Counted from the first letter of the stretch, positions 1-55,669 are shown. The stretch is 55,669 nucleotides of DNA from Minisyncoccia bacterium (GCA_050015515.1 JBEKBG010000004.1:1-55669), one strand, 5' to 3'. The notes: generated by a model from the sequence alone, not told the origin. Numbers and translations are program-made.

Positions 1-144
1 GTTTTCCCGTGCGGCGCCGTCATCCTGCGGCATCAGCTTTACGTCTATTACGGCGGCGCGGATAAAGTGGTGGGCGTCGCGTCCATTGATGTGGATATGC
101 TCGTTGAGGGATTGGTGCGGGAGGCGGGATTTGGAGGGAATTAG
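1..144 (+). CDS. 3' fragment of a GH130-like glycoside phosphorylase/hydrolase (start outside window)
   Basis: Frame 1 is open from base 1 to TAG 142-144. The peptide VFPCGAVILRHQLYVYYGGADKVVGVASIDVDMLVEGL resembles the conserved VFPCG...YYGxAD C-terminus of GH130/DUF377 proteins. It is not in the ORF track because it has no start. Confidence 0.5.
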   Translation, partial: VFPCGAVILRHQLYVYYGGADKVVGVASIDVDMLVEGLVREAGFGGN

Positions 145-211
145 GCGTGAAAATCCTGCCGGGCGCACGCGAAATAGCATTGATATTGCATAGAGAAACG
201 GGTGTGGGGGA

Positions 212-240
212 AAAAGAAAAAAGCGCAGATCTCTCTGCGC
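212..240 (-). terminator. Intrinsic terminator for the 262-489 gene
   Basis: GCGCAG/CTGCGC hairpin at 223-240. It is preceded on the + strand by an A-run, which is a U-run after the stem on the minus strand. Confidence 0.6.
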
Positions 241-261
241 TTGTGGTCGGAATAGTGATCC

Positions 262-489
262 TCACGATCGAGGACCGAATTTGGGCAAACAACGGATGAG
301 GGATGGCGGCGTAAGCACCAGCCCTACAAATAATCCGATGCCGCCCACAAGAATCCCTGTTGCCCAAACGAACGCCATACCGTCGCCCCGCTGTTTTCTC
401 ACGTAGGCGATGGTGCTATCGGGTCGAATCAGGTCGATGCACATCAAGATGAGCCCAAACACGAACCATCCGATCAAAAATCGTGTCAT
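262..489 (-). CDS. Small membrane protein, unknown function
   Basis: 75-aa ORF with two hydrophobic segments. GAGGAG RBS upstream of the ATG at 489 and a terminator just downstream. Confidence 0.6.
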   Translation of the reverse strand: MTRFLIGWFVFGLILMCIDLIRPDSTIAYVRKQRGDGMAFVWATGILVGGIGLFVGLVLTPPSLIRCLPKFGPRS

Positions 490-551
490 GCGACAATCTC
501 CTCTCTATTCAATAGAATACGCAACAATCAACAAATGTCAATGATCAATAG

Positions 552-578
552 CCCAAAAAATCGTTTGAAAATCGTCCA
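552..578. promoter_or_regulatory. 27-nt motif CCCAAAAAATCGTTTGAAAATCGTCCA (copy 1 of 2) with AAAATCGT direct repeats 11 nt apart
   Basis: 25/27 identical to 53424-53450. Lies in the divergent intergenic region between the 262-489 gene and the MarR operon. Confidence 0.4.
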
Positions 579-641
579 TGGCTCGAACTTTTTAGCTCTC
601 AAAAAGTTCTAATACAGGTACACGTCTGCCGTTATCCCCAG

Positions 642-671
642 TTGACTTTGCGTACTCTTCCGCGCTAAAAT
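642..671 (+). promoter_or_regulatory. Candidate sigma70-type promoter of the MarR efflux operon
   Basis: TTGACT (642-647), 18-nt spacer, TAAAAT (666-671). TAGTTA direct repeats follow between the -10 and the start codon. Confidence 0.4.
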
Positions 672-694
672 AGTTAAGTAACCTAATAGTTATT

Positions 695-1126
695 ATGCCG
701 AACAAACAGGCCACCATGGAGGAGCTCGTGTCGCACATATTCATTATGGGGCGGCTGATGCGCGATAAGATGCACAAGCATATCGGCGCCGGGCAATGCA
801 CGCTGATGGAATTCGAGACGCTCAAATACGTCAAGGACGCGGGCAAGCCGCATATGCATGATGTGGCAAAGACATTCCACATCACCCCGCCTGCGGCGAC
901 GCTCATGATCGACGGACTCGTAAAGGCAAAGCTGCTCGCGCGGGTGCTCGATCCGAACGATCGTCGTTCGGTGCGCGTGGCGATCACGCCAAAAGGAAAA
1001 CAGCTCCTTGAGCGGGGGCTCACTAAAAAGGTGAAAGAGATGAAAAAGACCTTCGGCGTCCTTACCTCTTCGGAGCGCGCGCAATTTATCGCCATCATCA
1101 GAAAAATAATAAAAAACAACTCATAA
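695..1126 (+). CDS. MarR-family transcriptional regulator
   Basis: 143 aa with a winged-HTH pattern (TLMEFETLKYV...VAKTFHITPPAATLMIDGLVKAKLLARVLDPNDRRSVRVAITPKG). First gene of the efflux operon. Confidence 0.85.
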   Translation: MPNKQATMEELVSHIFIMGRLMRDKMHKHIGAGQCTLMEFETLKYVKDAGKPHMHDVAKTFHITPPAATLMIDGLVKAKLLARVLDPNDRRSVRVAITPKGKQLLERGLTKKVKEMKKTFGVLTSSERAQFIAIIRKIIKNNS

Positions 1127-1144
1127 TCTATTTTTATCACGCGC

Positions 1145-2689
1145 ATGAAGAAATTTTTTGCAAAAAATTATATCGCGGTTGCGATCATCGTCTTGCTTGC
1201 CGCCGCAGGCGGGGCGTATTGGTATGTCAGCACGGCAACCCCGCCGACGTTTGGCGCGGTGACCGTAGCAAAAGGCAACGTCGTCCAGTCAGTGGATGAA
1301 CCCGGAAGCGTGCTGGCAGAGAATAGCGCGGTAATGTCGTTTCAAGAAGGCGGACAGATCGCGCAGGTAAACGTAAGCGAGGGCAGCCAGGTGGCAGCGG
1401 GCACGGTGCTTGCCGATCTTGATTCGGCGCAATTGAGCGCGGCGGTGCAGCAGGCACAGGCGGCGGTATCTCAGGCGAACGCCGGGCTTGCAGCCGCGCA
1501 GGCGCAGCTGAGTCAGCTCGCGAGCGGCACGCGGCCGCAGCAGATCACGATTGACGAGAGCGCCGTCGCGAGCGCGGATCAGACGCTCGGCATCGCCGTC
1601 GGCAACGCGTACAGCGCGTCCGATGACGCAGTGCGCAATCAGCTCGACAATATGTTTTCCAATGCGCAATCAAATAATCCGGCATTTCTCGTGCCGAGCA
1701 ACGACGCGCAGGGAACGGTGAATAGCATTCAGAACCAGCGTGTGCAGATCGGCGCGGCACTTGCGGCGTGGTACGCGTCGTTGAACGCGACGAGCACCGG
1801 GTTTGATCCCGCATCGCTTTCGGCAATAGCGACGGCCAATCTTCAGCAGATACAATCGTATATTGATACCATCGCGCTCGTGGTAAACAACGCGAACACA
1901 AGCGTGTCAACGCCAGCTGCTACGCTCGCGCAATACAAGGGCAATATTGCGGCCGCGCGCGCGGAAATCGAAGCGTCCAACAGCGCGGTTTCCGGAAACC
2001 AGTCCGCGCTCACGGCGGCGCAGAACGTGCTCGCGCTCGCGCAGGCAGGATCGACGTCGCAGGCGATCGCGGCACAGCAGGCGGTGGTGGCGCAAGCGCA
2101 AGCAGCGGTGGCACAGGCGCAGGCCGCAGCGACGAGCGCGCAGGTGGCGCTTGATCATTCCTCGCTTGTTGCCCCGTTTGGGGGAACGGTACAGAATCTC
2201 ACCGCACAGGTTGGCCAAGTGGTCTCGCCGGGCGTGCCGATGATGACGCTCATCAACGCGAGCGGGCTCAAGATTGAAACCTATGTTTCGGAAAAAGATG
2301 TGGCGAATATAAAATCCGGCGATGCGGCGCAGGTGACGCTTGACGCATTCGGCACCAGTACGACGTTTCCCGCAACGGTCGGCACCGTGGACGCGGCGCA
2401 AACGCAAATAAACGGCGCAGCCGCATATATGGTGACCTTGCACTTTGTGAATCCCAATGGACAGATCAAGGACGGTATGACGGGGAATGTGCACATCATT
2501 GAAGCGGAACATGACAACGTCATCGCGGTGCCGAGCAATCTGGTGATCAACGATAACAATGCTTACTTTGTATTGGTGCAAAAAGGGAGTGTCGCTGAAA
2601 AAGTGTCCGTGCAGATCGGGCTCGTGGGTGCGAGTACAACGGAGATCACGTCGGGATTGAACGTCGGCGATACCATCACTAATTTTTAA
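1145..2689 (+). CDS. HlyD/membrane-fusion-type efflux adaptor with a long Ala/Gln-rich coiled coil
   Basis: 514 aa. N-terminal TM anchor, lipoyl-like segments flanking an extended coiled coil, and a C-terminal beta-barrel domain. Confidence 0.75.
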   Translation: MKKFFAKNYIAVAIIVLLAAAGGAYWYVSTATPPTFGAVTVAKGNVVQSVDEPGSVLAENSAVMSFQEGGQIAQVNVSEGSQVAAGTVLADLDSAQLSAAVQQAQAAVSQANAGLAAAQAQLSQLASGTRPQQITIDESAVASADQTLGIAVGNAYSASDDAVRNQLDNMFSNAQSNNPAFLVPSNDAQGTVNSIQNQRVQIGAALAAWYASLNATSTGFDPASLSAIATANLQQIQSYIDTIALVVNNANTSVSTPAATLAQYKGNIAAARAEIEASNSAVSGNQSALTAAQNVLALAQAGSTSQAIAAQQAVVAQAQAAVAQAQAAATSAQVALDHSSLVAPFGGTVQNLTAQVGQVVSPGVPMMTLINASGLKIETYVSEKDVANIKSGDAAQVTLDAFGTSTTFPATVGTVDAAQTQINGAAAYMVTLHFVNPNGQIKDGMTGNVHIIEAEHDNVIAVPSNLVINDNNAYFVLVQKGSVAEKVSVQIGLVGASTTEITSGLNVGDTITNF

Positions 2690-2697
2690 TCATCACT

Positions 2698-3348
2698 ATG
2701 CCTGAAAACGAAAAAAAACCATTAAGTGGTGGTCGCGGGAAATTAATGGTCTGGGTCATTGGGATACTTGTGGTCATCGGTGGTGTCGGTGCCGGATTAT
2801 ATTATTATGTTTCGTCAAAGACGGTCTATATCGATCTGTCGCAGATCCAGGCGCCGCTCATTAATCTTTCGCCGGCAAATTCCGGCGTGCTTCAGGCAAT
2901 GTATGTAAATCCTGGAGACGTGGTAACAGCGAATGAACCGATCGCGCTTGTTGGCAATCAAGTGGTGGAAGCGCAAACCGCCGGCGAGATCGTTACCATC
3001 AACAACAATATTGGCCAGTATATGAATACCATGACCGGACAAGGAACGGTGGCGACGATGATCGACCCGACCCAGCTTCGCGTCGTGGGGAATCTTGACG
3101 AGAACAAGGGATTGGATAATATTCAGGTCGGCGATTCGGCGACATTCACGGTGGACGCCTTCGGTGGGCAAACATTCAAGGGTGTTGTGGACGAGGTGGC
3201 ACCGACATCGGAGCAGAGTAGTGTTGTGTTCAACATTTCCGACCAGCGGCCGACGAACCAGTTCGCCGTCTACGTGCGCTTTGATCCGACGCAATATCCG
3301 CAGCTGAAGAACGGGATGTCGGCAAAGATCTGGGTATATAAGCAGTAA
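2698..3348 (+). CDS. HlyD-family secretion protein (EmrA-like short adaptor)
   Basis: 216 aa. TM anchor, lipoyl-like motif GVLQAMYVNPGDVVTANEPIALV, and a beta-barrel C-terminus. Confidence 0.75.
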   Translation: MPENEKKPLSGGRGKLMVWVIGILVVIGGVGAGLYYYVSSKTVYIDLSQIQAPLINLSPANSGVLQAMYVNPGDVVTANEPIALVGNQVVEAQTAGEIVTINNNIGQYMNTMTGQGTVATMIDPTQLRVVGNLDENKGLDNIQVGDSATFTVDAFGGQTFKGVVDEVAPTSEQSSVVFNISDQRPTNQFAVYVRFDPTQYPQLKNGMSAKIWVYKQ

Positions 3349-3426
3349 AAATGAGAGGCTCCTTCTTTTTACACGCAAATGCCACGTAGGAACGTGAGCG
3401 TGTAAAAAGAAGGAGCCTCTCATTTT
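3348..3426. repeat. 29-bp perfect inverted repeat (long hairpin) starting at the stop codon of the adaptor gene; probable terminator
   Basis: Arms 3348-3376 and 3398-3426 are exact reverse complements. The 21-nt loop contains the mini-hairpin CACGT-AGGA-ACGTG (3383-3396). An A-run precedes and a T-run follows. Confidence 0.8.
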
Positions 3427-3440
3427 TATCAATCCAATAT

Positions 3441-4940
3441 ATGCAAGAAGAAGAAATAAAGACAAAACCGAGCAACGCCCGCTGGTGGGTGTTGGGTACC
3501 GTCATCTTCGGGACTTTTTTAGGCCGCCTTGACCAGACGGTGGTCAATCTTGCGTTGCCGAAGATCATCGGCGATTTTAGTATCAGCGTTTCGGACGCGG
3601 CGTGGATCTCCACGGCGTACATTCTGGCGAACGCGGTGTTCGTCCCGGTGTGGGGAAAGCTCGGAGACACCGCCGGACGAAAGAAAATATACCTGATCGG
3701 ATTCATCGGCTTCATCATCGCGTCAGGATTGTGCGCGGTTGCGTGGAATCTTCCTTCGATGATCGTGTTCCGTATCATCCAGGGGTTTGCCGTGTCTGCG
3801 GATTATCCGACCGCGATGGCGATCATCGCCATCACCTTCACCGACCTCAAAGAACGGGCGCAGGCGCTCGGTATCTGGTCCGCGGCGTTCGCCGTGGCGT
3901 CGGTATTCGGTCCGCTCATCGGGGGTCCGCTTATCGACAATTTCAACTGGCGTGCAGTGTTTTTCATCAATATTCCGCTCGGCATCATCGGGTTGTTCCT
4001 CGCGCTTACCTTTATTGACGAATCGGTGGGGAAGCAGCGCCACGCGCGCTTTGACTGGTGGGGGGCGAGCTCGCTTGCCGCCGCGCTCTTTACCCTCACT
4101 TTTGTATTGGACCAGGGGCAGACGTGGGGATGGTCGTCCGCATCGAGCATCGCGTGCTACATCGGCACCGTCGTGTTTGCCGCCTTGTTCTATATGATCG
4201 AAGTGCGGCAGGAAGAGCCGATCGTAGATTTTAAATTCTTCAAGATTCCCGCGTTCGTAAATACATTAGGGAACAACTTCATTGTGTTCATGGGAATGAT
4301 CGGGAGCATCTTCCTGATCCCCATCTTTGCCGAGACGTTTTTGGGATACGATGCGACGCAAACCGGCTATCTTTTTATCCCGATGGCGGCGGCGATGATG
4401 TTGGCGGCACCGCTCGGCGGCAAGCTAATCGGAAAAATAAAACCGGGATACGTCATCTTCGCAAGCACGTTTGTGGCGGGCATCGGGCTTTATTTCTTTT
4501 CATTCATCGACGCGCGCTCGACCGCGATGGCCATCATGTTCCCACTTGTCATATTGGCATTCGGTCTCGGTTTCGGTATGCCGCAGCGTACCAACATCAT
4601 CGCGCAAGTGGTGCCGAAAGATGAGATCGGCGAAGCGTCGGCGGTACTTGCGCTCGTCAGGAACATCTCCGGTGCGTTCGGCGTCGCCATCTTCAGCACC
4701 ATTCTCGATAACGTCGTCAACTCGAATGTGTTCTCGATCGCACGCCAGAGCGTTTTGAACGGATCGGGTGTGCAATTGATGAAGCAATTCACGGCACTCA
4801 TCATTCTAAAGGCCGAGGTCTCGGGGTATGCAACGGTATTCCTCATCGCGTCGGGGGTTGTTTTCGCCGGGTCGTTCCTCGCATTTTTCATCCACGTACC
4901 AAAGGAGGATATCGGAGAGCACGTAATGATTTTGGACTAG
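3441..4940 (+). CDS. MFS transporter, DHA2 (EmrB/QacA, 14-TMS) drug:H+ antiporter family
   Basis: 499 aa and highly hydrophobic. Motifs LDQTVVNLALP and GKLGDTAGRKK, in operon with two HlyD-type adaptors. Confidence 0.85.
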   Translation: MQEEEIKTKPSNARWWVLGTVIFGTFLGRLDQTVVNLALPKIIGDFSISVSDAAWISTAYILANAVFVPVWGKLGDTAGRKKIYLIGFIGFIIASGLCAVAWNLPSMIVFRIIQGFAVSADYPTAMAIIAITFTDLKERAQALGIWSAAFAVASVFGPLIGGPLIDNFNWRAVFFINIPLGIIGLFLALTFIDESVGKQRHARFDWWGASSLAAALFTLTFVLDQGQTWGWSSASSIACYIGTVVFAALFYMIEVRQEEPIVDFKFFKIPAFVNTLGNNFIVFMGMIGSIFLIPIFAETFLGYDATQTGYLFIPMAAAMMLAAPLGGKLIGKIKPGYVIFASTFVAGIGLYFFSFIDARSTAMAIMFPLVILAFGLGFGMPQRTNIIAQVVPKDEIGEASAVLALVRNISGAFGVAIFSTILDNVVNSNVFSIARQSVLNGSGVQLMKQFTALIILKAEVSGYATVFLIASGVVFAGSFLAFFIHVPKEDIGEHVMILD

Positions 4941-4965
4941 CCATCTTGTTATAATTATTTATCAT

Positions 4966-6084
4966 ATGCCCATTGCCGTCATCGCAAGTCTTATCGTTTT
5001 CGAAATATTGCTCGTCATCGTGCATCTTGCGGTATACGCAACGCTTGCGGCAGCGTTCGGCATCGGCGGTGCGTGGTTGAAGATCCTATTTGTCATCCTC
5101 GCGCTCACGTTCGTCTCGGCATCGGCGCTTGCACATTTTTATAAAGGCGCGGTGGTGGATCGGTATTATCAGTTCTCGGCGTACTGGTTTGGGCTTGTGC
5201 ATTTTCTCTTCGGCGGCGCGGTGATATTTTATTTCACACTCAATATTTTTTATGCGCATGACGTGTATGTGTCGCCGGCGCTTGTCGGCGGCATCGCGTT
5301 CGGTGTGGCGTTCTTGTTGCACCTTTATGGTACGGTGCATAGCCAGCGTCCAAAGGTTACGAGCGTAAAAATTCCTCTTGCGTCGCTGCCCGGATTCCGC
5401 GCCGATTTTTGGAAAGGCAAAAAGATCGTGTTCGTGAGCGACCTCCAGCTGGGGAATATCTATCGGCAAAAATTTACCGCGCGGGTGGCTGCAAAGATAA
5501 ACGCGCTTAACCCGCATGTGGTACTGATTGGCGGCGATCTCTACGACGGCGTCGTGTGCGATGAAGAAAAATTGATTAAGCCGCTGCGCACGCTGCATCC
5601 GCCCGGCGGCGTATACTTCATCACCGGCAATCACGAATATTATCTGCCGGACATTCCGCGTGCATTGGCAACAATCCGTGCCGCTAGTATCACCATATTA
5701 GATGACGAAAAAGTAGACATTGGCGGTATCGAGGTCATCGGCGTTGACTACCGCTCGGCGCATAAAAAAGAGGATTTCAAAAAAGTATTGGAGCGCATCG
5801 GCGTTGATCGCGCACGGCCGAGCATCCTTTTGAAGCACGAGCCGACCGATCTTGACGTTGCCGCCGCCGCCGGCGTTTCGCTCACACTTTCCGGTCACAC
5901 GCATCACGGCCAAATATTTCCGCTTATGTTCTTTACCTGGCAGATCTATAAAGGATTCGACTACGGACTGAAGCGCCTTGGCGGCATGCAAGTCTTTACC
6001 TCCAGTGGCGCTGGTACGTGGGGTCCGCCGCTAAGATTAGGAACGAAGTCGGAGATCGTGGAGATAAATTTTATTGACAAATAA
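4966..6084 (+). CDS. Membrane-anchored metallophosphoesterase
   Basis: 372 aa. N-terminal TM helices, then calcineurin-like motifs (VSDLQLG, GGDLYDG, GNHEYY, GHTHHGQ). Confidence 0.8.
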   Translation: MPIAVIASLIVFEILLVIVHLAVYATLAAAFGIGGAWLKILFVILALTFVSASALAHFYKGAVVDRYYQFSAYWFGLVHFLFGGAVIFYFTLNIFYAHDVYVSPALVGGIAFGVAFLLHLYGTVHSQRPKVTSVKIPLASLPGFRADFWKGKKIVFVSDLQLGNIYRQKFTARVAAKINALNPHVVLIGGDLYDGVVCDEEKLIKPLRTLHPPGGVYFITGNHEYYLPDIPRALATIRAASITILDDEKVDIGGIEVIGVDYRSAHKKEDFKKVLERIGVDRARPSILLKHEPTDLDVAAAAGVSLTLSGHTHHGQIFPLMFFTWQIYKGFDYGLKRLGGMQVFTSSGAGTWGPPLRLGTKSEIVEINFIDK

Positions 6085-6231
6085 ATATTATTATGATAAA
6101 TTGTTTATCGGTAATTTCCAATACCTTGGCTACTTGGGTTAAGTAGCGGAAAGGCGGCTGGTATGCTGCTTAGCTTGAAGTTACGAGCATTGAATGCAAG
6201 ATTCTTGCAGTTCAATCGCAAGGTTGTTTCA

Positions 6232-6636
6232 ATGCAGGGTTCGCAAACGGACGAGCTCGTGCAGTCGGGGAAGATCATTACCCCGTATCCAAAAACCATT
6301 TGCACGCGTCATTTTCCGCTCCGGCCGCGTGATGAACAAGTGTTGGCTGTTATCGTTCCAAATTTGGATGATATCGAAGCGTTAGGGCTTTCTCGCCCGA
6401 CCTTTGAACAGGCGATTCGCTTTGTCTCACAGCTCACACCGGGGGACGCGCATAAAGAGAAGACTCTTGTGTTCCCTTCGGAAAAGCCGTTTTCTGGGGA
6501 CGTTCTGCCCACCATCCCATGCTGGCTCACGCTAGTGTGGAGATCTAAGCGTGAATTATCTGAGCTCTGCCTCTACTTCATTGAACGCGGTGCTTGGCCG
6601 GAGAACACCGAAGTCGTCGCTTTCGCCACCCTGTAG
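6232..6636 (+). CDS. Hypothetical protein
   Basis: ORF 6163-6636. The internal ATG at 6232 (MQGSQTDE...) is the more plausible start. An intrinsic terminator follows. No family recognised. Confidence 0.45.
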   Translation: MQGSQTDELVQSGKIITPYPKTICTRHFPLRPRDEQVLAVIVPNLDDIEALGLSRPTFEQAIRFVSQLTPGDAHKEKTLVFPSEKPFSGDVLPTIPCWLTLVWRSKRELSELCLYFIERGAWPENTEVVAFATL

Positions 6637-6654
6637 CGCCTTACGGGTCTTTGC

Positions 6655-6688
6655 CCCGTGCTGGAAATATTTCAGCACGGGCTTTTTT
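6655..6688 (+). terminator. Intrinsic terminator
   Basis: 9-bp stem CCCGTGCTG/CAGCACGGG (6655-6663 / 6673-6681) followed by TTTTTT. Confidence 0.75.
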
Positions 6689-7259
6689 ATTTCTTCTCCG
6701 CCGCCGGCCGGTGCAAAAGCATAAAGCAGAGGATCAGCGCGAATGCAGTGAGCGACATTGTGGGGATGGTGATATAGCCGTACGTGATGAAATAAACGTA
6801 AGAGCAAGTCGGGCCGATCGCCGAACAGGGGACGAGCGCGTCGCCGCCGAACTGGAGATACATGTGATACGCGGCGATAGGGAATCCGATGGCCGAGAGC
6901 GCGAGGCATGCCTTTTGGGTGAGGTTTTGAAATCGGCGCACATGCTCTTCTTTCCGTGCAAACAGTGCGAGGAAGAGGATCACTGCCTGCGTGTAGAGCA
7001 ACCCGCGCTGGATCCAGCAGAGCTCGCATGGCGCAAAGTGCGCGAACTCGGAATAGAACAAGCTGCCCACTACGGACGCGAGTGTCACCAAGAATGAGAG
7101 CATTATCGCGCGCCTTCCGACAAAGTCGTCAACTTTTTTGCCCCAGCCATGCTCGCTGAGCGGCGTAAGGATAATCGAAAATAAAAATATTACAACAATA
7201 TCTGATGCGATCGTGCCGAGCGAAAGGATGTTGGTGACGAATTGGACAAAAGGAGTCAT
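6687..7259 (-). CDS. DsbB/BdbC-family disulfide bond formation protein
   Basis: 190 aa. PCELCWIQR motif plus a second Cys pair (PCSAIGPTC) in a 4-TM core, very like Bacillus BdbC. Has an extra ~50-aa N-terminal TM extension. Confidence 0.8.
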   Translation of the reverse strand: MTPFVQFVTNILSLGTIASDIVVIFLFSIILTPLSEHGWGKKVDDFVGRRAIMLSFLVTLASVVGSLFYSEFAHFAPCELCWIQRGLLYTQAVILFLALFARKEEHVRRFQNLTQKACLALSAIGFPIAAYHMYLQFGGDALVPCSAIGPTCSYVYFITYGYITIPTMSLTAFALILCFMLLHRPAAEKK

Positions 7260-7288
7260 GGGGAGATGTTAAAAGTAAATTAATTATA

Positions 7289-7720
7289 TCACAGTGCACA
7301 GCCGGTCTTCGTGGCGAGCGTCTGCGGCGTTTGCACGCCCACCAACCGCGAGCCATCGGCAAAGACCCACGTCGGATACTGTGTGATGTTGTGGCCGATA
7401 CATACCTGCACCTCGCTTCCGCCGGAGCCGCTGCTAGCACTGCCGCTCGGCAGCGCACATTCCATGTACGGAAGATATTGCCCGCCGGTGCCGAACTTGG
7501 TCTTTTGCGCCGCGCAGTGTGGGCACCAGGATGCGCCGTAGAACGTGGCGTCGCTTTGCGCGATACACTTTGCGAGCGCGTCATACAAGTGCGCCGGCGG
7601 CGGCAATCCTTGCCAGTACACAAATGCCGCAAGTGCGGCGCAGATGGCGAACATCACAATGATGGCGATCCGAATTTGGCGCAAGCTCAATTTTTGCTCT
7701 TCGGTGGCACCGTTTACCAT
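7289..7720 (-). CDS. Membrane-anchored thioredoxin-like protein of the type normally fused to VKOR
   Basis: 143 aa. TM anchor, then FYGASWCPHCAAQKTKFG...YMEC...C...ITQYPTW, the pattern of the Trx-like domain of bacterial VKOR homologues. Confidence 0.7.
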   Translation of the reverse strand: MVNGATEEQKLSLRQIRIAIIVMFAICAALAAFVYWQGLPPPAHLYDALAKCIAQSDATFYGASWCPHCAAQKTKFGTGGQYLPYMECALPSGSASSGSGGSEVQVCIGHNITQYPTWVFADGSRLVGVQTPQTLATKTGCAL

Positions 7721-7809
7721 CCATCAATCGTACTACTTTTTATGAAGCGACGGAAATGGGATAATGAAATAAATCCCGGGGGCGGCTGTAATAAAATCAC
7801 AGGCGTCCA

Positions 7810-8385
7810 ATGAACACCATGCCCGAAATGCCCGAACCCGAACGAACCGACGAGGAGGTCGCCGCCCTGGTGCAAAAGGGCGATATTGATTCGTTCCGCA
7901 TATTGGTGGAGCGGTACGACGCCAAGCTCACCCGGTATGCCAAGCGATTTTTCTTTCATGGGGATGATGGAAAGGATCTCGTGCAGGAAGTGTTCATCAA
8001 GGCGTACGTGAACATTAAAAGTTTTGATACCGCGCGGCGCTTTTCACCGTGGATCTATCGCATCGCACACAATGAGTTTGTGAACAATATCAAGAAGCGG
8101 CAGAAGGAGCGCGATAATGTTTCCATTTTTGATTTTGACACGCTCTTTCCACACCTCATAGCAAAGGAGACCGCCGATGACGGATTCAACAAGGCGGAGG
8201 TTAAGCGCATGCTCGAACGATCGCTCGACACCTTGAGCGAGAAATATAAAGAGCCGCTCGTATTGTATTATTTTGAGGACATGGACTATCGCGAGATCGC
8301 GGACATTCTTCATATTCCTGTTTCCACGGTGGGCGTGCGGCTGCAGCGGGGGAGGATGATGTTGAAAAAGATTATAAAAGAATAA
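7810..8385 (+). CDS. ECF-type RNA polymerase sigma-70 factor
   Basis: 191 aa. Region 2 (FSPWIYRIAHNEFVN) and region 4 HTH (YREIADILHIPVSTVGVRLQRGR). Confidence 0.85.
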   Translation: MNTMPEMPEPERTDEEVAALVQKGDIDSFRILVERYDAKLTRYAKRFFFHGDDGKDLVQEVFIKAYVNIKSFDTARRFSPWIYRIAHNEFVNNIKKRQKERDNVSIFDFDTLFPHLIAKETADDGFNKAEVKRMLERSLDTLSEKYKEPLVLYYFEDMDYREIADILHIPVSTVGVRLQRGRMMLKKIIKE

Positions 8386-8386
8386 A

Positions 8387-9055
8387 ATGAAAAACGACAG
8401 CGACGAGATCATCAATACCATAAAGAGCGGCGAAACGAAGATGCATTCGCGCGCCTATTTTATGGCGCGCGCGGCGCTGGTGCTGCTCGCTGCCGTGTTG
8501 CTATTTTTACTGATCCTTTTTGTGGCCACCTTCATCGTTTTTGCCTTGCAGGAGAACGGCGGATTTTTTGCCACCAACTTTGGGCCTGCCGGCTGGGGCG
8601 CGTTCTTTGCATCGTTGCCATGGACCTTGTTATTGCTTTCCCTCGCGCTTGTCCTTATCCTTTGGATCGTTCTCCGACGCTATTCGGTGGTATATCATCA
8701 GCCCTTCCTTTATATTCTTCTTCTCCTGATCGTGATGGTTTCGCTCTCATGCGTTTTCATATCCGCAGGCTCTATTCACGGCGGGATCTATCGCTACGTA
8801 TCAAGAAATCCGATCCCGGTGATATCGGGCGTCTATGAATTTGAGACCGCGCCGGCAGGCGGCGTCTATCGTGGTCAAGTGGTGACGCTTTCTACAAGCA
8901 GCTTTGTCTTGGAAAATATTTTGGGCCAGACCTCAACGGTGCTTGTCACGCCGGTCGGGATCGATCCGGGAGATTATGTCATCGTATTCGGTCACGGCGT
9001 GGCGACGGCCACGATCCAGGCATCCGGCGTGGAGACGATCGTGGATTATCAGTAG
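8387..9055 (+). CDS. Multi-pass membrane protein, possible anti-sigma factor
   Basis: 222 aa. Starts 1 nt after the sigma gene stop. Several TM helices. The anti-sigma role is inferred from position only. Confidence 0.5.
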   Translation: MKNDSDEIINTIKSGETKMHSRAYFMARAALVLLAAVLLFLLILFVATFIVFALQENGGFFATNFGPAGWGAFFASLPWTLLLLSLALVLILWIVLRRYSVVYHQPFLYILLLLIVMVSLSCVFISAGSIHGGIYRYVSRNPIPVISGVYEFETAPAGGVYRGQVVTLSTSSFVLENILGQTSTVLVTPVGIDPGDYVIVFGHGVATATIQASGVETIVDYQ

Positions 9056-9218
9056 TGAAAGAAAGCCTGTAGCGCAGTGTAGTAAAGGATAGGTAGGCAA
9101 AGGTCGCAAACCAATCACCATAAAATATATGCATCGCCACGGGGCGAGATAAATAAAAAGAAAAATAGAAATCATGCATAAATAGAGCAAACCCTCCCTC
9201 GCTTTCGACCCGAGTGGA

Positions 9219-9338
9219 GGGTTGCTGTTTCTCGCATGCCTTTTCGGGGACGGGTCGCGGCCTGCTAGCCGCGCCCTAACGCTCGGCACCTTCGTGCCTC
9301 CGCGATTCCCCTCAAAGGCATACGATAAGCAGCAACCC
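9219..9338 (+). repeat. Branched palindromic element, family member E (core 9250-9307)
   Basis: Outer arms 9236-9249 / 9308-9321 enclose two inner hairpins, CGCGGC-ctgcta-GCCGCG and GGCAC-cttc-GTGCC. Alignable with the elements at 29998-30108 and 51086-51256. Confidence 0.6.
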
Positions 9339-9374
9339 CGGGATTAAGGGTGCGAATCCATTCTGGCGCATAAA

Positions 9375-9408
9375 ATAAAAAAGCCTCATGCCGGGGCACA
9401 AGGCTTTT
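9375..9408. terminator. Bidirectional intrinsic terminator
   Basis: Hairpin AAGCCT...AGGCTT (9381-9406) flanked by an A-run and a T-run. Lies just downstream of the minus-strand gene ending at 9431. Confidence 0.65.
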
Positions 9409-9430
9409 GCTTTCAAGATGATCTTGCGGC

Positions 9431-9721
9431 TCAAACTTTATTCTTCGTGAGGGTGACAATGCATTGCCATACAAAGAAGGAACCAGTGATCACGGCCAGC
9501 GCGTAGCCTATTGGTTGTAAATAAGGGAACATCCAGAACCCCCAGGTTCCCGCAACGGCCGTGATAACGTATGCCGTCATCTTATAGCCCAAGGGATCCG
9601 CTGCGGCTACCGTGACGATGGCGACTATGCCGACGAGGGCTATTACCCAATTACTCCAGAATGCGGCAATAATCCCGACAAACTGGAGAGCGAACATGAA
9701 CAATATGATCTTCTTTGCCAT
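9431..9721 (-). CDS. Small multi-pass membrane protein
   Basis: ORF 9431-9781. The ATG at 9721 is preceded by GGAGG at 7 nt. The resulting 96 aa are almost entirely hydrophobic. Confidence 0.6.
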   Translation of the reverse strand: MAKKIILFMFALQFVGIIAAFWSNWVIALVGIVAIVTVAAADPLGYKMTAYVITAVAGTWGFWMFPYLQPIGYALAVITGSFFVWQCIVTLTKNKV

Positions 9722-9823
9722 ACCACACCTCCAAAGAACCGCTCCAGGGTTTACTCTAGAATTATTTATATAATCCGTCAATTTAATGGCTATTATGGCA
9801 TTTACGTGGTACTGTTAGCGCAT

Positions 9824-11290
9824 ATGGAATCATCTTCGCATTCAAGTCAAGGGTTTTATGGGTTGGGCATCGCCCCGAATATTTTGAATATCATCGATAA
9901 GCTGGGGTTCACGACGCCGACGCCTATTCAGATGAAAGCGATCCCGCCAGGGATCGAGGGAAAGGACGTGATGGGGCTCGCGCAAACCGGCACGGGGAAG
10001 ACGCTGGCGTTTGGTATTCCTTTGATTCAGGCGGCGTTAGCTGGGAAACACGGGCTTATCATCCTTCCGACGCGGGAACTGGCTCTGCAGGTGCAGGAGA
10101 CGATAAATAAGGTGGGCGGACCTCTTGGCATCCGCACGGCGCTCTTGGTGGGCGGAGAATCGAATTATAGGCAAGTACAGGCCATCCACCGATTGCCACA
10201 GATCATCATCGGCACGCCGGGCCGGATCATGGACCACATGCAGCAGAAAGTATTGAATTTGAATAAAACGAACATGCTGGTGCTTGACGAGGCGGACCGT
10301 ATGCTCGACATGGGATTCGCGCCGCAGCTCAAGCGGATCATGGTGGGCGTTCCGCACGAGCGGCAGACGATGCTTTTTTCCGCCACGATGCCGCAGAGCA
10401 TTCTTTCTTTGGCGCAATCGTATATGAAGCTGCCTTTGCGTATCGAGATCGCGCCGTCGGGCACCACGATCGAGAAGATCACGCAGGAATTGTATTTCAT
10501 CTCAAAGCCGGACAAGTCGCGCCTGCTTGAAAAATTGTTGTACGAGTATCGCGGCTCGGTGCTCGTCTTCTCGCGCACCAAGCATGGCGCAAAGAAGATC
10601 GCCGCGTCGGTGCGCGCGCTCGGCCACACCGCAGCCGAACTCCACGCCAACCGCTCGCTCAGCCAGCGCCGCGAAGCGCTCGATGGATTCAAAAACGGCA
10701 AGTATCGCGTGCTCGTGGCAACGGACATCGCCGCGCGCGGCATTGATGTAAAAGGCATCGAGCTCGTCATCAATTACGATCTTCCGAACAACGCCGAGGA
10801 TTACGTGCATCGCATCGGTCGCACCGGACGCGCCGGCGCCGCGGGCCATGCGATTTCCTTTGCTACGCCGGATCAACGCGGCGACATCTACGGCATCGAA
10901 CGTCTCATGCGCACGAAGTTGCCGTTGTCCAAGACTCCGGAGTTGCCGCCGGCGCGCGCCGAGCAATACATTCCGCGCGAGCCGTTCACGCCGTATCATG
11001 GACGAGGGGGAACACGGCCGGCATATAGTGGCGGTGCTTCATCTTCGCGCCGTCCGGCGTTCAATCGACCTGCATATGGCAGTAGTAAGCCATCGTATGG
11101 CGGTGCTTCACGCCCGGCATTTGGGGGTCCTCGTCCGGCGGGAGCTTCACATTCCGCCTACTCTTCGCGCCCGGCATCGTCCGGATCTGGCGCCGCCGCC
11201 CGGCGTCCTTTTCATAAGCCAGGCGGTTTTGGCGGTTCGCGCCGCCCACGATCTGGTTCGTCCAGCACAAGCCGTTATTTACGGAGGTAA
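9824..11290 (+). CDS. DEAD-box ATP-dependent RNA helicase with an Arg/Ser/Gly/Pro-rich C-terminal tail
   Basis: Motifs AQTGTGKT, DEAD, SAT and HRIGRTGR. The ATG at 9824 is preferred over the GTG at 9806. The last ~100 aa are low-complexity repeats of RPA(F/Y)...GG. Confidence 0.9.
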   Translation: MESSSHSSQGFYGLGIAPNILNIIDKLGFTTPTPIQMKAIPPGIEGKDVMGLAQTGTGKTLAFGIPLIQAALAGKHGLIILPTRELALQVQETINKVGGPLGIRTALLVGGESNYRQVQAIHRLPQIIIGTPGRIMDHMQQKVLNLNKTNMLVLDEADRMLDMGFAPQLKRIMVGVPHERQTMLFSATMPQSILSLAQSYMKLPLRIEIAPSGTTIEKITQELYFISKPDKSRLLEKLLYEYRGSVLVFSRTKHGAKKIAASVRALGHTAAELHANRSLSQRREALDGFKNGKYRVLVATDIAARGIDVKGIELVINYDLPNNAEDYVHRIGRTGRAGAAGHAISFATPDQRGDIYGIERLMRTKLPLSKTPELPPARAEQYIPREPFTPYHGRGGTRPAYSGGASSSRRPAFNRPAYGSSKPSYGGASRPAFGGPRPAGASHSAYSSRPASSGSGAAARRPFHKPGGFGGSRRPRSGSSSTSRYLRR

Positions 11291-11517
11291 AAGGAATTTC
11301 GTAATTATTTACGTGACCTTGATGTAGTAGTAGTGGAGTCGGCTGCATTATGAAACCTCGCAATAAAAAAATTATCTGGTTAGTGGTGTTTGCAAAACCG
11401 CGTCGGGCGATACGATTACGATCGTTCTGATCAACGGCAAGTGGTATCTTCAGGGCGACGGGCCGGGCGTGTGGTAGTGGCAGGGGATAAAGCTGCGCAA
11501 AAAAATTGCCTACTCCA

Positions 11518-12156
11518 CTACGTCGCCTCCGTCATTTTATAATCCTCCGCAAAGAAATACTGTGACATCTTGAAGATGCCGTAGGTCATGTACGGCGCCG
11601 CGAGCACATCCATCGTGTAATGGATGTGGGCAAAGAGCACGGCGATGCCGAATACGATGGAAAGAACGATATACGCGTATCGCCAGAATTTTTTATTCCA
11701 AAGGATGAGTGCCATAAGGAGCGGCAATCCGGCGTGTCCGGAGAAGAAGAATCCCGCTTCCAATCCGAGGCCGGTATAGATGCGGTCAAAAAATCCGACG
11801 TCGGGATTGATCTGTCCAGGATAGATGCCGATGTGCGTCACGGCGATAAACATCGCGCGCGTGGCGATGAAGATCGCTCCGGCCTTCAGGGTGAATAAAA
11901 GATATTGCGGTTTTGCGAGAATGAGAATGACGCTGAGAGCAATGGCGGCAAGCGCGCCCTCGACAATAAGGAAGTTGAGATTGACGACAGGGAGGATGCC
12001 GAGAAAAAGATCGACCGCCGGATTGCCGGGGGTGCGATCCACATAAGCCGATGCATAAAATTGAAACACGGTGGCGAGCGCGAGGAGGATGAGGGCGTTC
12101 ACAAGCGATCGGACGTGCTCGCGGGTCCAGAAGCCCTTATAGTTGAAGTATTTCAT
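11518..12156 (-). CDS. PAP2_C-like integral membrane protein
   Basis: 212 aa with 5-6 TM segments. FFSGHAG...HIHYTMDV resembles the SGH / HxxYTxD motifs of the PAP2 C-terminal (sphingomyelin-synthase-like) family. Confidence 0.5.
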   Translation of the reverse strand: MKYFNYKGFWTREHVRSLVNALILLALATVFQFYASAYVDRTPGNPAVDLFLGILPVVNLNFLIVEGALAAIALSVILILAKPQYLLFTLKAGAIFIATRAMFIAVTHIGIYPGQINPDVGFFDRIYTGLGLEAGFFFSGHAGLPLLMALILWNKKFWRYAYIVLSIVFGIAVLFAHIHYTMDVLAAPYMTYGIFKMSQYFFAEDYKMTEAT

Positions 12157-12232
12157 GGGGGATTGGGACGGGATTTCCCATTATTCTAGCATTTTTTGGG
12201 CGTCTTTGGGGCGTCCCGGCATATTGTCAAGG

Positions 12233-12280
12233 TTGTCCACAGTTACGCTTGACAGTATAATTTAAAGGATTAAACTTTAA
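12233..12280 (+). promoter_or_regulatory. Candidate promoter plus palindromic operator of the LexA-like gene
   Basis: TTGTCC (12233-12238), 17-nt spacer, TATAAT (12256-12261). Then TTAAAG-N7-CTTTAA (12262-12280), ending 2 nt before the ATG. Confidence 0.4.
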
Positions 12281-12282
12281 CT

Positions 12283-12945
12283 ATGCATACCATACAACAA
12301 AAATTATTAGCGCTGGCGGAAAAGAAAAACTTGGGTAATTACACCCTGCGGGAGATCGGAGGGTTTGTGGGCGAGACGTCGCCGCAGAAGATAAAACATC
12401 ACCTTCAGCAACTCACAAAGCACGGATTCATCACCATCAATAAAATGGAACACACAATAACAACCATGAAGCAGCAGGGCGCGACGGTAAGCGGGATATT
12501 AAAAAATGCTAAACTTTTATCCATCCCGATCCTTGGCGCGGCGAACGCCGGGCCGGCCATGGTCTTTGCCAATTCCAACATTGAAGGCTATCTTCGCGTG
12601 TCGAGCTCGCTCGTGCCGCGCCAGCGGTCAGCGCATCGCTTGTTCGCGCTCAAAGTGGATGGCCCATCCATGAATATGGCGTACGTTGGTGGCAAAAAGA
12701 TCGACGACGGCGATTACGTCATCATCGACAGCGAGGACCGCGAGGCGGCGAACGACGACATCGTGCTTTCCGTCATCGAAGGCATGGCCAACATCAAAAA
12801 GTATTATGTAGATAAGGAGAATAATCAGATTCTTCTCATGTCCGAATCCACGCACGATTTTCCCGCGATTCATATCCACGAGAATGATGAGTTCGCGATC
12901 AACGGAAAAGTGATTGGGGTGATCAAGACACCGAAGAAGAAATAA
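12283..12945 (+). CDS. LexA-like repressor (N-terminal wHTH plus S24 peptidase domain)
   Basis: 220 aa. KVDGPSMN serine motif and a C-terminal S24 fold pattern (IVLSVIEGMANIKKY). Confidence 0.75.
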   Translation: MHTIQQKLLALAEKKNLGNYTLREIGGFVGETSPQKIKHHLQQLTKHGFITINKMEHTITTMKQQGATVSGILKNAKLLSIPILGAANAGPAMVFANSNIEGYLRVSSSLVPRQRSAHRLFALKVDGPSMNMAYVGGKKIDDGDYVIIDSEDREAANDDIVLSVIEGMANIKKYYVDKENNQILLMSESTHDFPAIHIHENDEFAINGKVIGVIKTPKKK

Positions 12946-13010
12946 ACCTACTGCTGTTTCGCTCCGACGTAAGAACGTCCACTCGCTCAACCGCAATAGG
13001 TTTATTTCTT
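12937..13010. repeat. 14-bp inverted repeat overlapping the LexA-like stop codon, with an internal GACGT-AAGA-ACGTC mini-hairpin
   Basis: Arms 12937-12950 / 12997-13010. The apical mini-hairpin at 12966-12979 is near-identical to the one inside the 3348-3426 hairpin. Confidence 0.6.
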
Positions 13011-13106
13011 TAGGGAGTTGGGATATTTGAATGCAGGGCTGGGTGCGCAGGCAGGTAGACAAAATAATTTTGGTGTGGTATTCTTACCCGAAGAAAGGAG
13101 TTTGCG

Positions 13107-13451
13107 ATGGCAACGGCAAGCATTTTATTCATCGGCAAACCGGAGATGCTCGGCGGTCTGTCGAATGAGGAACAGCTGGTCAAGGAATGTCCACCCGAGT
13201 TTCATAAGGATAATCCTTGGTCGAATTATGCGAGTGAGCTTTTTTTCAAAGGAGGCAAGATCGCCAACTGGAAATGGAAGTCTGATGATCCGACGGAGCG
13301 GCGGCGGCAAATGAACTGTTTTGACGGACTTCTCGGCACCTTCGGCATCGGGCACAACGAGAAGGAGTCTGTTGCGGGCTGGATGCTTTCGGAAATGCTC
13401 GCCGAAGTTCCCGAGTACGTCCCGCCCGAAAAAAATGACCCAGCGAGATAA
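13107..13451 (+). CDS. Hypothetical protein
   Basis: 114 aa. AAAGGAG RBS 7 nt upstream and a terminator downstream. No family recognised. Confidence 0.6.
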   Translation: MATASILFIGKPEMLGGLSNEEQLVKECPPEFHKDNPWSNYASELFFKGGKIANWKWKSDDPTERRRQMNCFDGLLGTFGIGHNEKESVAGWMLSEMLAEVPEYVPPEKNDPAR

Positions 13452-13485
13452 GATCAGGTGCAGGCCTCGTGGGCACTAACACAAT

Positions 13486-13515
13486 AAGAGTCCCTTAAAC
13501 AAGGACTCTTTTTTA
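13486..13515 (+). terminator. Intrinsic terminator
   Basis: AAGAGTCC/GGACTCTT stem followed by a T-run. Confidence 0.75.
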
Positions 13516-13574
13516 TTAAAATTATTTGAAGTCAGTTATTCCGGTGCAGGGATTAAAAAATCATTAAAAACTTT

Positions 13575-13690
13575 TTGACTTTGGAAAAGAGAGGAGTACT
13601 ATAGTTTATGAAGACAGCGATCCGCTGAAAACGGACTCAATCTGCTTGGCGTATAAATGACCACCTATCAGTGGTCATTTATATTTTCAT
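13575..13690 (+). ncRNA. Candidate small transcript (promoter-to-terminator unit, ~80 nt), unknown function
   Basis: TTGACT (13575-13580), 16-nt spacer, TACTAT. The hairpin AAATGACCAC/GTGGTCATTT (13655-13680) with a T-rich tail follows. Only a 6-codon ORF lies inside. Confidence 0.3.
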
Positions 13691-13698
13691 ACCGTATT

Positions 13699-13716
13699 TT
13701 TTAAATAGTTTTAATG
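13699..13716 (+). promoter_or_regulatory. 18-nt motif TTTTAAATAGTTTTAATG (site 1 of 5)
   Basis: Exact motif. An extended -10-like TGtTATGGT follows, with the TG 10 nt downstream of the motif. Confidence 0.45.
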
Positions 13717-13837
13717 CCCTCTATGTTATGGTGCTTTTGCCTGCGGATGATGGGCCCGTCTTCTGTATAGTAGGATGCTGTCTTTGCCAAGCGGCGAACC
13801 GGGCGCACTATAAGTTTTTTGGCGGCGGATTCACAAA

Positions 13838-13872
13838 TAAAAAAAACCGGGCATCCTCATGTGAGGATGCCC
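13838..13872 (-). terminator. Intrinsic terminator of the 13881-14048 gene
   Basis: 11-bp stem GGGCATCCTCA/TGAGGATGCCC, followed on the minus strand by T8. Confidence 0.8.
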
Positions 13873-13880
13873 GTTGCGCG

Positions 13881-14048
13881 TCATTGGACCATGACGTGCA
13901 TGTCTGCCGGGCTGGCGGGCAATGCGTTCAGCATCGCCGTGGCCTTTCCGAAAAGAGCAAGCAGGAAGCCGACGAACGCGTTCAGTACCGTAGGCAGAAA
14001 GATGCCGAGTACGATGATCAGCGCTGCCAGGCCAATGGCTCTTCGCAT
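13881..14048 (-). CDS. Small membrane protein
   Basis: ORF 13881-14066. The ATG at 14048 gives 55 aa (MRRAIGLAALIIVLGIF...). A strong terminator lies immediately downstream. No clear RBS. Confidence 0.5.
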   Translation of the reverse strand: MRRAIGLAALIIVLGIFLPTVLNAFVGFLLALFGKATAMLNALPASPADMHVMVQ

Positions 14049-14287
14049 GATAGTGCGCGCAGGCAAGGAGAGTTAGTTGAACAGCTCGACTTGCTGCGCC
14101 GCACTTTGTGCGGCCATTCCTCCTGCGGAAAACTTCGCGTGGTGATCGTGCGAGGCTTGCCGCAGGAGGAAGAGATTGTGAAGGATCGTAACTATTATAT
14201 AGCATCATTGTGTATGGTCGTCAAATATGAGAACTTGATGGAAAGCGAAATAAATATTACAATAGGATCGATGTATTTGGAGGAAAA

Positions 14288-14425
14288 ATGTTGTTCGATT
14301 TAGTTCTTGCAGCTATTGTGATTTTTCTGGGGCTCATGACGCTTCCTAATAACCCCCAAAATAAATCGTCGGAGGCCGATAGCCTGAAATTGTCGGCATG
14401 GCGCAACGAGAAGTTGGCGGAGTAA
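14288..14425 (+). CDS. Small membrane protein (45 aa, not in ORF track)
   Basis: GGAGG 4 nt upstream of the ATG. Peptide MLFDLVLAAIVIFLGLMTLPNNPQ... has one TM helix. TAA at 14423-14425. Confidence 0.4.
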   Translation: MLFDLVLAAIVIFLGLMTLPNNPQNKSSEADSLKLSAWRNEKLAE

Positions 14426-14560
14426 TCCAAACCATCATCACCCGGGCCGTTCGGAGAGATTTTTTCTCCGTGCGGCCCATTTTTTGCCTTCGCATTCCAA
14501 ATGCGAATTACTTGCAAGTTCATTGACGGGCGCGGGCGTTGCTTCGTATACTGAACAGTA

Positions 14561-15490
14561 ATGAAAAGAACCACGTGGATCGGTATCGTTGTTGTCGTTG
14601 CGATTGTTATTGTCGGCGCGATGGCGGTGTATTTATTTGTTAGATCCGGCGGTGCGGGTCAGTCGGTGGGCAACGCGCCGGGCGGTGCCATCAGGATCGT
14701 CGTGGCGGAAGATTTTTACGGCAACATCGCGCAACAGCTGGGCGGCAACAAGGTATCGGTGACGAGCATCCTTTCGGATCCAAACGTCGATCCGCATGAG
14801 TACGAGTCCGACGTGCAGGACGGGATCGCGATCACGAACGCGAACATCGTCATCGAGAACGGGCTTCAATACGACACGTGGATGGATAAGCTGCTCGCCG
14901 CGTCGCCGAACGCGAATCGTATTGTGCTCACCGCGGGCACGATTGCGCCGGACCCGCTGCCAGAAAATCCGCACGTGTGGTACGGCATCGATAATATTTC
15001 CGCAATCGCGGGAGCTATCACGGACGCGCTCGTGAAGACCGATCCGGCGGATGCGGCGTTCTTCCAAAATAATTTAACAACTTTTAATGATTCCTTGGCG
15101 CCGATTACGGCAAAGATGAACGAGATCAAGGCACAGTATGCCGGCACGCCGGTTGGGCTGACGGAAACGATCTATCTCTATCAAACACAGCCGATCGGGC
15201 TCAATGTACTTACGCCGTTCACTTTTGAGAAAGCGATCGCGGAAGGTAACGACCCGTCGGCGCAGGACGTAAACACGACAGACCAACAGGTTGCCGGCAA
15301 AAAAATAAAAGTGTTGATCTATAACAGCCAGACGGTAACGCCGATCACGACGAATCTGCAGAACGCGGCGCAGGCGAACGGCATTCCGGTCGTGCCGGTT
15401 TCGGAAACGATGCCGCCGAGCGATACCTACCAGACGTGGATGATGAATGAGCTGAACGCGCTCGAAGCTGCACTTGCGCAAAGCCACTAA
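14561..15490 (+). CDS. Metal (Zn/Mn-type) ABC transporter substrate-binding protein, TroA/ZnuA family
   Basis: 309 aa. Signal anchor, DPHEYE and NPHVWY motifs. Followed by the cognate ATPase and permeases. Confidence 0.85.
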   Translation: MKRTTWIGIVVVVAIVIVGAMAVYLFVRSGGAGQSVGNAPGGAIRIVVAEDFYGNIAQQLGGNKVSVTSILSDPNVDPHEYESDVQDGIAITNANIVIENGLQYDTWMDKLLAASPNANRIVLTAGTIAPDPLPENPHVWYGIDNISAIAGAITDALVKTDPADAAFFQNNLTTFNDSLAPITAKMNEIKAQYAGTPVGLTETIYLYQTQPIGLNVLTPFTFEKAIAEGNDPSAQDVNTTDQQVAGKKIKVLIYNSQTVTPITTNLQNAAQANGIPVVPVSETMPPSDTYQTWMMNELNALEAALAQSH

Positions 15491-15515
15491 TGGTAAATTA
15501 GGGTAAAATATAACG

Positions 15516-16286
15516 ATGGATACGAACAAGGTAATTTCGCTTGACGGCGTCACGGTAGAATTAGGCGGCCGCGTGATATTCAACAACGTCAGCTTTGCCG
15601 TCGAAAAAGGGGAATTCGTGGCGGTGCTCGGGCCGAACGGCGCGGGGAAGACGACGCTCTTGAAATTATTATTGGGATTATTGAAGCCGACCAAGGGCGA
15701 CGTCCGCGTACTGGGCGCCGTGCCGCATCGTGGCGATGGCAATATCGGGTATGCGCCGCAACACCGCGTTTTGGAGACCGATCTCGCGCTTCGCGCGCGC
15801 GACGTGGTGGGGTTCGGATTGGATGGCAATAAATGGGGGATTGGATTTGGCAGTCGCAAGCGGGACGCGCTGATCGATGCGGCGCTCAAAGAAGTGGACG
15901 CCTATCGGTTTGCAAATGCGCCGATAGGGCACCTGTCCGGCGGCGAGCAACAGCGATTACTCATCGCACAGGCGCTCATCACCGATCCAAAAATATTATT
16001 GCTCGACGAGCCGCTGTCCAATCTGGACATCAATCACGCGCAGGAGATCATTGCTCTGCTGACGGAGATCGCAAAGCATCGAGGGGTGACGATCATGCTC
16101 GTGTCGCACGACATCAATCCGCTTCTGCCGGCGGCGAACCGCGTGCTCTACTTTGCGCGCGGGCACAGTGCGATGGGTACGCCGGATGAGGTCGTGACGA
16201 GTGCGACACTTTCCCGGCTCTACGACACCAAAGTAGAAGTGATACGGAGCGGCGGCCATGTCTTCGTGGTCGGCGCGGAAATATAA
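15516..16286 (+). CDS. Metal ABC transporter ATP-binding protein
   Basis: Walker A GPNGAGKTT, signature LSGGEQQR, Walker B LLLDEP. Confidence 0.9.
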   Translation: MDTNKVISLDGVTVELGGRVIFNNVSFAVEKGEFVAVLGPNGAGKTTLLKLLLGLLKPTKGDVRVLGAVPHRGDGNIGYAPQHRVLETDLALRARDVVGFGLDGNKWGIGFGSRKRDALIDAALKEVDAYRFANAPIGHLSGGEQQRLLIAQALITDPKILLLDEPLSNLDINHAQEIIALLTEIAKHRGVTIMLVSHDINPLLPAANRVLYFARGHSAMGTPDEVVTSATLSRLYDTKVEVIRSGGHVFVVGAEI

Positions 16287-17083
16287 TGTTTTCAATCTTC
16301 CAGTATTCATTTATTCAGAACGCATTCCTTGCCGGAACGGTGGTTGCGATCGTGGGCGGCTTCGTCGGCTATTTTTTGGTGACGCGCGGGCTTACGTTCG
16401 CCGGCGAGGCGCTGTCGCACATCGGCTTTGCGGGTGCCGCCGCGGCGTTGTTCGTGGGTATCGATCCCATCGTTGGCCTGCTGACCTTTACGATCATTGC
16501 CGGTATCGCCATAGGTATTTTTGGAAAGGACCTACGCGAGGAGGATATCAATATCGGCATCGTGATGACGCTCGCGCTCGGCCTCGGCGCGCTTTTTATT
16601 TCCTTGTATAACGGTTATGCGGAACAGGCGTACAGTATTTTATTCGGGACTATTTTAGGGATCAGCCATACCGATGTGCTCGTTACGCTGATCTTCGGCA
16701 TTGGCACGATCGCGATATTGGTGGCGATCTTTCGGCCGCTATTATTCAGTTCGGCGGATCCGGAAGTGGCGGAGGCACGTGGCGTACCCGTGCGTGCTCT
16801 CGGCATTTTATTTTTGGTACTCGTTGCCGTTGCCGTCTCTATGTCGGTGCAGGTGGTCGGCGTGCTTCTTATCTTTACCCTACTTGTCGGTCCCGCCGCC
16901 ACCGCCATTCGTCTCGTTCATAATCCGCTTGGCGCGGTATCAATATCTATCGCGCTTGCGCTCGCATACACATGGCTTGGAATATTTTTGGCGGCGACGG
17001 GTAGCTGGCCGGTGACATTTTACATTGCGACGATTTCGTTCCTGGTGTATCTTCCGGTGCGATTATTGACCGCGCGAACATAA
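16286..17083 (+). CDS. Metal ABC transporter permease (ABC-3 family)
   Basis: 265 aa, polytopic. Start overlaps the ATPase stop. Paralogous to the next gene. Confidence 0.85.
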   Translation: MFSIFQYSFIQNAFLAGTVVAIVGGFVGYFLVTRGLTFAGEALSHIGFAGAAAALFVGIDPIVGLLTFTIIAGIAIGIFGKDLREEDINIGIVMTLALGLGALFISLYNGYAEQAYSILFGTILGISHTDVLVTLIFGIGTIAILVAIFRPLLFSSADPEVAEARGVPVRALGILFLVLVAVAVSMSVQVVGVLLIFTLLVGPAATAIRLVHNPLGAVSISIALALAYTWLGIFLAATGSWPVTFYIATISFLVYLPVRLLTART

Positions 17084-17106
17084 ACTATTGCCACCCACGA
17101 ATATTC

Positions 17107-17970
17107 ATGAATAATTTCATTGATCTAGTGCAACAATCCTTCGTGGAGAACGCGTTCATGGCGGGAACGCTGATCGCGATCGTTTCGGCAATCATCGGCT
17201 ACTTTGTAGTGCTGCGCGCACAGGCGTTCGCCGCGCACGCGCTGTCGCATATCGGCTTTGCGGGTGCGACGCTCGCGGCAGTCCTCGGTATCAGCGGATT
17301 GCTCGGCATGTCGGGATTTACCGTGGCGGCGGCGCTTGGCATGGGCGCGTTGGAAAAGCGCATCCGCGGGCGCGACGTAGAGATCGGCATGATATTATCC
17401 TTCGCGCTCGGTCTTGGTGTACTGTTCCTGCGGTGGTATACCAATTCATCGAGCGAGACGGTAAGCGTACTCTTTGGTTCGATTTTGAGCGTCACCCATG
17501 CGGATATAATCCTCACACTCGTGTTCGGGATCGGCACGCTTGTCATTCTTGCCGCCATCTTCCGCCCATTGCTTTTTAGTTCGATCGATCCGGAAGTGGC
17601 GGAGGCGCGCGGCGTGCCGATAAAAATACTTTCGATACTTTTTATGTTTCTACTCGCGATCACCGTGGCGGAAGCGATCCAGGTGGTGGGGGTCCTGCTC
17701 GTGTTCGCGCTGATCGTGGCGCCCGCGGCGGCGGCGCAACATCTGACGCGCAAGCCGTTTTCGGCCATCGCCATTTCCGTCGCGCTCGGCGTCGCCTTCA
17801 CGTGGGGCGGTCTGCTCCTCGCGCTCGCCACCAGCTGGCCGGTTTCGTTCTACATCGCCACGCTTGCGGCGCTCACGTACTTTATCGCTGTGAGAATTGC
17901 GCACTTCGCGCGACCGCATGCGCACGCCACCCATGAACATCCGGACGGAGAATATATAAAAGCGACGTGA
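17107..17970 (+). CDS. Metal ABC transporter permease (ABC-3 family) with a His-rich C-terminal tail
   Basis: 287 aa, clearly paralogous to 16286-17083. The tail reads HFARPHAHATHEHPDGEY. Confidence 0.85.
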   Translation: MNNFIDLVQQSFVENAFMAGTLIAIVSAIIGYFVVLRAQAFAAHALSHIGFAGATLAAVLGISGLLGMSGFTVAAALGMGALEKRIRGRDVEIGMILSFALGLGVLFLRWYTNSSSETVSVLFGSILSVTHADIILTLVFGIGTLVILAAIFRPLLFSSIDPEVAEARGVPIKILSILFMFLLAITVAEAIQVVGVLLVFALIVAPAAAAQHLTRKPFSAIAISVALGVAFTWGGLLLALATSWPVSFYIATLAALTYFIAVRIAHFARPHAHATHEHPDGEYIKAT

Positions 17971-17995
17971 TCCGATTTCGACCGCAATAAAAAAA

Positions 17996-18033
17996 GCCGC
18001 AGGGGATGAGATCTCTCTGCGGCTTTGCGCTTT
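17996..18033 (+). terminator. Intrinsic terminator of the metal transporter operon
   Basis: GCCGCAG/CTGCGGC stem (17996-18023) followed by TTTGCGCTTT. Confidence 0.6.
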
Positions 18034-18052
18034 GTGCGCGCCTCGGATTCTT

Positions 18053-18493
18053 TCATTGTGTCTTGAGCTTTCCGAGGCAGTCGTTGTAAGCCTCCTTCAT
18101 CTTTGCGGTCACGACGATATTCCAGACCTTTTCGCCCCTCTCTGTGCCGACAAGCCGCGCTATCGGTGCGGAGACGCTATCGTCGATGACCACCGTAAGC
18201 TTGTCCAATGACGCCTCGTCGTGGGCAATCGTCTTGTGGTCATCCAGGTAGTAGAAGAGGACGTATTCGTTGTTTGGCGAATATTGCGTCGTGGGCTCGA
18301 AGATAAAATAGGTCTCCTTCGCGGCGCAATATTTCATCTCTCTATACCGAGGATTCGGGTTGGTAGGCACAATTCCAAACTCGTGGGTCGCGAGCACCAC
18401 GGTCGGCACCTGCGCGTTGATAGGTTTTGGCGGGGCGCTCGCGAAAAGCACGAGCGTCACGATTGCAATGGACAAAGAGCAGCGGATGCTCAT
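18053..18493 (-). CDS. Secreted hypothetical protein
   Basis: 146 aa with an N-terminal signal peptide (MSIRCSLSIAIVTLVLFASAPP). GGAGG-type RBS. Confidence 0.6.
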   Translation of the reverse strand: MSIRCSLSIAIVTLVLFASAPPKPINAQVPTVVLATHEFGIVPTNPNPRYREMKYCAAKETYFIFEPTTQYSPNNEYVLFYYLDDHKTIAHDEASLDKLTVVIDDSVSAPIARLVGTERGEKVWNIVVTAKMKEAYNDCLGKLKTQ

Positions 18494-18581
18494 GACTCCT
18501 CCTGGTTATCCTTATATGACAACGTGGGAAATTTGTCCAGCCCGATGATAAATTATCTTATGGCGATGGTACAATACTAGT

Positions 18582-19253
18582 ATGCATATCACAAAACTTG
18601 GGCATTGCTGTTTGGTGCTGGAAGAGAACGGCGTGAAGATCCTCACCGACCCCGGTTCGTTCACGACGGAGCCGGTCAAGGCGGTGACGGGGATCAATAT
18701 CATCCTCATCACGCACGAACACACGGATCACTATCATATCGAGTCGATCGAAGCGGTGTTAAAGAACAATCCGGGCGCGGTCGTGGTGAGTAATGGCGCC
18801 GTTGCAAAGTTACTGGCAGAAAAGAACATTCCATGCACGGTGGTGGGCGACGCGCAGTCCGCGACCGTCGGTGCGGCAAGTGGCATGGCTGCAGGCGGCG
18901 GCATATTGATCGAAGGATTCGGCAGGGATCACGCGACGATTTACGGCACGATGGGGCTCGTGGAAAACACGGGATATTTCGTTGCGGGCAAATTCTATTT
19001 CCCCGGCGACGCGTTCCACAACCCAAAGCGGCCGATCGACGTGCTTGCGCTTCCGGTCGCCGGACCATGGATGAAGATCAGCGAGGCGATTGATTTTGCA
19101 AAGTTGGTAAAGCCGCGCATCGCGTTCGGCGTGCACGACGGCATGATTATTCCCGGATTCGGTGCCTTTGCCGCAAAGATGCTTCAGAATTTTCTCAAGC
19201 CGGACGGCGTCGATTATGTGACGCTGGGAGCCGGGGAGGGGAGAGAATTTTAA
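18582..19253 (+). CDS. MBL-fold metallo-hydrolase
   Basis: 223 aa. HEHTDH motif and beta-lactamase-fold pattern. Confidence 0.8.
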   Translation: MHITKLGHCCLVLEENGVKILTDPGSFTTEPVKAVTGINIILITHEHTDHYHIESIEAVLKNNPGAVVVSNGAVAKLLAEKNIPCTVVGDAQSATVGAASGMAAGGGILIEGFGRDHATIYGTMGLVENTGYFVAGKFYFPGDAFHNPKRPIDVLALPVAGPWMKISEAIDFAKLVKPRIAFGVHDGMIIPGFGAFAAKMLQNFLKPDGVDYVTLGAGEGREF

Positions 19254-19259
19254 GGGATG

Positions 19260-19330
19260 CTGGGGGGCTTGGAATCGAACCAAGATTCGCCGGTTCAAAG
19301 CCGGATGTCCGACCGTTAGACTACCCCCCA
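19260..19330 (-). tRNA. tRNA-Gln (anticodon UUG)
   Basis: Cloverleaf TGGGGGG-TA-GTCT-AACGGTC-GGAC-A-TCCGG-CTTTGAA-CCGGC-GAAT-CTTGG-TTCGATT-CCAAG-CCCCCCA-G. U1-A72 and G73 are typical of bacterial tRNA-Gln. CCA is not encoded. Confidence 0.9.
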
Positions 19331-19331
19331 A

Positions 19332-20015
19332 TCAACGAAAAAAGTTTACCACGCCGCGCGTCCATCCTGCAATCTGGCGATTTAATGAAGAGCCTGATTT
19401 TACATATACATTAAGGGTGCCGTGATAAGAATTTCCAGTGTTCCTTCTGATTGTTTTTGGATTGCCTTTTTTATAATACACGTGTGCGATGACATCTTCG
19501 GGACCATTAATAATACTTGTCCAGAATGATACGATTTCATCCGTTCGTTCGCGCTGCAAATCATGGATATAAACACTTATAACAAGATCATCGAATGTTT
19601 TGTGGTAGACTTTTTTCAACCAGAGAAGAAACAACCGTATCATATCAGGATCGGTGTTACTAAACTGCATTTTGCCGCTCGGCCGATATTCTTTTTCTTT
19701 CGACCCTTCCGCCCAATAAAGCATCACGCCCATAAGCCAAAGTTCGCGACGGGTGATGGTGCCGATGTCTTTTATCGCGTCCGTCATAATTTTTTCGGTT
19801 GCTGCGATGCGCTGAGCTCTTTTTGCTGCACCGCCTTTTCCGATCGCTTCCAACTTCTTTGCGGTCAATCGCTGCTTTTGATGTTTCGATAGTCCGACCG
19901 AATGGAGCCAATCCGAGAGCGTTGATTTTGCTATGGGGATTTGTGCCATGATCTCGCGATAGGTCAAACCTCGCCTCCTAAGTTCGATTGCTTCCGCTTT
20001 AAGGATAGATTTCAT
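19332..20015 (-). CDS. HTH plus single-motif LAGLIDADG-like endonuclease-family protein
   Basis: 227 aa. N-terminal resolvase-type HTH (GLTYREIMAQIPIAKSTLSDWL), then LMGVMLYWAEGSK, a LAGLIDADG-like motif. The stop lies 1 nt before the tRNA-Gln 5' end. Confidence 0.55.
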   Translation of the reverse strand: MKSILKAEAIELRRRGLTYREIMAQIPIAKSTLSDWLHSVGLSKHQKQRLTAKKLEAIGKGGAAKRAQRIAATEKIMTDAIKDIGTITRRELWLMGVMLYWAEGSKEKEYRPSGKMQFSNTDPDMIRLFLLWLKKVYHKTFDDLVISVYIHDLQRERTDEIVSFWTSIINGPEDVIAHVYYKKGNPKTIRRNTGNSYHGTLNVYVKSGSSLNRQIAGWTRGVVNFFR

Positions 20016-20137
20016 ATGGTTTTGTTGTAGTAATAGTTATCGACGCTATAACCATAACAAAACAACATTAAATCTATGTTAAAATATAATTAACAAGCAG
20101 CCGTAAAAAACAAACTAATTAACCATATTAATTTCTT

Positions 20138-20773
20138 ATGAAATACGAACTCCCAAAACTCCCCTATGCCTACGACGCGCTCGAGCCGTACATCGACGCT
20201 AAAACGATGGAGATTCATTACACGAAGCACCACCAGACGTATGTCAACAAGTTGAACGAGGCGTTGGATAAACATCCCGAAATCGCGGACAAGCCGCTTG
20301 AGGAGCTACTTGCCAACCTGGACGCGGTGCCGGAGGATATTCGCACGGCGGTGCGCAATCATGGTGGCGGCCACGCCAACCACTCATTCTTTTGGACGGT
20401 CATGGGACCGCAGGGCGCGGGCGTTGGCAAGGAACCGGAAGGCAAGATAGCGGATGAGATCGTCGCCGCGTTCGGCGACGTGGCAAAGTTCAAAGAGGAA
20501 TTCGCCATGACCGCTGCCGGTGTGTTCGGTTCGGGCTGGGCGTGGCTCGTGATCGGCGCAGACGGAAAGCTCGCGATAACTTCAACACCGAACCAGGATA
20601 GTCCGCTCACGAAGCATCAAAAGCCGCTCCTTGGGTTGGATGTGTGGGAGCACGCTTACTATCTGAAGTACCAGAACAAACGTCCGGATTATATCGACGC
20701 CTGGTGGAACGTGGTGAATTGGTCGGCGGTTAACAAAAAGTTTTCGGCTTCTGTCCCTCCTCCTGTATTGTAA
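20138..20773 (+). CDS. Fe/Mn superoxide dismutase
   Basis: 211 aa. HHQTYV and DVWEHAYY motifs. Confidence 0.95.
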
Positions 20774-21578
20774 CCAATTTTAGCGCCCCGCCGTCCATCC
20801 GCGCTTCGAGCAGTTTTACCCGCTTGCCGTTTTGTAGTGTCCACGCGCCGGGTTCGGGATTCAGCGCGTTGATGGTCCGCACGATCAGTTCCGCTTTGTC
20901 GCTATTTCCGGCAAGCGCCGCGTCGAGTTCGGATTGTTCGACGAACCCGTTGTCGGTGATGAATTTTTTTGTGAAGCTCGCGCGGGATTCGTCCTGTGTG
21001 CGTGGCACGGCACTGCCATCCAGCAGTGCGGGGATGGTTTTTATTAACAGCCGCGCAGAGAGCTTGGCCAATTGTTCTTCGAGGGTACAATAGTCCGTGG
21101 TAAGCGCCTCCAGTGGGATCTCTTCCTGCGCGAAGATCGCGCCATGATCCATCTTTTCATCCATGGCATAGATAGTTGATCCGGTTTTGGTCTCGCCGGC
21201 AAGAATGACGGATTGGATAGGCGATGCGCCGCGATATGCAGGCAGGAGCGAGGGGTGGGTGCCGAGCGTGCCGAGCCGGGGCACCGAAAGCACGGCATGC
21301 GGAATGATCTTTGCGTACGCGGCGACCACGAAAAAATCTGGCTGCAGTGCGCGGAGCTGCGCCACCAACTCGTCATCCAGCTTTTCCGGTTGGAGTACGA
21401 GCGTTGATAGTTTTTTATCCAAAATGAGCTGCTTTGTTGGCGGGGGAGTAACGATCTTTTTTCGGCCAAGCGGCCGGTCGGGATTGCACACGATCGCGGC
21501 GGGAACAAAGTGGTCAGCGATCAAGTCGCTCAAAACGATCTCCGCAAAACGCGGTGTCCCGAAGAAGACATAGTTCAT
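20730..21578 (-). CDS. fmt: Methionyl-tRNA formyltransferase
   Basis: 282 aa. [15 protein letters not shown] motif. Overlaps def by 4 nt. The 3' end overlaps the convergent sod gene by 44 nt. Confidence 0.9.
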
Positions 21579-22072
21579 GTTTGTTCGGATGTGTAGAGCT
21601 TCTTTGCCTTATCAATAAAAAGTTTTCCATTCAAGTGGTCGATCTCATGCTGAAAGACGCGCGCGAGCAGGCCCCACGCCTTCACTTTTACCTTCTTTCC
21701 CATCTTGTTATAGCCGCTGACAACGATGGTCTCCGCGCGTGTCACTTCGCCCCACTGCCCGGGGACGCTCAGACATCCTTCCTCGAAAGCGATGGTGGCC
21801 TTATCCGCTTTTTCAAGGACAGGATTGAACACCGCATAGAACTTTGTGCCGCCTTGCGCGTCCGGCACCTCGGCAACGAAGACGGAAAATTCCAACCCGA
21901 TCTGATTGGCGGAGAGTCCGATGCCGTTCGCCGCGTGCATGATGCGCCGCATCCGCGTGATGAGCTCATTCACTTCTTTCCGCGTAAATTTTTTGAAATC
22001 AAACGGCACGGTCTTTTTCCGTAAAAATTTCTCATCTTTTTTCTGCGCGACGGTGACGATCTCGGGAATCAT
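21575..22072 (-). CDS. def: Peptide deformylase
   Basis: 165 aa. GIGLSANQIG, EGCLSVP and HEIDHL motifs. Confidence 0.95.
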   Translation of the reverse strand: MIPEIVTVAQKKDEKFLRKKTVPFDFKKFTRKEVNELITRMRRIMHAANGIGLSANQIGLEFSVFVAEVPDAQGGTKFYAVFNPVLEKADKATIAFEEGCLSVPGQWGEVTRAETIVVSGYNKMGKKVKVKAWGLLARVFQHEIDHLNGKLFIDKAKKLYTSEQT

Positions 22073-22073
22073 A

Positions 22074-22379
22074 TTATTTGAATTTTGATGGTGGCTTTGG
22101 TTTTGGCATTGCGCCAGGTTTGGTATTTCGCTCTTTAAGCATCGTCATAAAATATGCACCCTTGTTCTTTACGTTCGCCCGCTCGGCGATGTCCTTTGCA
22201 AGACGCATCAGCGTTTCGGCATCCTGCTCTTTGGCGAGTTTAATATAGAGCGCTTTGTGCTTTTCATCAGCCAATATTTGAGAGATCTCAAGGCCGAGCA
22301 GCTGGTATTTTTTGTAAACATGCGACTCCTTACCACGACGCTTGAGCTCTGCCACGTATTTCTCCCGCATGCGTGCCAT
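22074..22379 (-). CDS. Hypothetical basic protein
   Basis: 101 aa, lysine-rich. Stop is 1 nt before the def start. No family recognised. Confidence 0.55.
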   Translation of the reverse strand: MARMREKYVAELKRRGKESHVYKKYQLLGLEISQILADEKHKALYIKLAKEQDAETLMRLAKDIAERANVKNKGAYFMTMLKERNTKPGAMPKPKPPSKFK

Positions 22380-22420
22380 GGCTCTATTTTAACGCATTTT
22401 GAGGTTGTTGGCGAATTTTA

Positions 22421-22438
22421 TTTTAGATAGTTTTAATG
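22421..22438 (+). promoter_or_regulatory. 18-nt motif TTTTAGATAGTTTTAATG (site 2 of 5)
   Basis: Upstream of the S41 protease gene. TGcTAAAAT (22463-22471) follows. Confidence 0.45.
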
Positions 22439-22469
22439 CCTTTTTCTTTTATCTTGAAACTCTGCTAAA

Positions 22470-23810
22470 ATGAACCCAATGACAAAAGAGCTGAAAAAGA
22501 AGATATTGAGCATTATCGCAATTGTGGTGCTCGGGTGTGTCCTCATTGGAAGTGGCGTGTGGATTGGTTGGACGGCGGGGCGGAACCATCCTAAGAACAT
22601 CGTGATAAGCGAGGCGACGAACATCACGCCGAACGCGTCCACGACGAGCGCGGACTTCAACACGTTCTGGGCGGCTTGGGCTGATATCCAGAATGAATCG
22701 CTCTGGACGCCGAGTACGACGCCCACCCAGCGCATGTACGGCGCGATAACGGGCATGGTCGGATCGCTTGGCGACCCGTACACGGAGTTTTTCACACCGG
22801 AGGACAGCAGCCAGTTCCAGCAGGACATCACCGGCAACTTCGGCGGCATCGGCGCCGAGCTCGGCGAGAATACCAGCACACAGATCGTCGTCATCTCCGC
22901 TATCAGCAGCACGCCGGCGTTCGCGGCGGGATTGAAGCCGGAGGATATCATCACTTCCATTAATAGTAGCTCGACCGCAAGTATGAATATTGATGATGCG
23001 GTCAATTTGATCCGCGGTACGGTGGGCACGAACGTCACTCTTGGTATTTTGCGCGACGGTTGGAGCGCGCCGAAAAACTTTACCATCACCCGTGCCAACA
23101 TCCAGGTGCCGACGGTGGAGTTTTCTATGAAGGGCGATATTGCGTATATCCAGCTGAACGAATTCACGCAGGACGCCGACGATTTATTCTTCAAGGCGTT
23201 ACAAAATGCAGTGAATGCTAACGCGAAAGGAATTGTATTGGACTTGCGCGGCGATCCGGGAGGCTATCTGCAAGTGGCGGTAGATATTTCGGGATACTTC
23301 CTTAAGCCGGGCTCGCCAGTGGTCAAGGAGGTTGGCCGCACGGTGCCGGAGCAGGATTACACAGCGACGGGCAGTGGCGCGTTGGACACCATGCCGATGG
23401 CGATCTTGATCGACGACGGCACCGCGTCTGCGGCGGAGATCCTTTCCGGAGCGCTGAACGACGATCGCAACGTGCCGCTCGTCGGCGCGAAGAGCTTTGG
23501 CAAGGGGACGGTGCAGGAGCTCGAAAATCTTCCCGATGGTTCGTCGCTCAAGATCACGGTGGCGCACTGGGTGTTGCCGTCCGGGCGCATCTTGGACCAC
23601 GACGGATTGCTGCCGAACTATCCGGTGGCGATCACCGACGCGCAAGTCACGGCTGGCAAGGATCCTCAGCTTGATGAGGCGTTGAGTATCGTGACGGACG
23701 AGATCAATGGCACGCCGCTTCCGCCTTCTGCGGACACGAGCGCGGCGGCAGCAGCAGCCGCTACAGCCGCCGCAAACGCCGCGGCAAGCAGCACCGCGAG
23801 CGGGCAATAA
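22470..23810 (+). CDS. S41-family carboxy-terminal processing protease
   Basis: 446 aa. TM anchor, PDZ region, and DLRGDPGG / SASAAEI motifs. The second ATG at 22479 sits 7 nt after the -10 element, so a leaderless start there is possible. Confidence 0.9.
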   Translation: MNPMTKELKKKILSIIAIVVLGCVLIGSGVWIGWTAGRNHPKNIVISEATNITPNASTTSADFNTFWAAWADIQNESLWTPSTTPTQRMYGAITGMVGSLGDPYTEFFTPEDSSQFQQDITGNFGGIGAELGENTSTQIVVISAISSTPAFAAGLKPEDIITSINSSSTASMNIDDAVNLIRGTVGTNVTLGILRDGWSAPKNFTITRANIQVPTVEFSMKGDIAYIQLNEFTQDADDLFFKALQNAVNANAKGIVLDLRGDPGGYLQVAVDISGYFLKPGSPVVKEVGRTVPEQDYTATGSGALDTMPMAILIDDGTASAAEILSGALNDDRNVPLVGAKSFGKGTVQELENLPDGSSLKITVAHWVLPSGRILDHDGLLPNYPVAITDAQVTAGKDPQLDEALSIVTDEINGTPLPPSADTSAAAAAAATAAANAAASSTASGQ

Positions 23811-23827
23811 TTAATCATTAAAAATCC

Positions 23828-24277
23828 ATGAAAGTAATCTTCCTCGATGACGTGCGCAATGTCGGCAAAAAATACGAGATCAAAGATGTGAGCGATGGCT
23901 ACGCGCGGAATTTTCTTTTTCCGAACAAGCTGGCGGAGACCGCCTCGCCCGAAGCGATAAAAAAACTCGAGTCCATGAAGGCGGCGCATGAGAAGGAAGA
24001 CAAGGAGACACTCGCACAGCTCGAGGCGGTCGCGCGGAAGATAAACGAGACGAAGATCGAGTTTGCGGTAAAAACCGACAAATCCGGCGCCGTGTTCGGC
24101 TCGGTCAATAAAGAGAGTATTTTGAAAGCGCTTCGCGAGCACAAACTGATCGGCACCGAGCGGATCGATATCGATTTGAAATATCCCATCAAAGAGCTGG
24201 GCGAGTACGCCGTGCCGATCGATCTCAGAAAGGGCGTCGTGGCAAAACTTGGCGTCCTCGTAGTAAAGAGCGAGTAA
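23828..24277 (+). CDS. rplI: 50S ribosomal protein L9
   Basis: 149 aa. [32 protein letters not shown] is the canonical L9 N-terminus. Confidence 0.95.
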
Positions 24278-24366
24278 ACTCCTTTACCTGTTCGAATTCC
24301 TCCCTCTCCGTAAAGATTGACAATAATATCATCGCATGTTATCTTCTGCGCTAGGAGGAACAGCCA

Positions 24367-24738
24367 ATGCCCAACACCAACGAGGTAACGTGCAGGGAGT
24401 GCGGGCTCTCTTTTACTCCTTCCTTTGCATTCGACTTCTATCCAGACGGAAAAGACCCAACGGTGGGACGCTGTGAGAACTGCTTCATGGCGAAAGCGTT
24501 TAGCGCTCCGGCGGCGACCAACAACAATAGGCCGACACCCATTTCCGAAGGCCATGCGAAGACCGTGTGCAAGTTCGGTCAGCGGGCGGCGACCTGCAGC
24601 TTTCTGGGTATGTCAGACGGATTCCACTGCTTGAAGGGAAGCGAATTCGAACCCAATATCAAGCAACGCCGGGGAGAAGGCTCCATGGGGGCGATGGGAG
24701 ACAACTGCTCTGGGCCACCAGATTTCGTCGTCGGTTGA
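24367..24738 (+). CDS. Cys-rich hypothetical protein (N-terminal zinc-ribbon-like CxxC...CxxC)
   Basis: 123 aa. AGGAGG RBS. Candidate promoter TTGACA-17-TATCTT upstream and a terminator downstream. Confidence 0.6.
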   Translation: MPNTNEVTCRECGLSFTPSFAFDFYPDGKDPTVGRCENCFMAKAFSAPAATNNNRPTPISEGHAKTVCKFGQRAATCSFLGMSDGFHCLKGSEFEPNIKQRRGEGSMGAMGDNCSGPPDFVVG

Positions 24739-24765
24739 ATGTGAATCTCGCCGAGAGATGCAATG

Positions 24766-24803
24766 ACAGCCTGTTTAGGGTAAGACCTTACAGGCTGTTT
24801 TTA
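24766..24803 (+). terminator. Intrinsic terminator
   Basis: ACAGCCTGT/ACAGGCTGT stem followed by TTTTT. Confidence 0.75.
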
Positions 24804-24922
24804 TTTGTCCTTAGAAATTGTCGAACCCAGCTTTGGATCAACTTTGTTCCAACTTCGTCCCACACTGCACACATCAAAAAAAACACCGATCAAATCGGCG
24901 GTTTTTTTGAAAGTCTTTTTTC

Positions 24923-25198
24923 TTATGCCACTACCTGCACCACCGTCGCTCTACGACGTGAACCATCAAAGTGCCCTTTCATCTTGGTGACAAATTTGAC
25001 CGTGCCGTTTTTTCCGGCAAAGAGCGTGTCGTCGGCAGCTCGGATGACATTGACGCCTGGAGTGTACTTGGTGCCGCGCTGGCGGACGATGATCTGGCCG
25101 ACCATGACTTTTTGGCCGTCCTGAAGTTTGACGCCGAGGCGCTTGGCGACGGAATCGCGTCCTAATTTGGTAGAGCCGATGGCTTTGGTATGTGCCAT
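24923..25198 (-). CDS. rpmA: 50S ribosomal protein L27
   Basis: 91 aa. [16 protein letters not shown]...RQRGTK signature. Confidence 0.95.
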
Positions 25199-25264
25199 AA
25201 AATAATTAAATAATGGTTAAACGCTATTTCTAATGTCATTCCATTTTATGTTAGAATACGGGTA

Positions 25265-25984
25265 ATGTCAACCACCAACAAGCTCGTCATCGATATAGAG
25301 ACCATTGGCGAGGATTTTGATGCGCTCGACAAGGCCACGCAGGAGAACATCACCCGCTGGATCAAGCGGGAGTCCGGGAGCGAAGAGGAGTACAAGATCG
25401 CGTTGGAGGACCTTAAAAACGGTCTCGGCTTTTCGCCGCTCACCGGCGAAATCGTGGCGATCGGCTTGCTCGACTATCACAAGAACGAAGGCGCGGTGTA
25501 TTACCAAGCGCCCGGGCAGAGGAACGCAGAGGTAAAGGAGGATGGCGTGAGTTTCAAGCAGATGACGGAAAAAGATATGCTCGCAAAGTTCTGGGAACTC
25601 GCGGAGCGGTACCAAGTATTCATCACGTTCAACGGTCGCGCGTTCGACATGCCGTTCATTATGATCCGCTCCGCGGTCCACGGTATCCGGCCGACGAAAG
25701 ATCTGATGCGCGGGCGATATCTCTATCAGAATAATCCGGAGGCGTTGCATATTGATCTTGCGGAGCAATTCTCGTTCTACGGGGCGACGCGGCGGAAGGG
25801 GAGTTTGCACCTATGGTCACGTGCGTTCGGTATCCCGAGTCCCAAAGCCGGCGGTGTGACCGGCGACGATGTCGGTCCGCTCTTCAAAAAGAAAAAGTTT
25901 TTGGATATTGCAAAGTACAACGTTCGCGACATCCGCGCCACGCGGGAGCTGTATACAAAGTGGGAGAGCTACTTGCAGTTTTAG
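25265..25984 (+). CDS. RNase H-like 3'-5' exonuclease (PolB-exonuclease-domain-related)
   Basis: 239 aa. DIET acidic motif at the N-terminus and FNGRAFDMPF. Confidence 0.7.
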   Translation: MSTTNKLVIDIETIGEDFDALDKATQENITRWIKRESGSEEEYKIALEDLKNGLGFSPLTGEIVAIGLLDYHKNEGAVYYQAPGQRNAEVKEDGVSFKQMTEKDMLAKFWELAERYQVFITFNGRAFDMPFIMIRSAVHGIRPTKDLMRGRYLYQNNPEALHIDLAEQFSFYGATRRKGSLHLWSRAFGIPSPKAGGVTGDDVGPLFKKKKFLDIAKYNVRDIRATRELYTKWESYLQF

Positions 25985-25996
25985 ATAGTTTTAATG
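25979..25996 (+). promoter_or_regulatory. 18-nt motif TTTTAGATAGTTTTAATG (site 3 of 5)
   Basis: Overlaps the exonuclease stop codon. TGcTAGCAT follows, with the TG 7 nt after the motif. Confidence 0.45.
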
Positions 25997-26042
25997 TGCA
26001 ATGTGCTAGCATCGCTTTGTGGAAAAGATAAAAATTTATATC

Positions 26043-26171
26043 GTGGCGCACAAAAGGGAAGTCGCCTTTGGTGTGATCCTATTTTTCGTGGCGTCGCTCA
26101 GCTTTGCCTTGGGCTATACCGCCAGCCGGCAATTCAACCACGAGCCGATCATTATAGAGAAATGCGCATAG
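26043..26171 (+). CDS. Small membrane protein (42 aa, GTG start, not in ORF track)
   Basis: Peptide VAHKREVAFGVILFFVASLSFALGYTASRQFNHEPIIIEKCA has one TM helix. Followed directly by a strong terminator. Start codon uncertain. Confidence 0.4.
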   Translation: MAHKREVAFGVILFFVASLSFALGYTASRQFNHEPIIIEKCA

Positions 26172-26177
26172 AAAAAA

Positions 26178-26207
26178 CCGCTAGCACAAATATGCTAGCG
26201 GCTTTTT
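26178..26207. terminator. Bidirectional intrinsic terminator
   Basis: CCGCTAGCA/TGCTAGCGG stem flanked by A6 and T5. Sits between convergent genes. Confidence 0.8.
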
Positions 26208-26223
26208 CTTATTCAAACGATTT

Positions 26224-27171
26224 CTACTTCTGCGACGGCGCGGCCACTGCGTTCGCTACCGGCGTTGCCGGCGCGGGAACGTTGCTGCTTGCAATCGGCT
26301 TTGTAAGAGTGGAAGTGGTCTCGCGGGAGAAATTGACGGTGGTTGTGGAAGTAGCGATTGGGGTCGGAGCTGATTTAGGCTTTCCCGATCCCGCCGCACC
26401 TGTCGAAACCGTGCGCACCGGTTCTTTCTTCTCCGGCCAGAACAAAATCGCGAGAATCGCGATGACGAGCAGAACGATCACAATGGTCGGCCAGTGAGCT
26501 TTGGTAAAACTCCAAATGGACGATGCCTGCGCGGTCTGCGGCACGGCGTTGTTCGTGATCGCTGGCTGGGTCTGCGCAACCACCGTCGTGGACGGAGTTT
26601 GCGCGGCTGCCACCGATGGCGGCATGTTGTTTACTGCCACTGGCGCGCTGGCTGGCTGCGTAGCGGCAATCGGAGCGCTGTTCGCTACCGGGCTATTGCC
26701 GCTGTTCGCGACGTCGTTCGCCATCGCAACGAGCGTGCCCTGCATGCCGTTCAGCGTTGCCTGCACTGCCGTTTCTTGCGAAGGCGTCAGTGTCGTATTA
26801 GTGGCAAGCGAAGCATCCAACTGCGTAAGCGTCGCTGCGAGCGCGCTCAACGTTGTCTTGAAGGCGCTGATCTGCGCAGCGGAAAGTTCGGTGGTTGCCG
26901 CTGCGACCACCACCGGCGTCGCACTCTGCGAGCCGGTTCCCGCAATCGATGCGGGGATCGTATTTGGCGTTCCGGCATCAACCGGAGGAACAATGCCCGC
27001 CTGCATCTCCAGATTTGCCAATGTGGCGTTTGCAACATCAAGTTGCTGCTGGATCGCTGCGGTTTGCGCCGGCGTAAGCGTCTGTGCGTGTGCTACCATA
27101 TTCCCTCCAATGCTCCCTATTGCGACTATCAGTGCGGCGAAAAAAAGTAATTTTTTCATCATAAATGACAA
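26224..27171 (-). CDS. Secreted Ala/Thr/Gln-rich low-complexity protein with a C-proximal TM segment
   Basis: 315 aa. Signal peptide MMKKLLFFAALIVAIGS, compositionally biased middle, TM WPTIVIVLLVIAILAILFW. Confidence 0.6.
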   Translation of the reverse strand: MSFMMKKLLFFAALIVAIGSIGGNMVAHAQTLTPAQTAAIQQQLDVANATLANLEMQAGIVPPVDAGTPNTIPASIAGTGSQSATPVVVAAATTELSAAQISAFKTTLSALAATLTQLDASLATNTTLTPSQETAVQATLNGMQGTLVAMANDVANSGNSPVANSAPIAATQPASAPVAVNNMPPSVAAAQTPSTTVVAQTQPAITNNAVPQTAQASSIWSFTKAHWPTIVIVLLVIAILAILFWPEKKEPVRTVSTGAAGSGKPKSAPTPIATSTTTVNFSRETTSTLTKPIASSNVPAPATPVANAVAAPSQK

Positions 27172-27323
27172 TTTAATGGTTAATTAATGAATCTAAGTGC
27201 AATAATGACGGCCTTGAAAAAATATAAGGCTGTCAAAGAGCTGGAGAAGTTGTTAAGTTTCTGCCTACAGTATACATATAATAGGGGAAAATTGCAAGTG
27301 ACGTCCGGGGAGCGGCTATCCTT

Positions 27324-27803
27324 CTATTCCTCAAGCCGCTTCAAATCGCGCAACACTTCTTCGGCGTGCTTTTCGGGCTTGACGTCGGTATAGATCTTTT
27401 CAATCGTGCCGGTCGGATCGATCAGGAATGATGAGCGGATAACGCCCTCGTGTTCGCGTCCCATGAAACTGAACGATTTCTTGGCCCACACGCCATAGTT
27501 CGTGACCACTTTTTTATGCACGTCGGAAAGCAGTGTGAACGGCAATGAATATTTTTCCGCAAATTTTTTATGGCTCTCCGGCGAGTCCACGCTCACGCCG
27601 AGCACTTTAATATTTAAACTTTCAAATTTTGGGAATGCGTCGCGGATCGAGCATGCCTCTTTGGTGCATCCCGGCGTGTCGTCCTTGGGATAGAAATAGA
27701 GCAGCACCCACTGGCCGCGATATTCTGAGAGCGAATGATCCACGTCATCCTGGTCGGGGAGGGTGAAGTCCGGCGCGAGCATGTCTGGCTCAAGCGGGTT
27801 CAT
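27324..27803 (-). CDS. bcp: Peroxiredoxin, Bcp type
   Basis: 159 aa. FYPKDDTPGCTKEAC active-site motif. Confidence 0.9.
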   Translation of the reverse strand: MNPLEPDMLAPDFTLPDQDDVDHSLSEYRGQWVLLYFYPKDDTPGCTKEACSIRDAFPKFESLNIKVLGVSVDSPESHKKFAEKYSLPFTLLSDVHKKVVTNYGVWAKKSFSFMGREHEGVIRSSFLIDPTGTIEKIYTDVKPEKHAEEVLRDLKRLEE

Positions 27804-27892
27804 GGGATTGTATCTTTATAGTAGCACAAACGGTCGAGCAGCATAAATGTTAAAACCCTTCTTTCTCCGGGACGATGTGCTATAATTGAGGT

Positions 27893-28078
27893 ATGGTAGA
27901 AACTCCCGAGAAAGAGAATAGGTCAGACGTTTCCACTCAAAACGAAGATTCAAAAAAAGAAGAAAAATCTACAGCGCTTTCGCCGTTGGTTATTATTGTC
28001 GTAGTCATTGCAGTTATCGTATTGAGTTTTGTGGCTAGGCTAGTATGGTTTATTATCGCGGGTCCTCAGAATTTCTAG
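27893..28078 (+). CDS. Small membrane protein
   Basis: 61 aa. Acidic/lysine-rich N-terminus, then one long TM helix. Confidence 0.45.
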   Translation: MVETPEKENRSDVSTQNEDSKKEEKSTALSPLVIIVVVIAVIVLSFVARLVWFIIAGPQNF

Positions 28079-28085
28079 GGTGTCG

Positions 28086-28163
28086 TTGCTATTTCTTCCC
28101 GTTTTTATTATAATTCTGGTATTCAGGCCGAACACCGTGCCACGAGGCACGGCTTCTGTTTGT
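28086..28163 (+). promoter_or_regulatory. typA promoter and terminator-like leader hairpin
   Basis: TTGCTA (28086-28091), 17-nt spacer, TATAAT (28109-28114). Then the GC-rich hairpin CCGTGCC-acga-GGCACGG (28135-28152), followed by CTTCTGTTTGTT. Confidence 0.45.
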
Positions 28164-28184
28164 TAACAGAGTTTTAATAATCAT

Positions 28185-29996
28185 ATGGACCTCCGAAACA
28201 TCGCCATCATCGCTCACGTTGACCACGGCAAGACGACCCTCGTCGATGCCTTATTAAAGCAATCTGCGAGCTTTAAGCAAAAAACTGCCGAGAACGGCGA
28301 CCTTATCATGGATTCGAACGAGCTCGAACGCGAACGCGGCATCACGATCTTTTCCAAGAACGCGTCGGTCATCTATAAAGATATAAAGATCAATATCGTG
28401 GACACTCCCGGCCACGCGGACTTCGGCGGTGAGGTGGAGCGCATCATGCGCATGGTGGACGGCGTGCTCCTGCTCGTGGACGCAAAGGAAGGCCCGATGC
28501 CGCAGACGAAGTTTGTTTTGCGCAAAGCGATCCAGGCGGGGCATAAAGTGGTCGTCGTTATCAACAAGATCGACAAGCCGGACGCGCGCGCCGAATGGGC
28601 GCTGAACGCGACGTACGATCTTTTCTTTGAGCTTGATGCGACGGAGGGGCAGATCGATTTTCCGGTCATCTATGCCGCCGCGCGTGAAGGCAAAGCCGGA
28701 CTTACGAACGATCTTTCAAAGATGACCGACATCGTGCCGGTGTTCGAGACGATCATCAATCATCTTCCGCCACCGCAAAAAGGGGAGCTTGAAACACTGC
28801 AGTTCCTTACCGTCAACCTTGCGTACGATAACTATAAAGGCAAAATTGCCATCGGACGACTGTATTCCGGCGAGCTCAAAAAGAACATGACCGTGGCGCA
28901 CATCGATCGCGCGGGCGAGGTCAAAAAGGCGCAGCTTACCTCCGTAATGTTATTTGACGGGCTCGGCAAAGCCGAAGTGGAGACCGCAACGGCGGGGGAC
29001 ATCGTCGCCATTGCGGGCATTTCGGACGTATCCATCGGTGAGACGATCACCGATGTGGAGCATCCGGTGGCGTTGCCGACGATCCACATCGACGAGCCGA
29101 CGATCAAAATGACGTTTTCCGTGAACACGTCGCCGTTCCGCGGCAAAGAAGGAAAGTTTACGACCTCGCGTAACTTGAAGGATCGGCTTGAGAAAGAATT
29201 GGAAACCGACGTTGCGCTCGCGGTAAAGCAGACCGAGGCGAGCGATCGCTGGGAAGTGGCCGCTCGCGGCGAACTTCACCTTGCGATCCTTATCGAAAAG
29301 ATGCGGCGTGAAGGATTTGAACTAGAGGTCTCCAAACCGCAGGTCATCTTTAAAGAGGAGGATGGCAAGAAGACCGAGCCGATCGAACTCGTTTCCATCG
29401 AAGTTCCTGAAGCGTATTCCGGCACGGTGATCGAGATGTTCGGTAAGCGCATGGGCGTCATGAAAAATATGCGCGTGGACGACAAAGGAAATTCATTCAT
29501 GGATTTTGACGCGCCGACGCGCGGACTTATCGGCATCCGTAATAAATTTTTAACCTCAACAAAGGGTACCGGCATCATGAACACGATCTTCCTTGGCTAT
29601 GAGCCATATAAAGGAGATATCACTTCGATCCCGCACGGCTCTATTGTTGCCACGCAGAACGGCATATCAAACAACTATGGCCTTGTGACGGCACAGGGTC
29701 GCGGCACGCTCTTTATCAGCGCCGGCGTGGCGGTCTATGAAGGCATGGTGGTGGGCGCGAATGCAAAAGAGGGGGACGTCCTCGTTCACGTCGCGCGCGA
29801 GAAAGAGCTTACGAACTTCCGTGCAAAGAACGAAGGCCTCGCCGACCAACTTGAAGTGCCGGTCATCATGGGGCTTGAGGACGCGCTTGACTACATCAGC
29901 GATGACGAACTTGTGGAAGTCACCCCGGAGCATGTCCGCATCCGCAAAAAATATCTGAACGAGAACGATAGGAAGAAGGCGGGAAAGAATTGGTAA
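28185..29996 (+). CDS. typA: Translational GTPase TypA/BipA
   Basis: 603 aa. AHVDHGKTT, DTPGHADF and NKID motifs, with BipA-type C-terminal domains. Confidence 0.95.
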   Translation: MDLRNIAIIAHVDHGKTTLVDALLKQSASFKQKTAENGDLIMDSNELERERGITIFSKNASVIYKDIKINIVDTPGHADFGGEVERIMRMVDGVLLLVDAKEGPMPQTKFVLRKAIQAGHKVVVVINKIDKPDARAEWALNATYDLFFELDATEGQIDFPVIYAAAREGKAGLTNDLSKMTDIVPVFETIINHLPPPQKGELETLQFLTVNLAYDNYKGKIAIGRLYSGELKKNMTVAHIDRAGEVKKAQLTSVMLFDGLGKAEVETATAGDIVAIAGISDVSIGETITDVEHPVALPTIHIDEPTIKMTFSVNTSPFRGKEGKFTTSRNLKDRLEKELETDVALAVKQTEASDRWEVAARGELHLAILIEKMRREGFELEVSKPQVIFKEEDGKKTEPIELVSIEVPEAYSGTVIEMFGKRMGVMKNMRVDDKGNSFMDFDAPTRGLIGIRNKFLTSTKGTGIMNTIFLGYEPYKGDITSIPHGSIVATQNGISNNYGLVTAQGRGTLFISAGVAVYEGMVVGANAKEGDVLVHVAREKELTNFRAKNEGLADQLEVPVIMGLEDALDYISDDELVEVTPEHVRIRKKYLNENDRKKAGKNW

Positions 29997-29997
29997 T

Positions 29998-30108
29998 ACA
30001 AAGAGCTCATCTCTTTAAAAGTACGGCGTTGCACTCTGTCGAGTGCGCGCCTCGGCTCTCGCCGCCTTCGCGGCTCAGAGACGCCTTTTAAAGAGATGAG
30101 CTCTTTGT
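29998..30108 (+). repeat. Branched palindromic element, family member A (core 30022-30084)
   Basis: 24-bp perfect arms (29998-30021 / 30085-30108) enclose GCACTC-tgtc-GAGTGC and GCCGC-cttc-GCGGC hairpins. The right arm contains the last 6 codons and the stop of the 30088-30579 gene. Confidence 0.75.
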
Positions 30109-30579
30109 CTTTTTCTTGAGATGAATATATTCGTGCATGATCAGGCCGATAACAACGATGTCAAAGATCGTAATCAACCACAGAAAGAGTGACGGATGGT
30201 TGGTCAGCGAATAGATCTCGTATCCGACGAACACCGTGAAGACGATGGCGGCGGTCGGGTAAGCCCACAGATAATTTTTTAACAACGCCACGGAGAGCGC
30301 TAATTTTATTATGCCGTGCGTAAAAAATAGCAACCCCCAAAACGAATTGCTGGATAGGGAGATAGAATGCCACTGGTTGATGAAGAATTGCCAAAATGCA
30401 TCCCGTGGGCTTTCCGCGATCTCTTCATGGAATACGGAGAAAAGGATCCCATTGATTATGGTATAGCCCGTGAAATAAAAGAAGACACCGCCACATGCCT
30501 CAATGAACCCGTCAACGGCTTTTACGAGAATGCCGATGCGGAACAGCTGGCGGTAGTCTTTTTCTGGCAGTAGCTTCAT
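30088..30579 (-). CDS. DUF2127-like membrane protein
   Basis: 163 aa with 4 TM segments. The N-terminal pattern LFRIGILVKAVDGFIEACGG is typical of DUF2127. Confidence 0.6.
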   Translation of the reverse strand: MKLLPEKDYRQLFRIGILVKAVDGFIEACGGVFFYFTGYTIINGILFSVFHEEIAESPRDAFWQFFINQWHSISLSSNSFWGLLFFTHGIIKLALSVALLKNYLWAYPTAAIVFTVFVGYEIYSLTNHPSLFLWLITIFDIVVIGLIMHEYIHLKKKTKSSSL

Positions 30580-30634
30580 GGCTCCAGTGTATCACATGTA
30601 AAGTAGGCTTGACATCATCGATGCACACGCTATA

Positions 30635-30847
30635 ATGGATGATATGAAGGATGCGGTGCAAAATAAAATTTACGAAATACGGATGCGCGCGGACATCACC
30701 CAGGAAAAACTTTCGGAAAAGATCGGCGTGAGTCGCCAGACGATTATCGCGATTGAAAAAGGCAATTATATTCCGTCGGTCTTGCTTGCGCTCAAGCTGG
30801 CAAAATTCTTTAAGCAGCCGGTCGAAGAACTATTTTCTTTACAATAA
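30635..30847 (+). CDS. XRE-family HTH transcriptional regulator (short, YozG-like)
   Basis: 70 aa. ITQEKLSEKIGVSRQTIIAIEKGNYIPSVLLALKLAKFF. Confidence 0.85.
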   Translation: MDDMKDAVQNKIYEIRMRADITQEKLSEKIGVSRQTIIAIEKGNYIPSVLLALKLAKFFKQPVEELFSLQ

Positions 30848-30858
30848 TTATTTTTATC

Positions 30859-31215
30859 ATGGCAAAAAAAGAATTATCGGTGGGGGTGGGATTGCTCGTG
30901 CTCTTGTTTGTTATTTTTAATCCATGGAATTTATTCATGCCGGGGTATGCGGTGATGACTCTGCTCGTCGGTGCGGTAGTGTTGTATATTTTCTTCGCCA
31001 CGTTCTTGTGGCGCGAGGGGAGTGGCGATGAGCGCGAGCGGTTCCATCGGCTTTTTGCCGATCGCATCGCGTACCTGGCAGGCTCGGCACTTTTACTGAT
31101 CGGCATCGCCGTCGGCGAACTCCAACATGCCCTCGACCCATGGCTCATCTGCGCGCTCGCGCTAATGGTGATCGCAAAGATCGGTGGGCTCATTTACGGA
31201 AAGAGCAAATTATAA
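30859..31215 (+). CDS. Membrane protein partnered with the short XRE regulator
   Basis: 118 aa with 4 TM helices. Starts 11 nt after the regulator gene. Confidence 0.6.
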   Translation: MAKKELSVGVGLLVLLFVIFNPWNLFMPGYAVMTLLVGAVVLYIFFATFLWREGSGDERERFHRLFADRIAYLAGSALLLIGIAVGELQHALDPWLICALALMVIAKIGGLIYGKSKL

Positions 31216-31233
31216 AATAACTTATCGCTCCCC

Positions 31234-31956
31234 ATGGTCAACATTCCTATCCTCGCCGCTTTCTTTGCCGGCATCGTATCGTTCCTTTCGCCGTGCATCC
31301 TGCCGATCATCCCGGGATTTCTTGCGTACTTGGCGGGGGAATCATCGTCCAGTGCTGCGGCAAAGCCGTCGCGGCTTGAAATATTCTTGAACAGCTTCTT
31401 TTTTGTGCTGGGATTTTCCATCGTGTTCGCCCTGCTCGGGGTGCTGTTGAACGGCGTACTGGCGCATGTGGCATACGCGGTGCAATCGTGGTTGGCATGG
31501 ATCGGCGGAACGATTGTCATCTTTTTCGGATTGTATCTTATGGGATTTTTTCACCTCCGATTCCTGGAGCGCGACCATAAAATGGCGATGACGGCAAAGT
31601 TCCATTCGCGTTATCTTACTTCGCTCCTCTTTGGTTTCGCCTTCGCGGCGGGATGGACGCCCTGCGTCGGTCCCGTGTTGGGCGGTATCCTCGGCATCGC
31701 CGCATCCGCACCGAGCGAGGCGTTTTGGCTTTTGCTTTCCTACGCGATCGGGCTTGGCATACCGTTCCTTATTGTCGGACTGTTCGTCGCGCAGAGCGCG
31801 GCGGTCATCAATCGTTATGCGGCAAAATTGGAGTACGTAAACCAGATATTCGGTGCCATTCTCGTCGTGCTTGGCGTGCTCGTTTTTACGCAGGACCTTC
31901 CGCTCATCGCCAACTTCGGTTTTGTAAACGACCTGTTATTGAAATTTAAAATATAA
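31234..31956 (+). CDS. ccdA: Cytochrome c biogenesis/thiol-disulfide transmembrane reductant transporter CcdA (DsbD family)
   Basis: 240 aa. Conserved Cys in FLSPCILPIIPGF and GWTPCVGPVLG. Confidence 0.85.
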   Translation: MVNIPILAAFFAGIVSFLSPCILPIIPGFLAYLAGESSSSAAAKPSRLEIFLNSFFFVLGFSIVFALLGVLLNGVLAHVAYAVQSWLAWIGGTIVIFFGLYLMGFFHLRFLERDHKMAMTAKFHSRYLTSLLFGFAFAAGWTPCVGPVLGGILGIAASAPSEAFWLLLSYAIGLGIPFLIVGLFVAQSAAVINRYAAKLEYVNQIFGAILVVLGVLVFTQDLPLIANFGFVNDLLLKFKI

Positions 31957-31982
31957 AAATAACATTAATAAAAATATTCACC

Positions 31983-33233
31983 ATGAGCACCAATAAAAAA
32001 ATAACGTTCATCCTCCTTGTCCTCGCCGTGATCGGCGGCATCTGGTATCTGGAAAGTTTGAAGGTCTATCCGACTGCGTCGGGGCACGGCGGACAGGCGA
32101 TTGACGTGAATTCGTTGCTGGCGAATGCCACGAGTACAGGCAGCGCATTTGCCGCGACGGGCACGAATGCTGGCGCGACCGATACGACAAATGTCGTGCC
32201 GGTGACCCAGCTGAGCAATAACGAGAAAGCGGCGATCGCTCAGCTTGCCATGGCGGACAAGGCGGCGGGCGATCAGCCCGCGATCGAGATCGCAGATCCA
32301 ACGGGATTCATCAATGTGGCGCCGGGATTCAAACTGTCCAGTATCATTGGTCAAAAAGTGATCTTGTTGGATTTTTGGACGTACAGCTGTATCAATTGCG
32401 TGCGCACGATCCCGTATCTCAACGCATGGTATCAAAAGTACGCGAGCTCGGGACTCGAGATCGTCGGCATCCACACGCCGGAATTTGATTTTGAAAAGAA
32501 CATCACAAATGTGCAGAACGCCGTCGCGGAATACGGTATCCATTATCCGGTGATCCTGGACAACAACCAGGGAACATGGAACGCGTACAACAATCTTTAT
32601 TGGCCGCACGAATATCTGATCGATATGGCGGGATACATCGTGCACGATCAGGTGGGCGAGGGAAACTATGACGAAACCGAGGCGGAGATCCAAAAGCTGT
32701 TGGCACAACGCGCTCAGATACTCGGCACGAGCGCAGTGGTAATCCCGACGTCGACCGTCAACATCGCTCCGGCGAATTTGAACGAGATCCAGAGCCCCGA
32801 AACCTATTTTGGCGCTGAGCGGAATGCCCTTCTCGCCAACGGAACGACGCTCACGAATGGCGATCAATCGCTCACCGCACCGGCGGCGAGCACGGTTCAG
32901 CTCAATCAACTTTATCTTGGCGGCACGTGGGATTTCGAGGATCAATATGCCACAAACCTTAACGCCGGCGCCACGATCACGTATGAGTATAATGCGGGCA
33001 ATGTTTACATGGTCGCCGCCGGCGCGGCAAACGGAACAGTGGTGGAAGTGATGCAGGACGGCCAGCCGATCAGCGCGGCCGATGCGGGGAGTGATGTTCA
33101 TAACGGGCAGATCATCATTTCGGACAATCGACTCTATAATTTAATCAAGAACGCGGACGGCGGCGGTGAGCACACTCTCCAGCTAATCGTCGAAACGCCG
33201 GGATTGCAGGCATATACATTTACTTTTGGATGA
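31983..33233 (+). CDS. Membrane-anchored redoxin (TlpA/ResA-like CxxC) with a DipZ-type C-terminal domain
   Basis: 416 aa. LLDFWTYSCINCVRTIPYL active site. The C-terminal ~150 aa resemble the extra domain of actinobacterial DipZ. Confidence 0.7.
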   Translation: MSTNKKITFILLVLAVIGGIWYLESLKVYPTASGHGGQAIDVNSLLANATSTGSAFAATGTNAGATDTTNVVPVTQLSNNEKAAIAQLAMADKAAGDQPAIEIADPTGFINVAPGFKLSSIIGQKVILLDFWTYSCINCVRTIPYLNAWYQKYASSGLEIVGIHTPEFDFEKNITNVQNAVAEYGIHYPVILDNNQGTWNAYNNLYWPHEYLIDMAGYIVHDQVGEGNYDETEAEIQKLLAQRAQILGTSAVVIPTSTVNIAPANLNEIQSPETYFGAERNALLANGTTLTNGDQSLTAPAASTVQLNQLYLGGTWDFEDQYATNLNAGATITYEYNAGNVYMVAAGAANGTVVEVMQDGQPISAADAGSDVHNGQIIISDNRLYNLIKNADGGGEHTLQLIVETPGLQAYTFTFG

Positions 33234-33252
33234 AATATGAATAAATAAAAAT

Positions 33253-33804
33253 ATGGAAAACAAAAATGAGGTGGCGGTCTTCGGCGGAGGGTGTTTCTGG
33301 TGCACGGAGGCGGTGTTTCAGGAACTGCGTGGCGTGATCAGGGTGATGCCCGGCTACACTGGCGGCACGGTGCCGAACCCGACGTACGACACAGTCTGCA
33401 CCGGCACGACCGGTCACGCGGAAGCGACGCGCGTGGAATATGATCCATCGCAAATTTCATTTCATGATCTTTTAACGGTATTTTTTGCCACGCACGATCC
33501 GACCACGCTCAACCGGCAGGGGAATGATGTCGGTACGCAATACCGCTCGGCGATCTTTTATTCCACGCCGGAGCAAAGGGCAGACGTGGAGAAGTTCATC
33601 GCGGCGCTCGAGGCATCCGATCTCGGTGGCAAACCGATCGTCACGGAAGTAGCCCCGCTTGGCGAATTCTATAAAGCGGAGGATTCTCATAGACAATATT
33701 TTAAGAACCATCCCGATGCGGGATATTGCCAGGTCATCATCGAACCGAAGGTCGAAAAATTGCAGAAGCAGTTCGCAAACCTATTAAAAGAAAATTCAAA
33801 ATAA
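33253..33804 (+). CDS. msrA: Peptide-methionine (S)-S-oxide reductase
   Basis: 183 aa. GGGCFWC motif. Confidence 0.95.
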   Translation: MENKNEVAVFGGGCFWCTEAVFQELRGVIRVMPGYTGGTVPNPTYDTVCTGTTGHAEATRVEYDPSQISFHDLLTVFFATHDPTTLNRQGNDVGTQYRSAIFYSTPEQRADVEKFIAALEASDLGGKPIVTEVAPLGEFYKAEDSHRQYFKNHPDAGYCQVIIEPKVEKLQKQFANLLKENSK

Positions 33805-33805
33805 T

Positions 33806-34189
33806 ATGAAAAGTGACGAGCAGCTTAAAAAAGAATCGCCGGGGCTTTATCATATAGCGCGCGAGGGTGGCACCGAGCCGGCATTCGCTGGAAAATATGT
33901 GGACAATCACGAAAAGGGCATGTACAAGTGCGCCGTGTGCGGCACGGAGCTTTTTTCTTCCGGTACTAAGTTTGATTCCGGCACCGGCTGGCCAAGCTTT
34001 ACCGAACCGACCAATCTCGCGAACGTCGAGCTGCGCTCCGACGACAACTTTGGCATGCACCGTACGGAAGTGATCTGCAAGAACTGCGGTGCGCATCTCG
34101 GTCACGTTTTCGACGATGGCCCGGCCGACAAGGGCGGCAAGCGCTACTGCATCAACTCGGTGTGCTTGGAGTTGGAGAGGAAAGACTAG
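33806..34189 (+). CDS. msrB: Peptide-methionine (R)-S-oxide reductase
   Basis: 127 aa. CxxC zinc site and catalytic CINS motif. Confidence 0.95.
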   Translation: MKSDEQLKKESPGLYHIAREGGTEPAFAGKYVDNHEKGMYKCAVCGTELFSSGTKFDSGTGWPSFTEPTNLANVELRSDDNFGMHRTEVICKNCGAHLGHVFDDGPADKGGKRYCINSVCLELERKD

Positions 34190-35640
34190 AGCGCCGCCAG
34201 ATCCAGCGTGTAATCTATCTTTATCTGCTTCACAAAGTCCGGGACGTGACTGACGAGGATCATCGCGCCCTCGTAGCGGTCGAGCGCTTTTGCGATGATC
34301 GGAATATGGCGAAAGTTGATGTGGTTGGTTGGTTCGTCAAGAATGAGCAGGCCGGGAGCTTCGAGCGACAGCTTGGCGAACGCGACGAGTCCTTTCTGAC
34401 CTTCCGAAAGCGAACCGATCTTGGCGCGAAGCAGTTCGGCGTCCAATAAAAATCCCGCCGCGGTTGAACGCAATCGGTCCTGGTCGCCCTCGCGCATAGC
34501 GCGTGCGAGCGTGTCCCAAACGGTGGCGTCGAAGTCGAGCGTGGAAAAATCCTGGCGATAATAGCCGATGCGAATGCCGGGTTCGACGACCTCGCCCTTT
34601 GCGTGGCCGGTGGCAAGCGCTTCCAATAAAGTGGTCTTGCCAATGCCATTTGGTCCAACCAAGTGCAGCCGTTCGCCGCGTTTCAAAATCACTTTCACCT
34701 TCTTCGGGGTCGCCTTGTGGTTTTTGATGACATTGACCGAGCTGAGTTCGAGAATGCGCCCACTGATCTCTTTCTGACAGGGGATGATAAACCCGCGGAT
34801 AGTCTTGTCCTCATGGCGAACATCGACGACCTCTTCCTCAAGCTCCGCGATCTTCTCGTTCATCTTCCGTGCAACGTCGCGCATGTGTCCGCCTTTTTGT
34901 GCAAAGAAGTTCACCTGTTCTTTCCGATGCAAAATATCGCGCTGGAGACGAACGTTCTTCATACGCTCGCGCTCGAGCCGCTCGGTGATCGCCTTCAAGA
35001 CGTCAAAATAGTTGCCGGTATACTGCTCAACTTTTTTCGTAAAAATATCCAAGTACAAAACGCCTTGCGTGAACGAGTTCAAAAAGTCGGCATCGTGGGA
35101 AATGACGATGCACGTCTTCTTCGACTCCTGTAAAAACTTTGTGAGATGTTCGATGCCGCCCTTGTCGAGGTTGTTCGTCGGCTCGTCGAGTAGGAGCATG
35201 TCCGGATCCTGGATGAGCGCGTGCGCAAGAAGCAGCCGCGCCTGCTGACCACCGGAAAAGCTCTTAACGATACGGTCGAGCGGCGCCATAAGGTTTACCA
35301 CGTCAAGCACTTTCTTGATGCGCGGTTCGATGTCGTAGATCTTTTTGTCGGGGAATGCGCTCGTAAAAAATTCTAAAACGGTCGAGTCGAGCTGGTCGCG
35401 GGGGATGACCTGCTTGGAAACCGCCTTCGTCATGCCATCCTCTATGATCACGTTGCCCTGTTCGGTGGGCAGGTCGCCCATGATCAATCGGAGCATCGTA
35501 CTTTTGCCGGCGCCATTCTGACCCATCAGCGTCACTTTCGCGCCGCGGCGCACCGAAAACGTGGCCTCGTGGAGAATAGGCTTTTTGCCGTATTCGAACG
35601 ACACATCATTGAATCGGAGGATTACTTCGTTGTTTGCCAT
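34186..35640 (-). CDS. ABC-F family ATPase (two fused ABC domains, no TM domain)
   Basis: 484 aa. Two Walker A motifs (GQNGAGKST, GPNGIGKTT) and two signature motifs. The stop overlaps the msrB stop by 4 nt. Confidence 0.85.
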   Translation of the reverse strand: MANNEVILRFNDVSFEYGKKPILHEATFSVRRGAKVTLMGQNGAGKSTMLRLIMGDLPTEQGNVIIEDGMTKAVSKQVIPRDQLDSTVLEFFTSAFPDKKIYDIEPRIKKVLDVVNLMAPLDRIVKSFSGGQQARLLLAHALIQDPDMLLLDEPTNNLDKGGIEHLTKFLQESKKTCIVISHDADFLNSFTQGVLYLDIFTKKVEQYTGNYFDVLKAITERLERERMKNVRLQRDILHRKEQVNFFAQKGGHMRDVARKMNEKIAELEEEVVDVRHEDKTIRGFIIPCQKEISGRILELSSVNVIKNHKATPKKVKVILKRGERLHLVGPNGIGKTTLLEALATGHAKGEVVEPGIRIGYYRQDFSTLDFDATVWDTLARAMREGDQDRLRSTAAGFLLDAELLRAKIGSLSEGQKGLVAFAKLSLEAPGLLILDEPTNHINFRHIPIIAKALDRYEGAMILVSHVPDFVKQIKIDYTLDLAAL

Positions 35641-35708
35641 GACATAATAAGAACGCGCGGGATGCGCGTTGTCTGAACAGTATAATACTTTTTTGGGGAT
35701 TTGACCAG

Positions 35709-36671
35709 CTATTTCTTCGCCTGGATCGTATTCAAAAGTTTCTGCACGTTCTTGATGCTCTCGTCGTCAATGATGGAAATTGCGATGACCTTCGGGTCTA
35801 TTTTTTTTAGTTTGGTCAATGTTGCCTTCAGCGCCTTCTCATCTGCCACATCCGATTTTGTTAAAAAAAGATGCTCGGGTTTTTTGAGCAACGCCTTGCT
35901 GTACGCGCCAAGCTCGGCGCGGATCGTCTTGTAATCGGCGACAGGGGTAGGGGATTCGGCGGAGATAAAATGGAAGAGTGTGCGCGTGCGCTCGATGTGG
36001 CGTAAAAATCGCGTGCCAAGTCCTTTGCCGGTGGAAGACCCCTCGATCAATCCCGGAATATCCGCGAGGATTAGCGAATAATAGGTGCCGAGGTTCGGCT
36101 CGAGTGTGGTAAAGGCATAGTTCGCCACTTTGCTGTTGGCGTTCGTAAGCTCGTTCAACAAGCTGGACTTGCCTACGTTCGGCAGGCCGACGAAGCCGAC
36201 ATCGGCGATGAACTTCAACTCCAGGCGGAATTCGAACGACTCGCCGGGCAAGCCGGGCTGGGATTGTTTTGGCGTCGTGTTGCGCGATGAGCGGAAAAGA
36301 AAATTGCCTTTGCCGCCATTGCCGCCCTCGGCGAGCAACACCCGCTCGCCGACGTGGTCAACCTCAAAATCAACGCCCGTCGTCAGGTTGTGCGCAATCG
36401 TTCCAACGGGAACTTTCAAGGTGAGATCTTTACCGTCATGACCGTCGCGAAACTGGTCGCGGCCATCGCGGCCGTTCTCTGCGGGAAATTCTTTTTTGAA
36501 CCGGAACTGCCCAAGCGCGGAAAGATCGGAGACGCCAACGGCCACAACACTGCCACCCGTGCCGCCGCTTCCGCCGGCGGGGCCGAGGCTCATCATGTTT
36601 TTATTAAAAGCCACCTTGCCCGCGCCGCCGTGTCCCGCCGAGATCCTTACTTTGACATCGTCTATTAACAT
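35709..36671 (-). CDS. obg: GTPase Obg/CgtA
   Basis: 320 aa. Gly-rich Obg fold (GGSGGTGG), then GLPNVGKSS and DIPG. Confidence 0.95.
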   Translation of the reverse strand: MLIDDVKVRISAGHGGAGKVAFNKNMMSLGPAGGSGGTGGSVVAVGVSDLSALGQFRFKKEFPAENGRDGRDQFRDGHDGKDLTLKVPVGTIAHNLTTGVDFEVDHVGERVLLAEGGNGGKGNFLFRSSRNTTPKQSQPGLPGESFEFRLELKFIADVGFVGLPNVGKSSLLNELTNANSKVANYAFTTLEPNLGTYYSLILADIPGLIEGSSTGKGLGTRFLRHIERTRTLFHFISAESPTPVADYKTIRAELGAYSKALLKKPEHLFLTKSDVADEKALKATLTKLKKIDPKVIAISIIDDESIKNVQKLLNTIQAKK

Positions 36672-36683
36672 GTACCCATCATA

Positions 36684-37394
36684 CTACATCTCCGCTTCCG
36701 GCGCTTCCGATTTGATCAATTCCAAGATCTTATCCGCCACTTGTTCCGGTGTGTCCACCTCCAAACCGCGTGCACGAGCCTGCTCGGCGTATGCCGCAGC
36801 GGCTTCGGGTCTCGCATTGACGGAATTCTTACCAAAGCTCGTCGCCGTCATCTTGGGATGGAAGACGCTTACAATGATATGATCTTTCTTAAGTTCCTCG
36901 CGCGCGGTCAGAGAGATCGCGTTCAGCGCATACTTTGTTGAAGCGTACGCCGAAAGGTTTGGATAATAATTTTTTGAAACGCGCGAGCTGATATTAAGGA
37001 TCATGCCGCCGCCCTGCTCGCGCATCTTCGGAATCACGAGTTGCATCGCGTATAGCGGACCGTATACATTCAGATTCATAATGTGTTTGTACTTATCAAT
37101 GTCGATGGTTTCCGCCGGACCCATCATGCCTTGGCCGGCATTATTGATGAGGATATCAACGCGGCCGTCGATCTCCATCGTACGGTCAATGAGATTTTGG
37201 ATATCCGCCTGCTGGGTCATATCGGTATGTACGGCAACCGAACCCACGAGCTCATGCGCGAGCTTGGCAAGCTTCTCGTCAGAACGCGCGGCGAGCACTA
37301 CCTTTGCGCCGGCATGTGCCAGTTTCCGCGCCACCGCCTCACCGATGCCGTCCGAGGCGCCCGTCACGATGATTACTTTATTCTTTATTTCCAT
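36684..37394 (-). CDS. SDR-family oxidoreductase
   Basis: 236 aa. TGASDGIG cofactor motif and YASTK catalytic motif. Confidence 0.85.
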   Translation of the reverse strand: MEIKNKVIIVTGASDGIGEAVARKLAHAGAKVVLAARSDEKLAKLAHELVGSVAVHTDMTQQADIQNLIDRTMEIDGRVDILINNAGQGMMGPAETIDIDKYKHIMNLNVYGPLYAMQLVIPKMREQGGGMILNISSRVSKNYYPNLSAYASTKYALNAISLTAREELKKDHIIVSVFHPKMTATSFGKNSVNARPEAAAAYAEQARARGLEVDTPEQVADKILELIKSEAPEAEM

Positions 37395-37412
37395 AGGTTG
37401 TTTTTATTTAAT

Positions 37413-38504
37413 TTATTTTTCCGCCTCCTCTTTTAATCTTACATCGCCATCTGTAACTTCTTTCAATTCCGGTACGGGAGCGCCTTCCAACAGTGCGAAT
37501 AATTTATTCTGGATGATCATCGCCTCGGCGGTGCGATGGAGCTCTTCTTCCTTTCGCTCCGGATAGCGGAGCTTGAGCTGCGCTATCAAAGAATGAATAT
37601 CACGGTCGTCGGCGCTAAGATTTTCTTTTTTGCGGATCTCCTGGACGACCATGCTCATCCGCAGATCATCTTCAATGAGCGCACGCTCATCTTTTTCCAA
37701 TTGCTCCGCCGTCTTTCCAATCTGCTTTAAATATTCATCGAGCGATAGTCCGGCGGTCTTGAGCTGCTCATCGCGATCGATCAAGAATTCATAAAGCTCC
37801 TGATCCACGAGCAGTTGCGGAACTTTCAGTTTGGCATGTTTGACGATCTCTTTGATCGTTTCCTCGCGACGACCGTCCTTCATGTGTAACACTTTTTCCT
37901 GTTCCAGTTGGCGCTTGAGCTCCGCACGGAAATCCGCCACAGTCGCGAAGTTGCCGAACTGCTTGACGGTCTCGTCGGTGAGCGGGGGAATGGGCGCGTC
38001 CTTTTCCGTGCCGGGTTTCATCGCGCTCATGATCATCTTTTGTATTCGTGTCGCCGCCTCATCCACTTCTTTTTCACTTACATCGGTCGGATCCCTGCGC
38101 TCAAAAATGGTCTTGCCGATCTTTTTATAATCGGGAAGCGAGATGTCCGGAAGGAGCGCATAGCGGATCTTGAATTCCAGCGGATTTTTCGGTGCGATCT
38201 TCACGATCACGACCTGTGGCCGCCCGATGACGTTCAGCTTCTCGTCTTCGGCGATCTGAGCCATCGCATCACGAAGCGCCCCATTGGCGGCATCCTCCAA
38301 GAGCGACATCTCGCCGATGTGCTCGCGCACCTTTTCCTGCGGTACCTTACCCTTGCGGAATCCCGGAAGCGCAAAATCCTCCGCCAGCTCGGCAAGCGCC
38401 GCGAGCGAATATTCTTCCAACAACTCCACCGGCACCTCCGCCTGAAACTCGATGTCTCCGTTCTTCTCGCTCAGCTTTTTAAGTTTTGTATATGATTTTT
38501 CCAT
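37413..38504 (-). CDS. tig: Trigger factor (short form)
   Basis: 363 aa. GFRKGKVP ribosome-binding signature. Shorter than typical trigger factors, so a reduced PPIase region is likely. Confidence 0.8.
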   Translation of the reverse strand: MEKSYTKLKKLSEKNGDIEFQAEVPVELLEEYSLAALAELAEDFALPGFRKGKVPQEKVREHIGEMSLLEDAANGALRDAMAQIAEDEKLNVIGRPQVVIVKIAPKNPLEFKIRYALLPDISLPDYKKIGKTIFERRDPTDVSEKEVDEAATRIQKMIMSAMKPGTEKDAPIPPLTDETVKQFGNFATVADFRAELKRQLEQEKVLHMKDGRREETIKEIVKHAKLKVPQLLVDQELYEFLIDRDEQLKTAGLSLDEYLKQIGKTAEQLEKDERALIEDDLRMSMVVQEIRKKENLSADDRDIHSLIAQLKLRYPERKEEELHRTAEAMIIQNKLFALLEGAPVPELKEVTDGDVRLKEEAEK

Positions 38505-38612
38505 AGCCGCTTGATTGTACCGCAGGATCGCAATATCTCCAAATTTTTATTGACATGAAAAACAGAAGAAGATAGAGTGACAGATGGCACACCACACAGG
38601 AGGATCAACAGC

Positions 38613-38942
38613 ATGGCATCCCAGGCGGTACTGTTCCGCCGCAAAAAGAATTTGGCATCGGAAGATTGTGCATTCTTTTATTGTTTGCGCAAATGCAAAC
38701 GTTCTCTTTCTGAAATAATTGAAATCGCCGAGAGAGAACGAAACCCAGAGTACCTGTATCACCTGGTCACGTGCGACGACTGTCGTATGCATGTCCAAGA
38801 GCGGGACCCAAGTTCCTTCGAAGCGGAAAAGATCGTATTGCTCTGCGCGGCCATCAATCGCATCGAGCAAATGATCGAGCGGAGAAATGAAGCCCGAAGC
38901 TTGCGCATCCAACGCAATCTCGCGCGCGCGCAAACGCGTTGA
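38613..38942 (+). CDS. Hypothetical protein
   Basis: ORF 38577-38942. The ATG at 38613 has GGAGG 9 nt upstream. Candidate promoter TTGACA (38550-38555), 17-nt spacer, TAGAGT. An alternative minus-strand ORF, 38547-38933, lacks these signals. Confidence 0.45.
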   Translation: MASQAVLFRRKKNLASEDCAFFYCLRKCKRSLSEIIEIAERERNPEYLYHLVTCDDCRMHVQERDPSSFEAEKIVLLCAAINRIEQMIERRNEARSLRIQRNLARAQTR

Positions 38943-38984
38943 GGCTCTCGCATGGCATCGTCCTGAACGGATCGTGCCATTTTT

Positions 38985-39500
38985 TTACCTCACCTCAACC
39001 ACTTTATATTCCTGCGTTCCACCCGGCGTTTGCACCGTCACCACATCGCCCGCGGCGCGCCCGAGCAATGCGGCTCCGAGCGGTGATGTGTGGGAGATGC
39101 GTCCGCGCCCAGGATCGGTTTCCGATGAGCCGAGGATGCGAAATGTCTTCCGTAATAATGCGCCGTCCTTTTTTATTTCCACGATCACCGTTGAGCCAAG
39201 CTGTATCGTTCCCATAGCGTCGGCGCCCGAAGGGATGATCACCACGCGCTTGAGCTGATCTTCGATATTGAAAATCTGCCCGTGTGTGCGGCGGAGGATC
39301 CCTTTTGCCTCTTTATATTCCGCGTTGTCGGAGCGGTCACCGTACGCCGAAGTGCGTGACGTTTCCGCGATAGCCGCAGGCAGTGACGCTTTCAGCCGCT
39401 CAAGTCGCGCTTTCAACCGCGCGACGCCCTCCGGCGTCAAATACACCGGTTCATAGTTCGGTGGCGGACGGCGGCTCCATTGTCTGCGGGGGATCTGCAT
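38985..39500 (-). CDS. greA: Transcription elongation factor GreA
   Basis: 171 aa. Coiled-coil N-domain with the AEYKEAK motif, and C-domain ISHTSPLGAALLG. Confidence 0.9.
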   Translation of the reverse strand: MQIPRRQWSRRPPPNYEPVYLTPEGVARLKARLERLKASLPAAIAETSRTSAYGDRSDNAEYKEAKGILRRTHGQIFNIEDQLKRVVIIPSGADAMGTIQLGSTVIVEIKKDGALLRKTFRILGSSETDPGRGRISHTSPLGAALLGRAAGDVVTVQTPGGTQEYKVVEVR

Positions 39501-39518
39501 ATGGTAATATTACTCCAT

Positions 39519-40262
39519 ATGGCACTCGTAAAAAAACTTATCCCGTTCCTGATCATCTTTGGGACGATATTCTATTTTATCCGGACGAGCAGCTTGTATG
39601 ATACGCGCCTTCTGCTTTCCAATATTGACGAGACCCCATACCTCTACGCCGTCGTCGGTACTATCTTCGGCGTACTCGCCGGTTTTGCGATCCAACAAGA
39701 ATGGGAGGAATGGAACGCGCTCACCGACGCGGTGCGCGGCGAGGTGGACGGCTTGGAAAAACTATATTTATGGTCCAGCAATTTCCCGGAAAAGATAAAA
39801 GATGCGATCCACGCCGAGATCAAGCGTTATCTTGAACTCATTATAAAAGAAGGTTGGCGGTATAGTGAGAAAGGAGAGAAGAGCAAGGAAGTGGAAGACA
39901 TCATCACCGATCTCAACAACAGCATCTATAAAATTTTTGACGAGGCGCCGCAGCTTATGCCGACCTCATTCGCGCTGCTCTCAACCGTGTTGAACCATCG
40001 CTCCGCACGACTCCAGCACAGTGCCGAACACATGCCGCCGCTTTTGCGGAACACCCTGCGCTTTGCCGCGTTCCTGCTCATCGCGCTCTCGATGTTCATC
40101 GCCATAAAAGATATCTATCTCGCGTTCGTGTTCACCGCAAGCATCGCTTCGCTTGCATATGCGATCTTCCTCGTGCTGACCGATCTTGATAATCCGCTGA
40201 AGCCCGGCGATTGGCACCTTACCACGAAGGACTATCGGGCGCTGCTCGCGAAGATCGCGTAG
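39519..40262 (+). CDS. Membrane protein, unknown function
   Basis: ORF 39480-40262. The ATG at 39519 precedes the first TM helix (MALVKKLIPFLIIFGTIFYF). Four TM helices in total. Confidence 0.55.
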   Translation: MALVKKLIPFLIIFGTIFYFIRTSSLYDTRLLLSNIDETPYLYAVVGTIFGVLAGFAIQQEWEEWNALTDAVRGEVDGLEKLYLWSSNFPEKIKDAIHAEIKRYLELIIKEGWRYSEKGEKSKEVEDIITDLNNSIYKIFDEAPQLMPTSFALLSTVLNHRSARLQHSAEHMPPLLRNTLRFAAFLLIALSMFIAIKDIYLAFVFTASIASLAYAIFLVLTDLDNPLKPGDWHLTTKDYRALLAKIA

Positions 40263-40265
40263 CTG

Positions 40266-41432
40266 TTATTGATACTGTATATAGCTCGGCTGCGGGCTAA
40301 GCTGCAAAACTTGAGCCGGCATAAGCATCCCGGTGCTCGGTGACAGGAGGTCGTTCTTATAGAACAGCTTGAATCCGGTGAACTGCACGGGCTCGGCGGC
40401 CTCAATGCGTTGGTACGTGTTGATCTTTTTCGCCTGCGAACCCCAGCCGTCCATGTCCATCACAATCTGCACCTGCGGCAGGGGCGCAATCTTTTGATAG
40501 TTTGTCACCATATCCTCGGTAAAGCGGTGCACTACCAAAATTTTTGGCGGGAGGTTGTTTTGATTCACGATGTTCGCCAAAAAATTTGCGGCGAAGTTGA
40601 TGTCGCTCGCGTCCATCGTGCCGATCTCATGATCCGGCTTTACGCCGAGTTCCATATCGAATTCCGGATCGAGCGAGAGCTCCACGTTCGGCAACTTTAA
40701 ATATGGCGCGAGGAGTGGCACTTCCGTCTCGACGTTGCTCCATCCCACTTGCACGTCCAGGAACACGAGGCCGTTCACCGAGTTTGCGAGTGTGATCGCT
40801 TTTTGGATCTGGCTCGCAGGCATGCGTAAGCGATATTTCCCATCAGCGCCCGCGCTGCCTTGTGCCGTCACCGCAATGTAATCGAGCGCGGGGATGACCG
40901 GCGTTGACGGATCTGCTGCGCGCCACTCCGCGGTTGTGGAGGCGAGCATCGCCATCATCTCATCCGGCGGATATTCGCCGAGCACGCCCATCTGCGTGGA
41001 ATAGAAGTTACCATAGTACGCAACGATGCGGTTGAAGGGAAGCAATGCGCCAGCGTCCGGCAAAACCGTTTTCACAGGCCATGCGCTCGTACCCGGAACG
41101 GTTTTGGTAACCTTTGATGTTGCGATCGTGGTCGTGCCGGGAACGGTGGACGTGACCGTCACCGTGATCGTGCGCGGTGGCACATTCGCGATTGCCAATA
41201 GTTTTGCATTGTATGCGCTGACGTCGATCGGCGTCAGCGCGGAGAGGGAAGTACTCGTGCTGTCAACGGCAGATGGGGAAGCGGTGCTTTGCGATTGCCC
41301 GATACTTCCTAAAACCTTATATGTTCCTAAAAATATATTGGTAAGAAAAGCGCTATAAAAAAAGACAACAACTATCCCGATCGCGACGATAATAAAAAAC
41401 ACCGACCATTTGTTCAAAAAATTACGCATCAA
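40266..41432 (-). CDS. Secreted/anchored hypothetical protein
   Basis: 388 aa. N-terminal TM anchor, Ser/Thr-rich linker, then a large globular domain of unrecognised family. Confidence 0.6.
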   Translation of the reverse strand: MMRNFLNKWSVFFIIVAIGIVVVFFYSAFLTNIFLGTYKVLGSIGQSQSTASPSAVDSTSTSLSALTPIDVSAYNAKLLAIANVPPRTITVTVTSTVPGTTTIATSKVTKTVPGTSAWPVKTVLPDAGALLPFNRIVAYYGNFYSTQMGVLGEYPPDEMMAMLASTTAEWRAADPSTPVIPALDYIAVTAQGSAGADGKYRLRMPASQIQKAITLANSVNGLVFLDVQVGWSNVETEVPLLAPYLKLPNVELSLDPEFDMELGVKPDHEIGTMDASDINFAANFLANIVNQNNLPPKILVVHRFTEDMVTNYQKIAPLPQVQIVMDMDGWGSQAKKINTYQRIEAAEPVQFTGFKLFYKNDLLSPSTGMLMPAQVLQLSPQPSYIQYQ

Positions 41433-41483
41433 TAGCGTTAGGATACCATATCCGGCGTGGGGTTAGAACTCCGCGGCGTGGCG

Positions 41484-42035
41484 CTAAAACTCCACCGTCG
41501 GCCGCGCTTTCGCGCCTTGCGCGAACGGATGTTTGATCTCACGCATTTCCGTCGCAAGGTCGGCAATGTCGATCAATTCCTGCGCCGCACCGCGCCCGCT
41601 CAGGATCAAGATGCGGTTATCGGGATAATCTTTGACTGCGGCGATAACCTCTTTGACGGTAAGCAGGCCGAGCGAGATTGCCACGTTCACTTCATCAAGC
41701 GCGATCAAGTGCCAATGCCCGGAATTCTTTTCCTCCACGAACATATGGAGCGCCTTTCGTGCCGCCGCTTTATGTTCTTCGATCGGTAATTTATCACCAA
41801 GGATGCCGACGAAGCCTAGCCCCATCTTTCGAATGGCGAACCGGTCGACGGGAAGATTGCTCGCGGCGGCAAACTCGTCCTCGCCGGAGATCCACGGCCC
41901 TTTGATGAATTGGATCATCAGCGCCGACTTCCCACGCCCCAGCACGCGGACCATTTGTCCGAGCGATGCCGTCGTCTTTCCTTTTCCGTTGCCGGTGAAG
42001 AGGAGAATCATAGTGAAAGCGTAGCCTTTTGTCAT
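41484..42035 (-). CDS. Cob(I)yrinic acid a,c-diamide adenosyltransferase family protein (CobA/CobO/BtuR-like)
   Basis: P-loop FTGNGKGKTT near the N-terminus. ORF track start 42224 rejected, because the extra ~60 aa precede the conserved N-terminus. Start at 42035 or 42011. Confidence 0.7.
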   Translation of the reverse strand: MTKGYAFTMILLFTGNGKGKTTASLGQMVRVLGRGKSALMIQFIKGPWISGEDEFAAASNLPVDRFAIRKMGLGFVGILGDKLPIEEHKAAARKALHMFVEEKNSGHWHLIALDEVNVAISLGLLTVKEVIAAVKDYPDNRILILSGRGAAQELIDIADLATEMREIKHPFAQGAKARPTVEF

Positions 42036-42057
42036 AATAAATGCAATGATTAAAGGA

Positions 42058-42761
42058 ATGAAGCGGCTCGTTTTATATATCGTCGGGGGCCTTGTCATTG
42101 TCATCGTATGCGCGATCGTGGGCGGATATTTTTTTGAAAGATCCCCGGTTGGACGATCTACATCGACAAGAACAATAACGGCATTCTTGATCCGGGCGAA
42201 CTTTCGACCGTAACCGATAGCCATGGCAATTATCGCTTTACGAGCCTCCCCGCGGGAACCTATATCATCCGCGAGGTGAATCAGCCGGGATGGATGCAGA
42301 CCTATCCTTCCGGCGGATCATACACTATCGTCCTGGCAGCCGGGAAGATTTCAAAGAAGGATAACTTTGGCAACTTCAAGCTTGGCACGATTTCAGGCAT
42401 GAAGTTTAACGACCTGAACGGAAATGGCCGCAAGGATAACAATGAGCTTGGTTTGTTAGGATGGACGATAACGCTCACAAAGCTTCATTCATCCTTCGCA
42501 ACCACGACCGTGACTGACGGGAGCGGCAACTATTCCTTCACAAACCTCGGTCCCGGTACGTATCAGATACGGGAGGTTCAGCAGACCGGCTGGATACAGA
42601 CAACGAATAATCCGCCGAATGTAACCGTACAATCCGGGACTGTTTCCAAGAACGATAACTTTGGGAATCATCTCGGTCCGGTAAGAAAGGGCGAAAATCG
42701 TGATGGATCCGGACTGACCAACGGTTATAACTTCGGTTTTGGCCAAGGAAACAACCATTAG
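42058..42761 (+). pseudogene. SdrD-B/Cna-B-repeat surface protein, interrupted by a frameshift
   Basis: Signal anchor MKRLVLYIVGGLVIVIVCAIVGGYFF is in frame 1 and stops at 42208-42210. The repeat domains continue in another frame from 42138 (KIPGWTIYIDKNNNGILDPGELS...), which holds ORF 42276-42761. One extra base in CCCC 42043-42046... see finding for exact site. Confidence 0.6.
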
Positions 42762-42803
42762 CCGTTAGGTTCGTGTCCCTCGGATTCTTGTGGCCTTGGG
42801 AGT

Positions 42804-42840
42804 AATCAAAACCCCGCCTCGTAAGGGCGGGGATTTGATT
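42804..42840. other. Long hairpin (15 bp, one mismatch) after the SdrD-like gene
   Basis: AATCAAAACCCCGCC / GGCGGGGATTTGATT with a 7-nt loop. No flanking U-run on either strand. Confidence 0.5.
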
Positions 42841-42960
42841 ACTGGTGTTATCCTCGCGGAGCGAGCTATTGATCGAGGCTGGCAGTCTTGGACGATATTC
42901 GAACAGTATTAAAAATGTGAAGCGGGCAGATCTTTCGACCTACCCGCCTGAATATTGCAG

Positions 42961-43347
42961 TTACTGATACTGAGAGGCGACACGCCGGAAATCGTCGGGG
43001 GATACATACAGCTTACCATCCGGTGCCACAGGAAGATTTCCTTCACGCTTGGCCATATCCCAAACGATGAGAAACTTGTTCCAAATCGTCGTCGCTCGTT
43101 CTTCGAGGTCCCAGCGTTTAGGAGTCAGCCTGTTGATCTCGTTGTACGCATTGACGACAGCAATGGTGTGCGTGTCACGAATGCGATCAAACTCCTCGAT
43201 TTTGGCGAGGACTTCGTCGCGTTTCTTGAAGATTTTCGTTGAATGCCTTGCTCCTTCGAGAAGCGACTCGTGAAGATAGATCGTGATATGGGCCGAATAA
43301 CTTCCGAACCGCACCACGAGGAACCACCACAAACGGAAAAGCCACAT
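42961..43347 (-). CDS. Hypothetical protein with a hydrophobic N-terminus
   Basis: 128 aa. GGAGGG RBS directly upstream of the ATG at 43347. Confidence 0.6.
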   Translation of the reverse strand: MWLFRLWWFLVVRFGSYSAHITIYLHESLLEGARHSTKIFKKRDEVLAKIEEFDRIRDTHTIAVVNAYNEINRLTPKRWDLEERATTIWNKFLIVWDMAKREGNLPVAPDGKLYVSPDDFRRVASQYQ

Positions 43348-43499
43348 AATTCCCTCCGCTACGAAATATCGCTAGAAGAGTTCAGGATTCGCGGTCCAGA
43401 ATTAAGGTTCGCGGCCTTAATTCCTTTTCGCTCTTCTACTCCGGATTTCCAGAGAGCTGAATATATAATATATTAAAATAATACACCTGTCAAGTGCTG

Positions 43500-43570
43500 C
43501 TGCCGGACTTGGATTCGAACCAAGATTGATGGATTCAGAGTCCATATGCCTACCATTAGCAGATCCGGCA
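43500..43570 (-). tRNA. tRNA-Gln (anticodon CUG)
   Basis: Cloverleaf TGCCGGA-TC-TGCT-AATGGTA-GGCA-T-ATGGA-CTCTGAA-TCCAT-CAAT-CTTGG-TTCGAAT-CCAAG-TCCGGCA-G. Has U1-A72 and G73. CCA is not encoded. Confidence 0.9.
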
Positions 43571-43572
43571 AT

Positions 43573-55669: not shown

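Follow-up and report, generated by a model that had tools for sequence, protein, structure and literature searches.

What kind of element places one conserved, branched core inside long arms that pair perfectly with each other and yet are unrelated from locus to locus? The question is raised by a palindrome between convergent bipA/typA and DUF2127 genes in a metagenome-derived stretch of 55.7 kb (the window, meaning the whole DNA analysed; a 6.7-kb JGI contig is identical). A first-pass annotation had grouped this palindrome, member A, with two further loci, B and E, as carriers of a single architecture. We found that the coordinates hold and that the minimum-free-energy fold of each member consists of an outer stem and two inner hairpins. 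When the window was searched with a covariance model whose training included A and B and left out E, the scores were 97 bits for A, 91 bits for B (minus strand) and 64.9 bits for E (E=1e-13); the next-best match reached 13.7 bits, so that there are only three copies in the 55.7 kb. The features of the A locus are listed below.

28185–29996, + strand: bipA/typA gene, co-oriented with core A; its stop codon, 29994–29996, lies just ahead of the 5′ arm of A
29995–30021, + strand: 5′ arm of the outer stem P1 of member A (inverted repeat of 27 nt, 96%)
30022–30084, + strand: core of member A, a three-way junction of 63 nt (97 bits)
30022–30024, + strand: J12 of core A, TAC
30025–30028 with 30048–30051, + strand: P2a of core A; bulged T at 30029
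30030–30036 with 30041–30047, + strand: P2b of core A, loop TGTC at 30037–30040
30052, + strand: J23 of core A, T
30053–30054 and 30056–30058 with 30078–30080 and 30082–30083, + strand: P3a of core A
30061–30065 with 30070–30074, + strand: P3b of core A, loop CTTC at 30066–30069
30084, + strand: J31 of core A, C
30085–30111, + strand: 3′ arm of P1 of member A, followed by T-rich sequence
30088–30579, − strand: DUF2127 membrane protein gene, convergent with bipA; the product ends in KKKTKSSSL and the stop

The 5′ arm of A begins 1–2 nt past the bipA stop codon and pairs perfectly from 29998, giving 24 of 24 pairs between 29998–30021 and 30085–30108, or 26 of 27 when widened to 29995–30111, with 63 nt enclosed. 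Read on the minus strand, the 3′ arm codes for T-K-S-S-S-L-stop of the DUF2127 gene, with the stop at 30088–30090, and the ORF at 30088–30579 confirmed the earlier remark that the last 6 codons and the stop of this gene lie inside the right arm. The corresponding features of B and E are these.

51002–51033, + strand: ordinary intrinsic terminator of the ORF upstream of B (GCGGCCT..AGGCCGC followed by TTTTTCTTT), read directly from the sequence
51071–51104, strandless: outer imperfect extension of the B palindrome; partner 51238–51271, 74%
51112–51142, − strand: 3′ arm of B in core orientation, distal to rpsB; 31/31 paired
51143–51203, − strand: core of member B, 61 nt, 91.4 bits, antisense to both flanking genes
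51204–51234, − strand: 5′ arm of B in core orientation, adjoining the rpsB promoter
51244–51271, + strand: rpsB promoter (TTGACT, 16-nt spacer, TATACT), conserved in five genomes
9219–9248, + strand: 5′ arm of member E, imperfect
9249–9308, + strand: core of member E, second subtype, 64.9 bits; P2a GGG/CCC, P3a AA-CGC/GCG-A-TT
9309–9338, + strand: 3′ arm of member E, imperfect
L006 2494–2571 and L046 1129–1204: near-identical copies of the E core on other contigs

The rpsB promoter sits within the outer right part of the B palindrome, ahead of the ribosomal protein S2 ATG at 51279, and the extension at 51071–51104 is a decayed mirror image of the −35 region of that promoter. The ORF upstream of B was too poorly conserved for homolog comparison. 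The outer stem of E, put at 12/14 bp when the three loci were first grouped, had been understated, as its inverted repeat (9219–9250 and 9307–9338) covers 32 nt at 84%.

A scan of metagenome contigs for the pattern CGCCTCGGCTCTCNNNNCCTTCG yielded 86 stretches. In some 45 of these the core was complete and aligned without gaps, and each was flanked by palindromic arms of its own. A covariance model trained on A, B and 38 metagenome copies gave 62 matches on the fetched contigs, 56 of them distinct and distributed over 47 metagenome contigs, diverged subtypes included. The covariance-model search suggested by the first-pass annotation thus did yield further copies, and beyond these the model recovered a diverged copy in L092, a full copy in L175 and a half copy in L174. 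Two subtypes, the A/B type and the E type, coexist in single genomes (the window and L046), and each is conserved across genomes. Collectively, A, B and E are members of a real multi-copy family, apparently undescribed, of uncultured Paceibacterota (CPR). The BipA protein of the window was 73–75% identical to that of Jorgensen-, Colwell- and Paceibacterota metagenome-assembled genomes, cluster names agreed, and the host of the family is Candidatus Paceibacterota (CPR/Patescibacteria). That the family had not been recognised at first sight was in line with the database searches. Rfam 15 at gathering score returned only 3 tRNAs from the whole window, and at E≤10 the A region drew only far-sub-threshold matches to miRNA precursors, driven by the long stem. 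The strict core pattern matched neither GTDB representative genomes nor IMG/VR viral contigs (0 in each), phage and plasmid collections gave no blastn match to member A, and no published description of a palindromic or structured repeat of CPR was found in the literature.

The core measures 60–63 nt, and as a single strand it folds into a three-way junction in which hairpins P2 and P3 cap P1; its junction, bulge and loop bases are conserved, and its stems covary freely. On the P2 side the consensus reads J12 UAC, P2a GGCG/CGCC, a bulged U, P2b of 6–7 bp with loop UGCU, and J23 U; on the P3 side it reads P3a CG.CUC/GAG.A.CG, an internal loop UC/UCC, P3b of 5 bp with loop CUUC, and J31 C. In an alignment of 55 distinct rows (A3), which was fitted to this structure and controlled with shuffles and slid partners rather than R-scape, 93.7% of paired cells were complementary as against 79% in shuffles. 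Both sides had changed in 22 of the 30 pairs, which upholds the earlier description of a conserved core with pairing-preserving stem changes; 0 of 500 shuffles reached the observed values, and pairing fell to 31–51% when partners were slid by 1–3 columns. RNAalifold on the unfitted alignment gave the same P1, P2 and P3b. P2a, P2b, P3a and P3b are all supported by covariation, and in P2 and P3 together we counted about 127 double changes from one Watson–Crick pair to another against 4 wobble cells. Diverged copies supplied covariation in helices that the search pattern had held fixed: P2a occurred as GGCG/CGCC, GGG/CCC, GTG/CAC, GCG/CGC and, in L092, GGA/UCC, and P3a as CUC/GAG, CGC/GCG, CAC/GUG, UUC/GAA and AUC/GAU with outer pairs CG/CG, AA/UU or UA/UA. 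The P3a register was chosen on the same copies, in which it was 98.9% paired with four of five pairs covarying; alternative registers were 91% paired with one covarying pair, and both CTCGG/CCGAG and the RNAalifold register GGC+TCTC/GAGA+GCC were set aside as fitting the diverged copies worse.

The core is under strong constraint. Between the tuf-linked orthologs L046 and L086, whose EF-Tu proteins are 85% identical, the cores were identical outside P2b, and P2b differed at five pairs, all of them compensated. As 19 bases of the core were preset in the initial search, the apparent conservation is partly a matter of ascertainment, and the variants found by the model show the real range. The near absence of G:U pairs is unusual for a functional RNA; changes made in one step by template switching could explain it.

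The arms behave differently from one locus to the next. Their perfect runs spanned 15–38 bp, with a median of about 35 nt when a few mismatches were allowed, compared with a perfect-arm median of 11 bp (90% at 15 bp or less) for plain hairpins with loops of 3–12 nt in the same 384 kb. Outer arms were unrelated between loci, and the inner ~10 bp were semi-conserved as YTTTTNNRGG/CCYNNAAAAR. Furthermore, some 21 nt of arm (AAAACACCCCTCGTCTACGGG...) were common to copies lying after an rpoD-like gene (L038), fusA (L062) and tuf (L046/L086), and the arms of the fusA ortholog L029 differed from those of L062. Such sharing at non-orthologous loci suggests that the stem sometimes travels with the core or is converted between copies. 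The characterisation of the family as the opposite of a MITE or REP element is therefore apt for the outer arms and does not extend to the semi-conserved inner pairs or the occasionally shared ~21 nt. As had been claimed, G:U pairs are absent from the arms of A and B. Imperfect arms were tested for an asymmetry of G:U versus A:C as an RNA-strand signature, and none was found: G.T mismatches numbered 48 and A.C mismatches 64, with no wobble excess.

Comparison of orthologous copies revealed that the two arms evolve as mirror images. Upstream of rpsB, four A:T to G:C changes separate the arms of window B from those of L175, each of them mirrored, with 0 unmirrored changes in 30 bp and two more compensated changes in P3b. 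Between L012 and L073 there were four or more mirrored substitutions together with a 2-nt length difference, also mirrored, and between L063 and L075 two mirrored changes (those in bulged-stem copies were read by eye, not by the ungapped counter). The 3′ end of hisS (...KKRQK and the stop) lies within a 5′ arm, and where L040 has TAA and L049 has TAG, each 3′ arm mirrors its own version. At one promoter, five orthologous copies (L016, L025, L022, L044 and L038:123) had inner arms that could not be aligned with one another, each of them self-paired, and the lineage-specific promoter spacer, even the −10 region, was mirrored across the core. Since independent compensatory selection would not produce these features, this mirrored, Watson–Crick-only evolution calls for recurrent DNA-level copying between the arms. 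Template switching in inverted repeats is known to homogenise and expand arms and to make compensatory changes in one step (PMC8794818, PMC13100816, PMC7202029).

We then considered where the elements lie, which is in intergenic DNA of great compactness. With the count restricted to ORFs of 150 aa or more, 22 copies had a co-oriented ORF ending within 32 nt on the 5′ side of the modelled region, at a median distance of 16.5 nt and with the stop in the 5′ arm, whereas a gene end within 32 nt on the 3′ side was seen in only 3, two of them convergent pairs; within 150 nt the counts were 26 and 11. The typical stop codon belongs to a co-oriented gene and sits in the 5′ arm ~25 nt from the junction. 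Where two copies on one contig face in opposite directions (L063, L042), each is sense to the gene nearest to it. Altogether, functional sequence lay 5′ of the core with its mirror 3′ in ~29 cases, as against at most 3 of the reverse. This polarity fits two explanations, namely selection or insertion in the sense orientation and directional copying from 5′ arm to 3′ arm. Because orientation follows the upstream gene, a transcribed role is favoured. Replication strand was tried as the cause of orientation through GC skew and rejected, as skew in the window simply tracks gene orientation and B misfits.

There was also an antisense class, comprising window B, L175, L010 and the five-locus promoter group, in which the 5′ arm touches or takes in the following gene's promoter. 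A role at RNA 3′ ends cannot apply to about one quarter to one third of copies (window B, L175, L010, the L016 group and L049:10368), which either run antisense to both neighbouring genes or adjoin promoters. In the rpsB case, the ..GCC at the outer end of the 5′ arm of B also stands before the −35 at the empty sites of the relatives L176 and L178, which indicates that the promoter-side arm is native and the far arm copied.

At 16–30 nt from the junction, the right arm had a T fraction of 0.35 against an A fraction of 0.18–0.22, a moderate T enrichment, and the left arm was its mirror image, so that the arms run A-rich 5′ and T-rich 3′. Plain bidirectional terminators with A/T tracts occurred in the window (for example 26170–26209 and 24874–24910), and behind bipA of relatives ordinary A/T-tract hairpins were found in the same place; judged from these sequences, the elements appear to occupy the same niche. 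As with a bidirectional intrinsic terminator, they follow or overlap a stop codon and show the symmetry of A-tract, stem and T-tract, and relatives carry plain versions at the bipA–DUF2127 site. In contrast to such terminators, the stem has 2–3 times the length, a conserved 63-nt three-way junction takes the place of the loop, and the palindrome can reach into promoters. With a loop of more than 8 nt, A is passed over by a consensus terminator scanner. The terminator role is not universal: B lies behind an ordinary terminator and antisense to both neighbours, and is thus not needed to terminate the upstream ORF.

The reading that best accommodates these findings, and to which we give a little less than even weight, is that of a structured multi-copy element at terminator positions, with a stem kept perfect by template switching and an apex that serves as a recognition module. 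The hairpin would form a bidirectional 3′-end or terminator structure of the upstream transcript, the core being transcribed with it. The conserved apex may be recognised by a putative protein or RNase, and the same factor may drive spread between hairpin sites. Template switching within the palindrome during DNA synthesis would build and lengthen the arms and keep them Watson–Crick, with the 5′ arm serving time and again as template for the arm 3′ of the core. The process resembles quasipalindrome correction in the models of Ripley and Lovett, which explains one-step mirrored changes, perfect arms that grow outward and the lack of G:U intermediates. It differs in that quasipalindrome correction is a general mutational process, whereas here it appears tied to conserved apexes and seems directional.

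The strongest competitor, unlikely in our judgement and still deserving serious weight, is a purely selfish, DNA-level mobile repeat of the REP/PATE kind with an incidental terminator effect. The core hairpins would then be folded single-stranded sites for a transposase or nuclease of the Y1/RAYT type, and the repeat would home into hairpin or terminator DNA. This and the preferred reading are not exclusive, as REP elements are both. Much of the distribution speaks for mobility, as the copies are numerous, extragenic and patchy among close relatives. Upstream of rpsB, a copy was present in the window and L175, half-deleted in L174 and absent from L176–L184. At the bipA/DUF2127 site, where the window has a 117-nt element, L170 and L171 (BipA 88% identical) had a 12-nt gap with no hairpin, and in L168 and L169 (91%) the gap was 25 nt and carried a plain A/T-tract hairpin of 12 bp. 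Empty sites were thus found in relatives whose BipA and S2 are 88–91% identical, and individual copies are dispensable, a point against the preferred reading. Conversely, in the near relative L010, in which neighbouring proteins are 96% and 88% identical, the bipA promoter has a copy that is missing from the window; the remaining ~230 kb of syntenic DNA from close relatives yielded no copy. A diverged copy (55 bits) also follows bipA in L092, a Colwellbacteria metagenome-assembled genome, and other relatives have ordinary terminators there, so that this position is filled in two distant lineages and not in closer ones. The ~21-nt arm shared after the rpoD-like gene, fusA and tuf and differing in the fusA ortholog, the chimeric and truncated copies L028, L083 and L174, the Watson–Crick-only covariation and the two further apex families described below likewise count in favour of a selfish repeat.

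Other observations weigh against it. Neighbours of the family were housekeeping genes, and the gene tables showed no transposase between or beside copies. Between the inverted pairs of L049 and L070, where a RAYT-like gene was sought and not found, the translations read as NUDIX-like, GNAT-like acetyltransferase and coiled-coil proteins. The only Y1_Tnp seen, in L177, was rejected as a partner: it is a truncated IS200-like fragment in a copy-free stretch, and tblastn with it found no homolog in ~384 kb of family-bearing DNA. Target-site duplications were not visible on inspection of the arm boundaries of a few copies (L038, L062, L046), and cores occurred without flanking loop remnants. Orientation tracks the adjacent gene, which a replication-strand-specific, single-stranded DNA transposon does not predict.

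Comparison with known repeats gave a similarly divided picture. Like the REP/BIME sequences of proteobacteria, the elements are short, multi-copy, extragenic hairpin repeats after gene ends or between convergent genes (3 in 55.7 kb; 56 distinct on 47 contigs), and REPs probably work as folded single strands, with effects on termination or on the stability of mRNA. REPs, however, conserve the stem of the palindrome, whereas here the stem is unique to each locus and the branched apex is conserved; the host, moreover, is a CPR bacterium, and gene tables and tblastn with the L177 fragment revealed no RAYT gene in the ~384 kb of family-bearing DNA. MITEs and PATEs, miniature and palindrome-associated non-autonomous transposons (Correia, RPE and IS200/IS605 derivatives), are similar in being ~80–170 nt long, non-coding, foldable and patchy, and one subfamily here shares its ~21 nt of arm between loci. 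MITEs differ in having conserved terminal inverted repeats where the present arms are mostly unrelated, and here neither a target-site duplication nor an autonomous parent was seen. With regard to IS200/IS605 PATEs, we found two adjacent hairpins, a 5′ flank ending only in RG/GG, no fixed target and no TnpA. Small GC-rich mobile modules in compact, AT-richer intergenic DNA are also represented by the GC clusters and double-hairpin elements of fungal mitochondria. These belong to other hosts, and we know of no long locus-specific closing stem described for them. Integron attC sites were dismissed, as they conserve the outer R″/R′ and L″/L′ boxes around a variable centre, the opposite of the pattern here. 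Hammerhead and other three-way-junction ribozymes were dismissed as well, since CUGANGA ... GAAA is absent, the junction strands are UAC, U and C, and Rfam gave no match.

It is decidedly less probable that each element records one event, in which insertion of the core made an inverted duplication of the flank by fold-back or hairpin-primed synthesis and the arms are its frozen record. The arms do come from local sequence (stop codons, the promoter spacer, the ..GCC at empty rpsB sites), the polarity is strong at ~29 versus at most 3, and bipA–DUF2127 spacing is 91 nt at filled sites as against 12–25 nt at empty ones, an excess of core plus arms. Post-split mirrored changes between orthologs argue instead for recurrent copying: the arms change in concert after speciation, which a single insertion-coupled duplication does not allow. 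Decaying copies such as L015, which suggest that arms degrade once copying stops (L083, L174 and L006:9062 are truncated), and arms shared between non-orthologous loci also count against the one-event account. The proposal of a DNA-level event duplicating flanking sequence in inverted orientation can accordingly be kept for the inverted copying itself, given the mirrored changes and a copied side that is almost always 3′ of the core, as directional copying of the flank would have it, and given up for a single event coupled to insertion.

Member A itself does not reveal the direction of copying. Its left arm had been taken for an inverted copy of the DUF2127 3′ end. The DUF2127 orthologs end in KKKTKSSSL, RRKIKNA and ALKNHR, so the tail encoded in the arm is not a conserved gene end, the direction at A is unreadable and the claim could not be sustained. 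In L168 and L169, an arm of the plain hairpin already holds the DUF2127 stop codon with the core absent, which shows that overlap between arm and gene end does not need the element and counts further against the one-event account. The comparison with relatives proposed in the first-pass annotation thus returned a split answer: some sites are empty and some have this 12-bp hairpin over the DUF2127 stop, neither with a core.

We consider it very unlikely that the core is instead a small stable RNA released from mRNA 3′ ends, with P1 as an RNase III processing stem and many loci feeding one pool of ~65–85-nt RNA, in the manner of rRNA precursor stems or pri-miRNA. A highly conserved core closed by a stem of free sequence and at least 20 bp would suit such a product, as would the sense position directly after the likely highly expressed genes tuf, fusA, hisS and bipA and the presence of two subtypes side by side in the same genomes. 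Against this, antisense or promoter-side copies persist in more than one species (B, L175), and the core has no Rfam relative. RNase III, furthermore, needs no perfect Watson–Crick stem, which leaves the avoidance of G:U and the mirrored promoter unexplained. A chance resemblance of three ordinary terminator hairpins has virtually no probability left and is refuted by the score of the untrained E far above the next match and by the 56 distinct covarying copies elsewhere, nothing in its favour remaining after testing.

The architecture is not confined to one core. A second apex family, with the 23-nt AAATGCCACGTAGGAACGTGAC, was found at window 3346–3428 (31/31 arms), L049 ~4349–4426 and L050 ~3829–3908, with a diverged relative at window 12937–13010. 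A third, palindromic apex, CTATGCCTTAAnTGCAAA-TnT-TTTGCAnTTAAGGCATAG, occurred in L029 and L017. At least two more families of conserved centres within unrelated perfect arms suggest that this architecture reflects a general process in the lineage, not the peculiarity of one element. More speculatively, and with considerable doubt, the apex might be the handle of machinery that seeds long perfect palindromes and recopies them directionally, so that the junction and at least two other apexes of these genomes would make up a new 'palindrome-seeding' class, or else mark a bacterial locus resembling a pri-miRNA, where a conserved small RNA would be cut out of a double-stranded stem of free sequence at many mRNA 3′ ends.

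CPR/Patescibacteria comprise a large uncultured diversity with tiny, compact genomes whose non-coding elements, terminators and mobile DNA are little known. In this setting, the family is a clear natural example of concerted evolution in long inverted repeats around a constrained branched core, and its dozens of orthologous loci make the template-switch model of hairpin evolution testable. The conserved apex predicts a binding partner, either a nuclease or transposase or an RNA-binding factor. For annotation, the elements represent putative terminators missed by standard scanners, and their arms make gene callers extend ORFs, as with S2, which was called at 279–292 aa versus ~258 aa.

The architecture of the element recurs in a second family, in which a conserved 23-nt apex, AAATGCCACGTAGGAACGTGAC(C), forms a 5-bp hairpin with an AGGA loop and lies inside unrelated perfect arms of ~30 nt. 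Four copies were located, two of them in the window and two on other contigs:

Window 3346-3428, copy
Window 12937-13010, diverged copy, GACGTAAGAACGTC
L049 ~4349-4426, copy
L050 ~3829-3908, copy

The arms of this family start at, or take in, the stop codon of a co-oriented upstream gene; in the window these genes are HlyD-like and LexA-like. In addition, two perfect palindromes of 27-28 bp share an inner CTATGCCTTAAnTGCAAA-TnT-TTTGCAnTTAAGGCATAG and differ in their outer arms, and possibly represent a third family:

L029 2847-2905, palindrome
L017 5644-5700, palindrome

A long-armed hairpin also occurs without the element core. In a Patescibacteria assembled genome (L093, about 6205-6270), a 19-bp perfect palindrome, CCCCGCACCTTTGGAAGAT, lies 3′ of bipA around a 28-nt centre unrelated to that core. 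A separate small hairpin, AACCCTCC..TCG / CGA..GGAGGGTT, was seen at window 9196-9232, overlapping the start of the 5′ arm of copy E.

The copy of the element at 797-887 of L028 combines the 5′ flank and arm found in L059 with the 3′ arm and flank found in L068, and reflects either recombination of two copies via their shared core or a chimeric assembly. In L010 (3558-3716), a near relative of the window with a copy at the bipA promoter, the 11-nt ATTCTCGTATT is present in the far arm and again just 3′ of the −10 box of bipA, and the near arm contains its inverse. By a rough estimate, about 0.04 such recurrences are expected by chance, a hint that the arm sequence was copied from native DNA nearby.

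At copy B, the rpsB promoter (window 51244-51281 region) consists of TTGACT, a 16-nt spacer and TATACT. Its end lies just 7 nt from the ATG at 51279, so that the mRNA for S2 appears to be leaderless. S2 as called reaches into the palindrome arm, as a 279-aa ORF from 51216, and its homologs are annotated at 285-292 aa; the element thus misleads gene callers into over-extending the gene, an artefact of annotation. Upstream of rpsB in a relative (L174 5287-5356) we found half an element. Its core retains the P2 half, next to which the promoter-side arm is still present, but a deletion has taken the P3 half together with the far arm, and the glycosyltransferase stop codon now lies directly against the remnant. 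In another relative (L177), the site is without the element, and a truncated IS200-like Y1 transposase fragment of 89 aa, adjoining an IS3-type element (HTH_Tnp_1 + rve), lies just upstream of rpsB (7873-9246).

Across the window, Rfam matched three tRNA genes, and for both minus-strand genes no encoded CCA end was visible in the match:

19260-19330, minus strand, tRNA gene
43500-43570, minus strand, tRNA gene
52890-52973, plus strand, tRNA gene

The cumulative GC skew of the whole window changes direction near 36 kb and a second time at roughly 42-50 kb. These turns coincide with the blocks of gene orientation (plus to 34 kb, minus to 46 kb, plus after), and the skew, which reveals neither a replication origin nor a terminus, follows the direction of transcription.
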